From a virus (taxonomy: Duplodnaviria > Caudoviricetes), in IMG/VR virus record IMGVR_UViG_3300036797_000015, positions 1 to 64,000 of that record: DNA of 64,000 bases. One strand, given 5' to 3'. The translations under genes were made by a program, and so were the position numbers. Positions 1 to 64,000 of the stretch are shown piece by piece. The notes below the pieces were generated by a model. The model ran no database searches. It was not told the origin of the DNA and saw nothing but the letters and a program-made list of their open reading frames with translations. Positions within the stretch are counted from its first letter, which is position 1. Every line of letters starts with the position of its first letter.

Positions 1-208
1 TGTGCCAAACAGTTACATCACCCTGGCGGGGGTAGTGCTTGACTACCACCATTGGTAGCTGGGTCTTACCCGATTGCTCTACCAGGGCCTTAGCCTCTGG
101 GTCGGCGTCGATGTCGATGTCTGTATAGGCTACACCACGTTCATCGAGCTTCTGCTTGGTATACTTACATTGAACGCAGTCTTCCCTGCCGTAAACCGTA
201 ACGCCCAC
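1..208 (-). CDS. nrdH: NrdH-like glutaredoxin (runs off the window edge)
   Basis: Manual translation from GTG at 208 with AGGAG SD: MGVTVYGREDCVQCKYTKQKLDERGVAYTDIDIDADPEAK...QLPMVVV...WH; CVQC redox motif typical of NrdH. Confidence 0.9.
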   Translation of the reverse strand, partial: MGVTVYGREDCVQCKYTKQKLDERGVAYTDIDIDADPEAKALVEQSGKTQLPMVVVKHYPRQGDVTVWH

Positions 209-311
209 GATTCTCCTAGTCAAGCTAAGTTACCGTCAACCTACCCGTAGCCTACTCCATTAGGCCTGGTAGGAAGGCCGATTCCGCACCCCTAGAAGCG
301 ATTCTCTGGTG

Positions 312-451
312 AGTTCTCCGGATGGCCGGTATACTGTACCCAGGGACCAGGGCTTTTGGACAGCAGCCCGGCCCAAGGCCCTGACCAGGCGTTATCAGTC
401 CGGTCTAGACTTCTGCCCTGGTCTGGCGTACTTTTGACCTTGGGGAGAACT
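312..451. promoter_or_regulatory. Divergent promoter pair
   Basis: + strand TAGACT-17nt-TACTTT (406-434); - strand TACAGT -10 box (338-333); both carry GCCCTGGTC in the spacer (345-353 inverted, 415-423), with a variant GCCCTGACC at 378-386. Confidence 0.55.
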
Positions 452-820
452 ATGCGTAATCCCTGGTAGAACGACCGTAGACCGGAATGTCGGGTTAGAT
501 GCTTAGGCGAGACCCACTAGACCGGCCAATGCGTGACGTTAAGATCGGCAAAGTCGAGAGGAACCACCCGGCTATGATCGGGAGTAGGCCGCGACCTAGC
601 GGAAAGCCCTGGGCGGGCAACAGATCTGGCGCTAACGGAGTTGCTTGAGAACTAAACAGAGAAATCCTTAGTAGCGGAGGTGCGAACCTCCGTGGTTCCT
701 ACACATCCGCTACATGGTTGTTGTTGGGGCAACGTAAGTTGCGTGCGAGTCTGGGGCTTCGGTCCCAGGCTGGTGCGGGGCGAAGCGTTATTTGCCCTGT
801 TCCCAACACCCTGAGGAGAA
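441..820 (+). ncRNA. Long structured 5' leader / putative ncRNA
   Basis: No credible + strand ORF. Nested helices GGAACCAC(559-566)/GTGGTTCC(692-699), CGGAGGT-GCGA-ACCTCCG, GCAAC-GTAA-GTTGC, GTCTGGGGC-TTCG-GTCCCAGGC; GNRA and UUCG tetraloops. Confidence 0.6.
640..659 (+). promoter_or_regulatory. rrn boxA-like antitermination element
   Basis: GTTGCTTGAGAACTAAACAG closely resembles the actinobacterial rRNA-leader boxA region (GTTGTTTGAGAACTCAA) as recalled. Confidence 0.5.
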
Positions 821-823
821 ACA

Positions 824-1132
824 GTGATCGAGAATCTGGAGAATAGCCTAGCACGATTAAACTTCCCCAAATTGCCTGATAGGGAAGATCGTGTTATCCG
901 GCTAGCCTCTGTACTCTGCGACGTTACGAACGGCCGTGTTGGCCGTAAGTATGACGCAGATGTCCGCAAATCCGCGGTGCTTATCTGGCGTAGTTTAACC
1001 AGTGATGAAAGCGTGTTCGTTAGGCTGCGGCCGCGAACGCTTACTAAGCACGCGAATCTGCTGCTCAGCCAAACGGTTAATCCCGATGCGGCGTATCTCG
1101 CTGGCCTTATAAAAACAGCAATCTCGGAGTAG
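824..1132 (+). CDS. Hypothetical early protein
   Basis: GTG start with GAGGAG SD; TAG stop abuts repeat element. Confidence 0.75.
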   Translation: MIENLENSLARLNFPKLPDREDRVIRLASVLCDVTNGRVGRKYDADVRKSAVLIWRSLTSDESVFVRLRPRTLTKHANLLLSQTVNPDAAYLAGLIKTAISE

Positions 1133-1210
1133 AAGTGCGGCGGTAGCCGGTCTAGTACCGGCTACCTGCGGACTAGCTACCCTGCTTGTCTACCCAACAA
1201 CCAAGAGGAA
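1130..1210 (+). repeat. Class I intergenic element, copy 1
   Basis: TAGAAGTGCGGCG-[GTAGCCGG/CCGGCTAC stem]-CTGCGGACTA-small hairpin-CCCAACAACCAAGAGG. Confidence 0.9.
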
Positions 1211-1218
1211 ACACGAAA

Positions 1219-1470
1219 ATGGCTACACTGGAAGTAAAGCTGAGCGTGGTTAACTGCGGCGAACGCCGGGCCGATAGGCTCTGCGTTGGCGACCTTGTCT
1301 GTCTTGAAGGCACGGTCGCTACCGTCGCGGATGCTACGTTCTGCGGAGCCAACCCTGGCATGATGTATGTGGACTTTTTGGCCACCGCCGAGGATGGCCA
1401 GGAGTGCCGCAAAACGCACTTCGTGCGTCGGGATGAGGCATTCCGAGTCGTGAAGGTGGTCGCAGAATGA
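1219..1470 (+). CDS. Hypothetical early protein
   Basis: ATG after the repeat-borne SD; ATGA overlap with next gene. Confidence 0.75.
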   Translation: MATLEVKLSVVNCGERRADRLCVGDLVCLEGTVATVADATFCGANPGMMYVDFLATAEDGQECRKTHFVRRDEAFRVVKVVAE

Positions 1471-1724
1471 CCATCTACTACCAAGCACGATTCCTGGCTG
1501 AAGGCGGCCCAGCGTTCGATGGGTGTCCAAAGGCCAATCTGCCTGAAGGCACCGAAGTGGATGAAAGCGAAGCGGTGATTATCCGCTACCAGAAAGGTAT
1601 GTGGCAAGTTATCTACGTCAACGCGAACGTCGTGGTGGCAGAGGGCCAGGATATGTACCTGGCAACGAGCTATATGCTTGACTGGGCGCACGCGCTCCAG
1701 GATGAACTGGAGGCAAGCAGATAG
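1467..1724 (+). CDS. Hypothetical early protein
   Basis: Coupled start; TAG stop begins repeat copy 2. Confidence 0.75.
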   Translation: MTIYYQARFLAEGGPAFDGCPKANLPEGTEVDESEAVIIRYQKGMWQVIYVNANVVVAEGQDMYLATSYMLDWAHALQDELEASR

Positions 1725-1812
1725 AAGTGCGGCGGGTACTGGGACTTAGGTCCCAGTGCTCTGCGGACTAACTATCTGGTTAGTACCAAGCAGTACCCAA
1801 CAACCAAGAGGG
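1722..1812 (+). repeat. Class I intergenic element, copy 2
   Basis: TAGAAGTGCGGCG-[GGTACTGGGAC/GTCCCAGTGCT]-CTGCGGACTA-CTAAC/GTTAG hairpin-CCCAACAACCAAGAGG. Confidence 0.9.
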
Positions 1813-1818
1813 AAAGAA

Positions 1819-2496
1819 ATGACTATGACAACAGCACAAAAGCCCGCCAGCGGACGTTCGCTGAAATTCTTCCATGACCTGATCTGGGGCAAGGATGAGC
1901 AAAGCGTGTCTGACTTCCGTGCGAATCTGCCGACAGAGTGGCGGTCGTTGTTTGATCGCTGTATCAGCAGTTTCGCTAACTGCGACCATGAAGGTCTTGG
2001 CCCAGAAGCCATGAACGATTGGATGGCGAGTGAAGAATGGCCGCTGCTGGAGCAATCCGACGCGAGTAAGTTCATTGAGGGCTTGAAGGCTTTGCCCTGG
2101 AAGCAAGGAACTAACCCCGCCAAGGTGCGCGAACCTGTCACCGAAGATGGCATGTACAAGGTTGGCGACACGATCTACAAAGTCCAATGGAACCGGCAGA
2201 AGACTAACCTCTATGCCAAGGTCCTGCGGGTGTCGCGTAACTCGTATGAGGGGAAGCACGAGGTTTGGTTCGATTACGAGTCTGGTGCGATGAAGAAAAT
2301 CTCCGCTAGCGATAAGATGACCTACGAGCAGGCACGAGAGTTTGGTGCTATGTACGGTACGTGCGTTAACTGTGGCAGGTTACTCACCAACGAGCTTTCG
2401 ATAGCTCTTGGTATCGGCCCAGTCTGCGGTGACCGGATGTTCGGTGGCGACTTCAAGTTCATGATCGATGACGCCAAATTGAAGTTAGCCAAATGA
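1819..2496 (+). CDS. DUF6011-like zinc-finger protein
   Basis: C-terminal YGTCVNCGRLLTNELSIALGIGPVCG matches the CxxCGRxLT...SxxxGIGPxC pattern. Confidence 0.75.
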   Translation: MTMTTAQKPASGRSLKFFHDLIWGKDEQSVSDFRANLPTEWRSLFDRCISSFANCDHEGLGPEAMNDWMASEEWPLLEQSDASKFIEGLKALPWKQGTNPAKVREPVTEDGMYKVGDTIYKVQWNRQKTNLYAKVLRVSRNSYEGKHEVWFDYESGAMKKISASDKMTYEQAREFGAMYGTCVNCGRLLTNELSIALGIGPVCGDRMFGGDFKFMIDDAKLKLAK

Positions 2497-2654
2497 AGGT
2501 GAAGGTGACCGCTAGAAAGTATGGCGGAGATGATGCTGCTTCGTGGGCGATATTCCGTAGCGACGCAAGCAGGCCGGTAGTTACCGGCTTGTACCGGAGT
2601 GAGGTAGCCTACTACAAGAAGCAGATTCAAGAGATGGTCGACCAGGAAGGATAG
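2493..2654 (+). CDS. Small hypothetical protein (53 aa, not in ORF track)
   Basis: ATGA-coupled: MKVKVTARKYGGDDAASWAIFRSD...QEG; TAG begins repeat copy 3. Confidence 0.7.
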   Translation: MKVKVTARKYGGDDAASWAIFRSDASRPVVTGLYRSEVAYYKKQIQEMVDQEG

Positions 2655-2740
2655 AGGTGCGGCGATACCTGGTGCTACGGTACCAGGTATCTGCGGACTA
2701 GCTATCCGGCTAGGACAAAGAAAACCCAACAACCAAGAGG
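2652..2740 (+). repeat. Class I intergenic element, copy 3
   Basis: TAGAGGTGCGGCG-[ATACCTGGTGC/GTACCAGGTAT]-CTGCGGACTA-CTAGC/GCTAG hairpin-CCCAACAACCAAGAGG. Confidence 0.9.
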
Positions 2741-2747
2741 AATGAAA

Positions 2748-3935
2748 GTGACAAAACCCCAAGATAGTATCATGAGCAAAATCATGAAGCTGCTGGAGAG
2801 GGCCAATCACCCGAGTACGCCTGAGGCTGAAGCAAAAGCATGTGAAGAAAAAGCAGACGCTTTGATGGCGCAGCACCAGATAGATCGAATGGATCTGAAG
2901 CCAGAAGAGAAGGCCAAGATTATCCAGGACGCCTGGAGCATTCACTTTGGTGTTTCGGGTAAGGCCCACGAATTTGGTAGCGCCATCGAGTCGCTCATGC
3001 GTGCTGTCCTGTCGCATTGTAAGATCAAGATGGACCCTAGGTACAGCTACGGCACTAACGAGAATGGGGACAAGGACTATGGTGTCCGAGTCTTCAAACT
3101 CGTTGGCTTCCCTGAAGATATTGCCTATGCTGAGCGCATCTGGTTCCGAGTCTTCAAAGAGTTTGTGTTTAACGTCAACCCAGGTTGGCGCAAGGACGCC
3201 TCTATAGAGGACAACGCGTATGACTTGGTCAAAGCCAGTATCGACTGGCAGACGATGGTCCTGATGGCGAATAATGCCGGAGATGACCGCATACCCGTGT
3301 CGGAGTTGGAAGTGTTACAGCCGTATGATAAACGGCAGATACCAGTTAAGGGTAATCGTCCGCTGATCAAGGGCATCAATATGTTGCGTGATGCTTACCG
3401 TGCGGAATGCGAACGTCGCGGTGAAGCCTATGAGTACAATAAAGGCGACAAGACCCGTGCGTCGTACAGAAGCAGTTTCGCTATCTCGTTTGCCGGCACG
3501 ATTAAGCGGCGACTGGATGAAATGCGCCAGAAAGCAGAAGAGACTGTCTCTGATCGGGACAAGTACGCGTTGGCACTAGTCGATACAGAAGAGCAGGTGG
3601 AGCGTGAGTTCTACCGGCTGTTCCCCGAGTTTGACCCTGAAATCCGCAAGCGCCAAAGGGATGCTGCGGCCGCTGAGGCTGTGGCTGACTTCCTGGCAAT
3701 GTCGGAAGATGAGCAAGCTTACGTGATCGACTATGTGTCCAAGGAGGAAGCAGAGAATGAGAAACGTTGGCAACGGGCAGCCGGTCGGGCTAGGCGCAAT
3801 TACGGGACGATACGTGGTCGAGACTATGGCGACGTTCAGGACCGGGCCTGGAAGGCTGGCCACCAAGCTGCGTCCTCAGTTAATCTGAGGGATGATGCGG
3901 AGGTTAAGCGTGAGACCCGTAAGGGTATCCGATGA
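2748..3935 (+). CDS. DUF2786-domain protein
   Basis: N-terminal KIMKLLERANHPSTPEAEAKACEEKADALMAQHQID; GTG 2748 is better spaced from the SD than ATG 2742. Confidence 0.75.
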   Translation: MTKPQDSIMSKIMKLLERANHPSTPEAEAKACEEKADALMAQHQIDRMDLKPEEKAKIIQDAWSIHFGVSGKAHEFGSAIESLMRAVLSHCKIKMDPRYSYGTNENGDKDYGVRVFKLVGFPEDIAYAERIWFRVFKEFVFNVNPGWRKDASIEDNAYDLVKASIDWQTMVLMANNAGDDRIPVSELEVLQPYDKRQIPVKGNRPLIKGINMLRDAYRAECERRGEAYEYNKGDKTRASYRSSFAISFAGTIKRRLDEMRQKAEETVSDRDKYALALVDTEEQVEREFYRLFPEFDPEIRKRQRDAAAAEAVADFLAMSEDEQAYVIDYVSKEEAENEKRWQRAAGRARRNYGTIRGRDYGDVQDRAWKAGHQAASSVNLRDDAEVKRETRKGIR

Positions 3936-4042
3936 CCGCATATTCCGTCCCCAGGTTCTGGATGGTCGCGTGGGTCCACGCGATGCTCGAATGTGTGAGA
4001 TTGCTGATGCTTCTGGCAATCGCGCTGGAGATAATGTACTAA
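3932..4042 (+). CDS. Small hydrophobic peptide (36 aa)
   Basis: ATGA overlap; MTAYSVPRFWMVAWVHAMLECVRLLMLLAIALEIMY. Confidence 0.5.
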   Translation: MTAYSVPRFWMVAWVHAMLECVRLLMLLAIALEIMY

Positions 4043-4136
4043 GGAGGTGATCATGCGAAGTGCCCGCCAGATATGCAGCCCTGGCGGGTATTTCGGGTGC
4101 CGTACCTCGACACTCGACCCAACAACCAAGAAGGAA
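4041..4136 (+). repeat. Class II intergenic element, copy 1
   Basis: AAGGAGGTGA-ATGCGAAGTGC-[CCGCCAG/CTGGCGG]-GTATTT, TCGGGTG/CACTCGA hairpin, CCCAACAACCAAGAAGG. Confidence 0.85.
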
Positions 4137-4148
4137 ACTAGAAGAACC

Positions 4149-4682
4149 ATGAGCAAGCAAGAAGATGTGCGTAAGTTCACCAATCTGGACAATGACACCT
4201 CAATCGAAACCTGGAGTATAGGCGAGATTGCTGAAGGTGTTATGGCCAGAGTCAAAGAAACGACTGGTGAAGATGTCAATAGAGCGTATGGACAAAGTCT
4301 GTGGGGCCTGGAACGCAAACTCGCTGAGTTTGTCAAGAACCTTGACCTGGAGACACCCAAACCCTCTATGGTGTTCCGTGGCGCTAGCTACTGGTCGCCT
4401 GACACGATCGACGCTTGGGTTCAGCTGCTGAATGAAGACAAAGCCGCCAAATTGGCCAAGAACTGGTCCAAGGAGGAATTGGTCCAAAAGGCAGCATCGT
4501 TTATGGCTAGGGAGTCTGCCTACAGCGATACCAAGATTGCCAATCGTGACGCCTACAATCGTGCCGAAGCCGTTATGGAGTTTATCCAGACCCTGGATGA
4601 ATTTGGCATTGTTGACGAGACGATGGAAGATGCGATGCGGACTATCGTGAACAGGTTCAAGAGTAAGTCGGGCCTGCGATGA
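4149..4682 (+). CDS. Hypothetical early protein (alternative in-frame start at 4053)
   Basis: ATG after repeat SD; an upstream strong SD+ATG reads through the repeat in frame. Confidence 0.8.
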   Translation: MSKQEDVRKFTNLDNDTSIETWSIGEIAEGVMARVKETTGEDVNRAYGQSLWGLERKLAEFVKNLDLETPKPSMVFRGASYWSPDTIDAWVQLLNEDKAAKLAKNWSKEELVQKAASFMARESAYSDTKIANRDAYNRAEAVMEFIQTLDEFGIVDETMEDAMRTIVNRFKSKSGLR

Positions 4683-4780
4683 AGCCTAACGGAGCATTCC
4701 GCGGTGCGTTCTTTGGGGCTTTGGTTGGTATCTTTATATTCTGGGTACCTGCCATAGTCCTGATGCTTACCCACCACTAG
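4679..4780 (+). CDS. Small membrane peptide (33 aa)
   Basis: ATGA overlap; MKPNGAFRGAFFGALVGIFIFWVPAIVLMLTHH, single TM segment. Confidence 0.6.
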   Translation: MKPNGAFRGAFFGALVGIFIFWVPAIVLMLTHH

Positions 4781-4866
4781 GGGTGAATATGCTAGGTGCC
4801 CTGGGGCTTAACGTCCCAGGGTATCTAGGGTATCAAACCCGATACCTACCCAACAACCAAGAGGAA
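4778..4866 (+). repeat. Class II intergenic element, copy 2
   Basis: AGGGGTG-ATGCTAGGTGC-[CCTGGGGC/GTCCCAGG]-GTATCT, GGTATC/GATACC hairpin, CCCAACAACCAAGAGG. Confidence 0.9.
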
Positions 4867-4872
4867 AAGAAA

Positions 4873-5172
4873 ATGTCTGGAATCTACGCAAAGATCAAGA
4901 GGCACAAGGGCAATAAGGTCTGGTACAGTCTTGAGTTCAAGATCATAGCTATCGGCGAGGAATCGCGGTGGCCGTGCTTGGATATGGCCAGATTCAACCT
5001 GCCGACTGAAGCCCGTGCTTGCGCTGAAGAGCGCGGCTGGCACGTGGTGGAGACCTGGCGGGAAGCCTATGATCACGCCCAGATTGGTCCGTGGGATGGT
5101 GTGTACCGTGCCTATGAGCCACCAAGGGTGGTCGGTCCTGACTATGTAGAGGAACGGGCCAATGTCCGCTGA
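4873..5172 (+). CDS. Hypothetical early protein (alternative in-frame start at 4789)
   Basis: ATG after repeat SD. Confidence 0.75.
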   Translation: MSGIYAKIKRHKGNKVWYSLEFKIIAIGEESRWPCLDMARFNLPTEARACAEERGWHVVETWREAYDHAQIGPWDGVYRAYEPPRVVGPDYVEERANVR

Positions 5173-5509
5173 GATCGTGACCGCAGGCTTCTGCCCGCAG
5201 TACTTCAGCCAGTTCCGCGTTTTGAGCAATCAAAATGATACATATTACTCAGTAACGCTAAATGGCACTGGGCCAGCATTCTGTACGTGTAAAGCGTATG
5301 AGTTTGCTAAAATGTATGACAAGACCTGTAAGCATATTAAACGGGTCTGGGAACATGGCTGCTTATATAACCCGCAATGGAAGGATGCGGGGCCAAATGA
5401 TCTGGATAAAGTTGGCGTTGAGATTGTCGCTACCGATACCAGAAACAGCTACCCTAAGAATTGCCCCGGTTGTCATGAGGAGATGATAGCCGTGAAGATA
5501 GCAGTATAG
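5162..5509 (+). CDS. SWIM-type zinc-finger protein
   Basis: CTCKAY...TCKHI (CxC..CxH) plus a C-terminal CPGC. Confidence 0.75.
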   Translation: MSAEIVTAGFCPQYFSQFRVLSNQNDTYYSVTLNGTGPAFCTCKAYEFAKMYDKTCKHIKRVWEHGCLYNPQWKDAGPNDLDKVGVEIVATDTRNSYPKNCPGCHEEMIAVKIAV

Positions 5510-5595
5510 GAGACTATGCCAGGTGCCCTGAAGCCAACCACTTCAGGGTATCTGGGGTATCGTTCCTAGATGCCTACCCAACAACCAAGAAGGAA
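5507..5595 (+). repeat. Class II intergenic element, copy 3
   Basis: AGGAG-ATGCCAGGTGC-[CCTGAAG/CTTCAGG]-GTATCT, GGTATC/GATGCC hairpin, CCCAACAACCAAGAAGG. Confidence 0.9.
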
Positions 5596-5597
5596 TC

Positions 5598-6086
5598 ATG
5601 AGAACAAAAGCAAGGAAAGCATTTCTACACTCAGCGTTCACGACCGCGCTTGAAGGCGGAATTGGCTACTGGTCGGAGTGCGAGGAATATGTTTGGTCTA
5701 AGCCAAAAGCCGGGCCAACCAAAGAGCGCACTGAAGACCTGGATGGCTTTCATGCTTGGATAACAAACAACGAGAGTGACTGGGGTGTCGGTAAGGCGTA
5801 CCAACCAAATACAACGAGCAAGTACGCTGTAGATGGTTGGGTTGAGTTAGAGCCTGACGCCACTTTGGTCATTGACATTGACGTTGTCGAGCGTGGAGTC
5901 AATATGCTGGTTGATGCGGTAGTCGCCGCGACCAAGTCGGAAGACCCAGAAGCGCCATTTAACAACAAGTACCTCCGACAGTTCGTGGAGGCTTGGCTAA
6001 CTGATGGCGACGGTGGGGATTACGACGCTAATGGTGCCGACCTGGCTATCCAGCTGGGGCTGTTCGGTGAGGTCGTGTACGCATGA
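5598..6086 (+). CDS. Hypothetical early protein
   Basis: SD plus ATG; TTALEGGIGYWS segment; coupled to next gene. Confidence 0.8.
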   Translation: MRTKARKAFLHSAFTTALEGGIGYWSECEEYVWSKPKAGPTKERTEDLDGFHAWITNNESDWGVGKAYQPNTTSKYAVDGWVELEPDATLVIDIDVVERGVNMLVDAVVAATKSEDPEAPFNNKYLRQFVEAWLTDGDGGDYDANGADLAIQLGLFGEVVYA

Positions 6087-6334
6087 GAATGTTTATTTTA
6101 GGCCTCATCGGTATAGCCTCGTTCAGCGGTGGAGTGCTTGGTTTCAGCTCAAATGACGAGATGAACCAGCGCGTAGTAATTCCGCCAATGACACCGACCG
6201 TTACGGTTACGGCACCGGTGGTGACAGATACAATGCCGGAGCACGAGGATAACCCGCCAAGCCGGTGGGGGACTAGTCCTACGCCGACTCTGCCTTGTCC
6301 CGTGACACTAAACTGCGGGAAGGAGATGGTGTGA
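6083..6334 (+). CDS. Secreted/membrane protein with Pro/Thr-rich tail
   Basis: N-terminal hydrophobic stretch, PT-rich body. Confidence 0.65.
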   Translation: MRMFILGLIGIASFSGGVLGFSSNDEMNQRVVIPPMTPTVTVTAPVVTDTMPEHEDNPPSRWGTSPTPTLPCPVTLNCGKEMV

Positions 6335-6549
6335 CTAACCCCAACCTGGTGTATGTTGAGTTCCCAGGAGGTAACCGAGCGCCTGGCGGTTACATCGTGC
6401 CTGCTTACTTAACTGGCAGAACCAGCGGTCGTCAGAGCCAAGTAGTGCTGACGGCATCGACAAATGGCCATCGCTATGCATGGCCGCAATGGGTACGGAA
6501 TGGGCAGATACTTACCGACGAGGAAGTTTCTGAATTAGGCCCGGACTAG
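6331..6549 (+). CDS. Hypothetical protein
   Basis: GTGA overlap, AAGGAG SD. Confidence 0.65.
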   Translation: MTNPNLVYVEFPGGNRAPGGYIVPAYLTGRTSGRQSQVVLTASTNGHRYAWPQWVRNGQILTDEEVSELGPD

Positions 6550-6574
6550 CCTAGAACGGAGTAAGATAGAGCGC

Positions 6575-6657
6575 ATGCGAGGTGCCTATAACGTACCCAA
6601 ATACGTTATAGGTATCTCGGGTGATGAATCTGTCACCCGACCAACAACCAAAGAGGA
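6575..6657 (+). repeat. Class II intergenic element, copy 4
   Basis: ATGCGAGGTGC-[CTATAACGTA/TACGTTATAG]-GTATCT, TCGGGTGAT/GTCACCCGA hairpin, CCAACAACCAAAGAGG. Confidence 0.9.
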
Positions 6658-6663
6658 AAACAG

Positions 6664-7290
6664 ATGGCAAAGAATGTGAAAAACCCAAGCGGTTACCATT
6701 CAGCTGGCAAAACGCTGCAAGAGAAGGCTGCCAATTTCGGCAGTTTCGTGAAACAGCACGGTTGGACTGGCAGTTTCAAAACTGCTGAAAACGGTGATGT
6801 GAATCTGCTTGCGCAGCGGGGTGACAGTGAGTCCATTGAGATCTGTTGGCTTAAGGGTGGTGGTGGTTCAGTCAGATACACGCTGGCGGGTACCACCGTA
6901 AAGTGCCATAACGTAAGTGCGGCCGCTAAAATTGCCCAAGAGCCACCAGATATCAATAAGGTCCAGAAAGCAGTGCGTAAACGGCATGTTGCTCCTGAGA
7001 ATGGTGAGATCACGCCCGATATACTCGATGGGCTTCAAGGGTCACTTCCGTTCGATCGTGAGTCCACTGACCAAGAGATCAAACTGGCGTTGAAGGATAG
7101 AAACATCGCCTGGATCAATCGGCTCAGCGGTACGGTATACCAAGCTGTAGTGGGGGTGTCCAAGCAGTTTAAGGTCATCCGCGCTGAGGACCCAGTAAGG
7201 GACCAAATCAGTTTCGTGGAGGTAACTCCGCGAGGTATCCTGCCGCAGTTCCGTGCGGTCTATCTCAACAGTATAGTGAGTGTGGGCTGA
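6664..7290 (+). CDS. Hypothetical protein
   Basis: 208-aa ORF after repeat SD, TGATG-coupled to the helicase. Confidence 0.8.
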   Translation: MAKNVKNPSGYHSAGKTLQEKAANFGSFVKQHGWTGSFKTAENGDVNLLAQRGDSESIEICWLKGGGGSVRYTLAGTTVKCHNVSAAAKIAQEPPDINKVQKAVRKRHVAPENGEITPDILDGLQGSLPFDRESTDQEIKLALKDRNIAWINRLSGTVYQAVVGVSKQFKVIRAEDPVRDQISFVEVTPRGILPQFRAVYLNSIVSVG

Positions 7291-9224
7291 TGGCAAAGCG
7301 GTTGTGGTCGATGGGCCTTGGCACGGGTAAGTCTGGTACAGACGTTATCTGGGTGAAACAAAGCAATTATGACCCAGATGCGAATGCCTCTCTGAAAGCG
7401 AATCTGCCTGGCCCTGCTAGGTGGAACGGTGATGAGAAGCGTTTTGAGTTCCCAGTTCACTGGGACGCCTGTACTGGCGCTCGTCGGGTAGCTGACAAGT
7501 TCGATGTACTGCTGCGTATCGCGCCTAGCCTACGAGAGTGGGCTGAGGTTGAGAAAGCAAGGCAGGCAACCATTCCCGATGTTCAGTCGATGGAATTGGT
7601 TGACTTGCCAGCAGTGCGAGAAGGCTACCCTGCGCTTTGGGAGGCTATCACGTCCAGACCGTTCCAGACCGTGGGCGCTGCTTTTGCGGCGCGTAATCGT
7701 TCGTGTCTGATAGCGGACCAACCTGGACTTGGTAAGACTCTCCAGAGTATCGCGGCTGTGATTGAGTCTGGTAGAACCGGACCCATATTGGTAGTGGCCC
7801 CAAAATCCGCTGCCAAACTCACCTGGCCTCAGGAGTTAGCACGTTGGGTACCTGGCGATTTGGTTTATGTGCTTGGTAGCCATCTTAAAGCGGCCGAACG
7901 AGTGCAACTTGCCAAAGACTTCCGTACCGGATCTGGCAATGGGCACGGCCGTAAAGATGGCAAGCGTATTTGGCTTATCACTTCGCCGCACTATGTACGG
8001 ATACGAGCCGAGGTCGATGACTGGGGCAAGTATATGTACGAGAATGGCAAGAAGATCATCAATCCCGTTGGCGAGGCAGTAATGGAACTGTTCGACGTTA
8101 AATGGTCTGCGGTGATCGTTGATGAGTCGCACCAAACGCTAGCTGGTGCTAGGGGCAACAAAAAGAAACAGTCTTCTCAGCGTCTTGGGCTTGGAGCCTT
8201 AGACGTTATCGACGGAGGATTGCGGATTGCGTTGTCTGGAACACCGTTCAGAGGTAAGGAAGAATACCTCTGGGGCCAGCTCAACTGGTTACGCCCTGAT
8301 TTGTATCGTAGCTTCTGGCAGTGGATCAAAGATCACTTTGACTGCTACCAAGACAGGTACGGTATGACAATCGGCAGAATGGTGGACGCTGAGGGTATGT
8401 ATCGTGAAGCCAGCTCTGTGATGATTCGGCGCACGAAGGATGAGGTTGCTAAAGACTTGCCCGCCAAGCAGTACGGTGGGTGGCCTTTGGAAGCCGGCAA
8501 TCCCGAGTCGCCGATAGCTGTGTGGCTTGATATGGAACCGAAACAGGGTAAAGCCTACCGGGACATGGTCAAACACGCAGCCGCAGAGCTGGAGGGTGGT
8601 ACGCTACTGACGAACGGCATCCTGGCGGAGTTAACGCGCCTGAAGCAGTTTGCTGGTAGCTACGGCAAGCTTGAAGGTGATAAGTACGTTCCGATTCTGC
8701 CGTCCAATAAGTTTGACTGGACGGTAGAGTTTCTAGACGAGCGTGGCATCACCGACAAGTACGAGCCTGACGCGCCTAAAGTGGTGATAGCGTCTCAGTT
8801 CGCTCAGCTGATCAATTGCTTCGCTGGTGCCTTAAAGGATATGGGAATTGAAGCCCACGTCTTTACGGGAGCCACGAGCGACAAGGACAGAGAGCGGATA
8901 AAGGACGACTGGCAGAATAACCCTGAGAGTCATGTGAGGGTGCTTCTGCTTACTACAACCGCTGGCGGCGTGTCGCTGACTCTGGATGCTGCGGATGATC
9001 TAATCATTCTCGATGAGACGTGGAATACGTCTGATCAAGAGCAACTGGAGGATAGGCTCCACCGCCTGTCGCGTATGCACCAGGTGACAATCTGGAAAGT
9101 GTTTAGCCGCGATACAATTGAGGAATCAATCGCGGTTGCCAACCTAGGGAAGGAGTATAACATCAAGTCGATCATTGATGGCGAGCGAGGCATTCCGTTC
9201 GCTAAACAGATGGTTGGCGGATGA
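7290..9224 (+). CDS. SNF2-family (SF2) DNA helicase
   Basis: ADQPGLGKT (motif I), VIVDESHQ (DExH), LSGTP, C-terminal GGVSLTL and QLEDRLHR. Confidence 0.92.
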   Translation: MAKRLWSMGLGTGKSGTDVIWVKQSNYDPDANASLKANLPGPARWNGDEKRFEFPVHWDACTGARRVADKFDVLLRIAPSLREWAEVEKARQATIPDVQSMELVDLPAVREGYPALWEAITSRPFQTVGAAFAARNRSCLIADQPGLGKTLQSIAAVIESGRTGPILVVAPKSAAKLTWPQELARWVPGDLVYVLGSHLKAAERVQLAKDFRTGSGNGHGRKDGKRIWLITSPHYVRIRAEVDDWGKYMYENGKKIINPVGEAVMELFDVKWSAVIVDESHQTLAGARGNKKKQSSQRLGLGALDVIDGGLRIALSGTPFRGKEEYLWGQLNWLRPDLYRSFWQWIKDHFDCYQDRYGMTIGRMVDAEGMYREASSVMIRRTKDEVAKDLPAKQYGGWPLEAGNPESPIAVWLDMEPKQGKAYRDMVKHAAAELEGGTLLTNGILAELTRLKQFAGSYGKLEGDKYVPILPSNKFDWTVEFLDERGITDKYEPDAPKVVIASQFAQLINCFAGALKDMGIEAHVFTGATSDKDRERIKDDWQNNPESHVRVLLLTTTAGGVSLTLDAADDLIILDETWNTSDQEQLEDRLHRLSRMHQVTIWKVFSRDTIEESIAVANLGKEYNIKSIIDGERGIPFAKQMVGG

Positions 9225-9532
9225 CCACTCTCGTGGTGACTGGCGCTGGCCTGGCCTGCTTTATAGTAGGTTGGGTCAGCGCCACAGTCACATACCGCGT
9301 CAGACCGTCGCTCAGAACATTGCTTAGCCCGGCTATACAGTCAGAAGCCATAGCAGACTTCATGACGCCAATTGTAAACCTGGAGGAATACGAGGCAAAC
9401 CGAAAATCAATGCACCGACAGTTAGTACAGTCAGGCAGACGTACTGCGCGACTAGATGGCGGCCCAACTGCTAAGGTGTCGAAAATGCGGAAGCGTAAAC
9501 GGTATTCGCGGTCGCTTAGAGATCAGGCATAA
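9221..9532 (+). CDS. Membrane-anchored hypothetical protein
   Basis: N-terminal TM segment, basic C-terminus, ATGA overlap. Confidence 0.6.
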   Translation: MTTLVVTGAGLACFIVGWVSATVTYRVRPSLRTLLSPAIQSEAIADFMTPIVNLEEYEANRKSMHRQLVQSGRRTARLDGGPTAKVSKMRKRKRYSRSLRDQA

Positions 9533-9637
9533 ATCGTGAAAAAGTCAGGACAAATTCACCAAAACCGTAGCGTATCCCCTGGGAACCGGGTAGGGTCGGA
9601 TAGGTAAGGCCAGAATCGTAGGACGATAGGAGTCAAA

Positions 9638-10291
9638 GTGGCCGAAGTGAACCGGAGGTTTGGACCGGACAATCCATCAGAGGCGCAGAAGTCTCTGGCG
9701 AAATATATCCGCGAGCAGAAGGGTTTTGACATCACGGATGCCGCGGTGTCGGCGTCCTTTACCTGGCACGGGGAGTGGCAATCTTCCCCCGAGCGGCACG
9801 CCGAGCTGGAGTTGGTTCGCCAGCAGGCCCGTGAGGATCGGGAGAAGGCACGCGAGGCAAGCAAGGCTGAAGCCGATGAGAAGCGTAAGGCCAAGGAAGC
9901 CGAGCGCGAATCAAAGCGTGCTGAGCGCGAGCAACAGGCCGAGGCAAAGCAGGCCGAGCGCGCCCAGAAGGAACAGGAACGCGAAGCAAAGCGCGTCCAG
10001 CGCGAGCAGGAGCGTGAGCAGAAGGAAGCAGAACGGGCGCAGCGCGCTACCGAGCGTGAAGAGAAGCGCAAGCAACAGGAAGAGGAACGCGCCCAGAAGC
10101 AGCAAGAACGTGAAGCTGCTCGTGCGGCCAAGGAAGCAGAGCGCGAAGCCAAGAAGGCAAGCTCTGGCGCTGACGGTGACGACAGCACTTCCGCTACTCC
10201 TGCTGCGGCCGAGAATGGCCGCGAGTCTCGTCGGCGTATTCGTCGGCGTGACGACGCTGATACGGTTGCTGTCAGCGAATCAAGTTTCTAG
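9638..10291 (+). CDS. Protein with long E/R/K/Q/A charged helix
   Basis: AGGAG SD; ~110 aa of EREAKR/ERAQ-type repeats. Confidence 0.8.
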   Translation: MAEVNRRFGPDNPSEAQKSLAKYIREQKGFDITDAAVSASFTWHGEWQSSPERHAELELVRQQAREDREKAREASKAEADEKRKAKEAERESKRAEREQQAEAKQAERAQKEQEREAKRVQREQEREQKEAERAQRATEREEKRKQQEEERAQKQQEREAARAAKEAEREAKKASSGADGDDSTSATPAAAENGRESRRRIRRRDDADTVAVSESSF

Positions 10292-10296
10292 ACCAA

Positions 10297-10470
10297 TGGT
10301 TGTTGGCCAGACCCCTGAACGCTCACGAGGCGTCCAGGGTGCTCTGGTGAGTAGCGCGGACGGTAGACCCATGGGAAGTGGGATCGTGTGCACCCGTTCG
10401 ACTCGGGCATTCCGCGCTACTCTCCAGGGTAACCCTCTTGGCCGAGGTTACCCCAGACAGAAAGACTGGG
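10297..10470 (+). ncRNA. Structured RNA with tRNA-like core (10349-10426)
   Basis: 12-bp stem GAGTAGCGCGGA/TCCGCGCTACTC followed by T-CCA; T-arm-like CCCG-TTCGACT-CGGG; flanking hairpins CCAGA..CCCTG/CAGGG..TCTGG and GGGTAAC/GTTACCC. Confidence 0.6.
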
Positions 10471-10475
10471 AAGAT

Positions 10476-10805
10476 ATGCCAATCCATTTCGATGTAGGCG
10501 GTGTAGCCGTTAAGGCTGATACCGTATCAGAAGGTGCGGAGCTACTACGCGAGTTGCTAGCTCCAGTGAAGCAAAAGGCTAAGTCTAACGGAAGTGCGCC
10601 TACAAACGGCAAGCTTAAGCGCGATGAGGTTCTACCCGCCACGCTGGCGTATATTGGCAACTCTGCTAAGGGCAGGACTACCAAGCAAATAGCGCATTAC
10701 TTCGCTATCAGTTCTGCTACCGCTTCAAGCAGGCTACAGACGTTACGGAGCCAGGGCTTGATTAATGTGCCAGAGAAGCGCGGCGGGTATTGGACGGCAG
10801 CATGA
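10476..10805 (+). CDS. Winged helix-turn-helix DNA-binding protein
   Basis: TTKQIAHYFAISSATASSRLQTLRSQGLI; true start is the ATG inside the spurious 9660 ORF. Confidence 0.75.
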   Translation: MPIHFDVGGVAVKADTVSEGAELLRELLAPVKQKAKSNGSAPTNGKLKRDEVLPATLAYIGNSAKGRTTKQIAHYFAISSATASSRLQTLRSQGLINVPEKRGGYWTAA

Positions 10806-11059
10806 AGTCTATCCAAGTAATACTTAGCTGTATGTATAAAGGTTGTACAACTAAGTCAGATCCTGTTGATGCACACGAGATAGATACTTATGAATACCAT
10901 GATGCGCCAAGCGACGGCATCACATTTTGTCAGCCTAAAGATTGGTGGCACGATACGTTGTATGGCCATATCGTCACGTGTCCAGAGCATAAGCAGGAAT
11001 ACTTAGAACGACGATCTAGCGAACAATGGCGCGACAACCATATCGAATGGAAGTTCTAA
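10802..11059 (+). CDS. Hypothetical protein (Cys/His)
   Basis: ATGA overlap; C..C and CPEH. Confidence 0.7.
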   Translation: MKSIQVILSCMYKGCTTKSDPVDAHEIDTYEYHDAPSDGITFCQPKDWWHDTLYGHIVTCPEHKQEYLERRSSEQWRDNHIEWKF

Positions 11060-11367
11060 TGAGTATTGCCCTTGAACGAGTGATCCGCTGCGATATGTGC
11101 CACACGAATGTGGGGAAGCCGGTAGCAGACGGACCTACCTCTGAGGAACTTGCCAAGTCGCTTGAGGACGATTTACTCATGCTTCTGCGCAAACCCGACG
11201 GTACCGAGTTCAAGGTCTGCGGTAGGTGCTTCCTGAACCATCCTGACTGGCAGCTAAGCAAGTCGCAGCTAGCGGAGGACGAAATTGTAGACGAGTTACC
11301 GCCAGGCAAATATTGGCCTGAAGGTGACCTTGGCGACGATCCAGATGGTGATCTGGATGCGGATTAA
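11059..11367 (+). CDS. Zinc-finger hypothetical protein
   Basis: TAATG coupling; CDMC...CGRC. Confidence 0.75.
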   Translation: MSIALERVIRCDMCHTNVGKPVADGPTSEELAKSLEDDLLMLLRKPDGTEFKVCGRCFLNHPDWQLSKSQLAEDEIVDELPPGKYWPEGDLGDDPDGDLDAD

Positions 11368-11521
11368 TAGGCCAACCTGGAATCCTCTCCAGGTTGTTGG
11401 GAAGTGGCGGCGTGCTAGGCGTTACAGTCTAGCACGTCGTCACGCAAATGATGCGGCCCATATAGAGTGGGCAAGTGCCTTGGCCGGCAATACACGAAAG
11501 GACCGAAGTGGCAAGAGCTAA
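11357..11521 (+). CDS. Small basic hypothetical protein
   Basis: Fills the gap between coupled genes. Confidence 0.5.
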   Translation: MRINRPTWNPLQVVGKWRRARRYSLARRHANDAAHIEWASALAGNTRKDRSGKS

Positions 11522-11786
11522 AAGTATCCAAGCAGAGCGCAATAAGCGCGGCCATAAGCGTTCGCACGTAGCGCAGTTAAACGACAGGACGCTAGCGAAC
11601 GCTTATAACCACGGATTGCCTTGGGTGGATTCAGACGTGGAAACGTTGGCGAATCTGATCGCTAAGAACTCATCGACGTTCGATATGGCGATGTCCCTGG
11701 GCCGCTCGTACTACTCGACGCAATATGCTCGTGCGCATATCAGTTTCGCCCTACGGCACGCCAAGACCTTTAGGAAGCTACTGTGA
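11508..11786 (+). CDS. Hypothetical protein (possible HTH)
   Basis: AAAGGA SD before GTG; STFDMAMSLGRSYYS segment. Confidence 0.6.
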   Translation: MARAKSIQAERNKRGHKRSHVAQLNDRTLANAYNHGLPWVDSDVETLANLIAKNSSTFDMAMSLGRSYYSTQYARAHISFALRHAKTFRKLL

Positions 11787-11932
11787 CTGTCAAAGTAGTA
11801 ATCACATTCGATAATGCTGATGATGAAGTGCAAGCATTGGCTATACGGAAATGGGTTGAAGACGCTATGCCTGTTGGGCTAGTTAATCCGCCTGTAGCAG
11901 TGGTATTGACGCAGCGACCGGAGAGGCACTAG
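11783..11932 (+). CDS. Small hypothetical protein (49 aa)
   Basis: GTGA overlap; MTVKVVITFDNADDEVQALAIRKWVEDAMP... Confidence 0.6.
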   Translation: MTVKVVITFDNADDEVQALAIRKWVEDAMPVGLVNPPVAVVLTQRPERH

Positions 11933-11933
11933 G

Positions 11934-12641
11934 TTGGCAGACATTGGGAACCAAAACATCCAGGCGACAATGGAGGCTTTGGCTTGCCGCGAGACTGCGG
12001 AGTATATCATCAGCCACGAGCAGCTATATGTGGCGGAACAAGTTGAGGGTGCCTCCGAGATAATTGACTGGTCTCTAGGCAAAGCGCCAAAGAACGGTCT
12101 ATGTCTCGAATTTGGCATAGGGTTTGGCCGAACGCTCAAGCGAATCGCTGCACAACGCTATGTCCACGGGTTTGACAGTTTCAAAGGTCTACCGGAAGCC
12201 TGGCGCTCTGGACTACCTAAAGGCACTTTCAGCAATGCCGGTATGGTCAAAGAACAGATTGTAACTAAACTTCACAACTTACATGACGAGGATGCCAGTC
12301 GTGGTGGAGAGATACATGTTGGTTGGTTCAATGAAACGCTGCCAAAGTGGATTGAATATTACCAGTTACAGCTAGAGCGTGGCATTGACTATATCCATCT
12401 TGACTCAGACCTCTACAGTTCCGCGGTGACCATCCTTGAAGGTGTTAAGGAATACCTCAAGCCGGGTAGCGTCATCCTGTTTGATGAGTACTGGAACTAT
12501 CCCGGGTGGAAGCTAGATGGGCACGGAGAACACGCCGCGCTAATGGACTGGAGTATTCCCGATGTTGCTTGGGAGTACATAGGTTACAATCCTATTGGGC
12601 AAGAAGTAGCAATTAGAATGAAGAGGAATCGTGACAAATAA
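11934..12641 (+). CDS. TylF/MycF-like class I SAM-dependent (sugar O-)methyltransferase
   Basis: LEFGIGFG, GFDSFKGLPEAW, GWFNETLP, IHLDSDLYSS, ILFDEY motifs. Confidence 0.85.
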   Translation: MADIGNQNIQATMEALACRETAEYIISHEQLYVAEQVEGASEIIDWSLGKAPKNGLCLEFGIGFGRTLKRIAAQRYVHGFDSFKGLPEAWRSGLPKGTFSNAGMVKEQIVTKLHNLHDEDASRGGEIHVGWFNETLPKWIEYYQLQLERGIDYIHLDSDLYSSAVTILEGVKEYLKPGSVILFDEYWNYPGWKLDGHGEHAALMDWSIPDVAWEYIGYNPIGQEVAIRMKRNRDK

Positions 12642-13509
12642 CCCTAGAGTGTATATCCCCAGCCGTAGCCGCTGGGAGAATGTCCCTAAGCTAACCAAAG
12701 CCTGGGACGATGAGATGTTCGATGTCGTGTTCTCTGTAGAGCCAGACGAGTTGGAGAAGTATGAAGCCGAGATTGATCGTGCTGGCGCTCGTGAGTTCGC
12801 TTCTTGTATTGCTTTGCCTGACCGCAATCTCGGTGTGGGATTTAGCCGAACATTCTGCTTAGAGCACGCCGCGAGTGATGGGCTGGAAAGCATCATCTGT
12901 TCGGACGACGACATCAAGCCGAATACCGGCCGCAATGGCGAATCTGACGCCGGTATGGATAAGTTGATTGAGATATGTGAAGACCCGATGGTGCTTGGTT
13001 GTACCGCATATTACTCATACCTAGACCTCATGCTCGGCATCAAGGGTAAGGATCGCAAAGACGTTATCATTGCGCCGAACTGTATTGTTAGGCTGTTCGG
13101 CCTGAACGTGAAGGAATCGCTCGACCTTGGCGGGTTTGACGCGAGTCTGAAGTGCGGTGATGACGCTGACTTCTTGATCCGTGGTATCTATGCTGGCTTC
13201 CCGTGGCTTATCCACCTTGGCGCTAAGGCTGTCAGTTTCGCACCCAGGTTCGCGACAGGAGGTGTAGCCGCGCTGGAGGATGCTGTAAGCGTAGGCGAGG
13301 TGAAAGGCGCCAAGGGCGACGCTACCCGCGAAGCCGTCCGCATCATCGCTGAGAAGTTTCCTGATATTGCTACTGCGGTGCGCCCAGACAAGTTAAGCTA
13401 CAAGTGGCGTCAGCTATATGATAACGAGCTACCAGACTGGAAGCATTGGTCTCCGCTACATGGCGGCAATATCAACAACTACTTTGGTGAGGGCTGGGTA
13501 TGTCCGTAG
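12631..13509 (+). CDS. GT-A fold glycosyltransferase
   Basis: VYIPSRSR, GVGFSR, CSDDDI (DxD), GGFDASLKCGDDADF; resembles phage TAGT/GREB1-like DNA glycosyltransferases. Confidence 0.8.
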   Translation: MTNNPRVYIPSRSRWENVPKLTKAWDDEMFDVVFSVEPDELEKYEAEIDRAGAREFASCIALPDRNLGVGFSRTFCLEHAASDGLESIICSDDDIKPNTGRNGESDAGMDKLIEICEDPMVLGCTAYYSYLDLMLGIKGKDRKDVIIAPNCIVRLFGLNVKESLDLGGFDASLKCGDDADFLIRGIYAGFPWLIHLGAKAVSFAPRFATGGVAALEDAVSVGEVKGAKGDATREAVRIIAEKFPDIATAVRPDKLSYKWRQLYDNELPDWKHWSPLHGGNINNYFGEGWVCP

Positions 13510-14639
13510 AGACAGTAGAGCTGCCACTACCGAAATTGCGTTCGTCTGAGCGCAATGCGTTCATGCGGTGCCCGCAGATGTGGTATTGGGGCTACGTTGA
13601 GCACCTAACGCCCAGGGTACAAAAGTACAAGGACGCAGCCGAGTTTGGCACAGGGTTCCACTTGGCGCTAGAGAACTACTACAGACCGGGGACAGTACGT
13701 GGACCGCACCCAGCAGAGACATGGGAGAAGTGGGCCGACGATACACTTAGGACCATCAAGACTTCAGAGACTGTTGACGACGAGGTTGTGGCAAAGTGGG
13801 TTAATTTTCACCAACTTGGCATTGACTTGGCCGAAGCTTATGTCGAGCGATACCAGGGCGACCCACATTGGGATGTACTTGATGCTGAGCGTAAATTTAG
13901 TGTGCTTATACCAGATGTACGCTATCAGCCGCTCATATCTGAAAAGGGCAGGCGCGGATACAAACCTATTGTCAACTTTGTTGGTGTCGTCGATCTATGT
14001 TATCGTGACCTCAATGATGGGTTGGTGAAGATGACTGACCATAAAACTGCTCAGCAGATTCGCACAGACCACCTAACGCTCGACACACAGGCTAGTAGCT
14101 ATATCGCTGTTGCTAGCAAAGCACTTAAGGACCAGCAGCTAATCGGGCCCAAGGAATCGGTAGCCGGTATGGAGTATAACTTCATCCGCCGCACGAACCT
14201 GTGGTCTGCGCCGTTGAAAGCCGATTATGTCGGTGCGTTAAGCAGAGCTGGTATCCAAGGCCCAAAGCCTCTAGAGAAGATGCTAAAGGCTGATCTGGAG
14301 CACCTAGCTTACATGAATGACATTCGCGTAAATGGGGAAGAAGTCGACAGAAACACGATCTTCAAGCGCCACTTTGTCCCGAGGACGCCCAAGGAACGGC
14401 AGCGCTCTATTATACGCATATCTGAGGAAGCCCGAGTCATGGCGGATGTCCGTGAGGGCAGACTGCCGATTCTAAAGCATACTCAGCGAGACTGCTACTT
14501 CTGTGCGTTCTTTGACTTGTGCGACCTAGACGAATCTGGAGCCGACACCGACTATTTCAAGGAGTCTGTCTACATGAAGCACGATCCATACGGGGATCAC
14601 GACGAGAAGAAAGCAAGCGAAAATGGTGGCGAGGCTTAA
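13500..14639 (+). CDS. Cas4/RecB-like PD-(D/E)xK exonuclease
   Basis: SERNAFMRCP, FGTGFHLALE, GVVDL...DHKT, C-terminal CYFCAFFDLC. Confidence 0.85.
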   Translation: MSVETVELPLPKLRSSERNAFMRCPQMWYWGYVEHLTPRVQKYKDAAEFGTGFHLALENYYRPGTVRGPHPAETWEKWADDTLRTIKTSETVDDEVVAKWVNFHQLGIDLAEAYVERYQGDPHWDVLDAERKFSVLIPDVRYQPLISEKGRRGYKPIVNFVGVVDLCYRDLNDGLVKMTDHKTAQQIRTDHLTLDTQASSYIAVASKALKDQQLIGPKESVAGMEYNFIRRTNLWSAPLKADYVGALSRAGIQGPKPLEKMLKADLEHLAYMNDIRVNGEEVDRNTIFKRHFVPRTPKERQRSIIRISEEARVMADVREGRLPILKHTQRDCYFCAFFDLCDLDESGADTDYFKESVYMKHDPYGDHDEKKASENGGEA

Positions 14640-14817
14640 AGAGAAGGGGATATCTGAGCTTCGCAACTTCAAGACCAGAGTGTTGCGTCAAGCTTCACTC
14701 AGGCGCATAAGCCAAACTGATGCTGATGAGTTAGTTGATATGGTCAACGAGATTGAGGCTTATGTGATCAAAATGAAAGAAAAACCAATGAAACAAGAAG
14801 AGAAGGATCCATTCTGA
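14623..14817 (+). CDS. Small hypothetical protein
   Basis: Coupled on both sides. Confidence 0.65.
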   Translation: MVARLKEKGISELRNFKTRVLRQASLRRISQTDADELVDMVNEIEAYVIKMKEKPMKQEEKDPF

Positions 14818-15746
14818 TGGCAAATCTGGAATTGCTCGACCTGCCAGATGACATCGTAGACCTACAGGATGAGGATGAGAATTACAACCTCCTGGTCTAC
14901 GCTGATTCTGGTGTCGGCAAAACGGTATTCGGCTGTTCAGACGACAGAGTGCTTGTCGTAGCGACAGAAGATGCCGGAGGTGGCGGGGGAACTATCTCCG
15001 CCAAGCGCTTTGGCAGTACGGCGCAGAAGTGGAAGGTCAAGTCGTGGACCGATATTGTGCGGGCCTACGACTGGCTGTCGAAGCAGGACCCAATCCCGTT
15101 CGATTGGGTATTTATCGACAGTTTGACTGACGCGCAGTCAATGTGTATGCGGGATGTCTTGGAGAAGGCCACCAAGGAGAATCCGCATCGTGATCCGGAT
15201 GTGCCGTTGATTGGCGACTGGCAGCCGTACTACAACAAATTCGAGCGCATGGTGAAATTGTTTAACTCCCTGCCAGTTCACTGCCTGTATTCAGCTCTAC
15301 AGCAGGAGGAACAGGATGAGGAGGAAGAAACTGTAGTGCTCCCAATGCTTCAGGGCAAGGGTACGCAGTACGCCAAGAAGGTTGCTTCTTGGATGACCAG
15401 TTTCGGCAACATGCGCGTTCGTCGGCGTCCCACCGGGGAAACTGACGACGATGGCAAGAAGAAGTATGAGGAGGTCCGCGTTATTCAGTGGGCCGCTAGC
15501 AAATCCGTTATGGCTAAGGATCGCACGCGTTGCTTGGAGCCACGCACTGTGAACCTGAACCTGAAGGAAGTGCGCGAACTGCTTGAGAGCGGTCCAAAGC
15601 CGTCTACTCAACCAGGACGTGTAGTCAAGAGGCCCAAAGCGAATGATGTTGTTCGCGACGAGCCCAAAGCAGAAGAGTCAGTGAATGGCGAATCTGAGGT
15701 CAACGAGGAAGATCTGGTTACTGCCGGAGAGGATTGGGATAAGTGA
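14817..15746 (+). CDS. AAA_24/Sak4-like ATPase
   Basis: YADSGVGKT Walker A, VFIDSLT Walker B, AKDRT. Confidence 0.85.
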   Translation: MANLELLDLPDDIVDLQDEDENYNLLVYADSGVGKTVFGCSDDRVLVVATEDAGGGGGTISAKRFGSTAQKWKVKSWTDIVRAYDWLSKQDPIPFDWVFIDSLTDAQSMCMRDVLEKATKENPHRDPDVPLIGDWQPYYNKFERMVKLFNSLPVHCLYSALQQEEQDEEEETVVLPMLQGKGTQYAKKVASWMTSFGNMRVRRRPTGETDDDGKKKYEEVRVIQWAASKSVMAKDRTRCLEPRTVNLNLKEVRELLESGPKPSTQPGRVVKRPKANDVVRDEPKAEESVNGESEVNEEDLVTAGEDWDK

Positions 15747-16441
15747 AAGTAAAGTGGGATACTGACGGCAAGGGTGTCACTGCGAGTACTGGCCGGTATG
15801 CCGGACCTGACTTGGAGAAGGGCAGTTATGTCGTCAAGTTGAAGCGCATGACCATCGTCAAGATCAAGGCTAAGGCGAGTCCCAATTTCAACAAGCCTCG
15901 CATCAACCTGATCATGGAAGTCTGCGGGCCAGATAAGGCCAGTGAGTACTTCGGACACCCGATCTTTGATGGCTTGAACATCATCGAATCTGGCCGAGGT
16001 TACGTCAACGCATTCCTCCACGCTCTGACTGACGGATCTGACAAGCAGAAGAAAGCAATCGAAGCTGCTTTCTGGCCGCCCAACGGTCCTGATGCCAAGC
16101 GCGAGAAGCGTCGCAACTCTGAGGAAACTGATCTTCATGTCAAGAAGATTGGGCCGTGGAAGATTGGGTCGCCGAATGGGGAATTGCTTCTCCAGGTGAC
16201 AGCTAAGCCTGACCACGACCTCAAGGGCGCATTCCGTGCCGCTGTGACTCAGTATCTGCCCTACCAGGGCGCAGATAACCTCAGCAGCGCTGCGGACGAT
16301 GATGATTTCGATGACGACGATGAGGACTTTGTTGTTGATGCCGACGAAATTGGCGGCGATAACGACAAGCTCATCAGCGACCTCGATGCGGATGATGACG
16401 GATTTGTGGATGTTGTAGGGGACGACGAGCCACCGTTCTGA
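15743..16441 (+). CDS. Probable single-stranded DNA-binding protein
   Basis: Follows the AAA ATPase; long acidic tail ending DDEPPF. Confidence 0.7.
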   Translation: MKVKWDTDGKGVTASTGRYAGPDLEKGSYVVKLKRMTIVKIKAKASPNFNKPRINLIMEVCGPDKASEYFGHPIFDGLNIIESGRGYVNAFLHALTDGSDKQKKAIEAAFWPPNGPDAKREKRRNSEETDLHVKKIGPWKIGSPNGELLLQVTAKPDHDLKGAFRAAVTQYLPYQGADNLSSAADDDDFDDDDEDFVVDADEIGGDNDKLISDLDADDDGFVDVVGDDEPPF

Positions 16442-16592
16442 TTCCATGAGCGGCAGTTGAATTGAGAACGCTCTGCCATAATCAAAACGCGAACTCCGTA
16501 CCGGCCTGGCGGTGAAAATCGTAAACTGCGGTAGTGTGGAAGCTAGATCTGCGCTATTGGCCCAGGACACCCAAACTTATACAGGAGTTACA

Positions 16593-16760
16593 ATGTCAAG
16601 GACAGAACCACACGAATTTGAACCAGTCATGATATGTGGTCACTGCCAGGGACTACACGAGGATTGTAAATGTGAAGATACCACGCCGGAAGAAACGGAC
16701 GAGTGCGAAGTCTGCGGACGAGTAGAAGGTGCCAGCATTCACGAGGTGGACGACGAATGA
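16593..16760 (+). CDS. Small Cys-rich acidic protein
   Basis: AGGAG SD; CGHC..C.C..CEVC. Confidence 0.7.
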   Translation: MSRTEPHEFEPVMICGHCQGLHEDCKCEDTTPEETDECEVCGRVEGASIHEVDDE

Positions 16761-17575
16761 AGTCTGTAGCCATTTTGGGATGTGGACCAGCGGGTATGAT
16801 GGCCGCACTCGCTGCGGATATGTCTGGGTGGGACTTCCGCATTTACAGCCGCAAAGTTAAGTCACCACTATACGGTGCGCAGTACTTACACAAGGAGATA
16901 CCCAAGGTTGATTGTGGGCCTCCGCATTTGGTGAAGTACGAGTTAACGGGTACGCCGGAACAGTACCGGCAAAAGGTCTATGGGCCTACCTGGGACGGTA
17001 CGGTATCGCCAGAGGATCTGTCGGATAACCATAATGCTTGGAGCCTACGCAGAGCTTACAAGCAGCTATGGCGCTGGTACAACAGCGAGATTACAGATTC
17101 GACCATTAGCCCGCTCTGGCACGACAGTGAATTCAAGCAAGACATACTACATCGAGAATATGACCTTGTTGTAAGTACGGTACCTCGCAAGATCTGGGCA
17201 GAGCCTGGCGACGTATTTGAGTCCACCAAGGTATGGGCGCTAGGCGACACCGAAAGTGATCGTGTACCATATAGCCTTAGACCGCCAATGTGGAGCGTAC
17301 ACCTTAATGGTATGCCGCAAATTTCATGGTACAGGGTAAGCAATATCTATGGTTACTGTACGGTCGAGTGGCCATACACGCAGTATAAGGCACCACAGAT
17401 GCTACAGCCTCCGCCAATATCCGGCGCTAGCATAGTGGAGAAGCCTCTGCGGCATAACAGCAAAGCCGCGAGTGACTTTATACACCTTGGACGGTACGGT
17501 GCCTGGGAGAAGGGCATACTTACCAGTGATGTATTTGACCAAGCATGGAAAGTGTTCCAGGAGGATAAGATATGA
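16757..17575 (+). CDS. FAD/NAD-dependent oxidoreductase (UDP-galactopyranose-mutase-like fold)
   Basis: VAILGCGPAG Rossmann motif, YGAQYLH, YDLVVSTVP, C-terminal LGRYGAW. Confidence 0.7.
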   Translation: MKSVAILGCGPAGMMAALAADMSGWDFRIYSRKVKSPLYGAQYLHKEIPKVDCGPPHLVKYELTGTPEQYRQKVYGPTWDGTVSPEDLSDNHNAWSLRRAYKQLWRWYNSEITDSTISPLWHDSEFKQDILHREYDLVVSTVPRKIWAEPGDVFESTKVWALGDTESDRVPYSLRPPMWSVHLNGMPQISWYRVSNIYGYCTVEWPYTQYKAPQMLQPPPISGASIVEKPLRHNSKAASDFIHLGRYGAWEKGILTSDVFDQAWKVFQEDKI

Positions 17576-17757
17576 AGCGCAAGTTGTATTTGGTAACTAC
17601 TGACAAGCATAAGAAATTTTATGTGCGCGCCAGATGGGGTGTGCAAGCCATTACTTTATGCAATAGCTTTTTGCAAACTACGATGAATCCGAGTTATGCT
17701 GGGCAATTTGCCGTAAGCGCATATAATTGGGATGACCAGGTCGTGTTGCCAGCATGA
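17572..17757 (+). CDS. Hypothetical protein
   Basis: GGAGG SD, ATGA overlaps. Confidence 0.65.
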   Translation: MKRKLYLVTTDKHKKFYVRARWGVQAITLCNSFLQTTMNPSYAGQFAVSAYNWDDQVVLPA

Positions 17758-18071
17758 GCGGCGGTAGCTACGATTACATCTGCTGGGATAGTGACTTTGA
17801 GCTCGTAGAGAAGTACAAGATGGCACAGCTTGGTTACATGGTTGATGCTCTGCGTGCAATCGACATTGACTCACTCGCCTACAAGCGAACCAAGGTGTTG
17901 TATGATCGACTACGTGAGATTGAGAACACTAGAGATGATGCTGACAGAGAACTACGAGAAGTCTGGAAAGCTGTCGAGTGGAGAGATAGCGGCGACTATG
18001 GTCCACGGCAAGCAATAGATGCGGTAAAGGAATATGAGCTTAAAGCAAGCAACAGACCACAAACAAGATAA
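17754..18071 (+). CDS. Hypothetical protein
   Basis: MSGGSYDY N-terminus; coupled. Confidence 0.75.
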   Translation: MSGGSYDYICWDSDFELVEKYKMAQLGYMVDALRAIDIDSLAYKRTKVLYDRLREIENTRDDADRELREVWKAVEWRDSGDYGPRQAIDAVKEYELKASNRPQTR

Positions 18072-18219
18072 CCTTGGCTTCTGCCCAATCAATGATGGGC
18101 CTTGCGGTAAGTGCCCCCACGACCGCTATGAGCATATATTCCATGCGGCTTTTTGCCAAGAGTGTAGAAGTTGTAATTCTTGGGAATGCGCTATCTGTGG
18201 AGGTTGTGCAGATACATGA
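18034..18219 (+). CDS. Small Cys-rich protein
   Basis: AAGGA SD; nine Cys. Confidence 0.55.
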   Translation: MSLKQATDHKQDNLGFCPINDGPCGKCPHDRYEHIFHAAFCQECRSCNSWECAICGGCADT

Positions 18220-18851
18220 AACCAGTAGTAGCAATTGACATCGATGGGACATTAGGAGATTATCATTCCCACTTTTTGCAATTCGCTAGTGGGTGGTACG
18301 GTCGGGAGATGCCTGAAGCCTCTACCATTAACCCAGGACTGCCCTTACACAAGTTCATGCGTACATCAAAAGCAACCTACCGGCAGTGTAAGCTTGCGTA
18401 TCGTCAAGGAGGACTTGAACGGTCCATGCCTGTCTACACAGGAGCTGCAGAACTTTGCCGAAGCGTGCGAAAAGCTGGCGCGGAACTATGGCTTTGTACC
18501 ACTCGGCCTTACCTTAAGCTTGACACCCAATCCCCAAATACCCGCCACTGGCTGAAACGTAACCAAATACAGTATGACCATATGCTATCGGGACCAAACA
18601 AATACCGCGACCTGGTGAAGAATGTATACCCACCACGCATAGTATGTGTACTGGATGACCTGCCGGAGATGTGCGAGCAAGCTAAGAGCCTGAACCTGCT
18701 ACCAGTGCTACGGGACCAACCATACAATAGGCACTATATGGTAGCGACTGTAGCAAATATAGAAGTATTCCGCGCAATGAATATGCGGCAAGCACAGGAG
18801 ATAATCTTGAAGAGAATACAAACATGGAAGGCTGATCATGTGGAACGATAA
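18216..18851 (+). CDS. HAD-superfamily phosphatase / 5'(3')-nucleotidase
   Basis: VAIDIDGTL (DxDGT), CTTRP, VLDDLPE. Confidence 0.85.
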   Translation: MKPVVAIDIDGTLGDYHSHFLQFASGWYGREMPEASTINPGLPLHKFMRTSKATYRQCKLAYRQGGLERSMPVYTGAAELCRSVRKAGAELWLCTTRPYLKLDTQSPNTRHWLKRNQIQYDHMLSGPNKYRDLVKNVYPPRIVCVLDDLPEMCEQAKSLNLLPVLRDQPYNRHYMVATVANIEVFRAMNMRQAQEIILKRIQTWKADHVER

Positions 18852-19410
18852 GGGTGTAGACTACCATAATCAGGTTCCTGGCGTACAACCGCACAAATAC
18901 ACGCCTAATATGGATGGCTACTGTATGGTCGGCATTGGCGGTGGTGAGATATGTGGAAATAGCGATGGATTAGCACCATACCACATACAAAAATATGATG
19001 AGCGTGGCTATCCTGGGCTTGCTAAGGCAATAAGTGGATCTGTTGCGGGCGTACCACCGTATGAGCCAAAGCCATTGCCTGAAGGCCAAATTCGCGTACA
19101 GTCCGTGGACGACGTTGTGGCCGGGTGTATACGCCTAGAGATAGATGGAGCTATCTCAGAGGATGCGCGCCGAATTGTACTGGAAGTTCTCCCGGCTACC
19201 CTAGAGCTATTCCTGCGCAAAAACGCCGAATATGGTGTAGACGAGTTCAGCCTAGGACCCAAAGCCGAATTTGTCCGTATATGGAACAAAGTCCGCAAAT
19301 TAAAGGCTGGATTGTGGGATAGCCAGGAGCTTGAATTTGAGCAGGTTAGTGAGATTCTTGATGATCTTATCGGCCATTTACTACTAGCCCGGTTAGGGCT
19401 AATGGGGTAA
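18838..19410 (+). CDS. Protein with C-terminal DUF1599 (nucleotide-modification-associated)-like domain
   Basis: FLRKNAEYG...VRIWNKVRKLK...ILDDLIGH. Confidence 0.65.
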   Translation: MWNDKGVDYHNQVPGVQPHKYTPNMDGYCMVGIGGGEICGNSDGLAPYHIQKYDERGYPGLAKAISGSVAGVPPYEPKPLPEGQIRVQSVDDVVAGCIRLEIDGAISEDARRIVLEVLPATLELFLRKNAEYGVDEFSLGPKAEFVRIWNKVRKLKAGLWDSQELEFEQVSEILDDLIGHLLLARLGLMG

Positions 19411-19420
19411 AGTAGTTACT

Positions 19421-20350
19421 ATGGGAAGTATGACATATGTGTCGCTTCACCACCATACTACCTTCAGCTATGGTGACGGTTATGACTTGCCTAAGAACCA
19501 CGTTGAGTTCTGTGAAAATGCGGGAATGACCGCGATGGCCGTAACCGAGCACGGTAACACTAGCTCGCACCCAGCATTGGAGAAGGCTTGTGAGGGAACC
19601 AAAGTCAAACCCATCTTTGGCTTGGAGGGATATATCGCACCCCCAGGGGAGAAGCGAAAGTGCCACCAGACAATCTTGGCCATGGACCAAATTGGCTACC
19701 AGAACCTTAACAGACTCGTTTCCCAAAGCTGGAGAGACTTCTATCAATGGCCGACGATACACCTAGATCAATTGGAGAAGTACAGTGAAGGACTCATTGT
19801 GCTTAGCGGATGCGCAGATTCCCAACTATCGTGTACGCTGTTGGGTGGCAAGTATTACGGAGACAAAAGAGACAGTTTCTCAACTGCCGACTTTGCCAAT
19901 TCCGTTAGGCTTGTGGAATGGTACAAGAGTGTTTTTGGCGACAGATTCTATCTTGAGTGCCAGAGATTTCCTGGTCTTGGTAGGACTTGTGCGCTCAATC
20001 CGGCATTCGAGAAGCTGGGCCGAGAGTGCGGAGTTGGGCTTGCTGCTACGAGCGATTGTCATTATGTCTTTGCTAGAGACAACGAGATGCAAAAGATTCT
20101 TCATGCGGCTCATCGTGGTTCTAGCGTTGACGCAGTCGCTGCGTCGTGGGAGTACGGAATCACCCTCAACATACCGGATTCCGACGAGCGCGTAATTGAC
20201 GACCTGAAACAGACCGGGCTATCGGACGATGGCGCATACGCAGCATGGATAAATACGAGCCTCATCGCTAATCGTTGTAATGTGAAGCTGCCTAAGGTAG
20301 AGCCAATCAAGTACCGCATTGATGAAAAGGACTTTGCCCCATGGGTATAG
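19421..20350 (+). CDS. dnaE: DnaE-like DNA polymerase III alpha, PHP domain (N-terminal part, separate gene)
   Basis: LHHHTTFSYGDG, TEHGN, GLEGY, SDCHY metal ligands; ends at the PHP/palm boundary. Confidence 0.9.
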   Translation: MGSMTYVSLHHHTTFSYGDGYDLPKNHVEFCENAGMTAMAVTEHGNTSSHPALEKACEGTKVKPIFGLEGYIAPPGEKRKCHQTILAMDQIGYQNLNRLVSQSWRDFYQWPTIHLDQLEKYSEGLIVLSGCADSQLSCTLLGGKYYGDKRDSFSTADFANSVRLVEWYKSVFGDRFYLECQRFPGLGRTCALNPAFEKLGRECGVGLAATSDCHYVFARDNEMQKILHAAHRGSSVDAVAASWEYGITLNIPDSDERVIDDLKQTGLSDDGAYAAWINTSLIANRCNVKLPKVEPIKYRIDEKDFAPWV

Positions 20351-20466
20351 CAATTTGGATTATCGCGGTATGTTGTATTGTTGACACATTCATGAAGTTT
20401 GACCATTGGGTGTTGCCTATTTGGCAAGCTTACAAGCGTCGCAGGTGGCTCAAGCATGGCAAATAA
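20341..20466 (+). CDS. Small membrane peptide (41 aa, not in ORF track)
   Basis: MGIAIWIIAVCCIVDTFMKFDHWVLPIWQAYKRRRWLKHGK; overlaps both neighbours. Confidence 0.55.
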   Translation: MGIAIWIIAVCCIVDTFMKFDHWVLPIWQAYKRRRWLKHGK

Positions 20467-20647
20467 GCATGAGCTAGCGGATGATGCCACGATTCGCTCT
20501 GGCAACGTATACATCGATGTTTGCAATATTTGTAACCAAAGACCATCTGTACACTTTGATGACTTCTACGGGTACCATTGTAACTTGTGCCACTTTAAGC
20601 ACCCGATGCGACGCACTACAAGCCCGTGGACAGGTGCACCATTATGA
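20456..20647 (+). CDS. Small zinc-finger protein (63 aa)
   Basis: CNIC...CNLC; ATGA-coupled to the dnaE C-terminal part. Confidence 0.65.
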   Translation: MANKHELADDATIRSGNVYIDVCNICNQRPSVHFDDFYGYHCNLCHFKHPMRRTTSPWTGAPL

Positions 20648-22995
20648 CAGCTCCGCAGAAGGATGATGTTGCGGCCAGAGTTGCTAAGCTAGTCGGCGCA
20701 TACTCGACTGGCTCTGAGCAGATTCGACTTGGCAAGTCGAGTCCTGAGGCTATAGCACTGTTGCGGAAATGGCTTAACTTTGGTTGGGATTTCCGCATCA
20801 AGCGCACTAGGAACGCAAACCTAATCAAAAACAAGCAGGAGTATATCAATCGTGTCGAATCTGAACTTGAGCTTATCATCAGTAAAGGCTTTGTTGACTA
20901 CTTCCTCGTCACCTCTGATATTGTGCGTTGGGCGAAGGATAACAAAATTCCTGTTGGACCAGCACGCGGATCTGCAGCCGCGAGCGTCGTGTGCTATTTG
21001 CTCAGGATCACAGAAGTGGATCCAATTCAGCACCCAAACATGCTCTTTGAGCGTTTCATCGACCCGACACGCGAAGAATTGCCCGATATTGACCTCGACT
21101 TTGACGACGAGCAACGGTACAAAGTTTTTCGTTATGCGGCACAAAAGTATGGTGTGGACAATGTCGGACATATTGGGAACTTCACACGATACCGAGGGAA
21201 GAACAGTCTAGATGATGTTGCTAGGGTATACCACATCCCGAAGTGGGAGGTTGAAACTGTCAAAGGCCTCATTATTGAGCGAAGCGGTGGTGACTCCCGC
21301 ATCTCAGATTCGCTTGAGGACACTTTCATTACCTTTCAGAAGGCGCAAGATGTACTTGACAGGCATCCTGACTTGGCGAATGCGGTTCGGCTTGAAGGCA
21401 ATTACCGTGGGATGGGCGTACACGCCGCGGGATTGGTTATCGCTAACGCACCTATCAATGATTACTGTGCAACGTACACCCGTGAAGTCGCAGGGCGTCC
21501 GACGAGTGTCGTGGCTTATGACAAGAAAGATGCAGCATATCTAGGCTTCCTGAAGCAGGACATACTCGGCCTTGCGACTATGGGTATGGTCGGCCACGCA
21601 CTGCGAATGATAGGGATGGACCTTGAAGACCTTTACCGGGTTCCACTTACAGACCCGAAAACTCTGGCAGCTTTCAGACGTAACGATGTTATCGGAATCT
21701 TTCAGTTTGAGGGGCGAGCCACGAGGCTTGTCTGTCGTGATGTCGTACCCGACCACTTCCAACACCTCGCAGATATCAATGCTTTGTCTAGACCTGGGCC
21801 ACTCTTCTCTGGTATGGCAGCAGCATACGTTGATGTTAAACATAGCAGGAAAGAAATTGAACATTATCACCCCATCGTGGATGAGTACACTGCTGGGACG
21901 TATGGCCAGATTATATATCAGGAGCAGGTGCTACGAATAATCCGCGAGCTTGGCGGGTTCCCCATGACCAAAGTCCATGCTATCCGCCAGATTATCTCGC
22001 AGAAGCTTGGTGAGGCCCAATTTGATAGCATGTACAAGGAGTTTGAGGAAAACGCATGTGCGAAGCACGGTTGTACTCCACAGCAAGCTCGCCGCATTTG
22101 GAGGTTCATGGCGACAAGTGCGACATACAGCTTCAATATTGCCCATTGTATCTCTTACTCGATGCTGGCATTTTGGCAAATGTGGTTGAAGCAACACCAC
22201 CCCACTGCCTTCTACGCCGCAGCGTTACGTAAGACACCTGAAGACAAGAAGACAAATCATGCCAGAAGGAATCGACTGCTTAAAGACGCCAAAAGGCATT
22301 CCGTTGAGGTGGTACCACCTGACATCCTATGGAGCGAAGCAAATTGGTCTGTCACCGACGACGGTCGTGTGTGTGCCGGGTTTCGACAGATTCCTGGTAT
22401 CGGGCCAGCTATGTCAAATGCAATATTGGATTACTTGGATTCCAAAGACTGGGAGGCCGATCCTGCTTGGGAAGACCTCATTAACATTAAAGGCATCGGC
22501 CCCAAGACACTTGAGCGAATAACCACTTTCGCTATGGACCCAGACCCGTTTAGCCTGGATCTGATCACAAACATGATGAAGGATTTGCGGGCTAATTTGC
22601 GGCCGGGGAACCCATACTACCTGCCTACGCCAACGCATACATCTGACACGTTACCCAGGGAGGGGAAGCATAACGTAACCTGGTGTGGTATCCCGATGAT
22701 TCGTGAGTACAAGGATCTAATTGAGGATGAGCGAGCCAGGACCGGCTTAAGCGTTGAGGAGATTCTTGAAAACACCAAAGACCCGCACCTGTTGAAGTCG
22801 TGCGTGTTGAAGTGTATAGATGATGGCGATGAGGAAGTGTACATACGGTTTAACCGTTGGTACTTCCCCAATTTCGCTGACAAAATAGAAAGTCTGCGCC
22901 TAGGTGGAGCAGATGCCGTAATTGTTGAAGGGATAAAGCGTGAAGGCTTTGGGGTTAGCATACAGGCACGCGACTTGTGGGCAGTTGAGCTATGA
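20644..22995 (+). CDS. dnaE: DnaE-like DNA polymerase III alpha, catalytic part
   Basis: GPARGSAAAS, FERF, LPDIDLDFD catalytic aspartates, VHAAG, KQDILGL, RPGP, IIYQEQ, YSFNIAH. Confidence 0.95.
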   Translation: MTAPQKDDVAARVAKLVGAYSTGSEQIRLGKSSPEAIALLRKWLNFGWDFRIKRTRNANLIKNKQEYINRVESELELIISKGFVDYFLVTSDIVRWAKDNKIPVGPARGSAAASVVCYLLRITEVDPIQHPNMLFERFIDPTREELPDIDLDFDDEQRYKVFRYAAQKYGVDNVGHIGNFTRYRGKNSLDDVARVYHIPKWEVETVKGLIIERSGGDSRISDSLEDTFITFQKAQDVLDRHPDLANAVRLEGNYRGMGVHAAGLVIANAPINDYCATYTREVAGRPTSVVAYDKKDAAYLGFLKQDILGLATMGMVGHALRMIGMDLEDLYRVPLTDPKTLAAFRRNDVIGIFQFEGRATRLVCRDVVPDHFQHLADINALSRPGPLFSGMAAAYVDVKHSRKEIEHYHPIVDEYTAGTYGQIIYQEQVLRIIRELGGFPMTKVHAIRQIISQKLGEAQFDSMYKEFEENACAKHGCTPQQARRIWRFMATSATYSFNIAHCISYSMLAFWQMWLKQHHPTAFYAAALRKTPEDKKTNHARRNRLLKDAKRHSVEVVPPDILWSEANWSVTDDGRVCAGFRQIPGIGPAMSNAILDYLDSKDWEADPAWEDLINIKGIGPKTLERITTFAMDPDPFSLDLITNMMKDLRANLRPGNPYYLPTPTHTSDTLPREGKHNVTWCGIPMIREYKDLIEDERARTGLSVEEILENTKDPHLLKSCVLKCIDDGDEEVYIRFNRWYFPNFADKIESLRLGGADAVIVEGIKREGFGVSIQARDLWAVEL

Positions 22996-23270
22996 GTAAC
23001 CCAGCAGAACGCGCCGCGGACGAGCAGCAGAAGCGCGACCTTGCCAAGAAAGCTGGCGGGTTTATGGATGCGTTCAAGAAGGCACCGCCGTTTATGTCGG
23101 TGTCTGAGTCACTTAAGGCTTCCGGTGTGAACTATAGAGTCATGCCGGTGATGGTAGGCGACCAGACCGAGGAATGCTTGGTCGTTATCATGAATGAGAT
23201 GATCGCCGGAGAATGGCGACATATGACCGGAGGAATCGAATATGACGGACTCAGACGAGTCGATGAGTGA
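22992..23270 (+). CDS. Hypothetical protein
   Basis: ATGA overlap. Confidence 0.7.
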   Translation: MSNPAERAADEQQKRDLAKKAGGFMDAFKKAPPFMSVSESLKASGVNYRVMPVMVGDQTEECLVVIMNEMIAGEWRHMTGGIEYDGLRRVDE

Positions 23271-24204
23271 ACCAATACAGGCTTTTATCAGCCGATCTTT
23301 AAGGGATAAGCGCACGGAAGGCATCACGAAGGATGTGGCATTTAACCGCAAGTCATTCGATGATGGCTATCCACGCAATCCCAAGGATAACCAAACGGTT
23401 CAGGTCGGAACTGATGGCATCGAAGTCAAGCTGGTACAAGGCATCAACGAAGGACAGCTTCAGACTACACTTTCGAGAGCAATTAACGCCACCATCGGGG
23501 TGGATCTACATAACCCGCCTGCCGAAGCAGACTGGGAAGAGATGCTCCAGGGTGGCCTTCAAACTGCGCTGGAGACACAGGTTATTGTCTTTGAAGTCTC
23601 CGGTGTTTCCCGCACTTGTACGCACCAACTGGTTCGTTCACGTCGCGCTGCGTTTCACCAGCAATCTCAACGGGCACATTACTATGGTGACCATCCCGAG
23701 GTCAGGTGTCCGGAATCGGTTTGGGCTAACGATAGAGCGCGAGAAGCGTATCTGAAGGCAGTAGAGGCTAGTTGGGATGCTTACCGAATCGCATGTGAAG
23801 AGAATGTGAGCTACCAAGATGCTAGGTACACTTTGCCAGAGGCCACCACAAACTACATACTCTGCGAGTACACTATTCGGGAGTTCTTGGACGTTTACGC
23901 TTACCGTGCCTGTTCAATGTTCTCCTGGGAAATTGTATCAGTCATGCGAGCTATGGGCGCAGCTCTTACAGATGCCCACCCGTGGATGAAGAAGTATGTC
24001 AAGATCAGCTGCGAGAAAACTAGCGGTGCTGTTGATCTGGGCAAACTCGGTATGATGGCTGATGCAAGCGTGCCAGAGAATGGATATGCCCACGCGTGTA
24101 CGTTCCAGGGCTGGGAGGAAGTGGACGGACAATGCGACTTCCCGTGGGCCAGGGAGAGCAATCGCACGTTCAGGAGTAAGCAGCATGCTATCAAGCAGAA
24201 ATGA
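23242..24204 (+). CDS. thyX: ThyX-like flavin-dependent thymidylate synthase
   Basis: GGAGG SD; FEVSGVSRTCTHQLVRSRRAAFHQQSQR, QDARYTLP, YRAC. Confidence 0.85.
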   Translation: MTDSDESMSEPIQAFISRSLRDKRTEGITKDVAFNRKSFDDGYPRNPKDNQTVQVGTDGIEVKLVQGINEGQLQTTLSRAINATIGVDLHNPPAEADWEEMLQGGLQTALETQVIVFEVSGVSRTCTHQLVRSRRAAFHQQSQRAHYYGDHPEVRCPESVWANDRAREAYLKAVEASWDAYRIACEENVSYQDARYTLPEATTNYILCEYTIREFLDVYAYRACSMFSWEIVSVMRAMGAALTDAHPWMKKYVKISCEKTSGAVDLGKLGMMADASVPENGYAHACTFQGWEEVDGQCDFPWARESNRTFRSKQHAIKQK

Positions 24205-24383
24205 CATTCGTGATAAGCCAAGGACGGGAGTGCCCAGAGTGTGGCAGGATATTTGTACTTGAACATGCCAAATTTCCTGCCCACTTCAAGAATGCAAAGG
24301 TAAAGGAATGGTGTGGCCTATCGAAGAAGCATTACCCAAACATAGTCAAATACAGTAGGTATAACAAGCAACGTTACAAATAA
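24201..24383 (+). CDS. Small zinc-finger protein
   Basis: CPECG...HF...C. Confidence 0.6.
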   Translation: MTFVISQGRECPECGRIFVLEHAKFPAHFKNAKVKEWCGLSKKHYPNIVKYSRYNKQRYK

Positions 24384-24435
24384 ATCCTTGGCAGGTGCGC
24401 CTTGAATCTGTAGAGCCAGATTGGAGGTGCTGAAA

Positions 24436-25113
24436 GTGACGGCGGTGAAACAACGTGGTATTACTACAATTGATATCAGCAGGAATAGACGACGGAGGCG
24501 TGGGTACGTAAGAGATGAAGAAATCACCTACAGAGATGCAACAGTTATCGCCGTCGACCCTGGAGGGACCACTGGTTGGAGCCTTATCCAGGTACCTCCA
24601 GAAGCATTATGTGAACCCGATGTCCCCATCCTGGCAAACATTTGGCAGTTCCAACATGGACAGGTTGATTGCGGCGTCCACAGAGGAAATCTGGCAACCA
24701 GTCTCCACCCAGGGATTAGTACAGAAGGAGAATTTTCAGGTATTTATGACCTTGTTGCATTTATTACCTCATGGCCATCTTCGGCCGTGGTTATTGAGGA
24801 CTTTGCCCTCAGACAACTTAGAATGGACCGTGATCTGCTTAGTCCTGTGCGGGTCACCGCCGCAATTGGTTATGAGCTATGGAAAAACGGGCGCGACTAC
24901 CACGTTCAAACTCCGACCGACGCTAAACGTGTCTGTACCGATGAACGTCTGAAGGAGTGGAACATGTACGATAGGACTGGCGGCCTTCAGCACGCTAGGG
25001 ATGCCGATAGACACGCGATACTATTCCTGCGGAAAGCTAAGGCAAAAGCGTCCTTTAGAGCTCAGGCCTGGCCGCATCTTTTCTCAGAGCGTGGGGCTTA
25101 CTATAATGGCTAG
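24436..25113 (+). CDS. RuvC-like Holliday junction resolvase
   Basis: VIAVDPGGTTG, VVIEDF, HARDADRH; GGAGG SD before GTG 24436. Confidence 0.85.
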   Translation: MTAVKQRGITTIDISRNRRRRRGYVRDEEITYRDATVIAVDPGGTTGWSLIQVPPEALCEPDVPILANIWQFQHGQVDCGVHRGNLATSLHPGISTEGEFSGIYDLVAFITSWPSSAVVIEDFALRQLRMDRDLLSPVRVTAAIGYELWKNGRDYHVQTPTDAKRVCTDERLKEWNMYDRTGGLQHARDADRHAILFLRKAKAKASFRAQAWPHLFSERGAYYNG

Positions 25114-25405
25114 GAGTAACAAACACGCTCTAGCTGGTTACGCTATTGGTGGAGTCCACAAACGCATTAGAAGAATAAGGGGCCGCTCCAAATCCTACAA
25201 ATGTGTAGATTGTGGTAATCAAGCGTGTGATTGGTCATGGATACATAACACCGATCCACTAGACATATTTAACTATGAGCCTAGGTGTAAGAGCTGCCAT
25301 CAAAAGTACGACAGGTTCGGATTCTTACCTGGGCATAGTAAAAACAAAGGCACTACCGCTTGGATAAATCGACGTCGTGATGCACTTGGTAGATTCACCT
25401 CATGA
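25106..25405 (+). CDS. HNH-type endonuclease with C-terminal RDxxGRF motif
   Basis: CVDCG...DWSWIH...YEPRCKSCHQKYD; ends RRRDALGRFTS. Confidence 0.75.
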   Translation: MARSNKHALAGYAIGGVHKRIRRIRGRSKSYKCVDCGNQACDWSWIHNTDPLDIFNYEPRCKSCHQKYDRFGFLPGHSKNKGTTAWINRRRDALGRFTS

Positions 25406-25980
25406 ACCGACATGCCTTCAGTCAGAAATGTATACCGGGTTGTACTTGTGGTAGACACAATCGACCTAAATATGGGTCGAACACTACAGAGTGCGAGGCT
25501 TGCGGTACCAAGGAAGGCCCATTCGTCCAAGGCTACTGTCCCAAGCACTACCAGCGCTTTAGGCGTACCGGCGACCCATTCGGTGATGGTAGACGCTTCA
25601 ACAGTGTAGAGAATACCCGTAACTTCTGGTGTGTCTGCTCGCATTATAGTGACGACCACAAAGGCGAGAAACGGACAGGTTCGTGCAGGGTAAAGGGTTG
25701 TGATTGCAAGAAGCCAACTAAGGTCAATTTGGAGTACCTTAATGACTGTATGCGGAAGATCAAAGGTCTGGGATTCTTCAACCATACGGCTAAGTTAGCA
25801 ACTTGCTCGCAATGCCTTGAGCCCATACAGATTGGTAGGTGGCACGAACCAGAGACAATCAAACGCGCCTTGTTACATAGACGACGAGATTGCCCCGGGC
25901 TGCGTAAGGCTAGAGCGGAAAACAGTAGCCCGAACCGGACTAATGGAGTAGACTACGATTATGGCCAAATACGGCACTGA
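25402..25980 (+). CDS. Cys/His-rich multi-zinc-finger protein
   Basis: CxxGCxC, CxxC, CPKHYQRFRRTGDP, CxCxH, CxxC motifs. Confidence 0.65.
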   Translation: MNRHAFSQKCIPGCTCGRHNRPKYGSNTTECEACGTKEGPFVQGYCPKHYQRFRRTGDPFGDGRRFNSVENTRNFWCVCSHYSDDHKGEKRTGSCRVKGCDCKKPTKVNLEYLNDCMRKIKGLGFFNHTAKLATCSQCLEPIQIGRWHEPETIKRALLHRRRDCPGLRKARAENSSPNRTNGVDYDYGQIRH

Positions 25981-26227
25981 CTGGGAGAAGCGCATGGAGC
26001 TTGCCCTCAAGGGCGGCCCATACCTTGGGCATCCTATGCTGCCAATCCCATTGCGGGGTGAAGAGGCACGCACCGAGCGTGTGAGTAGTTATGTTGAGCT
26101 TGACTTCCTCAAATTCATGGAGGAATACAAAGCCCGTGGCGGGTTTAGGTCAGTCAGCGAAGTGCTGCGACGGCTCGCAATTCTAGGAGCAATGACCGAG
26201 GGATACGAGCTACAGGAGGCATCGTGA
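25961..26227 (+). CDS. Ribbon-helix-helix-like DNA-binding protein
   Basis: RVSSYVE...FMEEYKARGGFRSVSEVLRRL. Confidence 0.65.
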   Translation: MAKYGTDWEKRMELALKGGPYLGHPMLPIPLRGEEARTERVSSYVELDFLKFMEEYKARGGFRSVSEVLRRLAILGAMTEGYELQEAS

Positions 26228-26487
26228 AGGATCTGGTGATTATGCTTGAGAGTCGCGTAAAGGAAATAGATGATTGGCAACGCGAATCTGACCAAGAGCG
26301 TGAGAAATTGATGAGTAGGCTGAATGACCTGGATGCCAGGTCACAAGAGGCAGCCCACGATAAGCGTCGCATAAAGGCTGCGATCAAAGCACTTGAAAAA
26401 GATACTGATGCAGAGAATAAGTTGGCTGAAGTATGTGGCGAGCTAGCTGCCCCATCCCCACCATATTGGCCAGGAAATGACCGATGA
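26224..26487 (+). CDS. Coiled-coil hypothetical protein
   Basis: GGAGG SD, heptad pattern. Confidence 0.7.
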   Translation: MKDLVIMLESRVKEIDDWQRESDQEREKLMSRLNDLDARSQEAAHDKRRIKAAIKALEKDTDAENKLAEVCGELAAPSPPYWPGNDR

Positions 26488-26816
26488 GAAAAGCACTGAT
26501 GACTTCAACGCTGTACGAGAGACAGCCGAGATTGCCGAAGCGTTCGACATATACTCGGGTCATGTGTGTGATGGTTGCCCTGGGTGGAAGCCTAGCTGCT
26601 GCGTGTTTGAGTATGACCCAAGCGAAAGCCTCGAATAACTATTGCACCTTAGATAACCCAAGTGCCCCGTACAATTCTATCTGTACTGGCAATGGTACGT
26701 GGTGTAACTTAGGCATGCAGTACGTCTGCTCGCCCATACCGGGTATGCCAGGAACCTGGAACCCAAGAGGCTATACCCCGAGTGGTACCGATGCGACATA
26801 CCCACTACTACCCTAG
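26484..26816 (+). CDS. Secreted/membrane Cys-containing protein
   Basis: Signal-like hydrophobic segment with AQA site; Cys-rich mature part. Confidence 0.6.
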   Translation: MRKALMTSTLYERQPRLPKRSTYTRVMCVMVALGGSLAAACLSMTQAKASNNYCTLDNPSAPYNSICTGNGTWCNLGMQYVCSPIPGMPGTWNPRGYTPSGTDATYPLLP

Positions 26817-27138
26817 CGGCCCACCTTGGTGGGCGACGGTAGCCGTTCTTGGCCTAGTTGCTATGGCCTGGAAGTGGCTGCTAATACTCGTGTTTGTTCT
26901 GTGCTTCTTGTATGCTCTTGGTAAACTGAATATGGCATACGAGGAACGCAAGCAAGCAAAGGCGTTTGAGTTAGAGAACTACAGACTCCACGCCGACCAC
27001 GAAAATGAAATGTACCAGCGCTATGGCGACATCTATGGTGATTTTCCACCTGCTAGTCAGGTTTACCCGCCAGCTGGTCCGACCGGGACTGTGCCACTAC
27101 CTAGGCCAGTCAACCCTGATATATATGGAGGTTGGTAA
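26791..27138 (+). CDS. Membrane protein
   Basis: Long hydrophobic segment WWATVAVLGLVAMAWKWLLILVFVLCFLY; start uncertain. Confidence 0.65.
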   Translation: MRHTHYYPSGPPWWATVAVLGLVAMAWKWLLILVFVLCFLYALGKLNMAYEERKQAKAFELENYRLHADHENEMYQRYGDIYGDFPPASQVYPPAGPTGTVPLPRPVNPDIYGGW

Positions 27139-27545
27139 TGTCACATAGCATTGAGACGTATGAGCGCGAGGATGGTAAGCGCGGCTGGAGGATTGTGAGT
27201 GGCGGTGATGTCGTCGCTAACGATGCTGGCCAGGGCTACAATAACGAGCAGGACAGCTTGGATGCTCTGTTCGGTATGTTCTTTGGCGCATACGATGACA
27301 GCTTTCTGGAACTGTACCAGAAGTGGCAGAGCTACGCTGGTGAGAAGCCACCAGGTTCAGAGACAGGCCCGAACGTCTGGATCCAGGATGGCTCAGCGAA
27401 GCCACCTGAGGCACGCGATGCGGATGCGCCTAACTACGAGTCTGAGACAACCGATATGGCAGAACGTACAAGCGCTGAGCGTGATGCTGAATTTGAGGCG
27501 GGGGCAGCCTTGGGTGCAAAGGTGGAGAACCAGAATGAGCAATAA
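27138..27545 (+). CDS. DUF1508/YegP-like domain protein
   Basis: ETYEREDGKRGWRIVSGGDVVANDAGQGYNNEQD. Confidence 0.7.
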   Translation: MSHSIETYEREDGKRGWRIVSGGDVVANDAGQGYNNEQDSLDALFGMFFGAYDDSFLELYQKWQSYAGEKPPGSETGPNVWIQDGSAKPPEARDADAPNYESETTDMAERTSAERDAEFEAGAALGAKVENQNEQ

Positions 27546-27753
27546 GGCAGAGGCGAGTGCATCAGCTTCAGGCGGAATTGGTGTCGTGGGCCTTCTTGGT
27601 GTGGCTTTTGTGGTCCTTAAGCTAGCGCACATAATCGATTGGTCTTGGGTGTGGGTGTTGGCCCCATTCTGGATTGGTGCGGTAGCCGGATTCTTTGTGC
27701 TGCTCATGGTCGTTGTGTTTATTTTGGTGAAAGCTTTTAAGGAAGTGAAGTGA
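27535..27753 (+). CDS. Small two-TM membrane protein
   Basis: GIGVVGLLGVAFVVLKLAHIIDWSWVWVLAPFW. Confidence 0.8.
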   Translation: MSNKAEASASASGGIGVVGLLGVAFVVLKLAHIIDWSWVWVLAPFWIGAVAGFFVLLMVVVFILVKAFKEVK

Positions 27754-27965
27754 AGAACTTTGACCAGATCAGAACCCGTGAAGCAATTAACATTGCTGTA
27801 ACCGTAGACATTCCGGGGACAACCTTCACCAGGAGTATATCTGTTGCTCCTGACGTTGGTGAACTTGTATCTGATGTATTGAAGATAGCCCTGACAGAGT
27901 TGTGCGGGCAAGCAGTCGGTATCGTGCGAGCGGTAAGTGATGAGGTGAGAAATGCCAATGACTGA
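27750..27965 (+). CDS. Hypothetical protein
   Basis: GTGA overlap. Confidence 0.6.
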   Translation: MKNFDQIRTREAINIAVTVDIPGTTFTRSISVAPDVGELVSDVLKIALTELCGQAVGIVRAVSDEVRNAND

Positions 27966-28179
27966 TGAGGAGTTTGCTAGGGAACGCAGCAAGCGTAGGC
28001 ATCCTGCCTATCTTGTGCCCAAGCAGCAGGAACTCAGAGAGAAGGGTTTGTGTGCCAGCCACGACGGCAATGGTAACCTGTGTACCAGACGCGCTAACCA
28101 CCCCAAGGAAGTGATGCACGCTGAGCAGGTTATCGGCGGCGTGGATGATGGCCTGACTACAGCAGAGTGGCCATGGTAG
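27952..28179 (+). CDS. Small Cys/His protein
   Basis: GAGG SD; LCASHD...LCTR..NH..H. Confidence 0.7.
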   Translation: MPMTDEEFARERSKRRHPAYLVPKQQELREKGLCASHDGNGNLCTRRANHPKEVMHAEQVIGGVDDGLTTAEWPW

Positions 28180-28493
28180 ATGACAACCCAGGCTATGATC
28201 CTATGGAGATTGTAGAGGCCGAACTTGACTGGGAAGTTGGCGACGACGGTAGCCTTATCGAGCTTAGCAGTGGGCTTAGGCATTACTACATATCTGAACA
28301 TACTCGACCCATACTCGACGTCTGCTCAGTGGACGGAAGTGGGTTGGCTAGCCGCGAGTGCCGGGACTTACGCCACGCTTTCGATATTGCGGAAGCCTTT
28401 GAGCGCGAAGCTAAAAGAAATATCAGACGAGGTTGTACCTGGCACGGTAAGCAAATCGACGCCCAAGGACTCGCAGTTTCAGGCTTACATTAA
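28173..28493 (+). CDS. Hypothetical protein overlapping the next gene in another frame
   Basis: ATG overlaps the upstream stop; RNY-rich codons. Confidence 0.45.
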   Translation: MVDDNPGYDPMEIVEAELDWEVGDDGSLIELSSGLRHYYISEHTRPILDVCSVDGSGLASRECRDLRHAFDIAEAFEREAKRNIRRGCTWHGKQIDAQGLAVSGLH

Positions 28494-29052
28494 AAGCCAC
28501 AACGCTTGGGCCAAGGAAGTTAATGGGTACATGGTGCCAGATAACGAGTCAAAGGCGTATTGCTTAGGTTGTGACAGAGTCGTCAACGAGATATTGATGG
28601 CTTGGTGCGACTGGAACAAATCTGGTATTGTAGATGACTATCTGTGCGTCGACTGCCGCAAGGATCCACTAGAGGTTCTGCGGGAAGCTGATGAAGAAGC
28701 CCAGATAAAGCGTCTAGCCGAGCGACGTGCGCAACATATGGAAGCGGTACGTGAAGCCGGGTACGAGAGGGTAGAGAGTAAGCCCGAGCTATGGTCAAAT
28801 GGCGAGGTAACGCGCAGATTCGCAGATCTACAGGTAGGCGTTGAGTACCCGCAAACTACGCCTGCGTATGATGCTTATATAGAGCGCAGGAGGCAACAGC
28901 GAGAATGGCGTCGTGCGCACTCTGATAATGTAGACAAGAGCTACATACTGGTAGATGGCACGCGTATGGTGAAAGTGCTAGAGCAAGATGGCAAGGTAAG
29001 ATATGTTAGACCGGCAGTAGACGATATGGAACCACCGGAGGTATATACATAA
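28225..29052 (+). CDS. Membrane protein with zinc finger
   Basis: GAGG SD before TTG; two hydrophobic segments; CLGC...CVDC; coupled to next gene. Confidence 0.7.
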   Translation: MTGKLATTVALSSLAVGLGITTYLNILDPYSTSAQWTEVGWLAASAGTYATLSILRKPLSAKLKEISDEVVPGTVSKSTPKDSQFQAYIKSHNAWAKEVNGYMVPDNESKAYCLGCDRVVNEILMAWCDWNKSGIVDDYLCVDCRKDPLEVLREADEEAQIKRLAERRAQHMEAVREAGYERVESKPELWSNGEVTRRFADLQVGVEYPQTTPAYDAYIERRRQQREWRRAHSDNVDKSYILVDGTRMVKVLEQDGKVRYVRPAVDDMEPPEVYT

Positions 29053-29387
29053 TGACTGACGCTTGGGCAAACTTTGGTAAGCACAAACACCGGCCCACTG
29101 TTGAGGATGGTAGGCGAGTCTGTATGGACTGCCACCAAGTACTCATTGACCCGATACTGACTGCGGACGACCCACGCATTCCAGAGGTCAAGCCGCTACC
29201 ATGGCAGGAAGATGGGTTTAACCCGCCACTGCCGTATGTGTTGGTAGAAATGTATGAGCGCAACCTAATGCCAGCAGCGCCATACATTGAAGTTGTATCT
29301 GCTTGCGAGCACCCCAGTAACATCAACGAATGGCTATGGGTATTCTATGACCTTGGCCAAGGCAAGAAGGTGGGCGCTGATGACTGA
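29052..29387 (+). CDS. Hypothetical protein
   Basis: TAATG coupling; CMDC. Confidence 0.7.
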   Translation: MTDAWANFGKHKHRPTVEDGRRVCMDCHQVLIDPILTADDPRIPEVKPLPWQEDGFNPPLPYVLVEMYERNLMPAAPYIEVVSACEHPSNINEWLWVFYDLGQGKKVGADD

Positions 29388-30069
29388 TGAACGCCTGGGC
29401 ATGTTCGATGGCTTTAAGCCTGTAGGCAAGATATCTGATAGCAAGGAAACACTACAAGAGTTTGTGGCTGACCTACAAGCAAAGTACCCAGACATACAGT
29501 ACAAGATAACGCCACAACAAGAGGAATTGGTTAAGCGGTTCCAGGAACTCAAAGAGACCAGTGGCGGTGGGATAACATACCCAAGTCTGGGCATACAGCA
29601 GCGCAAGATCACCGTTGATATGCCAAACATTAGTGAGGAACTGGCCGAGATAATCTTTGGCAGCAAAGTCATTGACCCAGAACCTGAGATGGTACACATA
29701 TACATGAGACCAGGTATCGAAACTGTACGCAGTTGCTTCATTGGCGGCCCAAATGATGGTAAGCTAATCGTGGTGCCGCGTGGGCAATTTACTATTGAGT
29801 ATAATGTACCAGAACCAGCAGACATAGACTTTAACGTGCCTCGTGGTGATGAAAAACTACAGCCTGTATTTGACAAGATACGTGTTAGCAGGCACACTTA
29901 CCATGCTACGTCGCTGTGTTTGGGTAGCACCGCAGAAGAGTTTATTGTATTTGTACACGAGAGCATCAGGGAACTGGGTGAGGGGCTAGCAGAACGGGCT
30001 ATAAAGATCTTGACTTGGCACGAACGCCACAAGTCCAAGGAGGAAGAACTTGAAGACTGGGATTGGTAA
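29380..30069 (+). CDS. Hypothetical protein
   Basis: ATG overlapping the upstream stop. Confidence 0.75.
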   Translation: MTDERLGMFDGFKPVGKISDSKETLQEFVADLQAKYPDIQYKITPQQEELVKRFQELKETSGGGITYPSLGIQQRKITVDMPNISEELAEIIFGSKVIDPEPEMVHIYMRPGIETVRSCFIGGPNDGKLIVVPRGQFTIEYNVPEPADIDFNVPRGDEKLQPVFDKIRVSRHTYHATSLCLGSTAEEFIVFVHESIRELGEGLAERAIKILTWHERHKSKEEELEDWDW

Positions 30070-30304
30070 ACTTCGTGAATGGTTTAACACGCTATGTGCT
30101 TGGGGCAAACCCACGCCCATTGAGTGGCTAAACTTTGTAGCAAGTAGCAAGATACTATTTCATGGGTATCGCGTGGATGTGTATGGGCCTGACATGATAT
30201 ATGTGAAAGTGCCTGATATGCAAGAGCTTATTGAGAGCCTTGAGCACGCAGCAGAAGCATTCGGTGTAATGGTAAAACAACAGATTGAGGAGTGGGATTA
30301 CTGA
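30050..30304 (+). CDS. Hypothetical protein
   Basis: GGAGG SD before TTG. Confidence 0.6.
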   Translation: MKTGIGKLREWFNTLCAWGKPTPIEWLNFVASSKILFHGYRVDVYGPDMIYVKVPDMQELIESLEHAAEAFGVMVKQQIEEWDY

Positions 30305-30708
30305 TGGCTGGTAAAGGCAATGAGGTTTGGCTTGTGTTCCTGGAGCCAGGCGAGGTGGAGGGCCAGAAGGCATACCGAACCACCGCGGCCGCATTTGACC
30401 CAGAGACAAACCAGATAAGACCTTGCCAGCAATCTGAGGTATCTGAGGATCTGGGCGTACACATTGATAATGTCTCGACTGACATCAATGAAATGGCCCG
30501 AACCATTATGCGCGATGTGGGCTTGAAGTTTAAGGCAGGCGAACCCAAAGTGGGGATCTTTGTGGATTTGCTTTTAGGCGTAGGCAATCTGCCAGCGGCG
30601 GTAACCCTGAATATGCTAGCGGTACTGTTATTCGAGGCTACCAGGGAAGCTATGGAAGATGATGGATTCCTTGCCAGCTTGGGAGAGATTGACCCAAATA
30701 TGAACTAG
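30304..30708 (+). CDS. Hypothetical protein
   Basis: TGATG coupling. Confidence 0.7.
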   Translation: MAGKGNEVWLVFLEPGEVEGQKAYRTTAAAFDPETNQIRPCQQSEVSEDLGVHIDNVSTDINEMARTIMRDVGLKFKAGEPKVGIFVDLLLGVGNLPAAVTLNMLAVLLFEATREAMEDDGFLASLGEIDPNMN

Positions 30709-30726
30709 CCCTTACCGGCGTATAAT
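30708..30726 (+). promoter_or_regulatory. Putative promoter for primase-helicase
   Basis: GCCCTTACC-GGCG-TATAAT; same spacer motif as the 345-434 promoters. Confidence 0.55.
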
Positions 30727-30764
30727 TATAACTTCCTGTTTACCTTGGCGAGATTGGCGCATCA

Positions 30765-33440
30765 ATGGTAGATGCCTTCAGGCACGCAGCTACAATGTAT
30801 CGTGAAGCTGGTTGGCTGGGAACGCTACCATTACCAGAGGGGCAGAAGGATGCCCCACCGAGAGGTTACACTGGTAATGGCAGGCCATACCCAACTGACC
30901 TAGAAGTACAACGCTGGATTAAATATGGCCACCCAGAGATGGATGAGACTGAGGCCAACATAGCACTGCGCTTGGCAGATGTACCTGGGTATGTACCACC
31001 AGGTTGCCCGCCAGTTGGCTATGAATTGATGGCACTGGACGTAGACGACTATGGGGAGAAACATGGCGCAGATACCTTGCGGAAGCTGGAGCAGCAATAT
31101 GGAGAGCTACCCACTACGCTGCGTAGTTCCAGCAGATGGGCTAGCAGCAGTGTATCTGCACACTATCTGTTTCTGGTGCCCGCTGGGCTACGATTTCTGG
31201 GTAAAGCAGGACCAGGAATTGAGATCATCCAGAAAGGGCACCGCTACATAGTTGCGTGGCCGAGTACCAATCCTGACTTTAATAATGAGGTATATCGGTG
31301 GAGGTACGGTGACCGAGATTATGATGGCATACCGGCCCTGGATGATGTAGCCGTACTACCGGACCCCTGGATCGACTACCTAACGTGTAACCGCCGTGTG
31401 GCGATTGATGTAGCCGTCAGCGATCTTGATGGCGACGAGCTAATGCGTTGGGCAATGCGCACTTTCAATGATAGTAAGGGTGATATGTGCCCTTTTGTTC
31501 AGCGTCGTCTGGCTGACCATATTGGTCGACTGGAGATAGCTGAGCAGGCGCATGACTCAATGATCGACGCGCACTGGAACTTGATCAACCTAGGGCCAGA
31601 GGGGCATAGTGGTTGGTTGACTGCGGTAAATGCTTACAACGAGGCGTGGCGTGAGTTTGCTTCTGCTAAACGTGACGACCCAATGGGCATTAACAGTGAG
31701 ATCAGAAGAAGCATCTTTGGTACTGTTAGCAAACTGAAGCCCAAGTTTGAAGAGCTTGGCGGGTATCTGGTTGAGGATCAATGTGACGCAGCAGATACTG
31801 AGTTGCCTACGGATAATTGGGAATCTGATTGGCTACACATCGATGATCCAGATGGATTGATAGCAGCAGGTGATTATGGTGGGCTCGGTAATGTAGTTGG
31901 CAAGATGTCAAAGGCAGATACGGAGCCAGAGAAGTATGAGCATAACGATTGGGGCAATGGCAAGCATCTAATTGATATCTATGGTGACAATATCAAATAT
32001 GTTACAACACGTAAGTCGTGGGTGCTATGGGATGGTGAGCGTTGGCATCGTGATAATGAAAACAACCACCTGATAGGTCTTGCCTTTGATGTAGTGAAAC
32101 GCAGGCAGATAGCATATGCGAACAATCTGCCAATCAGCGATGATAAAGCTGATATAGCATACAAGCGTATGTGTGCTATATGGGGGAAGAAGTCTGGTAA
32201 TGATACGCAAGTGACAAATGCGTTGAAGATGGCCAGACGTATGTATGTAACAGATAATGAATCCGTAGCATTGAATGGTAACATATTTGACAGTAGACCT
32301 GACTTGCTTGGCTGTGAGAATGGCATACTGGAATTATCAGCAGAGCCAGTGCTCAGGCAGCCACGCAAGGATGATTATGTAACATACAATACCAAGGTGC
32401 CATATTATCCGTGGGACTCTGAGCATACAGATCAGTATGGACTAACTGAAAGCTATAAACTCTGGCAAGAGTATCTCAAGAAGTTCTTGCCCGATGCGAA
32501 TATGCGTAAGTTTGTCCAAAAGGTATTGGGCCATTGTTTGATCGGTGAGAACCCAGAGAAGCTGATCATATTCATATTGGGCGAGCATGATACGGGCAAG
32601 AGCACTTTGCTTGGTGGTATACGTGGAGCGTTGGGTGACTACTATGGCACCATCGACGTACACCTGTTCCGCAATAAGGATTTGAATCCAGGCTTGATTC
32701 GCGCTGTACCACTACGTGTAACTGGTATGTCTGAGATTGATAGCCAACGCCTTGATGGTAGCATAGTCAAACGCTTGACAGGCAATGATACTGTAACTGC
32801 TGAAGCCAAGTATAGTAATGATATCTTTGAGGGCAGACCGCAGTTCACCACTTTGATAGCGTGTAACTCTGAACCTGAGATAGCAGGAGCAGATGAGGCA
32901 TTACGTGAGCGCGTTCTGGTGCTACCATTTGAGACGCAGATACCAAGAGCAGATAAAGATTACAATCGTCAGGCTGCCATCGAACGTGACTCTGGCCCAG
33001 CTGTATTAGCATGGTTGGTTGAGGGTTGGAAAATGTACTGTGCTGAAGGTTTGCGCAGACGAGATTGGCCCGCTAGGGTGCGCAGATTCAGCGGCGAAGC
33101 AGTCAGCAATTTCAATGGCTCTTTGACGTTTATACACGAGCACGTTGAGAAGTACCGTGATTGTAAGGAAGGCGTGGAAGCGCACAAGTTAGCGTTGCGC
33201 CGCGCAGCGGCAGCAGGTAGGCAAGCGCCTAATGCCACTGACTGGCCAGATGATTGGGTGTTACCATCTGGTATGCTGTATGACACTTACAGGCGTTGGG
33301 CAACCAATGCTAATATGCCTGTGGTGAGCTCAATACAGTTCGGGAAAGATCTGGGTGTGGGCAAAGCAGAGAATAGGCACTATGGAGGCAGCAGTCCAAG
33401 GTGCTACAAAGGCGTTAGAAGGCGTGATGCAGACGATTAG
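30765..33440 (+). CDS. Bifunctional primase/polymerase fused to D5-like SF3 helicase
   Basis: Prim-pol motifs LALDVDDY-like MALDVDDY, SAHYLF, IEIIQKGHRYIVAWPS; helicase GEHDTGKST Walker A, GMSEID, ACN, RVLVLPF. Confidence 0.9.
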   Translation: MVDAFRHAATMYREAGWLGTLPLPEGQKDAPPRGYTGNGRPYPTDLEVQRWIKYGHPEMDETEANIALRLADVPGYVPPGCPPVGYELMALDVDDYGEKHGADTLRKLEQQYGELPTTLRSSSRWASSSVSAHYLFLVPAGLRFLGKAGPGIEIIQKGHRYIVAWPSTNPDFNNEVYRWRYGDRDYDGIPALDDVAVLPDPWIDYLTCNRRVAIDVAVSDLDGDELMRWAMRTFNDSKGDMCPFVQRRLADHIGRLEIAEQAHDSMIDAHWNLINLGPEGHSGWLTAVNAYNEAWREFASAKRDDPMGINSEIRRSIFGTVSKLKPKFEELGGYLVEDQCDAADTELPTDNWESDWLHIDDPDGLIAAGDYGGLGNVVGKMSKADTEPEKYEHNDWGNGKHLIDIYGDNIKYVTTRKSWVLWDGERWHRDNENNHLIGLAFDVVKRRQIAYANNLPISDDKADIAYKRMCAIWGKKSGNDTQVTNALKMARRMYVTDNESVALNGNIFDSRPDLLGCENGILELSAEPVLRQPRKDDYVTYNTKVPYYPWDSEHTDQYGLTESYKLWQEYLKKFLPDANMRKFVQKVLGHCLIGENPEKLIIFILGEHDTGKSTLLGGIRGALGDYYGTIDVHLFRNKDLNPGLIRAVPLRVTGMSEIDSQRLDGSIVKRLTGNDTVTAEAKYSNDIFEGRPQFTTLIACNSEPEIAGADEALRERVLVLPFETQIPRADKDYNRQAAIERDSGPAVLAWLVEGWKMYCAEGLRRRDWPARVRRFSGEAVSNFNGSLTFIHEHVEKYRDCKEGVEAHKLALRRAAAAGRQAPNATDWPDDWVLPSGMLYDTYRRWATNANMPVVSSIQFGKDLGVGKAENRHYGGSSPRCYKGVRRRDADD

Positions 33441-33790
33441 CATTACCCATCTATGTATGGACGAGTATGTATTACCCATTGGGGTAAGGCCTGAATTGCC
33501 TGGTAGATGTGGGTTTTGGGGCGAAATATTACCACCTTACCCATTACTTGATAGTCAGGCCCCTATATGTGCTTAGGGAGGATGACTAAATATACGATGG
33601 GCTAAGTTATGTTACGTTACGTATTAATCTGATTGGTAATAGGTAATGGGTAAGGAATATATAGAATGACCAGGGACTACACCATATTACCGTTTTTGAA
33701 TATGAGTAATAGAAAGTGGTTTACCAGGAGTTTCAGCGCATTACTGGTTGGTTACCGCCAAATACCGCAAAGGTATCGGCAAGTAAATGC
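33441..33790. other. AT-rich repeat region, putative replication origin
   Basis: About a dozen TTACC/GGTAA copies in both orientations plus a GTTAC run, directly after the primase-helicase gene. Confidence 0.55.
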
Positions 33791-33857
33791 GTTTTTGGGA
33801 CTCATGTGGGCACGCTTCGCCCCCGCGAGGATTCTGAATCTGGCGTACCATACTCGT

Positions 33858-34211
33858 ATGCCGCGTAATCCGCATACATACTACAGAGACCAATCTGCGT
33901 CTGACAATTGGGAGTCTGAGTTTGGCTTTGGTGTTGGCAGGTTCCCAGACCCCAGCATCGACTTCAGCGCTGGCGGGTCAAAGTCACGCATCCCCATTGC
34001 TGACCCTGATGTACCTGCGCAGCTGCTCAGATTGGCAGCAGGTAGGCGCACGGATCTGAGTGATGCTAATGCTACAGATCCGGCTGACATTTTCGTGGCT
34101 GGCAACCCAGACCGCTATGGTGCTCAACCACCACTCGTCCGCGAGCGCCGCAGGCCTAAGCGACCCAAGCGTGACCCGCAGTATCCAGCGAGGATGGTCA
34201 GGGAGTGGTGA
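33858..34211 (+). CDS. Hypothetical protein, probably leaderless
   Basis: TGGCG-TACCAT -10 box ends 6 nt before the ATG; basic C-terminus. Confidence 0.6.
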   Translation: MPRNPHTYYRDQSASDNWESEFGFGVGRFPDPSIDFSAGGSKSRIPIADPDVPAQLLRLAAGRRTDLSDANATDPADIFVAGNPDRYGAQPPLVRERRRPKRPKRDPQYPARMVREW

Positions 34212-34213
34212 AT

Positions 34214-34381
34214 ATGGCAACCACAAAACTCTGTATCAAGTGTTTCCATAAGCACTTTGGCGAGCATGCCAAACTCAAAGTGCTTACGTGGAGTCGAGCG
34301 TGTTGGGACTGTGGTGTACCAACGCCACGCTTGAGTACATTGATCAAAGCTGACATTATCGCAGATATGGCCAAAGCATAA
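34214..34381 (+). CDS. Small zinc-finger protein (55 aa)
   Basis: GGAG SD; CIKC...CWDC; TAATG coupling. Confidence 0.65.
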   Translation: MATTKLCIKCFHKHFGEHAKLKVLTWSRACWDCGVPTPRLSTLIKADIIADMAKA

Positions 34382-34521
34382 TGGGACAGACCAGAATGGA
34401 CCTCGCGCGTAGAGCGCACGTATGTGAGCTACCACCAGACGCACATAACGGTCTTGCTTGGAAGTGTCCACAAGCGTTCTGTATGCGTACGTGGTATTGG
34501 AATGGGGTACAATGGGTATGA
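34381..34521 (+). CDS. Small Cys/His/Trp protein (46 aa)
   Basis: HVCELP...WKCPQAFCMRTWYW; coupled. Confidence 0.6.
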   Translation: MGQTRMDLARRAHVCELPPDAHNGLAWKCPQAFCMRTWYWNGVQWV

Positions 34522-34709
34522 AGGTTTGGGGATGTATATACTGCTTGAAGGCAGGCACCAAATTCACTGTACCACGTTCGCTCCAAGGATACAATGATCT
34601 GTCACGCCACTACGCGCACGAGCATCCTGGGCGTGTTACTCGTGGCAAGATCACGCTGACGCCCGAAACTGTAGAGCAGGTTACATCGCAGAAGTATGGT
34701 GCTACATGA
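34518..34709 (+). CDS. Small C2H2-like zinc-finger protein
   Basis: CIYC...HYAHEH; ATGA overlap. Confidence 0.65.
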   Translation: MKVWGCIYCLKAGTKFTVPRSLQGYNDLSRHYAHEHPGRVTRGKITLTPETVEQVTSQKYGAT

Positions 34710-34834
34710 TGTGGGCACAGGTATGGGACCATCCTGTAGTCAAGGATATGTGTAGGCCAAGGCGTGCTTATCGTGGCCCACGTAGACCATGGGCATACAA
34801 GACATGGAACAAAGTCAAGTGGGATCTGCCGTGA
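34706..34834 (+). CDS. Small basic Trp-rich peptide (42 aa)
   Basis: ATGA overlap upstream, GTGA overlap with TerS. Confidence 0.5.
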   Translation: MMWAQVWDHPVVKDMCRPRRAYRGPRRPWAYKTWNKVKWDLP

Positions 34835-35859
34835 CACTTAAACCATTCTTCCAGCAGGCCCAGCAGGAATATGAGCGTAAGCAGGAGCTTGCCAAATTGA
34901 CGCGCCAACAGGCGTTCGATCGTGGCCTGATTACAGTACAGGACCTGGACGACGAGGAACTGCGCGCAGGTAGGTGTCGCGACGAACTTGGCAGGATACC
35001 ACGTAACAAGAACAAGACCGAACCTGTACCACGCGACATACACGACGAGATCATCGCTGAGCACGAAGCACGCTGGAACCAGAACCTGCGTGAGAAGCTA
35101 GACACAATGACAGAGGTCATCGCTGGAGTGGCCCTGGATGATACAGCTGAACCACGTGACAGGATGGAAGCTGCTAAGTGGATCATTGAGCGCGTGGCGG
35201 GTAAAGCACCAGAGCGCGTAAATGTTACTGTTAACAAACTCCCGTGGGAAGAGATGATCCATGGTATCGCCAAACGTACCAAAGCGGAACACGATGCGCT
35301 CAAGGCTGGCACTATCGATGCGGAAGTGGTGGATGTACCTACTGGCGAAAGTGGGCCTGGAGGACTACAAGGGCCAGACGAGTTTGTACAACAAGAAGCA
35401 CAAGTAGCTGGTGAATCTGATGGACCCAACGGATCTGGTGGAGTGCCCAGATATGAGTTTGACCCCACTGATGGACCAGTGGATGATTATGTTCCCCCTG
35501 CGCACATCTACACGCAGGAAGTGCGTTACCCACACGCACCTCCGGCACCATCACAGCAGGTACCAGCAAACTCAATGTCGATAGCGCCTGGACCGCAGAT
35601 TGAGCGCCCAGAGACTTGGCCCGATGAAGGCACGAGTATGTCATGGGACGAGATTGATAGCAAGATCAGGGAACGTGCTGAGGGCCGCAAGCAAAAAGAC
35701 GACATCCGCAAGCAGGCCAAGAAGCGCAGAATTGTCAAGCGCACATTAGGCTATGACGCTATCCCTAACAATCTAACAGTGGCAGCCAACGAACATGAAC
35801 AAGACAACGGTCGCATCAAAGTCACATTCGACTTACAAAAGCGCGACGACGACGTGTGA
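34831..35859 (+). CDS. terS: Terminase small subunit with long disordered C-terminal extension
   Basis: DLDDEELRAGRCRDELGR and RMEAAKWIIERVAGK motifs; upstream of head module; alternative start 34789. Confidence 0.7.
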   Translation: MTLKPFFQQAQQEYERKQELAKLTRQQAFDRGLITVQDLDDEELRAGRCRDELGRIPRNKNKTEPVPRDIHDEIIAEHEARWNQNLREKLDTMTEVIAGVALDDTAEPRDRMEAAKWIIERVAGKAPERVNVTVNKLPWEEMIHGIAKRTKAEHDALKAGTIDAEVVDVPTGESGPGGLQGPDEFVQQEAQVAGESDGPNGSGGVPRYEFDPTDGPVDDYVPPAHIYTQEVRYPHAPPAPSQQVPANSMSIAPGPQIERPETWPDEGTSMSWDEIDSKIRERAEGRKQKDDIRKQAKKRRIVKRTLGYDAIPNNLTVAANEHEQDNGRIKVTFDLQKRDDDV

Positions 35860-35899
35860 GATATACTCAAGTTGTGCGCATCGGCCAAGGTACCGCACT

Positions 35900-35952
35900 C
35901 AGCTGCCCGACCTGGTTAGTGTTTCCCCGGTCCACGCCGGGTCGGGCGGCTG
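35900..35952 (+). promoter_or_regulatory. 16-bp intergenic RNA hairpin
   Basis: CAGCTGCCCGACCTGG/CCGGGTCGGGCGGCTG with two G-U pairs; no U tract. Confidence 0.65.
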
Positions 35953-35987
35953 ACCCAATAACTTAACATTGCCTGCGACACTGGTAA

Positions 35988-36203
35988 GTGGCGCGCTCCC
36001 AACGAGTTAGGATGAAGCAAATGGCAAAGTGGCAGACTACGCCACGGAAGGCTCTACAGCCCATTCCGCGTGTGGTAGATAACACGGATCTGATTGGTAT
36101 TCGCCAGTGGATCCTTCAGGCCAGCAGAGTGCCGATCCGCAGTCAGGATATGCCTGGTGGACCTGGTACATTCTCGCCTTATGGCAACACGAACTTCCGC
36201 TAG
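35988..36203 (+). CDS. Small basic protein
   Basis: MARSQRVRMKQMAKW...; start uncertain. Confidence 0.55.
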   Translation: MARSQRVRMKQMAKWQTTPRKALQPIPRVVDNTDLIGIRQWILQASRVPIRSQDMPGGPGTFSPYGNTNFR

Positions 36204-36240
36204 GTCTGGCACCAATGTGTCTTGGACAATTGACGGAATC

Positions 36241-36540
36241 ATGCTCGCACTCGTGGTCCTATTGTGGCTATGGCTGCGCGACCAGTTTCACCACCAAAAC
36301 AGGAAGTTGGATCATATCATGACCGCTGTACAGGTTGAGCAGGAAGAGCTGGACACCGTAGCTGCCTCTGTTGAGGACATTGCTGTAGCGATCAGCAATC
36401 TCCCGCCTGAGTCACTGCCCGCTGGCGTGCTCGATGGCATCAACAAGAGTCTGGCAGACGCCCAGGCCGCAATCTCAGCCAAGACGCCAGAGGTACCTAC
36501 GCCTGTGGCAGATTCGCTGGCCAAGAAGCATCATGGCTAA
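36241..36540 (+). CDS. Membrane-anchored coiled-coil protein
   Basis: TM LALVVLLWLWL then acidic helix; start uncertain. Confidence 0.6.
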   Translation: MLALVVLLWLWLRDQFHHQNRKLDHIMTAVQVEQEELDTVAASVEDIAVAISNLPPESLPAGVLDGINKSLADAQAAISAKTPEVPTPVADSLAKKHHG

Positions 36541-36649
36541 GCCCAAACCGAAGCTGCCCAAGAAGGTGCTCAAGAAGGCCAAGCGCAATTTCAAGCGTTC
36601 TGGCTTGGGTGCTAAGGCGCAGCTCAAAGGCAAACAAAAGGCATACTGA
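36533..36649 (+). CDS. Lys-rich basic peptide (38 aa)
   Basis: MAKPKPKLPKKVLKKAKRNFKRSGLGAKAQLKGKQKAY: 13 K, 2 R, no acidic residues; coupled both sides. Confidence 0.7.
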   Translation: MAKPKPKLPKKVLKKAKRNFKRSGLGAKAQLKGKQKAY

Positions 36650-37167
36650 TGGCTAGGTCAGCAAAGCAGCGCGCACAGTCAAAGCTAAATGGCGCGAAGC
36701 ACAGAGGCCATACTGCCAAGCAATTTCGTGCTGTTGGCAATCAGCTTTCACAGCATGGTATGGGTAGCTCAGCCAAGCAGAGACGCAACACTGCTCGTTA
36801 CATGCGACCCAGTTTCGGTCCTGATGGTCGTATGACCCAAATCAATCGCACTCCTGAGCAACGTGCTGCTGGTGTTCATAGAGGTGCGAGTATGGGGCAC
36901 GTAACATTCCCTGTAGCTCGTGGAGCTAGTGAAGAGTTCCATGTTTACCACCAACCATTGTACGGTGGTAGCAAGAATGTGCGTGGCGTTTGGCAAGCAG
37001 GCTCAAAGACTTTGATGTCTAATGGGGCAGCTATACATAGTCGTGTCGGTGGCCCAACCACCAGTAGACGTGGCGCAGAAATGATAGCACGTAACGCGGC
37101 TGCAGCAAGCAAAGCTGCTGCTTCGCATATCAATGATGCTAAGCGTGCTGGGATTAGGGGCAGATGA
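36649..37167 (+). CDS. Basic low-complexity protein
   Basis: TGATG coupling; R/K/A/G/S rich. Confidence 0.75.
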   Translation: MARSAKQRAQSKLNGAKHRGHTAKQFRAVGNQLSQHGMGSSAKQRRNTARYMRPSFGPDGRMTQINRTPEQRAAGVHRGASMGHVTFPVARGASEEFHVYHQPLYGGSKNVRGVWQAGSKTLMSNGAAIHSRVGGPTTSRRGAEMIARNAAAASKAAASHINDAKRAGIRGR

Positions 37168-37442
37168 TGGCCAAGAAGACAAAGAACTTTCGCAACGTAA
37201 TTGGTGGGCAGAGTCCTGCTGGTGTAGGTGCCACAGCCGGTCTGAACCGTAACCCGTTTGGCAAATACGGCAAGACCAAATACCCGCAGAACCAGGGCAC
37301 AACTGGGCGTAGTGCGCGCAAACCGCAGGTGCCAGCGCCGACAGATGGCTATGGTATCAAGGTACAGAAGGCAAATACCAAGTCTGCGGTGACTATGGGC
37401 ACACCCAAGATGCGTACACTCGACAAAGAGCTGGGGTGCTGA
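37164..37442 (+). CDS. Basic low-complexity protein
   Basis: ATGA overlap; K/G/T/P rich. Confidence 0.75.
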   Translation: MMAKKTKNFRNVIGGQSPAGVGATAGLNRNPFGKYGKTKYPQNQGTTGRSARKPQVPAPTDGYGIKVQKANTKSAVTMGTPKMRTLDKELGC

Positions 37443-37443
37443 A

Positions 37444-37653
37444 ATGGGCCTACCAAAGCCAAAGAAGCTGAGCAGCTCAGTGGACGATGCTGTAGCTCGG
37501 GCGCTAGCGCGTGGCGGGAAGCGTAACCCAAACGCAAATACGGTGCCTGCCGGCAAGATGTGGAACAACTTCAATGAGCTTAGTGGGTTTCGTGGCCCCA
37601 GCAAGCCAAAGAAGCCGCACACGAATCTGAATGGTAGGCCGATCAATGGCTAA
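37444..37653 (+). CDS. Basic low-complexity protein
   Basis: GGAGCTGGGG-type SD region upstream; K/P/N/G rich. Confidence 0.7.
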   Translation: MGLPKPKKLSSSVDDAVARALARGGKRNPNANTVPAGKMWNNFNELSGFRGPSKPKKPHTNLNGRPING

Positions 37654-38014
37654 GTTTACCAAGCAGTTCAACAAGGAGCTGGACAAGCAGACCAAAGGCG
37701 TATCTGGCAGCCAGTATCTGCTTGGCGCTAGTACAAGCGTTGGTAAGCAGACGTTCATCCCTTCAATGAGCAACAACTTTGAAGAGAACATCGTTGAGGG
37801 CTTGGAGAAGCTACAGGGCACGAAGCCCAAACTGATGAAGGCAGGCGGTAACAAACACCTGTCTGCGCCAAAGACCAAAGCTAACAAGATGGTTACGCCA
37901 GCGACACATACGCAGAATAATGTATCGATGGTTGGGGACAACGTGAAAGTGAAGACCCCAAGATCAGGCGTTGGTAGAATTTTTAGACGAGGCACTCACG
38001 GGAGGTTCGCATAA
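37646..38014 (+). CDS. Basic low-complexity protein
   Basis: Overlaps upstream stop; K/G/T/N rich. Confidence 0.75.
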   Translation: MAKFTKQFNKELDKQTKGVSGSQYLLGASTSVGKQTFIPSMSNNFEENIVEGLEKLQGTKPKLMKAGGNKHLSAPKTKANKMVTPATHTQNNVSMVGDNVKVKTPRSGVGRIFRRGTHGRFA

Positions 38015-38430
38015 TGGCACGTGGAGGATCTGGTGGTCGCCGAGGTGGCGGTCGCGGGCGTGGTAACGGTAGTACCGCTGCTGGCGGTGCTGCGGGCTTT
38101 CCAGCTGGAGCGCAGGGCACGCGGACTAGCTTCGCTCAGTCTGGCGGCAAAGCAAACAGCTTCCAGGGTGGTAAGGGCGGTGGTGCGTGGCAGTCGCCTG
38201 GAGGTGGCGCTAAGGGCACCAAAACCAAGGGCAAGTCTCAGTTTGGCAACTCTACGCCATTTAACATCCGCAATGCGGGTGGGGATGGTACGCTAATCCC
38301 AGGTGCGCACGGAGGCGCTGGGCGTTTGAATCTGCCAGGCAGTAACGCCAAGGGTAACAAGGGCAGGACGAACACCAGTATCGTCAAGCCTCACCAGTTG
38401 GCGCCCAAAGGATTTGGTGGTGGCTACTAA
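38014..38430 (+). CDS. Gly-rich RGG/FG basic protein
   Basis: GGAGG SD, TAATG coupling; one acidic residue in 138 aa. Confidence 0.8.
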   Translation: MARGGSGGRRGGGRGRGNGSTAAGGAAGFPAGAQGTRTSFAQSGGKANSFQGGKGGGAWQSPGGGAKGTKTKGKSQFGNSTPFNIRNAGGDGTLIPGAHGGAGRLNLPGSNAKGNKGRTNTSIVKPHQLAPKGFGGGY

Positions 38431-38795
38431 TGGCGCGCAATCGCAGCATGGGCTTTAGCAAAAAGGGCACTGGCACGCCGAGCCGTTTGGGTGGTAGGAT
38501 AGCACGACGTATCCTCAACCCTTGGGGCGACAATATGCGCCAGGGTCGACTTGCGCCATTGACTGGTACGACTACCGCACGTAACCGCGCATCTGGTAGC
38601 TCACGTAAAGCTCAGCAGATTGACCCCAGTCGTCTGAGCATGAGTTATCCTGCCAATGACCCGGCGCAGTGGCCTGTTATCCCTGACCCCACTACTGGGC
38701 GACGTGGTAACCCAAGTACAAATACGCAGGCGAAAGCAGACCGGAACAATGCGGCGGTGAACCACGCGTATCTGCGCACTACTGGTCTGAGCTAG
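38430..38795 (+). CDS. Arg-rich low-complexity protein
   Basis: TAATG coupling; R/T/P/G rich. Confidence 0.75.
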   Translation: MARNRSMGFSKKGTGTPSRLGGRIARRILNPWGDNMRQGRLAPLTGTTTARNRASGSSRKAQQIDPSRLSMSYPANDPAQWPVIPDPTTGRRGNPSTNTQAKADRNNAAVNHAYLRTTGLS

Positions 38796-38811
38796 TAGAG
38801 CGCACCGTAAA

Positions 38812-40059
38812 GTGTCACGCACTTACATACGCGACTGGCGGGGCAGATTCGCCCGCACAGGTTCTGTTCGTGTTCGTAAGGTCCACAGGCCCACAGTACG
38901 CAAGCCTAAACTGCGCAGGCCTAGCTTTGAACCAGGCATCATCCAGATTGGGCGCACCAAAGACCCGCTGACCTGGGACCAGATTAAGGGCACAAACGCA
39001 AAGCGCGATGGGCGAATACTCTGGCGTCTCAAGAAGGACGGCGACATCCAGACTGAGGACGAGTTTGTCAAGAAGGCAGACCAGCTTCACAGGTTGTATC
39101 GAAAGGCGCACCCCAATGACAAGAACTTCGCCACCAAGAACTCAATTTGTAACGCAGCCTTACGGCAGGAATTTGACGAAACGGGCAAAGTCAAGCCTTT
39201 ACCAGTACCTGGCCACACTGAAAAAGCAGGACCAAGCACTCCTGCACCCAAAAAAGAAGTAGGCAAGACGCCAGGCGGCATGAAACTGCTGGAGAAGTAC
39301 AAGCCAGACCCCAAAAAGAAGTACCACATATTCGGCAAGAACCACCCGCTTGACTCGGATCTGGACTACAAGAAGGCGCAAGACGAGGGTGACAAGGCCG
39401 AGATTGCTTTCTTGAAGGGTAAGGTCAAGTATTATCGTGCTCAGCAGCGAGATAAGCGATCTGCACATACGGCTCCATACGGTGCGTACATAAAAGATGT
39501 TGAAGAGCGCATAGACGAGCTTGAGAACCCAGAACTACACACTGACAAAGAGTTTCTGGAGGGTTTGTATGGTAAAGACGACCCCAAAGAGCAGGCCGCA
39601 CGCGAAAAGGCCAGGCAGGAACGCATAGCGAAGCGTGAAGCCAAGCGTTTGGGCGAGATCACTTACAAGAACCAGCCTGCCTTTGAGATACGCACTCGTG
39701 TTCGCCAGCTAACCAAAGAGCTTGGCGATAGTATGGACGGCTTTTTCAAGTATGCACAAAAGCTTGAGGCCAAAGACCCCAATTTCGACATGTCCCCAGA
39801 CTACATTAAGCGTCGGCACGATATCCGCCAGCGCAATGACCAGATTATGGGTGACCTTGGGCGGCTTGAGCAAAAGCTGAATACCATGGAGCCAGATACG
39901 AGCGAGAGTATCAAGGACGCAAAAGACATTGCGGACCTTATACGCATTATGCAGAACCGCCACCCCAGCGTAGACGTGTCCACTGACTTTGTGACTAGCA
40001 TTCCTGCGGCTAAAGCTGAGTTCATGAGCAAGTACAAATACGATGTTACTCGTGTATAG
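38812..40059 (+). CDS. Head-module protein with N-terminal RDWRGRF motif
   Basis: 415 aa; basic N-terminus, charged helical body; TAG stop is in frame with the next ORF. Confidence 0.75.
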   Translation: MSRTYIRDWRGRFARTGSVRVRKVHRPTVRKPKLRRPSFEPGIIQIGRTKDPLTWDQIKGTNAKRDGRILWRLKKDGDIQTEDEFVKKADQLHRLYRKAHPNDKNFATKNSICNAALRQEFDETGKVKPLPVPGHTEKAGPSTPAPKKEVGKTPGGMKLLEKYKPDPKKKYHIFGKNHPLDSDLDYKKAQDEGDKAEIAFLKGKVKYYRAQQRDKRSAHTAPYGAYIKDVEERIDELENPELHTDKEFLEGLYGKDDPKEQAAREKARQERIAKREAKRLGEITYKNQPAFEIRTRVRQLTKELGDSMDGFFKYAQKLEAKDPNFDMSPDYIKRRHDIRQRNDQIMGDLGRLEQKLNTMEPDTSESIKDAKDIADLIRIMQNRHPSVDVSTDFVTSIPAAKAEFMSKYKYDVTRV

Positions 40060-40065
40060 CGTATC

Positions 40066-40749
40066 ATGCATAATGACGACTCAATTTTGGCTGCCATGAA
40101 GGGCAGTTTCGCTGGTATCGAACAGCAGATGGACCGGTACCCCAAACTGAAGATCGACGCGATCACTGATCAGGTTGGCGCTACTAACCAAATAGAGAAG
40201 ACACGCGTGGGCGCTAGCTGTAGTCGTGGCTTTACCATTAAGCTGAATGTTAACCCGTTCGCAGTAGCAAATCCAAAGCGTGTACACGATAACACTGCTA
40301 ACAATGACCAAACGCACTGGCACCCATATGGAACGGAAGCGAATGTGTACCAGTTCAATACCATACACGAGTTTGGCCACGCAGTCGATTGGCGCGCCTT
40401 TGTCTGGGAGCAGGACAAGAAAGATGGCTATCTGGATATAGATAAGAACAACCAGAAGCGACATGCTGCTATTATGAAGGTGTTGTACAAAGAATACTCT
40501 GATGCCAATGATGGCAATAAACCTAGTGGTGAAAATGAATTGCTTGTTTGGATAAAAGCCAAAAAGCAGGTTAGCGCGTATTCTTGGGAACGTAATGACA
40601 AAGGTGAGCTAACGGGGCAGCTACAGGACGACGAGTTGCTAGCTGAAGCGTGGGGTGCGTGCGAGTTTGGGGCAGGTAGGCCAACGAAAGTGGAATTGGC
40701 CTTACACAACCTTATGTGGGAGGGGCTGAAGAAGCATGGACTTACTTGA
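40066..40749 (+). CDS. Zincin-type metallopeptidase domain
   Basis: TIHEFGHAV (HExxH) and downstream YS...ELLAEAW; no SD; same frame as 38812-40059. Confidence 0.75.
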   Translation: MHNDDSILAAMKGSFAGIEQQMDRYPKLKIDAITDQVGATNQIEKTRVGASCSRGFTIKLNVNPFAVANPKRVHDNTANNDQTHWHPYGTEANVYQFNTIHEFGHAVDWRAFVWEQDKKDGYLDIDKNNQKRHAAIMKVLYKEYSDANDGNKPSGENELLVWIKAKKQVSAYSWERNDKGELTGQLQDDELLAEAWGACEFGAGRPTKVELALHNLMWEGLKKHGLT

Positions 40750-40930
40750 GCGATATGAAGCTGCTATGGCCAGCCCCAGCCCAGACATAGAAACGCACCA
40801 AGGCTTTAACATGAATACTGTCTGCGCGATGACCAAAGCCAAATACGACCCAACGGCTGAGAATCTGGCGGCAGCGCGTAAGGCTATACAAGACCAGATT
40901 GATGGCGTGGACCCGTATGAGTTTGAATAA
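40736..40930 (+). CDS. Small acidic protein
   Basis: Overlaps the peptidase end and the TerL start. Confidence 0.65.
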   Translation: MDLLERYEAAMASPSPDIETHQGFNMNTVCAMTKAKYDPTAENLAAARKAIQDQIDGVDPYEFE

Positions 40931-42557
40931 CCACGTCCTGCTTGACCCATGGGACATCTACGAGTCTGAGCACGTAGATTGGCACCCACACCCGGGCCAG
41001 GTACATGTTCTTGACTCCCCAGCGCGACACCGAGTATGGTGCGCTGGACGACGTACAGGGAAGTCTGAGCTAGGTGGGCATATCCTACTGCCGGAGGTAT
41101 TCTACACAAAGTCGGTGGCCGAGGAATGGCGCAAGAAGGGCAAACGTCGTGAGTTCTGGATAGTAGGAGATGAATATGTTACTGCCGATAAGGAGTTTCG
41201 CGTTATCTGGAACCTCGTTAAGCATCTTGGAATCCCCATGGATTCAGGGTCCCACCACTCTATCGATGGTAGAAGCCAGGGCGTGCTCTCACTCTGGGAT
41301 AACGCCTTCATGGTCACCACTCAGTCAGCGAAGTATCCTGAGAACCTGGTCGGTGAGGCACTCTGCGGGGTGCTGATGGTTGAGGCAGCTAAGAGTAAGC
41401 CATCAACGTGGCAGAAGTATGTTCGCCCAATGCTCAACGACTATAAGGGCTGGAGCATACACACGTCCACCCCAGAAGGCAAGAACCACTTCTGGGAGAA
41501 GTACAATATGGGGCAGGACCCATACCAGCCAGATTGGGCATCATGGAGAATGCCTGCTTGGCGTAATCCATTTGTCTACACGGAGACCACAAACGACCAG
41601 CACGTCAAATTCCTACTCGACCAACTTGAGACACACGCAGGTACGAGCGCGGCGAAGATAGCTGCTGTCAACGGTCTACAGATTGACCCTGAGATTTTGT
41701 CCCTTGCGGACGAACTAACCATCGAACTCTTCAAACAAGAGGTGTTCGCAGACTTTACCGAGTTTGTAGGGCAGGTGTTCAAAGACTATGATGAAGAATA
41801 TCATGTCAGTGACCTTGAGTTCAACCCCGACTGGCTCACGTTTGCTGCTGTTGACTACGGATTTACCAATCCCAACGTTTGGCTACTCATTCAGGTGGGT
41901 CCCTGGGGTGAGATTAACGTGCTGGATGAGATCTACGAGCCAGGACTCACAGCGGATCAATTTGCTGAGGAAATTAAACGACGAGGCCTCAACCCTCCGC
42001 AGCTCAGAGTATTCTATCCCGACCCAGCTGACCCAATGTCAAGTCAAACACTCCAGGATAAACTGAAAGTTGCCTCGATGGGAGGCACTGGCGGGGAATT
42101 GAATGTGCGTATCAATTTGATCCGCGCTGCGCTTCGTGAAGGTCGTCGTGATTACGGTGCCTTGACAGATTCAAACGCAGAGGTATGGCGTCCGCGCCTT
42201 CAGTTCAACAGGCGTTGTATCCATACGCGTGAGGATATGATGGCGTACCGTTATCCTGAGCGTAAGGAAGACCAAGAGACCAGCGTTCCACGTATGGAAC
42301 TGCCAATGAAGAAGGACGATCATGGGCCTGAAGCTCTGGGCAGGTTTATGGTTGGCTACTTTGGGCCTGCCTCTCTTCTTGGTGCGGGTGGTACCAGAGT
42401 TACCAGAGCGAACATGGGCCGCCACACTCGTTCCCGCGCTAATGCTCAGCGTGGTAAGCCTATTAGTGCTATGCGGCCCACCCCGCGAGGTTACCCAGAC
42501 TGGAAAGACAAACTACAGCCGGGTGCGTACGGCATTGTCACGAATGAGGAGTGGTAG
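40917..42557 (+). CDS. terL: Terminase large subunit
   Basis: AGRRTGKS Walker A, LMVEAAK Walker B-like, STPEGKNHF, AAVDYGFTNP RNaseH nuclease, DDHGPEAL. Confidence 0.93.
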   Translation: MSLNNHVLLDPWDIYESEHVDWHPHPGQVHVLDSPARHRVWCAGRRTGKSELGGHILLPEVFYTKSVAEEWRKKGKRREFWIVGDEYVTADKEFRVIWNLVKHLGIPMDSGSHHSIDGRSQGVLSLWDNAFMVTTQSAKYPENLVGEALCGVLMVEAAKSKPSTWQKYVRPMLNDYKGWSIHTSTPEGKNHFWEKYNMGQDPYQPDWASWRMPAWRNPFVYTETTNDQHVKFLLDQLETHAGTSAAKIAAVNGLQIDPEILSLADELTIELFKQEVFADFTEFVGQVFKDYDEEYHVSDLEFNPDWLTFAAVDYGFTNPNVWLLIQVGPWGEINVLDEIYEPGLTADQFAEEIKRRGLNPPQLRVFYPDPADPMSSQTLQDKLKVASMGGTGGELNVRINLIRAALREGRRDYGALTDSNAEVWRPRLQFNRRCIHTREDMMAYRYPERKEDQETSVPRMELPMKKDDHGPEALGRFMVGYFGPASLLGAGGTRVTRANMGRHTRSRANAQRGKPISAMRPTPRGYPDWKDKLQPGAYGIVTNEEW

Positions 42558-44215
42558 TGCCAATTGATGCCAGGCAGTATGACTCTGCTATCGACTTTAT
42601 CGAGCATGACCGCGAGTTCAGCAAACTCGTTGGTAACCTAACCAACAACGACGATAAAGCACGCATCAAAGCGTATGAGCTGTATGAAGACTTCTACCAT
42701 AACCGGCCTGAGCATATTCGCGTCACGCTTCGTGGCGAGGATGACGACTCTGTAGAGATTTACGTGCCGAGCCTCAAGAAGTATGTAGAGGCTATCAACA
42801 GATTCCTTGCGGTCAACTTTCAATACTACATCGACCCAGACGGATCTGGCAACGCAGACGAGCAAGCCAACGTCGACAACGCGCTAGCGACTTTGTTTAA
42901 GAACGAAAAGGTGCTTGCCAAGTTCAACAAGATGAAGCGTTACATGCTCATGAAAGGTGACGCTTGCTTCCATGTTGTCGGATTGCCGTGGGAAAGGCCA
43001 GGTAAACGTGTCAAGATATATGAGCTTAAGCCTGAGCACTACTTTCCCATCGAAGATCCTGTTACAGGGCACGTCATGGGGGCTCACATTGTCGACATCA
43101 TCGGTAATCCGCGCAACACTCCTAGCACTCAGCGTTACACCGGTGATTTCTTGGTACGTCGCCAAACATATAGACGAATGGTCAACGAGGATACAAACCT
43201 CCCGACTGGTGCGATCACTTCGGAACTTTCCCTTTGGGAAATTGGACGTTGGGACGACCGTCTACCTATTCCCCTGAGGACACAAAGCCTGAGTCTGGTA
43301 GACATGATTCAGGAAGAGCACGAACTACCCAAAGAGATCACGCAGATCCCTGTGTTCCATTGGGCCCATAACTCCCCACCCAATAGCACTTTCGGCATGA
43401 GTGTAGCGGCGGGTATCGAATCCATCCTGTCTGCTATCAACCAAGCAATGTCTGATGAAGACTTGACTCTGATCACTCAGGGTCTAGGTGTGTACTGGAC
43501 CGATGCCTCACCGCCTGTTGATGAATTCGGGAATGAGACTGAGTGGGAAATTGGCCCAGGCGCAGTGGTCCGAGTAGGGGCAGGCGGCAATTTCAACCGC
43601 GTGTCAGGTGTGAGTTCTGTTAGTCCCTACTTGGACCACGTTAAGCAGCTTGATGAGTTTGCGCAGCAGGGTCTTGGCGTGCCTGATATCGCTATTGGTA
43701 TGGTAGACGTACAGACTGCCGAATCTGGTATCGCACTACAGCTCAAATTCGGGCCGATGCTTGCGGCGAATGCTGAGACTGAACTCACGATGGTCGATAC
43801 TACAGATGACTTCTTGAGCAGCCTAGTCAACGGGTTCATCCCTGCCTATGAGAAGGTGCCGAACAACGGGCAGATAGAGGCGACGACGCAGTTTGACGAC
43901 GCGATGCCGAAGAACCAGGATCAGGAACTTACGAATATCCTGTCAATTTGGCAGCAGACCGAGGGTGTGACAGGCGTCGAGTGGCTATACACGCAGCTGA
44001 ATGATATCATGGGCTATGAACTTGACTACAACAGTGACTTTGATACCGCTGTTGAGGACATGACTAAGATTGCTGGAGCTGCTGGAGGCCCAACCATGAT
44101 GGGCGGTGGCCCGAATGGCTCTGACTTTGCTAACCAACTAGACCAACAGCTCGGCGATAGCCAGAACGCTGGCTTGAACGGTAACAAGTACGACTTCTCT
44201 AGCATGAATGGGTGA
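42551..44215 (+). CDS. Portal protein
   Basis: 554 aa after TerL; PVFHW, GMSVAAGIE, AESGIALQLK motifs. Confidence 0.85.
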   Translation: MVVPIDARQYDSAIDFIEHDREFSKLVGNLTNNDDKARIKAYELYEDFYHNRPEHIRVTLRGEDDDSVEIYVPSLKKYVEAINRFLAVNFQYYIDPDGSGNADEQANVDNALATLFKNEKVLAKFNKMKRYMLMKGDACFHVVGLPWERPGKRVKIYELKPEHYFPIEDPVTGHVMGAHIVDIIGNPRNTPSTQRYTGDFLVRRQTYRRMVNEDTNLPTGAITSELSLWEIGRWDDRLPIPLRTQSLSLVDMIQEEHELPKEITQIPVFHWAHNSPPNSTFGMSVAAGIESILSAINQAMSDEDLTLITQGLGVYWTDASPPVDEFGNETEWEIGPGAVVRVGAGGNFNRVSGVSSVSPYLDHVKQLDEFAQQGLGVPDIAIGMVDVQTAESGIALQLKFGPMLAANAETELTMVDTTDDFLSSLVNGFIPAYEKVPNNGQIEATTQFDDAMPKNQDQELTNILSIWQQTEGVTGVEWLYTQLNDIMGYELDYNSDFDTAVEDMTKIAGAAGGPTMMGGGPNGSDFANQLDQQLGDSQNAGLNGNKYDFSSMNG

Positions 44216-44217
44216 AA

Positions 44218-44952
44218 ATGGCAATCCATGTAGTGATCCACGAAGTAAAGGACCCACGTCTCAAGAGGTTCGTTGAACACGACGACCGTAGCCGGGCATT
44301 TGCTTTTGAGGAAACCACTGAAGACCGCACCATCTTTTGGGATGACGCTGCGCCTATCCTAGACCAGAAGCAAGTTGGTGGGTGTGTAGGTTTCACTGGT
44401 GCGGATTTGTTCAACACGGCCATGTTCGCGCCACTCCGTAAGGCTAAGAACGGTGGTCAATTCTTCAACAACAAGGATGGCATGTTCTTTTACTCGCAGG
44501 CCACCAAGAATGACAACGTCAAAGGCGTCTACCCGCCAGATGACACTGGCTCGTCGGGTCTGGGGCTTGCCAAGGCACTCAAGAAGCTTGGTGATTGTGA
44601 TGGCTACAAGCACTGCTTCTCGTGGAATAGCTATCTGAATGCTATCCAGACTCAGCCGGTCGCGGTTGGTACGCTTTGGACAAACTCGATGTTCAATCCA
44701 GACCACAATGGCGTGCTACACGTAGGTGCGTTGACAGATAGCAATATCGCCGGCGGGCACGAGTACATGATTCGCGGTCGCAATGCTGACACGCACTTGA
44801 ATTTGATGCGCAACCACTGGAATGCTTCGTGGTCGCCTAGCAAGAATGGCCCGAAAGTGCCAGGTGAGGCTTGGATCACCGACGACGACCTCAAACTGCT
44901 TTTGAAGAACCAAGGTGATGTAACAGTGATACATGGAAGTGGGTTGCCCTGA
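44218..44952 (+). CDS. Papain-like (C1-type) cysteine protease
   Basis: DQKQVGGCVGF (Gln..Cys), GGHEY (His), RNHWNASW (Asn). Confidence 0.85.
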   Translation: MAIHVVIHEVKDPRLKRFVEHDDRSRAFAFEETTEDRTIFWDDAAPILDQKQVGGCVGFTGADLFNTAMFAPLRKAKNGGQFFNNKDGMFFYSQATKNDNVKGVYPPDDTGSSGLGLAKALKKLGDCDGYKHCFSWNSYLNAIQTQPVAVGTLWTNSMFNPDHNGVLHVGALTDSNIAGGHEYMIRGRNADTHLNLMRNHWNASWSPSKNGPKVPGEAWITDDDLKLLLKNQGDVTVIHGSGLP

Positions 44953-45131
44953 TGGCTCCGTTAGTTGTTGGTATTATTCTGCTGGTTTTGATCTATGTGC
45001 TACCAGTTCCGTATGTGTTATGGCTGATCGGCATGATCGTTGGCATCGTGCTTATCCTGTATGGGCTTTGGGTGCTGTTCAATGGCTACCGCTCGCGTGG
45101 TGTCGGGCCGTCAGGCAGGAGATGGTGGTAG
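44952..45131 (+). CDS. Two-TM small membrane protein (59 aa, not in ORF track)
   Basis: TGATG coupling; MAPLVVGIILLVLIYVLPVPYVLWLIGMIVGIVLILYGLWVLFNGYRSRG... Confidence 0.7.
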   Translation: MAPLVVGIILLVLIYVLPVPYVLWLIGMIVGIVLILYGLWVLFNGYRSRGVGPSGRRWW

Positions 45132-45404
45132 ATGCGGAAGAAGCATGGGCGACATTATCCACCTGGAGTCATACCGGGCCAGCCGGCAGCCGGGCACAAA
45201 GCGTTTGCGTCCAAAGCCCAGCAAAGGTTGTTCTTCGCTAACCCAAAACTTAGGCGTTGGGCCTTGGGCAAAGCACATGCCACAGGCGAACACCACGAAC
45301 TTGGCAAAGCCAGCGCAGCACGGTATCGTGCTTTACCTGACCGCAAGGGAAGCACTTATAAACGAGTGCCCCTCCACCCTGCGCTTAAGGGCAGACGAGC
45401 TTAA
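45132..45404 (+). CDS. Small basic protein
   Basis: FASKAQQRLFFA...LRRWA; R/K/H rich; coupled to JAB gene. Confidence 0.7.
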   Translation: MRKKHGRHYPPGVIPGQPAAGHKAFASKAQQRLFFANPKLRRWALGKAHATGEHHELGKASAARYRALPDRKGSTYKRVPLHPALKGRRA

Positions 45405-45784
45405 TGCCATGGGCCAAAATGGATCTGAAGGAAGTGTTCCCAAAGACGTTTGGACCGCACCATGAATCTGAACTACGTGATCTCGCAGCCACGGCGATGC
45501 CAGAAGAGGCCTGTGGGATCATCTATAGTCATGGAATCATTGTACAGTATCCCAACACGTTCGTGGGGGATAAGTGCCACGGATGGAACATGGATGTTTC
45601 ATACTCCGATGACATCAGATGTATTTGGCACTCCCACCCCAACGGCTTACAAGAGCCCAGCCGCGATGACATGCCGCTCATTAGGGGAATGGCAGAGGCA
45701 GGCTTTCCATTCCACCATGTCATCGTTACGCTTGCTGGAGTGTTCGAGTATGAGGTCTACCTAGATGGTTCACCCGTTAGCTGA
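45404..45784 (+). CDS. JAB/MPN (Mov34) metalloprotease
   Basis: PEEACG and IWHSHPNGLQEPSRDD (HSH-x7-S-xx-D). Confidence 0.88.
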   Translation: MPWAKMDLKEVFPKTFGPHHESELRDLAATAMPEEACGIIYSHGIIVQYPNTFVGDKCHGWNMDVSYSDDIRCIWHSHPNGLQEPSRDDMPLIRGMAEAGFPFHHVIVTLAGVFEYEVYLDGSPVS

Positions 45785-46673
45785 TGTAGTACCAGATACA
45801 AATTGGTTGATTAAGTATCTGGGGATTCAGCGCGCATATGATAAGGATGTGCAATCTGCCCTACAAAGAGCCGCATTTGACGCTGCGAAGATAGCCAACA
45901 AACTCAAAGATGGCGAGAAGATCAGTGAACGCACACGGCGCTACCAAGCCAATCTGGTCAGATACCAAATTCGCGACATCATCAAAGATCTGTTCTCGGA
46001 CCTTGTCCCGACGCTTAGGGCAGGCCAAAGAGACGCAGCAGAGGCAGCTGCGAGGCTTGATCTGGCGCAAAGTGCCCAAGTACTAAAGGCTCTATATCCG
46101 AACGAGGATATGCGGAAACACGCTGAGGCGAGTATGGTCCAGACCGCTCGTCATAGTATAGAGGCGATGGTGAACCGGGTCACCGGATACTCCCCGAGCT
46201 ACCCGCTATCGCGCCGGGTCTACCGATCTGGGGCTATCGCGTCAGGTAGGCTGGATCGCAAAATCGACTCAGCCCTAGGTAGAGGCGTAAGTGCCCAGGA
46301 GCTTGCCAAAGCCGTCAAAAAGGACATCCTTCCAAATACGCCAGGCGGGGTAAGCTATGCTGCCATGAGATTGGCACGGACTGAAATTGGTAATGCCTTC
46401 CATACTCAGGTTATCAACAGCGTACAGGATCACGAATGGGTGACTGATGTACGTTGGAATTTGAGCGGCCAACACAAACCCGACCCTGGCGATCTTTGCG
46501 AACAGTACGCAGCGCAAGGCACATTCAACAAGAACGAAGTGCCGAATAGGCCACACCCGAATTGTATGTGCTATGTGACTCCTGTGACAGATAACTTCCA
46601 GAGCTTTGCAGACAGACTCAAAGCAGGCGACTTTCACGCCTACTATCAACGCAGATACGGCGGCGTGGCTTAA
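45765..46673 (+). CDS. MuF-like minor head / capsid maturation protein
   Basis: RLARTEIGNAF, HK...DLCEQYA, PHPNCMCYVTP. Confidence 0.85.
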   Translation: MVHPLADVVPDTNWLIKYLGIQRAYDKDVQSALQRAAFDAAKIANKLKDGEKISERTRRYQANLVRYQIRDIIKDLFSDLVPTLRAGQRDAAEAAARLDLAQSAQVLKALYPNEDMRKHAEASMVQTARHSIEAMVNRVTGYSPSYPLSRRVYRSGAIASGRLDRKIDSALGRGVSAQELAKAVKKDILPNTPGGVSYAAMRLARTEIGNAFHTQVINSVQDHEWVTDVRWNLSGQHKPDPGDLCEQYAAQGTFNKNEVPNRPHPNCMCYVTPVTDNFQSFADRLKAGDFHAYYQRRYGGVA

Positions 46674-46711
46674 AATGAGCGCGTCCTTTTGAAACAGGTT
46701 AGGATACCGCT

Positions 46712-47470
46712 ATGACCATGAGTCCATTTGAGACCACGACTCCGAACGCTCTATTTGCGGCGTTATTGGCAATCGGTGGTGGTGATGGTGAGCGTGAAAC
46801 AGACTCGGGCACGTCGAATAACAGTGCCGGAGGTTCCAGCGACTCCGGTGGAAAAGACTCTGGAGAATCTAAGGATTCTGACAAGTCTGATGGCGACGAT
46901 GACAAAGACAAGCCTGACGAGCGCGATGAGAAGATCAAAGAGCTTGAGAAGAAGGCAGACGACGAGAAGAAGGCCCGCATTAAACTTGAGCGTGAACGTG
47001 ACAAGGAACTTGAGTCCAAAAACGCTGAGAATGAAAATGTCGAGGCCGAACGTGACGACTACAAGCAGAAGTACGAGAAGCTGCTCAAGTACGTCGAGAA
47101 CGATGCCCTTGTTGGCGCTATCGCTCGGAATAGCAAATTCGACTTCCACGACCCCAAAGCAGTCCTGAACTTTATCGACAAGAACAATATCAGGCTCGAT
47201 CTGGACAAGGGCGACATTGACGGTCTGGATCTTGAGATCAAGCGTATTGCCAAGGATAATCCTTGGATGTTGAAGCCTACTGCTCCCCCGGCAGGCGATG
47301 GTGATAAGCAGGACCAGCAAGACAACCAAAATGGTGGCGGTAGCGCACCGCCGAGCGGTAACCACCCGTTTGGCGGCACTTCGTGGCAACGCGAGACTGA
47401 CAAGACCAAGCTAGGGTCAAAGTACAACATTCCTGGCTTCCGCGGCGCAAGCAATATTCGGCCAGCATAA
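46712..47470 (+). CDS. Scaffolding protein
   Basis: Acidic low-complexity N-terminus, coiled coil, K-x-NPWML; upstream of capsid genes. Confidence 0.8.
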   Translation: MTMSPFETTTPNALFAALLAIGGGDGERETDSGTSNNSAGGSSDSGGKDSGESKDSDKSDGDDDKDKPDERDEKIKELEKKADDEKKARIKLERERDKELESKNAENENVEAERDDYKQKYEKLLKYVENDALVGAIARNSKFDFHDPKAVLNFIDKNNIRLDLDKGDIDGLDLEIKRIAKDNPWMLKPTAPPAGDGDKQDQQDNQNGGGSAPPSGNHPFGGTSWQRETDKTKLGSKYNIPGFRGASNIRPA

Positions 47471-47486
47471 AGGGAAGGCAAATACA

Positions 47487-47927
47487 ATGGCCCGGTATGA
47501 CAAGTATGATCCGATTAATGGTGGTTTCCGTGCTGCCATTGCTGCAGATTTCCCTGATGACCATCTTGGGAAAGTCTACGGAGTTGGCCTAGACTCTACT
47601 GGCAAGATCGTGTTCGGTGGAGGCCAATCAGGCATCCTCGGTCTGTTGGTCGTGACCCAGAAGCCTGGCCGAGTTGGTCCCAACAAGGAAGTTGCTATAT
47701 TGGATGTGATGCGTAGTGGTTGCATCACCGACTTTGGCCCTACGGCCGGCAACCCTGGTGTTGACTTTGGTGTCGCTGGCACCAAGTACTTCGCTAACTC
47801 GTCTACTGGCGTTGTCAGTGCCACTCCCGCAGTCGGTTCTGTCCTCGTCGGTGCTACTGTCGAGCCTGATAGGCTGGAAGTCAACGTCGTGCAGAACCCC
47901 CTGATCACGGGCCAGTACGGTCTGTAA
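47487..47927 (+). CDS. Capsid decoration/cement-like protein
   Basis: MARYDKYDP N-terminus; Gly/Val-rich beta protein between scaffold and MCP. Confidence 0.6.
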   Translation: MARYDKYDPINGGFRAAIAADFPDDHLGKVYGVGLDSTGKIVFGGGQSGILGLLVVTQKPGRVGPNKEVAILDVMRSGCITDFGPTAGNPGVDFGVAGTKYFANSSTGVVSATPAVGSVLVGATVEPDRLEVNVVQNPLITGQYGL

Positions 47928-47957
47928 CTGCTGATCGCGCTTGCGGAAAGGAAAGCA

Positions 47958-49178
47958 ATGAAGTTGTATACGCCCGGCATCGAGCGGGAAAAGCAGTTTC
48001 TAGCCCAACAGTTCATGAAGTCTTTGAACTTGGGTGGAGGCGCTGGTAACCGCTCGGGCTACATGACTGAGGGTGATATCCTCACCCATACCATTGATGG
48101 TGTCGACCTGAATATGCTTTGGGCCGAGTTCATCGATGCGAACACGATCTACAATGAGCACAAGCAGGGTATGGTTGGCCTGCTTACCTACCCGGTTCTG
48201 TCTGACATCGAACTTGTCCCGCAGATTGGCGACTTCAATTTCGAGGAAGCCACGGAGTTTGGTATCCCGCGTGGGCAGAACACGAATATCAGCTACTACC
48301 AGCTGGCATACGCCTACAAGGATTACGACCTCAAGCTCGGCTACACGTGGAAGTTCCTGCGTGACTCCCCGGCCCAGCAGGTGGAAGCGATCCATACCAA
48401 GGCGATCCAGGCTGACCAGGCGCTGGTGTTCCGCAAGGTGATGGAGGCTCTGTTTGATAACAGGGACCGCCAGACCATCATCAATTCGCTGACATACAAT
48501 GTCTACCCGTTGGCGAACGCGGATGGTTGGGTACCTCCCACTTACAAGGGCACGGCGTTCGATGGTACGCATAACCACTACCTCGTGAGTGGCGCGGCGA
48601 CTGTCGACTCTGACGACTTTGAGACTTGCGTGAACCACCTTACCGAGCATGGTTATGGTTGGGACACAGGCACTCAGATCGTATGCTTTGCGAACCGTGC
48701 GGAGATCAACTACATCCGTAAGTTCCGGTTTGGACAGACCAACCAGAACAGCGCGGTTGCCAATTACGACTTCATCCCGGCTCTTGGTCAGCCTGCGCTG
48801 ATCGTGCCTAACGCTGAAGGTCTGTTGGGCGGCCAGGCACCTGGAGTTTGGAACGGTCTGCGCGTTTCCGGCTCATACATGGACGTAATTGTCATCGAGG
48901 AGCCACTGCTCCCCGCTGGCTATCTGCTTTTCATGTCGACAGGTGGCGCGAATGCTGACGAGAACATCGTCGGTGTCCGTGAGCACGCTTCGCCAGACTG
49001 GCGGGGTCTGAAGTTGCTGCCGGGTAACCAGCAGCGTTATCCGTTGATCGATGGCTACTACGTCCACGGCTTTGGGACTGGTATCCGTCGTCGCACCGGT
49101 GCTGTCGTTATGCAAGTCAAGGCGTCTGGTTCATACGTGTCGCCGACAGCGTACACGAATGACGGGAGCACTCGATGA
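47958..49178 (+). CDS. Major capsid protein
   Basis: 406 aa, AAGGA SD, position in the head module, C-biased third codon positions suggesting high expression. Confidence 0.8.
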   Translation: MKLYTPGIEREKQFLAQQFMKSLNLGGGAGNRSGYMTEGDILTHTIDGVDLNMLWAEFIDANTIYNEHKQGMVGLLTYPVLSDIELVPQIGDFNFEEATEFGIPRGQNTNISYYQLAYAYKDYDLKLGYTWKFLRDSPAQQVEAIHTKAIQADQALVFRKVMEALFDNRDRQTIINSLTYNVYPLANADGWVPPTYKGTAFDGTHNHYLVSGAATVDSDDFETCVNHLTEHGYGWDTGTQIVCFANRAEINYIRKFRFGQTNQNSAVANYDFIPALGQPALIVPNAEGLLGGQAPGVWNGLRVSGSYMDVIVIEEPLLPAGYLLFMSTGGANADENIVGVREHASPDWRGLKLLPGNQQRYPLIDGYYVHGFGTGIRRRTGAVVMQVKASGSYVSPTAYTNDGSTR

Positions 49179-49609
49179 GTCGTCAAATCGACCATGACAA
49201 GCCTCTATCTGAAGAGGATAAGGCTTGGCTGAGAGAGACCAGCCAAGTCTGGCGCATTGAGGAGAATGAGCGCAAATTCGATAAGGCTCACCAGAAGTCT
49301 GAAGGGCATGTTGAGGAACCAGATCCTCATCGCGCCCCAGAATTGCCTCGACAGCCTGCCAATTTCGCCACTGATCAGTTTGTCACTGGTCCTGCCTATG
49401 CGGTAGCCAATCCGCCATGGCAGGGAGAGGTCCAGTCTGCTCAGGGGTATGTTGGTCAGACTGAGGATTCCAATGATGAAGAGGTTGTCACACCTGACCA
49501 GCTGACGGTTCCTGAGCTCAAAGAGGAACTCAAGAGCCGCGACCTGTCGACTGAGGGCAACAAGGCCGAACTTGTCAAGAGGCTTGAAAAGGCTCTAGAC
49601 AAGGAGTAA
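49175..49609 (+). CDS. Protein with C-terminal SAP/HeH domain
   Basis: LTVPELKEELKSRDLSTEGNKAELVKRLE. Confidence 0.75.
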   Translation: MSRQIDHDKPLSEEDKAWLRETSQVWRIEENERKFDKAHQKSEGHVEEPDPHRAPELPRQPANFATDQFVTGPAYAVANPPWQGEVQSAQGYVGQTEDSNDEEVVTPDQLTVPELKEELKSRDLSTEGNKAELVKRLEKALDKE

Positions 49610-49613
49610 GGCT

Positions 49614-49994
49614 TTGGCTACCCAGCAGCAGATCGACCTTGTCAAGATGAATCTGCCTTCATGGTGGAGCACTCTTGCTGACTGGGACGATGCCAAAGTC
49701 ATTGCGGTTATTGACGCATACAATGGCAACGTCAACCAGTCGATCAGGCAGTTCTGGTACGATCGTGTAGCCTATACACAGCCGCTGGTCGATAGTAGCG
49801 AATCTGGTGGTTCTGCACCACTAAGCCAGGACCACGAATCTGCGGAGCGAATGCTCAAGTATTGGGATCAGCAGATTGCGCAGTCTTCAACTAGCGGTAC
49901 AATCAAGATCAAGCGCAGGTACCGCCGTTGTCGCGGTAATGTGATCGTGCCGGACATTTACGGTTACGGGAGCCCATATGCCCGCACCGACTAG
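49614..49994 (+). CDS. Head-tail adaptor
   Basis: AAGGAG SD before TTG; size and position. Confidence 0.6.
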   Translation: MATQQQIDLVKMNLPSWWSTLADWDDAKVIAVIDAYNGNVNQSIRQFWYDRVAYTQPLVDSSESGGSAPLSQDHESAERMLKYWDQQIAQSSTSGTIKIKRRYRRCRGNVIVPDIYGYGSPYARTD

Positions 49995-50388
49995 TCTTGA
50001 AGACATCAAGCTCAATGAGATGCGTTGGAACACGCAGGAGTTCATCAAGCGCGACCCCACAGTAGTCACGCTTATTCCAACGCGTGGTGCGCCTATAGCA
50101 AAGCCGGGTGGAGGCCACGACTTTGGTACTCCTGTACCCAAGCCGGAACAGGTCTTCAGGCTTATCTCACAGTCTAATTTTGACGGAGTAGAGCTTAGCC
50201 CGAACGACGACGGCACATCCCGCAAATTCGGCTATCTCGTCGTGGGAGCCTATGACGCCGACATCAGTATCGGGGATACCTGGGACGAGGGCGACCGTCA
50301 TTACCATATAGACAGCATATCCGTGTATAATGGATATGAAGTGCGGGCTACCGCTACAGCATTCGCATCGGACCCGATCCATGGCTAA
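49978..50388 (+). CDS. Head-to-tail stopper
   Basis: Position; DADISIGDTW segment. Confidence 0.6.
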   Translation: MPAPTSLEDIKLNEMRWNTQEFIKRDPTVVTLIPTRGAPIAKPGGGHDFGTPVPKPEQVFRLISQSNFDGVELSPNDDGTSRKFGYLVVGAYDADISIGDTWDEGDRHYHIDSISVYNGYEVRATATAFASDPIHG

Positions 50389-50953
50389 TGTGAATCTGCG
50401 AGTAGGTGACTTCAAGTTCGACGGTGGCGAGCTTACCAAGAACTGCGCACTCTTACCAGAGCAGATCAAAGAGAACATCACGCTAACTGTCGACTACGCC
50501 GCAGATTTCGGCACGACCTGGATGAAGAAAGCTGCACCTTGGCACGACAATACCAGCAATGCTCGAAATGGCTTATTCACCGCCACCTCCCACGCCCTGG
50601 GCGTTGGTTCTACAGGAGAGCATCGCATCCTGTTCAGCCACGGCGTTGATTATGGTATCTGGCTTGAGGTAGCAAACCAAGGTCGATACCAGATCATTAT
50701 GCCTACGGTGAAGGCAATTGGCGACCAACTGTTCAAGGGTTTGGATAGCCTTCTCAATCACCCGAATGACCCGATGCCGAATGTGTTCGACATCACTCAA
50801 GCCCCCGTCACGCAGAATGTCCAACGCAAAGGCACTTCCCAAGGTGCCACGGTGCGCACACAACGACAAGCGCGACGGGTTAAACGTAATGTCAAGCAAA
50901 CTGCTCGCGGTACTGCTAGAGTGAATACTCGACAGGCAGGCAGGAACCGATGA
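50381..50953 (+). CDS. HK97 gp10-like neck/tail-completion protein
   Basis: APWHDNTSNAR, HGVDYGIWLEVA; basic C-terminal extension. Confidence 0.7.
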   Translation: MANVNLRVGDFKFDGGELTKNCALLPEQIKENITLTVDYAADFGTTWMKKAAPWHDNTSNARNGLFTATSHALGVGSTGEHRILFSHGVDYGIWLEVANQGRYQIIMPTVKAIGDQLFKGLDSLLNHPNDPMPNVFDITQAPVTQNVQRKGTSQGATVRTQRQARRVKRNVKQTARGTARVNTRQAGRNR

Positions 50954-51375
50954 GCCGCGCAGCGATCCTTGACGCTATCGTAAATGACAGCGACCTCCAA
51001 GCTGAGGGATTTGACAGCACGAATGTGTTAGTCAATTATGATGGCGAACAGCGACCGTCAGACAAGATGTTTCTTGTCCTTCGCTGGGAAGCTGAAGACC
51101 CTGTGCTACTCGGTGATGACGAGGTTGTGCGCAGTGCCCGCAATCTCGCCGTATGGGTGCATATGTATCGTGAATTCTCTACAGACTTCGTCAGAATCGA
51201 CGATTTGATCCAAAAGCTAAATGACGTCCTGTCTAATATAATTGATACGCCTGGCGCTGATGGATATACTGTCAGCCGAGTTGAGTACAGAGGGAGCAGT
51301 CGTGACCTACGTGATGACGGCTACGACACCCTATGCCGGTCCACCAGTTACTGGATGCTGAGTCGGAAAACATAA
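50950..51375 (+). CDS. Tail terminator
   Basis: Position; VWVH...DFVRIDDLI. Confidence 0.65.
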   Translation: MSRAAILDAIVNDSDLQAEGFDSTNVLVNYDGEQRPSDKMFLVLRWEAEDPVLLGDDEVVRSARNLAVWVHMYREFSTDFVRIDDLIQKLNDVLSNIIDTPGADGYTVSRVEYRGSSRDLRDDGYDTLCRSTSYWMLSRKT

Positions 51376-51390
51376 TGAGAGGTAACCAAA

Positions 51391-51831
51391 ATGGCTGAGA
51401 CTGCTGCTCAGAAGAAGGCACGTGAAGAGGCTGAAGGCAACACCGCTTCTCCACCTTCTGATGGCCCGACGCGAAACACGCTCACAGATGATATGCCGCA
51501 GCCCCCAGGCGTGGCAGAACGTAAGCGTCGTGTAGCGCGCAAGACTCGCAAGGGTCCGTTCGTGAAGTACGTTGGCGCCGCATCAGTGCGTGTCATCACG
51601 CCGACCCACTGGAACACTCTCGGATTCCAGGATGTTCCCAAGGATGGATTTGCTCAGGTCGAGTGGACTAGCAAGAACGACTATATGGTCGAGTCCAAGG
51701 CATTCAGCAATGAGCAGCTCGATTATCTGCTGATTGATGACATGCAAGCAGGAGGACGCGCCCACTCGTTCCTTGAAGTTGACTATGATAGCGATGGCCA
51801 ACTTGTACAGGTAATTGACGACGACGAATAA
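51391..51831 (+). CDS. Hypothetical structural-region protein
   Basis: GAGG SD. Confidence 0.75.
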   Translation: MAETAAQKKAREEAEGNTASPPSDGPTRNTLTDDMPQPPGVAERKRRVARKTRKGPFVKYVGAASVRVITPTHWNTLGFQDVPKDGFAQVEWTSKNDYMVESKAFSNEQLDYLLIDDMQAGGRAHSFLEVDYDSDGQLVQVIDDDE

Positions 51832-51833
51832 CA

Positions 51834-52067
51834 ATGGCTGCCCCAGATGAGTACTATGAGGAGTTTGAAGGCCCGCTGCAGTGCGAAGGCACTATTGCTG
51901 GTGTCCTCAAACACCATCTGGGGATTCGGTGTTTGGAGCATAAGTGCCATTCGCCGAAATGCACCAAAGGCAGGGCTGTAGCTGTGTTCCACTACTACAG
52001 TCTGGAGACCGGTGAAAGAGTGGACACCGTAGTGTATCAAGACCCAACACGGAGGTTCCGAAAATGA
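51834..52067 (+). CDS. Small Cys/His protein
   Basis: C...CLEHKCHSPKC; ATGA-coupled to major tail gene. Confidence 0.7.
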   Translation: MAAPDEYYEEFEGPLQCEGTIAGVLKHHLGIRCLEHKCHSPKCTKGRAVAVFHYYSLETGERVDTVVYQDPTRRFRK

Positions 52068-52903
52068 CCAGTCTCCCGAATCCGCTACCGTATGGCATCA
52101 AGCAGATTCTCCTGACCCCATACGCAGACGCTCAGGGCAGTGTGCTCAGCAGCACGAGCTACCCGCTGCCGGTCGCTATGACCCTGGGCTTCTCTGAGAC
52201 AGAGCAGTTTGATGAGCTGCGAGGCGACGACGAGCTTGTGGCTGTCCACGGTCGTGGACCGCAGGTCGATTGGTCGTTGGAAGCTGGCGGTATGTCGATC
52301 AAGGCTTGGTCGATCATTTCCGGCGCGATGGTGATCGAATCTGGTGTCACTCCGACACGCCAGGTGCGACTGCGCAAGTCCGGTGATGATCTGCGGCCTT
52401 ACTTCCGCATCGATGGTCGCGTCATTTCCGACTCGGGTGGCAACATCATCGCTCGTATCTACCGTGCGAAGGCTAATGGTAGGCTCCAGGCTGACCACCG
52501 CGGTGGCGCGTTCCAGACCTCCAACATCGACGGTATCGGTATGCCACTCGTGGGCGATCAGGGCCGGTGGCTGTATGAGATCATCCAGAATGAGACCGAC
52601 AGCGCGATGTCGACTACGCCTGAAGCTAACCCTTTGGCAATCCCGACTGGTCTTCATACGACTGCTGTTGCTGCCACTTCAGTTACTCTGGCTTGGGACC
52701 CAGTTAGCATTGCTACCAGCTACCGAGTTCAGCAGTCTGTCGATGCTGGCGTGACGTGGACGAACGTGACGACTGATCCGACAACGCCGACTAAGACTGT
52801 CAGCTCGTTGACCACCGCGACGGCATACCAGTGGCGGGTCGCTGCTATGGTGTCTTCGCAGGTTGGCGACTTCTGTACACCGATTCTGGTGACTACCTCG
52901 TAA
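52064..52903 (+). CDS. Major tail tube protein with C-terminal FN3 domain
   Basis: LPYGIK, ELRGDD motifs; C-terminal PTGL...SVTLAW...SYRV...SSLTTATAYQWRVAA. Confidence 0.85.
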   Translation: MTSLPNPLPYGIKQILLTPYADAQGSVLSSTSYPLPVAMTLGFSETEQFDELRGDDELVAVHGRGPQVDWSLEAGGMSIKAWSIISGAMVIESGVTPTRQVRLRKSGDDLRPYFRIDGRVISDSGGNIIARIYRAKANGRLQADHRGGAFQTSNIDGIGMPLVGDQGRWLYEIIQNETDSAMSTTPEANPLAIPTGLHTTAVAATSVTLAWDPVSIATSYRVQQSVDAGVTWTNVTTDPTTPTKTVSSLTTATAYQWRVAAMVSSQVGDFCTPILVTTS

Positions 52904-52936
52904 GAAAAGTCAACAATTGAGTCCTAGGAGGCCAAA

Positions 52937-53584
52937 ATGACTGAAATCAGTATCGAAGGTGCACAACCGAGGCATCAGGCTGCAGAAGCCATTGACTCTC
53001 GGTTCGCTACAGGCGTGGAGCCTGAGACTCCAACTCCCCCGGAACCCCCTCAGGCTCCACCCCCAGTGCAGAATCCATATGCCCCTACGCACTGGGGTCG
53101 TAAGCAGTATGTCGAGTATGATGTCACTACGCCCAGTGGTCAGCTTTGCCGAGTTCGTAGGCTGGAGCGTAGTGACCTCATATCTCTGAATCTGCTACAG
53201 TACCTTGACACTTTCACGCCTATGCTTGTGGACCAAGGTATGACAGATTCAGAGCGTGAAGCTGAGATTCGTGAGGCCGTCCAGGAGAAGCCAGAATCTA
53301 TGGGCAAAATGCTCACGGCTATCGACAAGATCGTGCTAGCTGCGACGGTGAAGCCGCGTGTCACTGAGGACCCCAAGAAGGTCAATTACGGTACACCGCA
53401 GGATTGGGTTAACCAAAACTTCACGGCAACTGTCTTGCTTAAAGACATAGACGTGTTCGACCGTATGTTCATTTTCGGCGCGGCCTTTGGGCGGTCGATG
53501 GATGACTTGAAAAGTGTTCTACAACAAGCGTCTGGCGTGGCAAGTGTGGCAGATGGCTCAATCGTACCACAGCAGGCCGAGTGA
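52937..53584 (+). CDS. Tail assembly chaperone
   Basis: GGAGG SD; between major tail and tape measure. Confidence 0.8.
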   Translation: MTEISIEGAQPRHQAAEAIDSRFATGVEPETPTPPEPPQAPPPVQNPYAPTHWGRKQYVEYDVTTPSGQLCRVRRLERSDLISLNLLQYLDTFTPMLVDQGMTDSEREAEIREAVQEKPESMGKMLTAIDKIVLAATVKPRVTEDPKKVNYGTPQDWVNQNFTATVLLKDIDVFDRMFIFGAAFGRSMDDLKSVLQQASGVASVADGSIVPQQAE

Positions 53585-53870
53585 GATTTATGAAGTTGAA
53601 GGTGCCACTGGTTTGTATTTCGACCAAGGAATTTGGGCGTTTGGTAGCTGGGTAGAAGGCGAGTTGAACAGTGCTGAAGCGAGTGCTAAGAACGAAATGT
53701 TTGCTCGTTCAGCAAAGGAACGTGCTTTTGCTCGGTGTATGGGCGACGATATGGAACACTCCACGGCAGGTTTTGCTGACCCTTGGTCAGACGGAGGCTT
53801 GGCTGAACATATCAGGACGCCGCGACGCCGAGTTGACCCAGAAGATGGCGAATTGCTCTGGAGTGAGTGA
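53511..53870 (+). CDS. Tail assembly chaperone second frame (probable frameshift extension)
   Basis: Opens in the +1 frame right after TGA at TTG-AAA-AGT; WQMAQ...PSEIY...FDQ. Confidence 0.65.
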   Translation, partial: KVFYNKRLAWQVWQMAQSYHSRPSEIYEVEGATGLYFDQGIWAFGSWVEGELNSAEASAKNEMFARSAKERAFARCMGDDMEHSTAGFADPWSDGGLAEHIRTPRRRVDPEDGELLWSE

Positions 53871-56800
53871 TGCCAGACTATAACCTAGGTCGTGCCCATG
53901 GCGAAATTGTCATCACCGCGGATACTCGTGGTGCTGATCAAGCAGCTGTCGCTATGGGCGCGACTGCGGTTGAAGCTGAGGCTCTTGATAAATCCCTAGG
54001 CAAAGTCAAGACTCAATTTGGTGAGACTTCTAAGGAAGCCCAACGAGCTACCGCGATAGTTGAGCAGAATCGTGGCCGAGTAAGCCAGTTGCGTGGTGAA
54101 TATGATAGGTTGGGACAAAGCTATCAGAAGGCATATGAAGAATCCAAAAGGCTGAATAAAGCTTGGGCAGATCTGTCACAACTAGCCAAACATCAAGAAG
54201 TAAATCTGAATGATGTCATCAGTGCTAAGAATGCTGCACAGGAAGCAGATAGAAAAGCAGCAGATATCCTGGAGAAGCTGAACACAAAACATATTCAATA
54301 TGCTAGTGCTATCAGCAACGTCACAACGAGGCTATCTCTGTTGGGTCCTGCCCATAGGCAAGCTGAACGTGACGTAGAGTCATTTGGTAAGAAGATTGGC
54401 GAAGCCAATGAGCATATTGAAAAGCTTGCTGAAACGATTAGCAAAACCCTCTCTACTGCACTACATGGTATTGGGCAGCTTGGCGATATTGGTATGGCTG
54501 GCGGCGCTCTTGGCCTTCTGGGCGGGGGCGCTGGCAACGCACTCGTATCTGGAATGTCAGCCGTTGTCGAAGTCATTCAGCAGTTCAGCGGTGCGGTACT
54601 GCTTCTACCCGCCGCCGTTGGTGGTGCTGTAACTGCCCTAGGCACTCTCGCTGTAGGATTTCACGGAGTCGGCGAAGCCTTGTCGGCTATGGACGACCCC
54701 ACCAAATTCGCGCAGGCACTCTATAATTTGGCTCCAGCTGCCGCAGATGCCGTGCGAACCATCGCTAGCTTTGAATCTGCTTTCAAGGGTGCGATGCGTG
54801 AGGTTCAACAGTCTCTATCTGCGCCGATTGTCAGGGATATACAGCCTCTGATACAGACTTGGCTTCCAGCACTTATGCGTGCCGGCCAGCTTATCGCCGG
54901 AGTGTTCGGTGATATCGCCCATGAGTTCCTGGCCTGGACTCAACAGCCTCAGGTCATGGCGCAGTTTCAGTCCTTTATTGCCAATATGGCTAACGCGCTA
55001 CGTGCTTTGCTACCCGCCATACAACCTATTGCTAACGCTTTCTTGACGTTGACGACTGTTGGGTCGCAGGCGTTCGGTCGTCTGTCTGAAGCCGTTGTCA
55101 AATTGGCTAACGAGTTTAATGGTTGGGTACAGAACGCAGCATCGAACGGCGACCTTACGAAGTGGATCAATACTGCGCTCAACGCTTTCACTTCACTAGC
55201 GCATATTGCCGAGAATGTTTGGGGCATTCTTGCTAACATCGCCAAGATCGGCGACACGTTCGGTGGCGGGTTCTTGGGTGTACTTGACGAGATAACTGGC
55301 AAGCTCAAGGAGTTCACTGAATCCAGAGAGGGACAAGAGCAGATTAGTGAGTTCTTCTCCATTCTGCGAGAAGCCGGACACGAACTTGGTCCTATTATCA
55401 AGATTGTCGCCGGTGGCGTTGGTGAACTTGTAAAGCAGCTTCTTGAGCTAGGTGTAGCTATAGCGCCAGGCATTGAGGAGTTCCTGAAAGATCTGGCAGG
55501 CTCTATCAAGGAGCTAGGCGAGAACTTTGTCAAGTCTGCGCCATCCTTCAACACGTTCCTCAAGGGCTTTGGCGAACTGATGAAGGAATTCATCGAGAGT
55601 ATTGGCCCGCAGCTGCCTAACTTGTTCCGTGCGTTGGTACAAGCACTTATCGTGGCTTTGCCGACTTTGGACAAGGTCATTGAGGCTATCGCCAAGCTTA
55701 TGGGTCACCTCACCCCACGAGAAGTGGAAGTGATTGCGCTAGTCGCAGCTAGCTTGTGGGGTCTACATGGGGCCTTGTCTGCAATAGCTGCTATCGGTCC
55801 TGCCATAGAGACTTTGGCAGCTGGATTTGATGCTCTTGTAGCAGTATTCACGAGTCCCATTACCCTAGCAATTGTCGGTATAGTCGCTTTGGTAGGCGCG
55901 TTCATTTACGCTTACACGCACGTCAAGAGTTTCCACGATGCTGTCAATGGTACCCTCAAGGATCTCAAAGACTTCGCTGGTTGGGTAGGCCGCGAGTTTG
56001 TTAATGCTTGGCACTCAGTCACCGGCGCGATCAGCAATGCTATCTCCAGCATCAAGAACTTCCAGACTGAAGCCCACAACACGCTAGCCAATCTTGGTGG
56101 CATTATCTCCAGCGAGATTGGCAAGGTCATAGCACAGGCCGAGAACTGGGGCAGATCCATCGTCCAACGCCTAATTGATGGCATTAAGGGCATGTTCCAC
56201 CCGCTCGGAGATGCTTGGTCGTGGCTGTTGAAGGCTGTGCGTGACCAGAACCCAAGTTCACCGCCTAAGACCGGGCCTCTGTCAGGCCAGGGTGACCCTC
56301 TGGTAGCCGGTCAGAACGTAGCCGACCGATTTGCCACGGGTTTGAAGGCAGGTACTCCCGGCGTTAGTTCGGCATATTCAGCGGCGATTGGGAGCGGCGC
56401 AAGTACGTTCCAGACCGCTGGCCAAACTGCTAGCGTGTCAGGTGGAGCTGACTTTACGCAGGGCAGATCGGGCTTCGATCAATGGATCAATTCGCTTACC
56501 CAAGACCTGTCGGCTTGGTCGTCCATCCTACAACATAGCTTCAAGTTGTTCCAAGATGTAGCAGGTATATTCAGCTCTACCGCTCATGTAGTTGCTAACC
56601 TCTGGGGTGGTGGCGATAATCCACTTACGAGGCCTGGCGGGTTATTTGGTCCTCCTAAGAAAACTGGCCAACAGCATGTCGATGGCGTGCCTGACGCTCC
56701 TGAGCCCAAGGGTGTCGCGCCTGACCAGTATGGTAAGGATTTAGCTGGTGCGCAGAATACAGTTCCGCAGCAGTCGGTCGCCGGAGTGCCTAACGCTAAG

Positions 56801-59200
56801 TGGTGGGGCAGCAACGGTACCGTACATGGTCAGTCTGCTCCAGCTACCCAAGGTGTCCCATGGGCCGGTAGTAATGGTTCTCCACCAGCAGCTAATGCAC
56901 CAGCAGCTAATGTAAGTGCTCCAGGGCTATCAGACAACCAGAAGAAAATATCTGGGCAGATCATATCTGAGGGTCGCAAACGCGGCATGTCTGATGAGCA
57001 GATTCAGGCTGCTCTTGCTATTGCTAGTGGTGAAAGTAATCTCGGCGATAACCAGACATTCAACACGAGTGGTGGTAACGCTTCTGTTGGCGGTGTTGGC
57101 GGTGTATATCAACAGGCCCCGAAATACTACGGCGGCAAAGACAATGTCATGGATCCCAATATTGCGATCCCTGCGTTCTTTGATAGATACCAAAATGCTC
57201 TGAATAAGGGTTTGGATCCGTTACAAGCAGCCGTTAATGTTCAGAATCCGCAGCTTGGTACCAATAACCAGAGTAGCACTTACTATAGGACAATGGCGTC
57301 GCACCTTGGTCAAGCCCAAGGCATATTGGGTGGCGCCCAGCCGCAGGTAGGGCTTGCTAGCCATGACATCCCGCTAAATGGGCCTACCGGAAACACGCAG
57401 GGACAGGCGCCACCCAACGGTCCTCAGCCAGGACAGAAGTATGGTGTGAGTTTGGGGGCGCCAGAGAGTTATGGATTGCCGGGAGGCACCAACACTGGTG
57501 GCTACGGAAGTGGTGGAGCCGGAGTATTCCCGCAATGGCTTCTCGATATGGGCAAGAAATTTGGAGTAACGCCTAGCACTTATCCAGGGCACCAGGAATC
57601 AGAGCGCAGTAGTGAACCAGGATATGCTCCAAATCCGCAACACCTTAACCGTGGTGTAGATTGGGTAGGCACTCCCGCCCAGATGGAAGCGTTCGCACAA
57701 GCGATGCTACAGGCTGGCGCGCAAGGTGCGGTAGAGCAGGTCATATATCGTTCCCAGGGTGGCAAGGAATATGGCTTTGGCGGCGGCAAGGATGTATCGG
57801 GGCACTACTACCCACAATCTGGCGAAGGCTCATATGATGAGCATGCTACTTCACCAACTGGTCAAGGCGGTCACGTTCACACTCGGTTCTCTCGTTCATT
57901 CTCAATCTTCCCTGAAGGTGAGGGCGCTCAAACTCAGGGCCAAGCACCTCCTGGCACCCAAGGTGACCTTAGTGTTGAAGGCACTGCTACAGCACCTAAC
58001 GCAGCTGAGAACCCAATCCAGAGGTTCCTTGGTCTTGGTGATAACCCTTACACTGGTCCCCCAGTCAATTTGGGGAATATCGACCAAGGCAAGATTCTTA
58101 CAGATCCTGCGCATACCTACAAGACACCCGATGGCAACGTATACAATTGGGTGGTAGGCCAAGGTTGGGTTTGGGCCGGAGGTCCAAAGGGTAGTCCGCC
58201 ACCTCCTGGCGTGCCTAAGACGCCTATCGGGGCGCCACCTGTGCCGGGCGCTGGCGTATTTACTGGCAACCAAGGCAATTTCGACGGTCGTTATCCAGGC
58301 GGTCTGCCTCCTGGGCAGGGACCGGGATTGGGCCAAGGAGCTACACAACCGCTAGCTCCGCAGACTTCTGGGGTAGGGCAAGGCACTTCCGCTTACCAGA
58401 ACCTAGCCGGTGGGCCTCTATCTGGCACTAGTGGCGCCGACCAAGGACAGACTCCAGCCGGTAGCCAGAAGTCGCCAATGGACACTTTCAGCGACGTTAT
58501 GTCTGGTGTCGGCACTATCGCAGGTGACGCGTTCCAGGTGTTCGATGATACGATCAAGTCAATTGGTGCGGCCGCAAACATTACTGATCAGCTAGTACGC
58601 GGATTTGCTAACACCCAAGATGTAGTCGGCTTTATCACTCAAATGCAGACGTTCATCACGACTGCGGCCGATGTAGCTAAACTGGTTGGAGATACCTCAG
58701 GAACTATCGGCCAGTTCGTCGGCGCAGGCGCTGCCGGTGATCCTAGTGGGGCTACTTCTGCTGTAGCCGCCGCATTCGGTGCCGTATCTGCTATAGCTGG
58801 TGTGGTCAACCAAGCTTTGGTTGCTACGAATGATGCAATTGATCTTGGTAAGGAAGTGTATAAGGAAGTTGGGAAGTATAGCGCCATATTCGCTGGCTAT
58901 ATGCTTGGTGGTGCCGATACTGGGCCTCTCGGTGGCAATGTACGTATGCTGCTCAATACTAATACTGGACAATTGATTTCATACAGCCAGGATAACCCGA
59001 ACAACAAGAGCGTGAAGAATTTGCCTGCCTGGCTTTCAAACGCCTATGGCGGAAACACGAATGTGCCACAAAATCCACAACTCAATCAGCTTAACATTTA
59101 TGCTGGGCCTGGCCAGAGCACCAGGCAGATGTTGAGTGACTCTATGTGGATAGTTTCCACCGGAGGCCCGGCAGTATCAAGCGTGGCAGGTAGAGAATAA
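53870..59200 (+). CDS. Tape measure protein with lysozyme-like and peptidase-like domains
   Basis: About 1776 aa Ala/Gly-rich helical protein; IASGESNL..GVYQQ transglycosylase-like motif; STYPGHQE..RGVDW..EQVIY..HVH motif. Confidence 0.93.
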   Translation: MPDYNLGRAHGEIVITADTRGADQAAVAMGATAVEAEALDKSLGKVKTQFGETSKEAQRATAIVEQNRGRVSQLRGEYDRLGQSYQKAYEESKRLNKAWADLSQLAKHQEVNLNDVISAKNAAQEADRKAADILEKLNTKHIQYASAISNVTTRLSLLGPAHRQAERDVESFGKKIGEANEHIEKLAETISKTLSTALHGIGQLGDIGMAGGALGLLGGGAGNALVSGMSAVVEVIQQFSGAVLLLPAAVGGAVTALGTLAVGFHGVGEALSAMDDPTKFAQALYNLAPAAADAVRTIASFESAFKGAMREVQQSLSAPIVRDIQPLIQTWLPALMRAGQLIAGVFGDIAHEFLAWTQQPQVMAQFQSFIANMANALRALLPAIQPIANAFLTLTTVGSQAFGRLSEAVVKLANEFNGWVQNAASNGDLTKWINTALNAFTSLAHIAENVWGILANIAKIGDTFGGGFLGVLDEITGKLKEFTESREGQEQISEFFSILREAGHELGPIIKIVAGGVGELVKQLLELGVAIAPGIEEFLKDLAGSIKELGENFVKSAPSFNTFLKGFGELMKEFIESIGPQLPNLFRALVQALIVALPTLDKVIEAIAKLMGHLTPREVEVIALVAASLWGLHGALSAIAAIGPAIETLAAGFDALVAVFTSPITLAIVGIVALVGAFIYAYTHVKSFHDAVNGTLKDLKDFAGWVGREFVNAWHSVTGAISNAISSIKNFQTEAHNTLANLGGIISSEIGKVIAQAENWGRSIVQRLIDGIKGMFHPLGDAWSWLLKAVRDQNPSSPPKTGPLSGQGDPLVAGQNVADRFATGLKAGTPGVSSAYSAAIGSGASTFQTAGQTASVSGGADFTQGRSGFDQWINSLTQDLSAWSSILQHSFKLFQDVAGIFSSTAHVVANLWGGGDNPLTRPGGLFGPPKKTGQQHVDGVPDAPEPKGVAPDQYGKDLAGAQNTVPQQSVAGVPNAKWWGSNGTVHGQSAPATQGVPWAGSNGSPPAANAPAANVSAPGLSDNQKKISGQIISEGRKRGMSDEQIQAALAIASGESNLGDNQTFNTSGGNASVGGVGGVYQQAPKYYGGKDNVMDPNIAIPAFFDRYQNALNKGLDPLQAAVNVQNPQLGTNNQSSTYYRTMASHLGQAQGILGGAQPQVGLASHDIPLNGPTGNTQGQAPPNGPQPGQKYGVSLGAPESYGLPGGTNTGGYGSGGAGVFPQWLLDMGKKFGVTPSTYPGHQESERSSEPGYAPNPQHLNRGVDWVGTPAQMEAFAQAMLQAGAQGAVEQVIYRSQGGKEYGFGGGKDVSGHYYPQSGEGSYDEHATSPTGQGGHVHTRFSRSFSIFPEGEGAQTQGQAPPGTQGDLSVEGTATAPNAAENPIQRFLGLGDNPYTGPPVNLGNIDQGKILTDPAHTYKTPDGNVYNWVVGQGWVWAGGPKGSPPPPGVPKTPIGAPPVPGAGVFTGNQGNFDGRYPGGLPPGQGPGLGQGATQPLAPQTSGVGQGTSAYQNLAGGPLSGTSGADQGQTPAGSQKSPMDTFSDVMSGVGTIAGDAFQVFDDTIKSIGAAANITDQLVRGFANTQDVVGFITQMQTFITTAADVAKLVGDTSGTIGQFVGAGAAGDPSGATSAVAAAFGAVSAIAGVVNQALVATNDAIDLGKEVYKEVGKYSAIFAGYMLGGADTGPLGGNVRMLLNTNTGQLISYSQDNPNNKSVKNLPAWLSNAYGGNTNVPQNPQLNQLNIYAGPGQSTRQMLSDSMWIVSTGGPAVSSVAGRE

Positions 59201-60084
59201 TGCAACCATACCAGTATCAAATAGGTAGCGTGCTATTTGGGCGTAATACGGACATACCTGTCAGCAAGGTAGAGGTCCAGCCGTATAACGTCAATCAACA
59301 AGACTTCCAGGTTATCCGAACTGATGAAACCAGATTCGGGATAGATACGCTAGCCCCTGCACCTATTGTCTTCACTATGGCTGTTATGGATAACTTCGCC
59401 CTGGAACAGATATCGCATATCGCCGGACCTGATCTGGATGACCTGTTCCTACCGCGAGGTAGCCTGCTATCGTCGCTAGCACGTACATGGAAAGCTAGTG
59501 ACGTGCGAGCATTCTGGGGGCAAGTGATGCCTCTACTTTGCTGTAAGTGGGATGGTACGGTAGTACGCATTTACGGTAGGCCTGGTAAGTTTCAATATGC
59601 TAAACGAGCAAATGATCGCACGACATGGATTGAAGTACAAGCAGAGTTCAGGCGTGGCGATACCCTAGCCCATTCTGACATTGAATATTATGTTGGGGAT
59701 ATAACAAATCCGTTGTTGGGCATGGCTCCAGGAGCGCCAGCTGTGGTAGCGCAACGTGGTGACGGTGATGGCGACTCATGGCTCAGATTCGTGTTCACTG
59801 GTCCGATGACACATCCCATCGTCAACTATGGTGATAAGACTTTAGAGATGACTACTTCAATCCCGGCTGGGGTATCTGTTGAAGTGTCGACATATCCTTG
59901 GGTTCGTCGGGTAGTTGACTCAAATTCAGTTAATCGTCGCACTGAAGTAATAGGCAATACTTTGTATCTTGATCAGATTAACTTCCCAGCAGATGATGCT
60001 ATTGAAGTAAGCTGGGATTGTGATGACGCTGACACTTCAACAGGATTGTATTTTATGTGGAGGGAGGCATACAATGTCATTTAA
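59200..60084 (+). CDS. Minor tail protein (distal tail-like)
   Basis: Directly after tape measure, TAATG coupling. Confidence 0.75.
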   Translation: MQPYQYQIGSVLFGRNTDIPVSKVEVQPYNVNQQDFQVIRTDETRFGIDTLAPAPIVFTMAVMDNFALEQISHIAGPDLDDLFLPRGSLLSSLARTWKASDVRAFWGQVMPLLCCKWDGTVVRIYGRPGKFQYAKRANDRTTWIEVQAEFRRGDTLAHSDIEYYVGDITNPLLGMAPGAPAVVAQRGDGDGDSWLRFVFTGPMTHPIVNYGDKTLEMTTSIPAGVSVEVSTYPWVRRVVDSNSVNRRTEVIGNTLYLDQINFPADDAIEVSWDCDDADTSTGLYFMWREAYNVI

Positions 60085-60092
60085 GGAGCATC

Positions 60093-61712
60093 ATGCCTAA
60101 TCCACCTTTGCGTCGCAACTTCATAAACTTGCGCACGCCTGCGGTAAATGAGTTACCTGCAGCAGATTATAACGCTCACGCTCAGCGTACTGATATTGCC
60201 TATGATGTTGCTAGAGCTGCGTTGATCAATGCTAGGGTTCAAATTGCTGATAATTGTTATGCCGCGCCTGCTGCCGGGAGCGCATTCAATATCTCAACTG
60301 CTGGCACATATGAGTTCTTCTACAATGTTGGTATGGATGCTTCAGACCTAAGAATAGGGTTTGGGCAGTGGTCAAATACTATTGTTACTGGCGTCCACAC
60401 TGACATCGATAGTGCGACTAGCGTTACATTTTCCGCTGCTATTAAGGATGCATCGGGCAGCGTATACCAATTGACTTTCGGAGGCCAGAAAACAGTCACT
60501 CTTGTCAACGGATTGATCTTGTCTGACTCAATTCCGATTGATGTGGTTAAGGGTGACATCATTTATGTCCGTGTTTACATTTCGGCCGGGACAGCCCATT
60601 GGAATAGGCTAGCCTTCAAAAATGCATCAATTACCAATGCGGGCGGTTTTTCATCGGGTGTTGACTATACATTAACTGGTTCTCCTGCGCTCCCTACGCC
60701 AATTCAAGCTTCTGGTTGGGGGCCAATGCTTATAATTGGTATCCCAAAGGCAAAAGATGTTACTCCAAAGTCCATTATAATTCAAGGCGACTCAATTGCA
60801 TGGGGCGCATTTGATGGCTTTACGGGTGATCTATTCACCGGAGCAATGACGAATCAACCAATTTTGTTGGCTGGCGGATGGATAGCTCGTTGCCTGGCGG
60901 GGCAGGCAGGCGTAATTAACGCTGCGCTACAAGGCGATGGGATTGGATATTTCCTCGCTGGGCTTGGACACTTTCGTAGGGCATCATTGATCAATTATGC
61001 TCGTTATGCATTAATTGAATATGGCGTCAATGATATCAACCTTGATCACACTGCCGCACAAATTCAAGCTGACTTGCTTACGCAAGCAAATCGAAACTTG
61101 AACAAGGGCATTATTGCCAACATCATAGTAACTCTTACGCCACAATCAACTTCAACTGATCGATGGACGACACTTGGCAACCAAACTCCGATCACCGAGA
61201 ACTCAGTTAGGGTGACTCATAACAATTGGGTGCGGGATGGTGGCCCTATTGATGCAACTACCAAAACCCCAGTAGCGACAGGAACTTCCACCAATGTGCT
61301 TCGTTTTGGCGCAGTAGACCATCCAATACACGGCTATCTTGAAGTGGCAGATTGTATCGAGTCTGCTCGTGATTCCGGCAAATGGAAGATAGCAGATCGA
61401 GTGGTTACGAATGCTGCTATTACTACTGGTACGGCAACTTTAACCTCAACTACTGCTAATTTCACTTCGGCCGATATTGGCAAGTGCGTAATTATTGCCG
61501 GTGCTGGAGCAGCAGGTGTAGATTTGGTGGGCACTATTTTGTCTATAAATTCCAGCACCTCTGTTGCAATAACGCAAGTAGCATCAGTTACCGTATCTGG
61601 AGCAACTTGTGTCATTGGTGCTTGGACTGCTGATGGCGTTCACCCTCGTTGTAATGGACACGCTTATATTGCCGCCCAGGTTCAAGCATCATTTTTGGCG
61701 TTGATGAGTTGA
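60093..61712 (+). CDS. Tail-region SGNH/GDSL hydrolase-domain protein
   Basis: AAGGAG SD; IIQGDSIAWG, EYGVNDI, DGVHP. Confidence 0.8.
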   Translation: MPNPPLRRNFINLRTPAVNELPAADYNAHAQRTDIAYDVARAALINARVQIADNCYAAPAAGSAFNISTAGTYEFFYNVGMDASDLRIGFGQWSNTIVTGVHTDIDSATSVTFSAAIKDASGSVYQLTFGGQKTVTLVNGLILSDSIPIDVVKGDIIYVRVYISAGTAHWNRLAFKNASITNAGGFSSGVDYTLTGSPALPTPIQASGWGPMLIIGIPKAKDVTPKSIIIQGDSIAWGAFDGFTGDLFTGAMTNQPILLAGGWIARCLAGQAGVINAALQGDGIGYFLAGLGHFRRASLINYARYALIEYGVNDINLDHTAAQIQADLLTQANRNLNKGIIANIIVTLTPQSTSTDRWTTLGNQTPITENSVRVTHNNWVRDGGPIDATTKTPVATGTSTNVLRFGAVDHPIHGYLEVADCIESARDSGKWKIADRVVTNAAITTGTATLTSTTANFTSADIGKCVIIAGAGAAGVDLVGTILSINSSTSVAITQVASVTVSGATCVIGAWTADGVHPRCNGHAYIAAQVQASFLALMS

Positions 61713-61713
61713 T

Positions 61714-63009
61714 ATGAGTTTCCCTCTAAGTTTCCCAACTGCCTTCGGTGACCCCGTAGGGTTCAACCCTTCCGGGTCTGACCCTGACAGGTTCAGGTTC
61801 ATTGTTGAAAAAGCAGTCACAGGGGAGATACTAACACGTGATTTGGTTGTTCAAAAGCCAAAGATACTTCGTGCTTTGAGCGGCCCGTGTAATATTCAAT
61901 TTGACATCGACTATAGGGACTACAGCGCAGCAGGCATTTACTTTAAGCCTTGGGAACATATTGTACATGCTGAGAAACTTGTCAATGGTGAGCGTAAGAT
62001 ATGGGCTAGCGGTATAGTCCAGCCATCTCAAATTGACAAGAAAACTGGAGTTGTCCATTTAGAGGCCAAAGGCTTCTCTGCTTATGCTAAAGGCACTCCT
62101 TGGCTGGAGAATTGGAACCCGCTCGTTGTCGATCCGTTTGCGGTTGTCCAGCGAGTTTGGACCCATATTCAGAGCTACCCGACCGGGAACCTAGGCGTCA
62201 TCGTCTACCCAGCTACGTGTGGTATCGAGATGCTACCAGGGTATGCGTTCGACGGGGAAATATTCAATCTCAACTTCTTCGCTGAGTTTATTCGAGCGGC
62301 CGACAAGCAGGATTGTGGCGATGTTATTGATGGTCTTGCTCGTGATATCCCATTTGATTATGTTGAGCAGTCTGCTTGGAATAGCGACAGAAGCGCAATA
62401 ATCAAAAAGATATTCCTGGGGTATCCCAAGGCAGGGCAAGACCTTAACAATTTGGCATTCATCCTAAACGAGAATGTATATGAGGCTAGCCCGCACATCG
62501 AGACTGAGATTGATTGGGCTAGTGATGTTATCATCGATGGTTGGTTCCCTGGCCAGGAGTACAGTTCTACCCTGACCAACGCTGATACAGATAGACTCAG
62601 GCGCGTTGTCATGCAGGACGACGTTCAGATTAACTCTGATGAGCGTGCCGCGGCGTGGGCTAAACGTAAGTTGACTAGGCGCCAAACACCGGCTTACTGG
62701 GATTCCATCATTGTGGATATGGGCCACCCAAATGCGCCGTTCGGCTACTATGACGTAGGTGACCGAGTTGATGTCAGAGGCTTGATGCCTTGGGTGGGTG
62801 ACGTTAACCAGACTCATAAGATCATCGCTATCGCGGTCGATGAGGAGTCTGAGACTTGCGAGCTTAGCTTGAAGGCAGAGGGCGCATTCTCCTATGACCC
62901 GATCTACTACCAAGGCTCTGGCGGGTCGAGCAACCCCGTTGCGCTTACTGGCGCGAATGTGCCTTTGATCGCATTGTCGACTACCCCAGGCCTGGTGACT
63001 ATATCATGA
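61714..63009 (+). CDS. Minor tail protein (baseplate hub-like)
   Basis: RALSGP, WASGIV, GDRVDV; size and position. Confidence 0.75.
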   Translation: MSFPLSFPTAFGDPVGFNPSGSDPDRFRFIVEKAVTGEILTRDLVVQKPKILRALSGPCNIQFDIDYRDYSAAGIYFKPWEHIVHAEKLVNGERKIWASGIVQPSQIDKKTGVVHLEAKGFSAYAKGTPWLENWNPLVVDPFAVVQRVWTHIQSYPTGNLGVIVYPATCGIEMLPGYAFDGEIFNLNFFAEFIRAADKQDCGDVIDGLARDIPFDYVEQSAWNSDRSAIIKKIFLGYPKAGQDLNNLAFILNENVYEASPHIETEIDWASDVIIDGWFPGQEYSSTLTNADTDRLRRVVMQDDVQINSDERAAAWAKRKLTRRQTPAYWDSIIVDMGHPNAPFGYYDVGDRVDVRGLMPWVGDVNQTHKIIAIAVDEESETCELSLKAEGAFSYDPIYYQGSGGSSNPVALTGANVPLIALSTTPGLVTIS

Positions 63010-63449
63010 CAATTAATCAGATTGCCTATGGGCTATTCCTAGATTCGTTGGCAGACGGACTCATTGACTGGCGAGCCGACATATTCAAGGCTATGCTATG
63101 TGATAGTGGTTATACCCCTAATCAAAATACGCACCAATACAAGAGTAGTGTTACTCATGAGGTTGCCGGGTCTGGTTATGTGCCAGGGGGCATAATTGTC
63201 CCCGGTGTTGTTAAGACATATACATCCGTAACAAAAACGCTGAATATCGCAGCAGCACCGTTAGTGTGGCCGGTTACCACAATTCCGGCTATTCGCTATA
63301 TTGTCGTGTATGATGACATAGCAGGATTCAGTGATAATGCTAAGCCTTTGGTCATGTATGTTGATCTGGGCGCAGACTCGGTGACTGTGAACCAGACGTT
63401 CCAGTACACATTCGCTAGCGGTAACATGTTCCAGGTGGCGGTGCCGTGA
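63006..63449 (+). CDS. Minor tail protein
   Basis: FKAML...YTP..HEVAGSGYVPGG; ATGA overlap. Confidence 0.75.
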   Translation: MTINQIAYGLFLDSLADGLIDWRADIFKAMLCDSGYTPNQNTHQYKSSVTHEVAGSGYVPGGIIVPGVVKTYTSVTKTLNIAAAPLVWPVTTIPAIRYIVVYDDIAGFSDNAKPLVMYVDLGADSVTVNQTFQYTFASGNMFQVAVP

Positions 63450-64000
63450 GCCTAGACATTTTCGGACAGTACCAGTCACAAACTACTCGCGCTCTAGCAT
63501 CTATTGATAGCAGCAAATATCCTGACACGAATAAGGATTTTGAGGCTAACGTAATCAGGCTCAACCAAGATGTCGATTACATTTCCAAGTTTTTACAGAC
63601 GATGCAAAAGGGCGTCGACTCAGCCAATAAAGACCCCATCAGCAGAATCCGCGATCTTGTCGCTGGTCTAGGCATTTTGCTTGGGGGAGGGTCGCTGACT
63701 GAGATCACCGATATCAATCTCGGCGACCTACAATACTATCTACCCGCCATTGGCGCTCTGCTTGGGTTTGACTCAACTACGCCATTCCCCATCAATCTGT
63801 TTGAAGCAGCTGAGCACCTCCTGCTTGGCTATATTGTGCCGCTTGATGTATTCGCAAGCACGATTGAGGATTTGATCCTTAGCTTCTTTGCGGCTATCGG
63901 CATTGATGAAGACGCGCTCAATTCGCTGCGTGATTTGCTAGACGCTGTTGTAAGCGTAACTGGGGATATACAAACGCTTTTCACTAACCTAGCAAATTTG
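63446..64000 (+). CDS. Minor tail protein (truncated by window edge, not in ORF track)
   Basis: GTGA overlap; MSLDIFGQYQSQTTRALASID...; open to the end of the window. Confidence 0.75.
   Translation, partial: MSLDIFGQYQSQTTRALASIDSSKYPDTNKDFEANVIRLNQDVDYISKFLQTMQKGVDSANKDPISRIRDLVAGLGILLGGGSLTEITDINLGDLQYYLPAIGALLGFDSTTPFPINLFEAAEHLLLGYIVPLDVFASTIEDLILSFFAAIGIDEDALNSLRDLLDAVVSVTGDIQTLFTNLANL

Follow-up and report, generated by a model that had tools for sequence, protein, structure and literature searches.

The Early Region and Its Repeated Elements

The 64,000-nucleotide stretch of viral DNA analysed here, to which we will refer as the window, is part of a complete 73.8-kb phage, a soil phage akin to Mycobacterium phage Onyinye. 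Every open reading frame (ORF) lies on the + strand, and 7–8 repeated cassettes, all of them co-directional, are confined to the first 7 kb of the complete phage. We infer that the early genes are carried on a single polycistronic transcript; a promoter scan returned no sigma-70-type −35/−10 pair at any element, and a terminator scan found no U-tract terminator coinciding with any of them.

Four of the cassettes, the class II elements, are headed by the motif ATGCNARGTGCC, which is matched exactly four times in the window (4053, 4789, 5516, and 6575), always on the + strand; shuffling gave an expectation of 0.12 matches, and none of 100 shuffles reached four. Each copy heads a covarying hairpin of 15–18 bp (hairpin 1), whose base is fixed (CNARGUGCC/GGUAUYUNG, including two G·U pairs) and whose top varies in sequence from copy to copy with pairing kept. 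A second hairpin, followed by CCAACAACCA and a Shine-Dalgarno sequence (SD), is found downstream in all four copies. Both observations, the four repeats with stems of fixed base and varying top and the second hairpin ahead of leader and SD, had already been made in the first-pass annotation of this DNA, and they are borne out here. The stop ahead of the first of these elements, placed at 4041 there, is a TAA at 4040–4042. The features, with the parts named as in the fold described below, are:

712..826, + strand: diverged first element, followed by the first early gene (GTG 824).
1125..2750, + strand: three family members of class I, at roughly 1125–1221, 1718–1821, and 2648–2750.
4040..4151, + strand: class II element 1 (folds, checked coordinates, exact motif); upstream stop TAA 4040–4042, X arm GAGGUG 4044–4049, B helix CAU 4052–4054, mismatch G 4055, hairpin 1 4056–4095, mismatch G 4096, B′ GUG 4097–4099, Y arm UACCUC 4103–4108, alternative hairpin 2 4096–4114, leader and SD 4119–4135, start ATG 4149.
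4778..4875, + strand: class II element 2 (folds, flank-pairing tests, checked coordinates); stop TAG 4778–4780, ending a 33-aa membrane-like ORF, X GGGU 4781–4784, B UAU 4788–4790, G 4791, hairpin 1 4792–4828, G 4829, B′ GUA 4830–4832, Y ACCC 4837–4840, hairpin 2 4829–4846, leader and SD 4850–4866, start ATG 4873.
5507..5600, + strand: class II element 3 (folds, flank-pairing tests, checked coordinates); stop TAG 5507–5509 within X UAGGAG 5507–5512, B UAU 5515–5517, G 5518, hairpin 1 5519–5555, G 5556, B′ GUA 5557–5559, Y UUCCUA 5563–5568, hairpin 2 5556–5574, leader and SD 5578–5594, start ATG 5598.
6547..6666, + strand: class II element 4 (folds, relatives' copies, checked coordinates); upstream stop TAG 6547–6549, X GAUAGA 6565–6570, B CAU 6574–6576, G 6577, hairpin 1 6578–6619, G 6620, B′ GUG 6621–6623, Y UCUGUC 6629–6634, hairpin 2 6620–6637, leader and SD 6641–6657, start ATG 6664.

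The class I elements run from a TAG stop, itself part of the conserved repeat, through ARGUG, CG, a 2 × 2 loop, and a variable stem of 10–12 bp to CUGCGGACU; their 3′ part consists of an alternative small hairpin and then the CCAACAACCAAGAGG leader, as in class II, and both classes have the G·G mismatch/foot motif in common. The 10-nt leader is invariant and CA-rich, and the 3′ flanks read GGGUG or GGGUA after hairpin 1 and ACCCAACAACC after hairpin 2. Upstream of the diverged first element lies AUGGUUGUUGUUGGGG, complementary to the CCCAACAACC leaders; this element is kept in the relative L026 and in Onyinye.

One Long Helix and Its Exclusive Alternative

The naked RNA of each element folds as one irregular helix of 21–29 pairs with small internal loops. 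Outward from hairpin 1 follow a G·G mismatch, a 3-bp helix (B:B′) that pairs the “AU” of the ATG with GU, a small internal loop, and a lower stem of 4–9 bp, in which a purine tract by the upstream stop (arm X, previously read as an SD) pairs with a pyrimidine tract (arm Y) of copy-specific sequence. Across 20 copies, the G of the NUG codon is the invariant G·G mismatch. The two hairpins of the earlier description are not independent structures: hairpin 2 (Y:Z) competes with an extension of hairpin 1 (X:Y) built from the “SD” and “ATG” letters, and the two are mutually exclusive. In 20/20 copies, pairing in hairpin 2 begins with the very base that follows hairpin 1, and when the 5′ arm is masked during folding, hairpin 2 forms in all four window copies.

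The covariation of hairpin 1 was assessed on 10 aligned copies from four phages, where pairing holds in 98.6% of cells and double changes occur in 10 of 14 pairs. No shuffle out of 500 matched the observed percentage paired, double-change count, or covariation score, 3/500 matched the count of further pair types, and slid controls were all far lower. The foot of the hairpin, with one G·U pair kept in 10/10 aligned copies plus the G·G mismatch, shows little or no variation in these ten copies, and the stem above varies freely. Permutations equalled the matched-flank pairing of the lower stem in 0/20000 cases with 16 copies and 4/20000 with 20; for hairpin 2, also copy-specific, the figures were 0/20000 and 1/20000, respectively. 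Furthermore, stability favours the + strand RNA over its − strand counterpart in 16/16 copies (mean 12.6 kcal/mol), and 61 of 413 pairs (15%) are G·U, which become C·A mismatches on the other strand. The element is conserved and acts as a + strand folded RNA; the first-pass annotation was sound on this point, as on the covariation and the tie to the downstream ribosome-binding site (RBS), and the link that it drew to RNA processing is plausible.

Conservation in Related Phages

Cassettes occupy syntenic gene junctions in Mycobacterium phages Onyinye, Leopard, and Aikoy, and likewise in about eight metagenomic relatives; orthologues of element 4 stand ahead of the same 208-aa gene in nine relatives. 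In L150 and L026 the equivalent intergenic slots hold tRNA-like minihelices with UUCRA T-loops, followed, as in the cassettes, by a hairpin and the same leader, the hairpin here being free of any competing pairing. Their match to Rfam is sub-threshold (21.9 bits, E 0.58); they resemble another known class of processing signal, an analogy that would fit a processing role. Equivalent slots are filled by three different foot classes plus tRNA-like substitutes, and Nocardia phage P3.1 has the same three-arm layout in unrelated sequence. Rfam covariance models run against positions 1–12000 of the window gave no relevant match up to E = 1. Besides, public gene calls place the starts of some genes within the hairpin (P0003, P0010), so that N-termini in this phage group are sometimes mis-annotated.

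The Upstream Codon and Its Putative Shine-Dalgarno Sequence

It had been proposed that each class II repeat is headed by an SD-ATG of its own, loading a ribosome to unwind the hairpins or expose the next SD, and that the SD is strong and well spaced in three copies. Only copy 1 qualifies (GGAGG, 5 nt from an AUG): copy 3 has AGGAG 3 nt from its AUG, copy 2 a weak GGGGUG, and copy 4 none. Among 20 related copies, a GGAG-like tract occurs in about 8 only, usually 1–3 nt from the codon, and it pairs with the copy-specific pyrimidine tract. The codon is AUG in 14, GUG in four, and UUG in two, never CUG, and the base opposite compensates every change (CAU/GUG, UAU/GUA, UGU/GCA, AGU/GCU, GUU/GAU). 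The 3′ partner strand GGGU is as strongly conserved as ATGC, which goes beyond what a start codon requires.

The reading frames had been listed correctly, with in-frame fusions from 4053 and 4789, 17 codons at 5516–5569, and 34 codons at 6575–6679. These outcomes look random: ORFs from the NUG range from 7 to 34 codons, in-frame fusion is seen in two window copies only, and the L150 homologue of the gene at 4149 lies downstream of a different element and begins, without extension, at the leader ATG. The downstream leader and SD are predicted to be 72–85% unpaired in 9/10 copies whether the 5′ arm is free or masked (the exception being L019, with 0.60 unpaired when free and 0.43 when masked), and since in those nine copies they are equally open in both states, nothing needs exposing. 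The elements do not have the features of an upstream-ORF or dual-initiation leader, as the SD is not kept in all copies, the codon is base-paired with a covarying partner, neither ORF length nor frame relation to the main gene is conserved (nor the extension in the L150 homologue), and the main SD is not sequestered. Translation from the NUG may occur all the same, since AUG, GUG, and UUG are each able to initiate, but a dedicated SD-ATG ribosome-loading device is not supported, and the “ATG” and “SD” letters are better explained, on the predicted fold, as paired strands of one long helix.

A Proposed Processing and Stabilizing Signal, and Its Rivals

The best explanation, which we hold tentatively and at somewhat less than even chances, is that the repeats are RNase III-type processing and stabilizing signals in a polycistronic early mRNA. 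Each would be an intercistronic signal in one long message, read as + strand RNA, and a host double-strand-specific endonuclease, most likely RNase III, would cut at the foot of hairpin 1, close to the mismatch. Neither an RNase III nor a dsRBD is encoded among the phage genes, so cleavage would depend on an enzyme of the host, as it does in T7. The upstream message would then end in hairpin 1, blocking 3′ exonucleases, and the downstream message would begin at the first base after it; arm Y, released from X, would refold with arm Z, and the resulting hairpin 2, flush with the new 5′ end, would block 5′-end-dependent RNases. Next would come the CCAACAACCA leader, which is unstructured, then the SD and the start, and the “ATG” and “SD” letters would exist because they are helix strands. 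Against this model, conservation of the helix foot (UGC…G·U…GGG) exceeds the known needs of RNase III, a double-stranded cut would remove hairpin 1 from the upstream message, and the tRNA-like match falls short of the Rfam threshold.

The strict foot conservation could mark a specific protein site instead, and the exclusive X:Y/Y:Z design, together with a stop some 8 nt from the B helix, could be that of a translation-sensing switch. In such a switch, which we consider unlikely, a ribosome at the upstream stop, in or by arm X, would melt the lower stem and B helix and let hairpin 2 form, and the long helix would form when upstream translation is absent; the states would differ in cleavage, decay, or 30S standby binding, setting the fate of the message by translation of the preceding cistron. 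The copy-specific, mutually exclusive pairings speak for it, as do the stop lying 4–10 nt 5′ of the B helix in 11/19 copies (most commonly at exactly 8 nt), the TAG within the conserved class I repeat, and the recurrence of the three-arm layout in P3.1. However, a leader and SD equally open in both states leave no visible translational output, the position-4 elements have their stop 27–46 nt upstream, the tRNA-like elements keep the downstream hairpin without competition, and close stops may merely reflect tight gene packing. Somewhat more doubtful is a translation-gated form of processing, in which the ribosome terminating at the arm X stop would choose between a long helix that RNase III can cut and an uncuttable pair of hairpins 1 and 2, and the conserved anti-leader AUGGUUGUUGUUGGGG could add a trans layer on all CCAACAACC leaders. 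An operator for a sequence-specific RNA-binding protein, of phage or host, reading the U-G-C/G·G/G·U foot and jointly controlling the translation or stability of all early cistrons (e.g., in early-gene shut-off) seems improbable. It would account for a near-invariant foot under a freely varying stem, for the motif common to classes I and II, and for the invariant 10-nt leader; on the other hand, a perfect stem of 15–19 bp is far longer than an operator requires, a scan of ten early proteins revealed no RNA-binding domain, and one protein would be unfit for three foot classes plus tRNA-like substitutes.

Ribosome entry at the upstream NUG, by SD loading or by restart of a terminating ribosome that then translates through the hairpins, opening the RNA and yielding extended isoforms or short peptides, is very improbable. 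The codon is always one able to initiate, the SD of copy 1, 5 nt away, is perfect, a stop 6–13 nt upstream in three window copies suits termination-reinitiation, and in two copies the frame stays open and matches that of the next gene. Against this, every codon variant is compensated opposite and the 3′ strand is equally conserved, a strong SD is missing or only 1–3 nt away in about 12/20 copies, the ORFs follow no rule and the extension is not retained in the homologue, a helix of about −40 kcal/mol buries the codon, there is no need to expose the true SD, and all three codon positions are conserved, unlike coding sequence. We give marginally less credit still to partial terminators or attenuators that would give graded expression of the early operon. 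The hairpins are rich in GC and highly stable, several have UUCG loops, and they lie just 3′ of stop codons; in the cluster K phage Adephagia, moreover, transcription stops at a stem of 17 bases that separates genes 90 and 91, for which termination or processing is weighed by the authors (PMC11373665). Nonetheless, eight terminators in series without internal promoters would starve the downstream helicase and replication genes, neither hairpin is followed by the U tract of an intrinsic terminator (see the flanks above), and the terminator scan was empty at the elements. Least credible of all is a DNA-level signal, either a promoter with an inverted-repeat operator, like the extended start-associated sequences (ESAS) of cluster K, inverted repeats that likewise lie immediately 5′ of a conserved start-associated sequence (SAS), or a cruciform: the stems covary rather than hold one sequence, their G·U pairs are mismatches on the opposite strand, and both a −35/−10 pair and the SAS consensus are absent.

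Since 2011, several mycobacteriophage clusters have been found to carry repeated motifs by their gene starts, whose function is still called unclear (PMC3203893, PMC11373665, PMC12699233). The cassette family offers unusually clean comparative evidence for action as folded mRNA rather than DNA, and as Onyinye is cultivable on M. smegmatis mc2 155, the processing model is directly testable. If functional, the two-state design would be a compact link between message processing and translation of the preceding gene; were the translation-gated switch true, the separation of each early message from its upstream neighbour, or its destruction, would depend on translation of that neighbour.

Comparison With Known Systems

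The SAS/ESAS of cluster K mycobacteriophages (PMC3203893, PMC12699233, PMC11373665) are similar in that they accompany non-structural genes with unusually long gaps, as a strongly conserved SD-bearing sequence a few bases before the start, of unproven function, with an inverted repeat of variable spacer just upstream in a subset of genes. The 13-bp SAS consensus GGGATAGGAGCCC, which precedes the start codon, gave 0 matches at ≤2 mismatches, and its slot is taken here by a different conserved leader, CCAACAACCA with its SD. In the ESAS, the arms have a conserved sequence of 17 bp and are now taken for SigA promoters plus operator (PMC11373665), whereas here the stems differ in every copy, covary, are G·U-rich, and lack promoter hexamers, which favours an RNA-level reading. 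Membership in this family was rejected, the consensus being absent, the stems not conserved, and no SigA-like −35/−10 site present. In cluster M mycobacteriophages, the conserved repeats CR3/CR4 are accompanied by stem-loops (PMC7953290, citing Pope et al. 2014). As far as that description goes, they are alike in being short, in separating many genes of the non-structural arm, and in being preceded by the stem-loops, and differ in belonging to another phage lineage.

The T7 early operon has the RNase III signals R0.3, R0.5, R1, R1.1, and R1.3, repeated irregular hairpins of about two turns with internal loops, which lie between co-directional early genes of this lytic phage and are cut by the host enzyme; in size and form they are like the helix of 21–29 pairs with internal loops. 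Phage-encoded RNase III targets are also known for SP82, with Bs-RNase III sites in the early mRNA of this Bacillus phage (Panganiban and Whiteley 1983, as cited in PMC4838370). The present elements share with these systems an intercistronic position in a co-directional early transcript (presumed single) without promoter or terminator of their own, an irregular helix of at least 20 bp with mismatches or loops (21–29 pairs and the G·G here), and selection on mRNA-strand structure (covariation, + strand favoured in 16/16); the copies are sequence-related to one another, and the RBS of the next gene follows each. They have no sequence relation to the T7 or SP82 sites, and cleavage here would be by analogy. 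To this layout they add an exclusive alternative hairpin starting at the first base after hairpin 1, a 5′-arm stop codon, the invariant G·G/G·U foot, the invariant 10-nt CA-rich leader, and tRNA-like substitutes in relatives.

Bacterial mRNAs are also stabilized by hairpins, either ompA-type 5′ stem-loops or REP and other intercistronic 3′ hairpins. Hairpin 1 is likewise placed to cap the upstream 3′ end and hairpin 2 the next 5′ end, with which, as proposed, it would be flush; the difference is that here both caps are found in one repeated cassette, sharing a strand with the proposed cleavage helix.

Element Family and Genomic Setting

The window spans positions 1 to 64,000 of an IMG/VR virus record that is 73,825 bases long and rated complete by CheckV. 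All its sizeable open reading frames (ORFs) lie on the + strand, and their products include an SNF2 helicase, a DnaE-type polymerase, a primase-polymerase and a Cas4-like nuclease. Among public sequencing runs, the sequence is found in one DNA run, a soil metagenome that is probably the source sample, and no RNA run is listed. The closest named relatives are the Mycobacterium phages Onyinye, Leopard and Aikoy (genus Onyinyevirus; host M. smegmatis); a GenBank phage nucleotide search pointed to Onyinye through a 70% match in the helicase region only. Window and named relatives share the gene order around the elements, namely a reverse-strand glutaredoxin gene, about 550 non-coding nt, small genes with gaps of about 100 nt, and the helicase. 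By likeness to other mycobacteriophages, we infer that this is the early region. Pfam and PHROGs searches with ten early proteins returned DUF6011, SWIM and unknown-function families only, and a search for a phage-encoded RNase III or dsRBD found none. At the start of the window, a reverse-strand gene is separated from the first early gene by about 600 nt (215-820) that contain only short, scattered ORFs; this stretch is probably non-coding and the site of the early promoters, and a sigma-70 scan of its + strand found no promoter.

The first-pass annotation had described four class II repeats, and these are confirmed: exactly four matches to ATGCNARGTGCC are present (4053, 4789, 5516 and 6575) vs. 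0.12 expected, and the ORF outcomes assigned to the copies (two in-frame extensions, two short upstream ORFs) are correct. Each copy folds far better than shuffled sequence (z -3.9 to -7.3). The leader CCAACAACCAARRRGRA has seven occurrences genome-wide, all on the + strand and within 1194-6657, three after class I repeats (the related elements at about 1125-1221, 1718-1821 and 2648-2750) and four after class II repeats; a diverged eighth copy lies ahead of the first gene, which starts at 824.

Onyinye carries seven cassettes at equivalent junctions, four of class II with feet CATGCGAAGTGCC, TGTGCTAGGTGGG, TGTGCTAGGTGCA and CATGCGGGGTGGT and three class I-like; at these sites, Leopard and Aikoy hardly differ from it. 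Five cassettes, mostly class I-like, were found in a 71-kb IMG/VR relative (L025/L026), one in contig L019, and many more in Logan, JGI and ENA contigs (L150, L151, L153, L155, L157, L158) reached via homologues of the 208-aa protein encoded at 6664. Overall, the class II-type set comprises 20 distinct copies. More distant helicase relatives (L021-L024) showed no such cassette and have ordinary promoters instead. The 11 single matches of an exact leader search in IMG/VR were all unrelated ribosome-binding sites, a gapped class II pattern hit 116 stretches there with no true relatives after filtering, and a metagenome scan with the helicase yielded nothing besides distant loci or loci already collected. 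An Rfam scan of window positions 1-12000 (E up to 1) gave no relevant match.

Nocardia phage P3.1 (L033) contains long irregular hairpins opening at a CTAG stop codon, with a competing hairpin downstream; as these share the design, it reaches a wider actinophage group.

Hairpin-containing gaps in Nocardia phage P3.1 (some with AGUUGC, like the class I-like copies of Onyinye)
L033:427-507, hairpin gap
L033:1273-1372, hairpin gap
L033:1638-1716, hairpin gap
L033:2840-2931, hairpin gap
L033:6030-6120, hairpin gap

Two further features adjoin the cassettes. Very short hydrophobic ORFs of 33-42 aa, linked to the preceding gene via an ATGA overlap, stop exactly at the cassette 5' arm in all three phages. 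An ORF for an HNH-type endonuclease (L026:8817-9197) separates the cassette from the 6664-gene homologue in the 71-kb relative; the first residues of this ORF, MARNVKDPS, are those of the 6664 gene, as if it had been inserted a few codons in.

Short hydrophobic ORFs ending at a cassette
Window 3932-4042, hydrophobic ORF
Window 4679-4780, hydrophobic ORF
L026:7168-7284, hydrophobic ORF of the 71-kb relative
Onyinye gene 58, hydrophobic ORF

A Long Helix and an Alternative Hairpin

In nearly all copies, minimum-energy folding gave a single long helix rather than two separate hairpins. Just outside hairpin 1, an invariant G (that of the "ATG") faces another invariant G; beyond them, the two bases before the first G plus one more pair with the three bases after the second G, forming a 3-bp helix (strands B and B') that is followed by a small internal loop. 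Outermost lies a lower stem of 4-9 bp, in which a purine tract (arm X, previously annotated as a Shine-Dalgarno sequence, SD) pairs with a pyrimidine tract (arm Y). The apical hairpin is very stable, with a UUCG loop in 5/21, and the U-G-C / G.G core is common to class I and class II elements.

Covariation was assessed on an alignment of ten sequences from four phages, in which 98.6% of cells are paired and 10/14 pairs show changes on both sides. In 500 shuffles, the percentage of paired cells, the double-change counts and the covariation score of the real alignment were never matched, and the count of further pair types was matched three times; pairing collapsed in all slid-register controls. 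The A of the ATG forms an A-U pair in eight of these sequences and a G-C pair in two. Across the wider set, the 3-bp helix reads CAU/GUG (9 copies), UAU/GUA (5), UGU/GCA (3), AGU/GCU (1) or GUU/GAU (2), so that the codon is AUG, GUG or UUG and the facing base compensates every time. Conservation of the 3' partner GGGU equals that of ATGC, more than a start codon would call for. The lower stem is copy-specific, matched 5' and 3' flanks outpairing mismatched ones (0/20000 permutations with 16 copies, 4/20000 with 20). G.U accounts for 61 of the 413 predicted pairs, one such pair being conserved in 10/10 aligned copies, and the + strand RNA is stabler than its complement in 16/16 copies (mean difference 12.6 kcal/mol). 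The fold is an RNA fold of the mRNA strand.

The second hairpin proposed in the first-pass annotation is real and forms after hairpin 1 in every copy, but it is an alternative to the long helix and not a separate structure. In 20/20 copies its pairing starts at the base that immediately follows hairpin 1, and its arms are copy-specific (0/20000 permutations in one test, 1/20000 in another). Because the second G, strand B' and some of the Y bases take part in both structures, the two are mutually exclusive. Free RNA of window copies 1, 2 and 4 favours the long helix, masking of the 5' arm costing 3.7-7.9 kcal/mol, and copy 3 is nearly isoenergetic, with two hairpins when free; upon masking, hairpin 2 lies flush against hairpin 1 in all four. 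The three-arm layout also occurs in class I elements and in the P3.1 hairpins, of unrelated sequence.

Upstream Start Codons and Alternative Readings

It had been suggested that a ribosome loaded at a dedicated upstream SD-ATG unwinds the hairpins, yielding N-terminally extended proteins or exposing the downstream SD. Such a start finds no support: ORFs from the NUG span 7-34 codons, with in-frame fusion only in window copies 1 and 2, and GGAG-like tracts occur in about 8/20 copies, mostly 1-3 nt from the codon. Some initiation there is possible, since AUG, GUG and UUG can all start translation. Nor does the L150 homologue of the 4149 gene carry an extension: it lies behind a different (tRNA-like) element and its start is the leader ATG. 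All alignments of 6664-gene homologues likewise begin at the leader ATG. As for exposure, the true leader and SD are predicted to be 72-85% unpaired in 9/10 copies with the 5' arm either free or masked, the exception being L019 (0.60 free, 0.43 masked). Two public gene calls, P0003 (L158:862-1569) and P0010 (L151:1149-1808), begin 6664 homologues at a GTG within hairpin 1 or the following strand, adding 11-28 spurious residues; their alignments open at the leader ATG.

The most serious rival to a processing role is a translation-sensing switch, in which a ribosome terminating upstream shifts the fold. The upstream stop lies 4-10 nt before the B helix in 11/19 copies, most often at 8 nt, and a terminating ribosome would therefore open X:Y, but no downstream effect on SD access is seen in the predicted folds. 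A specific RNA-binding protein could recognise the foot; this would account for its invariance, but leaves the long stems and the several interchangeable classes unexplained. Attenuation is disfavoured by the lack of U tracts, and a scan found no terminator-like sites at the elements. A DNA-level signal, e.g., of the ESAS type, conflicts with the G.U asymmetry; no SAS consensus is present, and a scan for promoter-like sites at the elements found none. Stop-codon readthrough or SECIS-like recoding, raised by the stop about 8 nt before the helix, was dropped because post-stop frames follow no rule, and so were TIGR-Tas arrays, whose units are short tandem guide arrays with box C/D motifs.

A Candidate Role in RNA Processing

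On the leading reading, the elements would be RNA-processing signals comparable in logic to the early RNase III sites of T7. The fit extends to the SP82 early-mRNA sites, cited in PMC4838370. It lies in an irregular helix of two turns that has a fixed mismatch, a stable apical hairpin and hairpin 2 at the would-be 5' end, and in the position of the elements between early cistrons without promoters of their own. A cut at the helix foot would create a new 5' end exactly where hairpin 2 is poised to form.

In slots equivalent to cassettes, at three junctions of L150 and one of the 71-kb relative, tRNA-like minihelices are found, followed by a hairpin and the same leader. They consist of a T-arm with a closing stem of 5-6 bp stacked on it, with UUCRA in 3/4 loops of the relatives (UUCAAGC, UUCAAUU, UUCGACU; the fourth is UGCGAGU). 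One scored 21.9 bits against tRNA-Sec, below threshold; ARAGORN called no tRNA genes in the window and five loci, and none of the minihelices as tRNA. Structures of this kind are a different, known type of cleavage signal (RNase P, RNase Z). That one device stands in for the other at gene junctions suggests a common function, and gives the candidate processing role independent support.

tRNA-like minihelices
L150:700-760, between early genes
L150:2682-2742, between early genes
L150:3065-3100, between early genes
L026:8178-8225, between early genes
Window 10349-10426, after 10291

A further + strand sequence, AUGGUUGUUGUUGGGG, is complementary to the CCCAACAACC leaders and may be an antisense regulator of all early leaders.

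Occurrences of AUGGUUGUUGUUGGGG
Window 712-728, + strand, conserved just before the first cassette
L026:4881-4896, + strand, same position in the IMG/VR relative
L027 about 4745-4760, + strand, same position in Onyinye
Window 10296-10306, + strand, second copy, adjoining the tRNA-like element near 10.3 kb

Comparison With Known Systems

Neither Rfam nor the literature searched describes the sequence family, and Onyinye appears in that literature in a host-range table only (PMC8263002). The kind of element is already known, and the present family is valuable chiefly as a clean, experimentally accessible case. For the cluster K ESAS, the current interpretation is SigA promoters plus operator (PMC11373665). 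The known kind comprises phage early-operon processing hairpins as well as the start-associated repeats with upstream stem-loops of mycobacteriophage clusters K and M.

Follow-up and report, generated by a model that had tools for sequence, protein, structure and literature searches.

Small basic proteins encoded between the terminase genes of an Onyinye-like soil phage: a conserved array of candidate virion proteins

INTRODUCTION

In the usual description, tailed phages package DNA that is naked, and the shell together with a small number of ordered decoration proteins is taken to determine how much they can hold. What, then, might a run of small, strongly basic proteins encoded beside the packaging genes be doing? 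This question is raised by an uncultured soil phage related to Mycobacterium phage Onyinye; a stretch of 64,000 nucleotides of its DNA (the window) was analyzed. Nine coupled genes (a1 to a9), all on the + strand, occupy positions 35988 to 38795 of the window, in the interval between the genes for the small (TerS) and large (TerL) terminase subunits. A preliminary description had taken them for about eight low-complexity, protamine-like proteins that might act inside the virion or form condensates. Work on Patience and Adjutor has meanwhile shown capsid capacity to be tunable by a disordered protein (PMC11965321).

RESULTS

Nine coupled genes lie between TerS and TerL

The array and the genes to which it is compared are arranged as follows.

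34789..35859, + strand: TerS, small terminase subunit, left boundary (phrog_10899, E 4.1e-26; homologues in all relatives)
35988..36203, + strand: a1, family A1, putative gp4-type capsid accessory protein; MARS, with a GTG start as listed
36181..36540, + strand: a2, near-neutral (pI 6.0), 148-aa ORF, assigned from the ORF and its composition
36533..36649, + strand: a3, Lys-rich, 38 aa, MAKP; 15 K/R and no D/E
36649..37167, + strand: a4, basic, 172 aa, MARS; pI 12.0, net charge +24
37167..37442, + strand: a5, family A5, M/MAKK (start 37164/37167); pI 10.6, net charge +14
37444..37653, + strand: a6, basic, 69 aa, MGLP, lineage-specific; pI 11.5
37646..38014, + strand: a7, basic, 122 aa, MAKF, ending ...GTHGRFA; homologue in L004
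38014..38430, + strand: a8, family A8, Gly-rich, 138 aa, MARG; family in 8 of 8 genomes
38430..38795, + strand: a9, family A9, MARN; family in 8 of 8 genomes
38812..40059, + strand: 415-aa basic protein; tblastn matches to Onyinye gp16 and the 1077-aa proteins of L009 and L006
40066..40749, + strand: HExxH zincin-like protein (phrog_7153 zinc-finger protease, E 3.9e-4; HEFGH in the translation)
40736..40930, + strand: acidic protein, 64 aa (ORF)
40899..42557, + strand: TerL, large terminase subunit, right boundary (66% identity with the Onyinye protein; phrog_2)
45132..45404, + strand: very basic protein of 90 aa encoded outside the array (Patience gp10/Onyinye gp22 family)
47487..47927, + strand: trimeric minor capsid protein (52% identity with the "minor capsid protein" Chill gp16)
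47958..49178, + strand: Patience-like major capsid protein (MCP; 54% identical to Cluster D, 50 to 53% to Send513 and Fowlmouth)

The eight ORFs originally named, starting MARS, MAKP, MARS, MAKK, MGLP, MAKF, MARG, and MARN, were all present on the + strand, although a ninth gene, a2 (~36181 to 36540), lies between the first and the second. The terminase flanks were also as described, except that three more genes (38812 to 40930) separate the array from TerL. The a2 ORF as listed begins at TTG 36094 and encodes a protein with a hydrophobic N terminus and a helical, acidic C-terminal part; it has homologues in the uncultured relatives L004 and L016, and in L014 the gene product at the a2 position has an IPT/TIG domain at its C terminus (Pfam E 1.2e-14). 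No terminator-like site was found on the + strand between 33.3 and 43 kb, so the array is not separated from TerS or TerL, and cotranscription of the interval is likely. The virus was present only in its source soil metagenome, and no RNA runs containing it were listed.

The seven genes from a3 to a9 (36533 to 38795) encode proteins with pI values of 10.5 to 12.0, net charges of +10 to +24, and few acidic residues. When + strand ORFs were chosen greedily over the whole window, high-pI proteins concentrated in the array, and the few others flagged appear to be wrong-frame ORFs. The compositions first reported for a3 and for a8 (42 Gly, one acidic residue) were borne out. In contrast, the label "protamine-like" suits a3 (39% K/R) but not a4 to a9 (14 to 19% K/R); when set against protamine-like DNA-condensing proteins, which have ~30% K/R or more and little else conserved, only a3 fits. 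Net charge density in the array proteins other than a3 was 0.12 to 0.15, much lower than in proteins that truly condense DNA, which counts against the DNA-facing reading set out in the Discussion. An RGG-type stretch of ~17 residues and a few F-G pairs were seen in a8 (its L004 homologue has no RGG stretch), and none of the other array proteins has repeats of the RGG/FG kind.

As previously stated, the genes are not DNA-level repeats of each other: no such repetition was found among them, and within-genome paralogy of the proteins was absent at E 1e-3. Pfam and PHROG scans of every array protein returned no family, an Rfam search of the array gave no match, and a blastn query with the region returned zero matches from 50,697 phage records. 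Ribosomal-protein-like and DUF3008-like identities for array proteins were rejected as having no Pfam backing.

Codon usage, synteny, and dN/dS mark the array genes as genuine

By codon-usage log-odds, the annotated frame was the best of six for every array ORF (0.19 to 0.43 bits per codon, TerS-like), including the short a3 (0.43 bits per codon). Long antisense ORFs (233 and 163 aa) had negative scores and were ruled out as real genes. The preliminary description had raised synteny in relatives, and this was found: A1, A5, A8, and A9 recur with their order kept in Onyinye and six uncultured relatives. A1 is 63 to 82% identical across 7 uncultured genomes and 58% identical to Onyinye gp5. Relative to these homologues, dN/dS was 0.11 to 0.39 in the three families tested, A1 (0.11 to 0.32), A8 (0.16 to 0.39), and A9, with dS saturated. 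The array genes are thus real and conserved, and those tested are under purifying selection.

A8 formed 97 clusters in a 5.8-billion-protein set, on contigs of up to 71 to 76 kb; none of these clusters carries a functional name (the sources give "hypothetical protein" or nothing), and a search for longer fused A8 forms found none. A9 had 49 representatives among 1.84 billion proteins. Two candidates from the A9 work were set aside, P0144 as a spurious repeat protein and P0146, in which the N-terminal part of A9 runs into TerL, as a probable gene-call or assembly artifact. Matches to a1 and a9 by tblastn were confined to Onyinye, Leopard, and Aikoy. A5, A8, and A9 had no Pfam, PHROG, or PDB matches and are restricted to the Onyinye-like clade, and sequence and profile searches of the PDB with A1, A8, and A9 gave chance-level matches only.

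The accessory members of the array turn over rapidly among relatives. No homologue of a3 was detectable among them, and their arrays also hold tiny Lys-rich genes resembling it; the homologue search for a6 was empty at E 1e-3. Small acidic proteins (pI 4.1 to 4.5) are interleaved in the relatives' arrays. Directly behind A9, Onyinye carries a single-copy homologue of a gene that in the window belongs to the capsid-to-tail interval, and L009, L011, and L021 have homologues of the same gene at the matching place.

The first gene resembles the capsid accessory protein gp4

Rather than the low-complexity protein first described, a1 is a well-conserved 60-aa protein that appears to belong to the gp4 capsid accessory family (Adjutor gp4, PDB 8SAJ chain Y; Patience gp4), the sequence evidence being weak but consistent. 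Its true start is most likely ATG 36012/36021 (MAKWQ), as in relatives, which gives the length of ~60 aa. Using hhalign, a1 matched Adjutor/Chill gp4 (E 0.0034; Chill gp4 is identical to 8SAJ_Y) and Patience gp4 (E 0.0022). An iterative HMM of the A1 family, run over 4,935 ORFs, reached Fowlmouth gp121 (E 0.016), then Chill gp4 (E 0.0013) and Hawkeye gp6 (4e-6), and next Send513 gp2 and P3.1; Patience gp4 was reached by hhalign only. The similarity is therefore weak, at E ~1e-3 per step and through intermediates, and each HMM match was a small gene just 3' of TerS.

Like Adjutor and Patience gp4, a1 has a "PIPR..DN[ST]" core and a C-terminal "G.T..F[RK]" tail, is basic and small (60 aa versus 54 to 102 aa), and lies directly downstream of TerS in a genome whose MCP and trimeric minor capsid protein belong to the same families; these two proteins place the phage, by sequence, in the matching capsid family. 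Unlike Adjutor gp4, the A1 family has an "MPGGPGTF" segment with no counterpart there. The gp4 protein is a random coil by CD when free and helical in the capsid, where, as an ordered dimer, it fills the chasm of split hexamers in supersized T=7 capsids, and its gene adjoins a TerS-like gene (Podgorski et al. 2025, PMC11965321). Patience gp4 has a long extension, rich in Gly, Ala, Ser, Asn, and Pro, that is threaded between capsid subunits (PMC11965321). The likeness covers a1 alone and leaves a3 to a9 outside.

The basic proteins are predicted to be disordered and carry conserved aromatic islands

On a charge-hydropathy plot, a3 to a9 fell in the disordered region and a1 was borderline. AlphaFold2 on A9 (46 sequences) gave no secondary structure before residue 66 and a helix at residues 100 to 118 (pTM 0.25), and the ESM Atlas model of a8 had a pLDDT of 0.22 with no usable feature match. 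These models indicate that a3 to a9 are predicted to be disordered. What is conserved in A5, A8, and A9 is a set of aromatic/Pro/Gly islands: "N.YGI[KT]" in a5 (family in 8/8 genomes); "AQSGG....F," "GGD," and a C-terminal "GFGG" in a8; and "LNPWG," "YP.NDP..WP," and the C-terminal helix in a9. Since these motifs are conserved and charge is not, the pattern points to docking on a folded partner.

Ig-like domains are typical of externally exposed virion proteins. One A9 member, P0139, has an extra beta-rich C-terminal domain that a language model scored as an FN3/Ig_J look-alike (0.95). Pfam and PDB searches with this domain found nothing significant, and single-sequence AlphaFold2 was uninformative (pLDDT 39), so the likeness rests on the language-model score, and we treat an FN3-like domain as a lead rather than a finding. 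Such additions, namely, the IPT/TIG domain at the a2 position in L014 and the possible FN3-like domain, argue against an interior place for at least those members.

Patience provides a precedent for basic virion proteins

The preliminary description knew of no such array in a siphovirus head module; Patience, however, has one. About nine of its proteins (gp111, 10, 11, 12, 13, 14, 15, 17, and 18) are very basic, small, and encoded in the head-assembly operon. All are listed in the mass-spectrometric inventory of the virion, where gp15 probably ranks in the top three by abundance, and the comparable "inserted" genes are all listed as particle associated except gp9 (Pope et al. 2014, PMC4324244). 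That paper did not discuss these proteins as a basic set (PMC4324244).

The array resembles the Patience genes in forming a run of small proteins with pI values of up to ~12 within a head operon of the same capsid family. It differs in that the Patience genes lie between portal and protease rather than between TerS and TerL, and the Patience proteins are paralogous to one another, several having a hydrophobic segment. An HMM of the "..[ST]A[KR]Q[KR]AA...(N)L.KAR" module, built from Patience, Send513, Hawkeye, and Chill proteins, matched L011 (E 8e-7), Onyinye gp7 and gp10, and L021. It matched no array ORF of the window at E<10, and a4 has only degenerate [ST]AKQ motifs (three, at residues 4, 22, and 41). 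Outside the array, the protein encoded at 45132 to 45404 matched Patience gp10 (E 2e-5) and Onyinye gp22 (E 3e-16) by BLASTP. A5, A8, and A9 are not homologous to the Patience basic proteins, and no homologues were detectable in Patience, Cluster D, Send513, or Fowlmouth; the Patience analogy is consequently one of composition and position, together with a module that falls short of significance in a4. In phages of this capsid family, longer genomes tend to carry a heavier load of small basic proteins (rho of ~0.75 for n = 7 phages, uncorrected for phylogeny, with Fowlmouth an outlier). A literature search for a proteome paper on the Onyinye group found none, and such arrays are not described in the literature on protamine-like phage proteins or in the polyvalent-protein paper (PMC5512222).

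DISCUSSION

The reading that we favor, with a probability of roughly 0.5, is that a3 to a9 are basic, disordered proteins that dock on the capsid and face the DNA. The array may be an expanded form of an actinophage gene set tied to Patience-like supersized T=7 capsids, in which small basic disordered proteins would be made alongside the head-assembly genes and then incorporated into the particle. By this account, a1 would be unfolded when free and become ordered in the chasm of the split capsid hexamers. The aromatic/Pro/Gly motifs of a3 to a9 and the C-terminal helix of a9 would dock on a folded capsid component, and the variable Lys/Arg/Gly/Ser-rich linkers would lie against the packaged DNA as tethered counterions, making it easier to fit ~74 kb into a shell whose size is fixed. 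The earlier idea of internal virion proteins stands as regards particle association, by analogy, given the a1-gp4 homology, the Patience mass spectrometry, and the module that relatives' arrays share with the Patience proteins. On the same analogy, the basic array proteins other than a1 are probably virus-particle proteins, and Patience proteomics suggests that a3 to a9 are present in the particle. Their docking partner, inner-face location, and DNA contact are elements that we infer.

Tethered polycationic arms are known from PhiX174 protein J, adenovirus mu/VII, and the C-terminal domain of the hepatitis B virus core protein. If our model holds, the array proteins would likewise place a basic part on nucleic acid and an aromatic anchor on the capsid; J-like traits include the 38-aa length, 39% K/R, and Tyr end of a3 and the "GFGGGY" end of a8. 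Unlike those systems, with which there is no homology, this is a double-stranded DNA tailed phage with motor-driven packaging, and a4 to a9 are far less rich in K/R (14 to 19%).

The array proteins could instead be free internal cargo that is packed into the prohead and leaves it along with the ejected DNA, as in T4 or crAss-like phages, to coat or protect the incoming genome in the host or to act with neighboring effector-like proteins. T4 IPI, IPII, and IPIII are reportedly several small basic proteins that are packed with DNA and delivered on infection. The array proteins are similarly small and basic and may be packed with DNA, and delivery would be alike if they are cargo. Unlike the T4 proteins, which fold, they are predicted to be disordered, have no sequence relation to them, and lack a shared capsid-targeting leader. 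Indeed, apart from a shared Met-Ala-(Arg/Lys), a3 to a9 showed neither a leader nor a cleavage motif in common; Patience MCP is cleaved after "...VVQ" and before "IG," the window MCP has "...VPQ" followed by "IG" at the matching place, and no site of this type recurs in the array. Cargo would fit the adjoining zincin and 415-aa protein, whose N-terminal domain also stands at the head of the relatives' large ADP-ribosyltransferase proteins (ADPrib_exo_Tox in the 1077-aa proteins of L009 and L006). It would also fit the G[RK]F motif that ends a7 and opens both the 415-aa protein and those ADP-ribosyltransferase proteins. Unfolded chains rich in small residues might traverse the tail tube, polyvalent proteins have been proposed to be head packaged and delivered (PMC5512222), and the Patience basic proteins are in particles yet absent from the proteins modelled in the icosahedral shell. 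Given, however, that homology to known internal or ejection proteins was nil in Pfam, PHROG, and PDB searches, that conserved motifs of the docking type speak for a fixed binding partner, and that Ig-like additions are unfit for tail passage, we consider cargo unlikely.

We hold it equally improbable that the proteins are not particle components at all, being instead late nucleic-acid-binding or condensate-forming helpers, whether packaging or assembly chaperones, charge partners of acidic proteins, or binders of host nucleoid or RNA. The TerS-TerL position with likely cotranscription, the RGG-type N terminus of a8, and the disorder-type composition are in keeping with helpers, the interleaved acidic proteins of relatives are as expected of coacervate or chaperone pairs, and particle presence of A5, A8, and A9 is argued by analogy. 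Yet the same interval encodes the structural gp4, relatives add homologues of a capsid-to-tail gene there, comparable genes of Patience are particle associated except gp9, and Ig-like domains on array family members are usual in virion proteins. A role as externally exposed proteins that reinforce or decorate the shell, threaded between capsomers like gp4 and having no part in DNA handling, seems least probable. The Patience gp4 extension has a similar composition, the clade's gp4 is short (60 aa) in a genome larger than that of Patience, which separate reinforcing proteins would fit, and the Ig-like additions suit an exposed position. Nonetheless, seven different proteins would each need a binding site of their own on a T=7 shell to which gp4 and the trimeric decoration protein are already bound, strong basicity would be left unexplained, and the accessory members change quickly.

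A further step beyond capsid docking, which we regard as doubtful though somewhat better placed than these alternatives, is that Onyinye-like phages use separate disordered polycations, anchored on the inner wall, to neutralize and organize their DNA, and that these might leave with it. If true, the same supersized T=7 shell could hold ~10 to 15% more genome than in Adjutor, and tailed phages would have a "protamine-like" solution of a kind not described in them. To our knowledge, the role of the many small basic proteins in Patience particles has never been addressed. The Onyinye-like clade offers a compact conserved set, with three core families and fast-changing extras beside a gp4 homologue, and since its cultivated member, Onyinye, grows on M. 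smegmatis, it is a workable system in which to ask whether disordered polycations have structural or DNA-handling roles in siphovirus heads. Even if the array proteins are merely minor particle proteins, a likely role would still be assigned to several "hypothetical" actinophage families.

The interval between TerS and TerL encodes a conserved series of small proteins

The source record, an IMG/VR entry of 73,825 bp of which the window covers 64 kb, is rated complete by CheckV, and a soil metagenome was the only sequencing run that held it. All convincing genes of the window lie on the + strand. Twelve genes separate the small terminase (TerS) and large terminase (TerL) genes, and the first nine of these, a1 to a9, fill the interval 35988-38795.

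34789-35859, + strand, TerS (phrog_10899, E = 4e-26)
35988-36203, + strand, a1
~36181-36540, + strand, a2
36533-36649, + strand, a3 (38 aa)
36649-37167, + strand, a4 (172 aa)
37167-37442, + strand, a5
37444-37653, + strand, a6
37646-38014, + strand, a7
38014-38430, + strand, a8 (138 aa)
38430-38795, + strand, a9
38812-40059, + strand, 415-aa protein just downstream of the array
40899-42557, + strand, TerL (66% identical to that of Mycobacterium phage Onyinye)
49614-49994, + strand, phrog_5274 gene between the capsid and tail genes
49978-50388, + strand, phrog_4904 gene between the capsid and tail genes

The eight ORFs named in the preliminary description were all found, with the N termini and compositions reported there, and they are indeed not repeats of one another at the DNA level. 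Its list lacked a2, which directly follows a1 and encodes a protein with a pI of 6.0 (148-aa ORF) and a hydrophobic N terminus. No + strand terminator-like site was detected in the stretch from TerS to TerL, and the array region matched no Rfam family.

When codon-usage log-odds were trained on twelve confident window genes, each of a1 to a9 scored best in its annotated frame of the six (0.19 to 0.43 bits per codon, with TerS at 0.31). Antisense ORFs of 233 aa and 163 aa scored negatively. We then used the TerL protein to retrieve 19 related IMG/VR loci; the TerS-TerL interval was complete in six of these and in Onyinye. The preliminary description had proposed synteny in relatives as a check, and the families of a1, a5, a8, and a9 (A1, A5, A8, and A9) were retained in identical order in 8/8 genomes (the window, Onyinye, and the six IMG/VR loci). 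Pairwise dN/dS was 0.11 to 0.39 for A1, A8, and A9, with synonymous change saturated. Since codon usage, ordered conservation, and dN/dS agree, we conclude that a1 to a9 are genes.

Between these families, a3, a4, a6, and a7 have few or no detectable homologues, and every genome carries 5 to 8 basic genes in the interval, a pattern suggestive of a conserved core accompanied by accessory genes that turn over quickly. The basic-protein array of one uncultured relative is interrupted by an HNH/HTH endonuclease-like gene (L014 8220-8684), which is probably a mobile homing element. A8 is represented by 97 clusters in a set of 5.8 billion proteins, on contigs of up to 71 to 76 kb, and 0/97 carry a functional name; a set of 1.84 billion proteins contained 49 A9 representatives. 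The only cultivated phages with A8/A9 are Onyinye, Leopard, and Aikoy.

A whole-genome search of Onyinye placed its sole copy of the phrog_4904 gene in the TerS-TerL interval, immediately after A9, and homologues of both the phrog_5274 and phrog_4904 genes lie directly behind A9 in three relatives (L009, L011, and L021). Because homologues of these capsid-to-tail genes sit behind A9, we regard the TerS-TerL interval as a morphogenesis segment. The positions of the pair (window 49614-50388; L001 4813-5615; L009 5475-6371) look like a relocation of morphogenesis genes inside one clade.

a1 is related to the gp4 capsid accessory protein

Podgorski et al. (2025, PMC11965321) reported that the capsids of Patience and Adjutor are supersized T=7 shells in which the hexamers are split. 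The small protein gp4, random coil in its free form but helical once in the capsid, fills the resulting chasm; in that cryo-EM study, only the major capsid protein (MCP), gp4, and the minor capsid protein were modeled in the icosahedral shell. The window MCP is ~54% identical to the MCPs of Cluster D, to which Adjutor belongs, and 50 to 53% identical to those of Send513 and Fowlmouth, and the product of 47487-47927 shares 52% identity with the "minor capsid protein" of Cluster D. At residues ~75 to 95, the window MCP (47958-49178) reads ...VPQ/IGD and that of Chill (Cluster D) reads ...VPR/IGQ, which suggests the same maturation cut as in Patience (...VVQ/IG).

The Chill gene order is a TerS-like gene, three small genes including the gp4 "capsid accessory protein," a 565-aa basic protein, a VIP2-like ADP-ribosyltransferase, and TerL, a layout that is a miniature of the window's. 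Chain Y of PDB 8SAJ, 54 residues long, has the same sequence as Chill gp4 and Adjutor gp4 but is named "HNH endonuclease" in the sequence file, which looks like a labelling slip.

A1 aligned with Adjutor/Chill gp4 over a PIPR..DN[ST] core (hhalign E = 0.0034) and with Patience gp4 (E = 0.0022). An iterative profile search of 4,935 six-frame ORFs, seeded with the A1 family, recovered in order Fowlmouth gp121 (E = 0.016), Chill gp4 (E = 0.0013), Hawkeye gp6 (E = 4e-6; annotated "capsid accessory protein"), Send513 gp2, and a protein of Nocardia phage P3.1. Every match is a small gene directly downstream of TerS in its own genome. Although each step is weak, this synteny makes chance unlikely, and we read a1 as the gp4 orthologue, which makes it a new member of a known family.

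The basic proteins are predicted to be disordered and carry short conserved motifs

The high-pI proteins of the window are concentrated in the array. The seven proteins of 36533-38795 have pIs of 10.5 to 12.0 and net charges of +10 to +24, and we found no relatives of the array's basic proteins in Pfam, PHROG, or PDB. As described previously, a3 has 15 K/R and no D/E, and a8 includes 42 Gly but only one acidic residue. The label "protamine-like" nevertheless suits a3 alone (39% K/R), since a4 to a9 contain 14 to 19% K/R.

On a charge-hydropathy plot, a3 to a9 all fall in the disordered region, with TerL, portal, and MCP outside it. AlphaFold2 modeled A9 (46-sequence alignment) as coil except for a C-terminal helix at 100 to 118 (pTM 0.25), and for a8 the mean pLDDT of the ESM Atlas model is 0.22. 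It is short islands, not charge, that are conserved: AQSGG....F, GGD, and a C-terminal GFGG in A8; LNPWG and YP.NDP..WP, plus the helix, in A9; and N.YGI[KT] in A5. The a4 protein has just three short [ST]AKQ motifs.

Some relatives differ in domain content. At the a2 position, L014 (5964-6797) encodes an acidic protein with a Pro/Thr-rich linker and, at its C terminus, an IPT/TIG domain (Pfam E = 1.2e-14); this architecture suggests a surface-exposed particle protein whose gene adjoins that of gp4. The A9 member P0139 (L023 219-932) has a Pro/Gln-rich linker and a ~100-aa beta-rich C-terminal domain that, by protein language model features only, lies near phage Ig_J/fn3 domains (score 0.95); Pfam, PDB, and AlphaFold2 gave no confirmation of this likeness. 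A small acidic family (pI ~4.5) is interleaved in some arrays (L004 6805-7116; L014 8669-9025; L016 3401-3682) and has a PDM.GGP-like stretch in common with the DMPGGPG of the gp4-type A1 family.

[quoted passage not shown] A short [RK]D..G[RK]FA motif lies at the start of the 415-aa protein, of its homologues, and of the large ADP-ribosyltransferase proteins, at the end of a7, and at the start of two small basic proteins after the P3.1 portal gene (sites: window 38830 and 37988; L002 12295-12865; L001 5657). The motif may act as a common peptide for docking or targeting.

Patience offers a precedent for basic head-module proteins

The preliminary description knew of no such array in a siphovirus head module, which proved wrong: Patience has small basic virion proteins in its head operon. 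Between its portal and protease genes, Patience encodes gp111, gp10 to gp15, gp17, and gp18, with a pI of ~12 in every case computed, and mass spectrometry placed each of them among the virion proteins; the products of the "inserted" head-operon genes are in particles, except gp9, and gp15 is likely among the three most abundant virion proteins (Pope et al. 2014, PMC4324244). Most of these proteins have an N-terminal Ala/Lys/Gln-rich module. Patience gp11 to gp18 (L028 7300-9000; L031 31-2075) form a paralogous array sharing an N-terminal ..RRAALKKAQ.ASA.KRR, followed in several by a hydrophobic segment; this paralogy is not discussed in the published papers.

An HMM of the module, built from Patience, Send513, Hawkeye, and Chill proteins, matched array proteins in L011 (E = 8e-7), Onyinye (gp7 and gp10), and L021 and no window protein. 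The window homologue of Patience gp10 lies outside the array (45132-45404). Between it and the peptidase gene, 44952-45131 encodes a 59-aa two-helix membrane peptide weakly similar (pairwise E = 0.002) to Onyinye gp6, which lies inside that phage's TerS-TerL array. No counterparts of A5, A8, or A9 were found in Patience, Chill, Hawkeye, Send513, Fowlmouth, or P3.1.

A possible role for the array in Patience-like capsids

By analogy with Patience, association of a3 to a9 with the particle is likely, and the earlier interpretation is partly supported; for most of the proteins, condensation of a protamine-like type is doubtful. Alternatively, the proteins could be free cargo ejected with the DNA, or late helpers or condensate formers outside the particle, both of which we consider unlikely; purely external reinforcement is less probable still. 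We propose instead that the motifs would dock onto a folded capsid component in the manner of gp4 and that the basic linkers would rest against DNA. This arrangement fits a conservation that falls on motifs and not on charge. It is likewise consistent with a gp4 of only 60 aa in a clade with genomes of 71 to 76 kb, larger than the 70.5 kb of Patience.

Taken together, the small basic proteins of the head module add up to 215 aa in Chill (64.5 kb), 289 aa in Hawkeye (67.4 kb), 801 aa in Patience (70.5 kb), and 901 aa in the window's phage (73.8 kb), a rough rise with genome length (Spearman rho ~0.75, by hand) across seven phages of the same capsid family, uncorrected for phylogeny and with Fowlmouth an outlier. 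A5, A8, and A9 are undescribed families of a known, uncharacterized kind of protein. In the most economical reading, which we rate at a probability of about one-half, the array would represent a lineage-specific expansion of small, basic, disordered particle proteins that accompanies Patience-like capsids, its motifs docking on the capsid and its basic linkers on the DNA.
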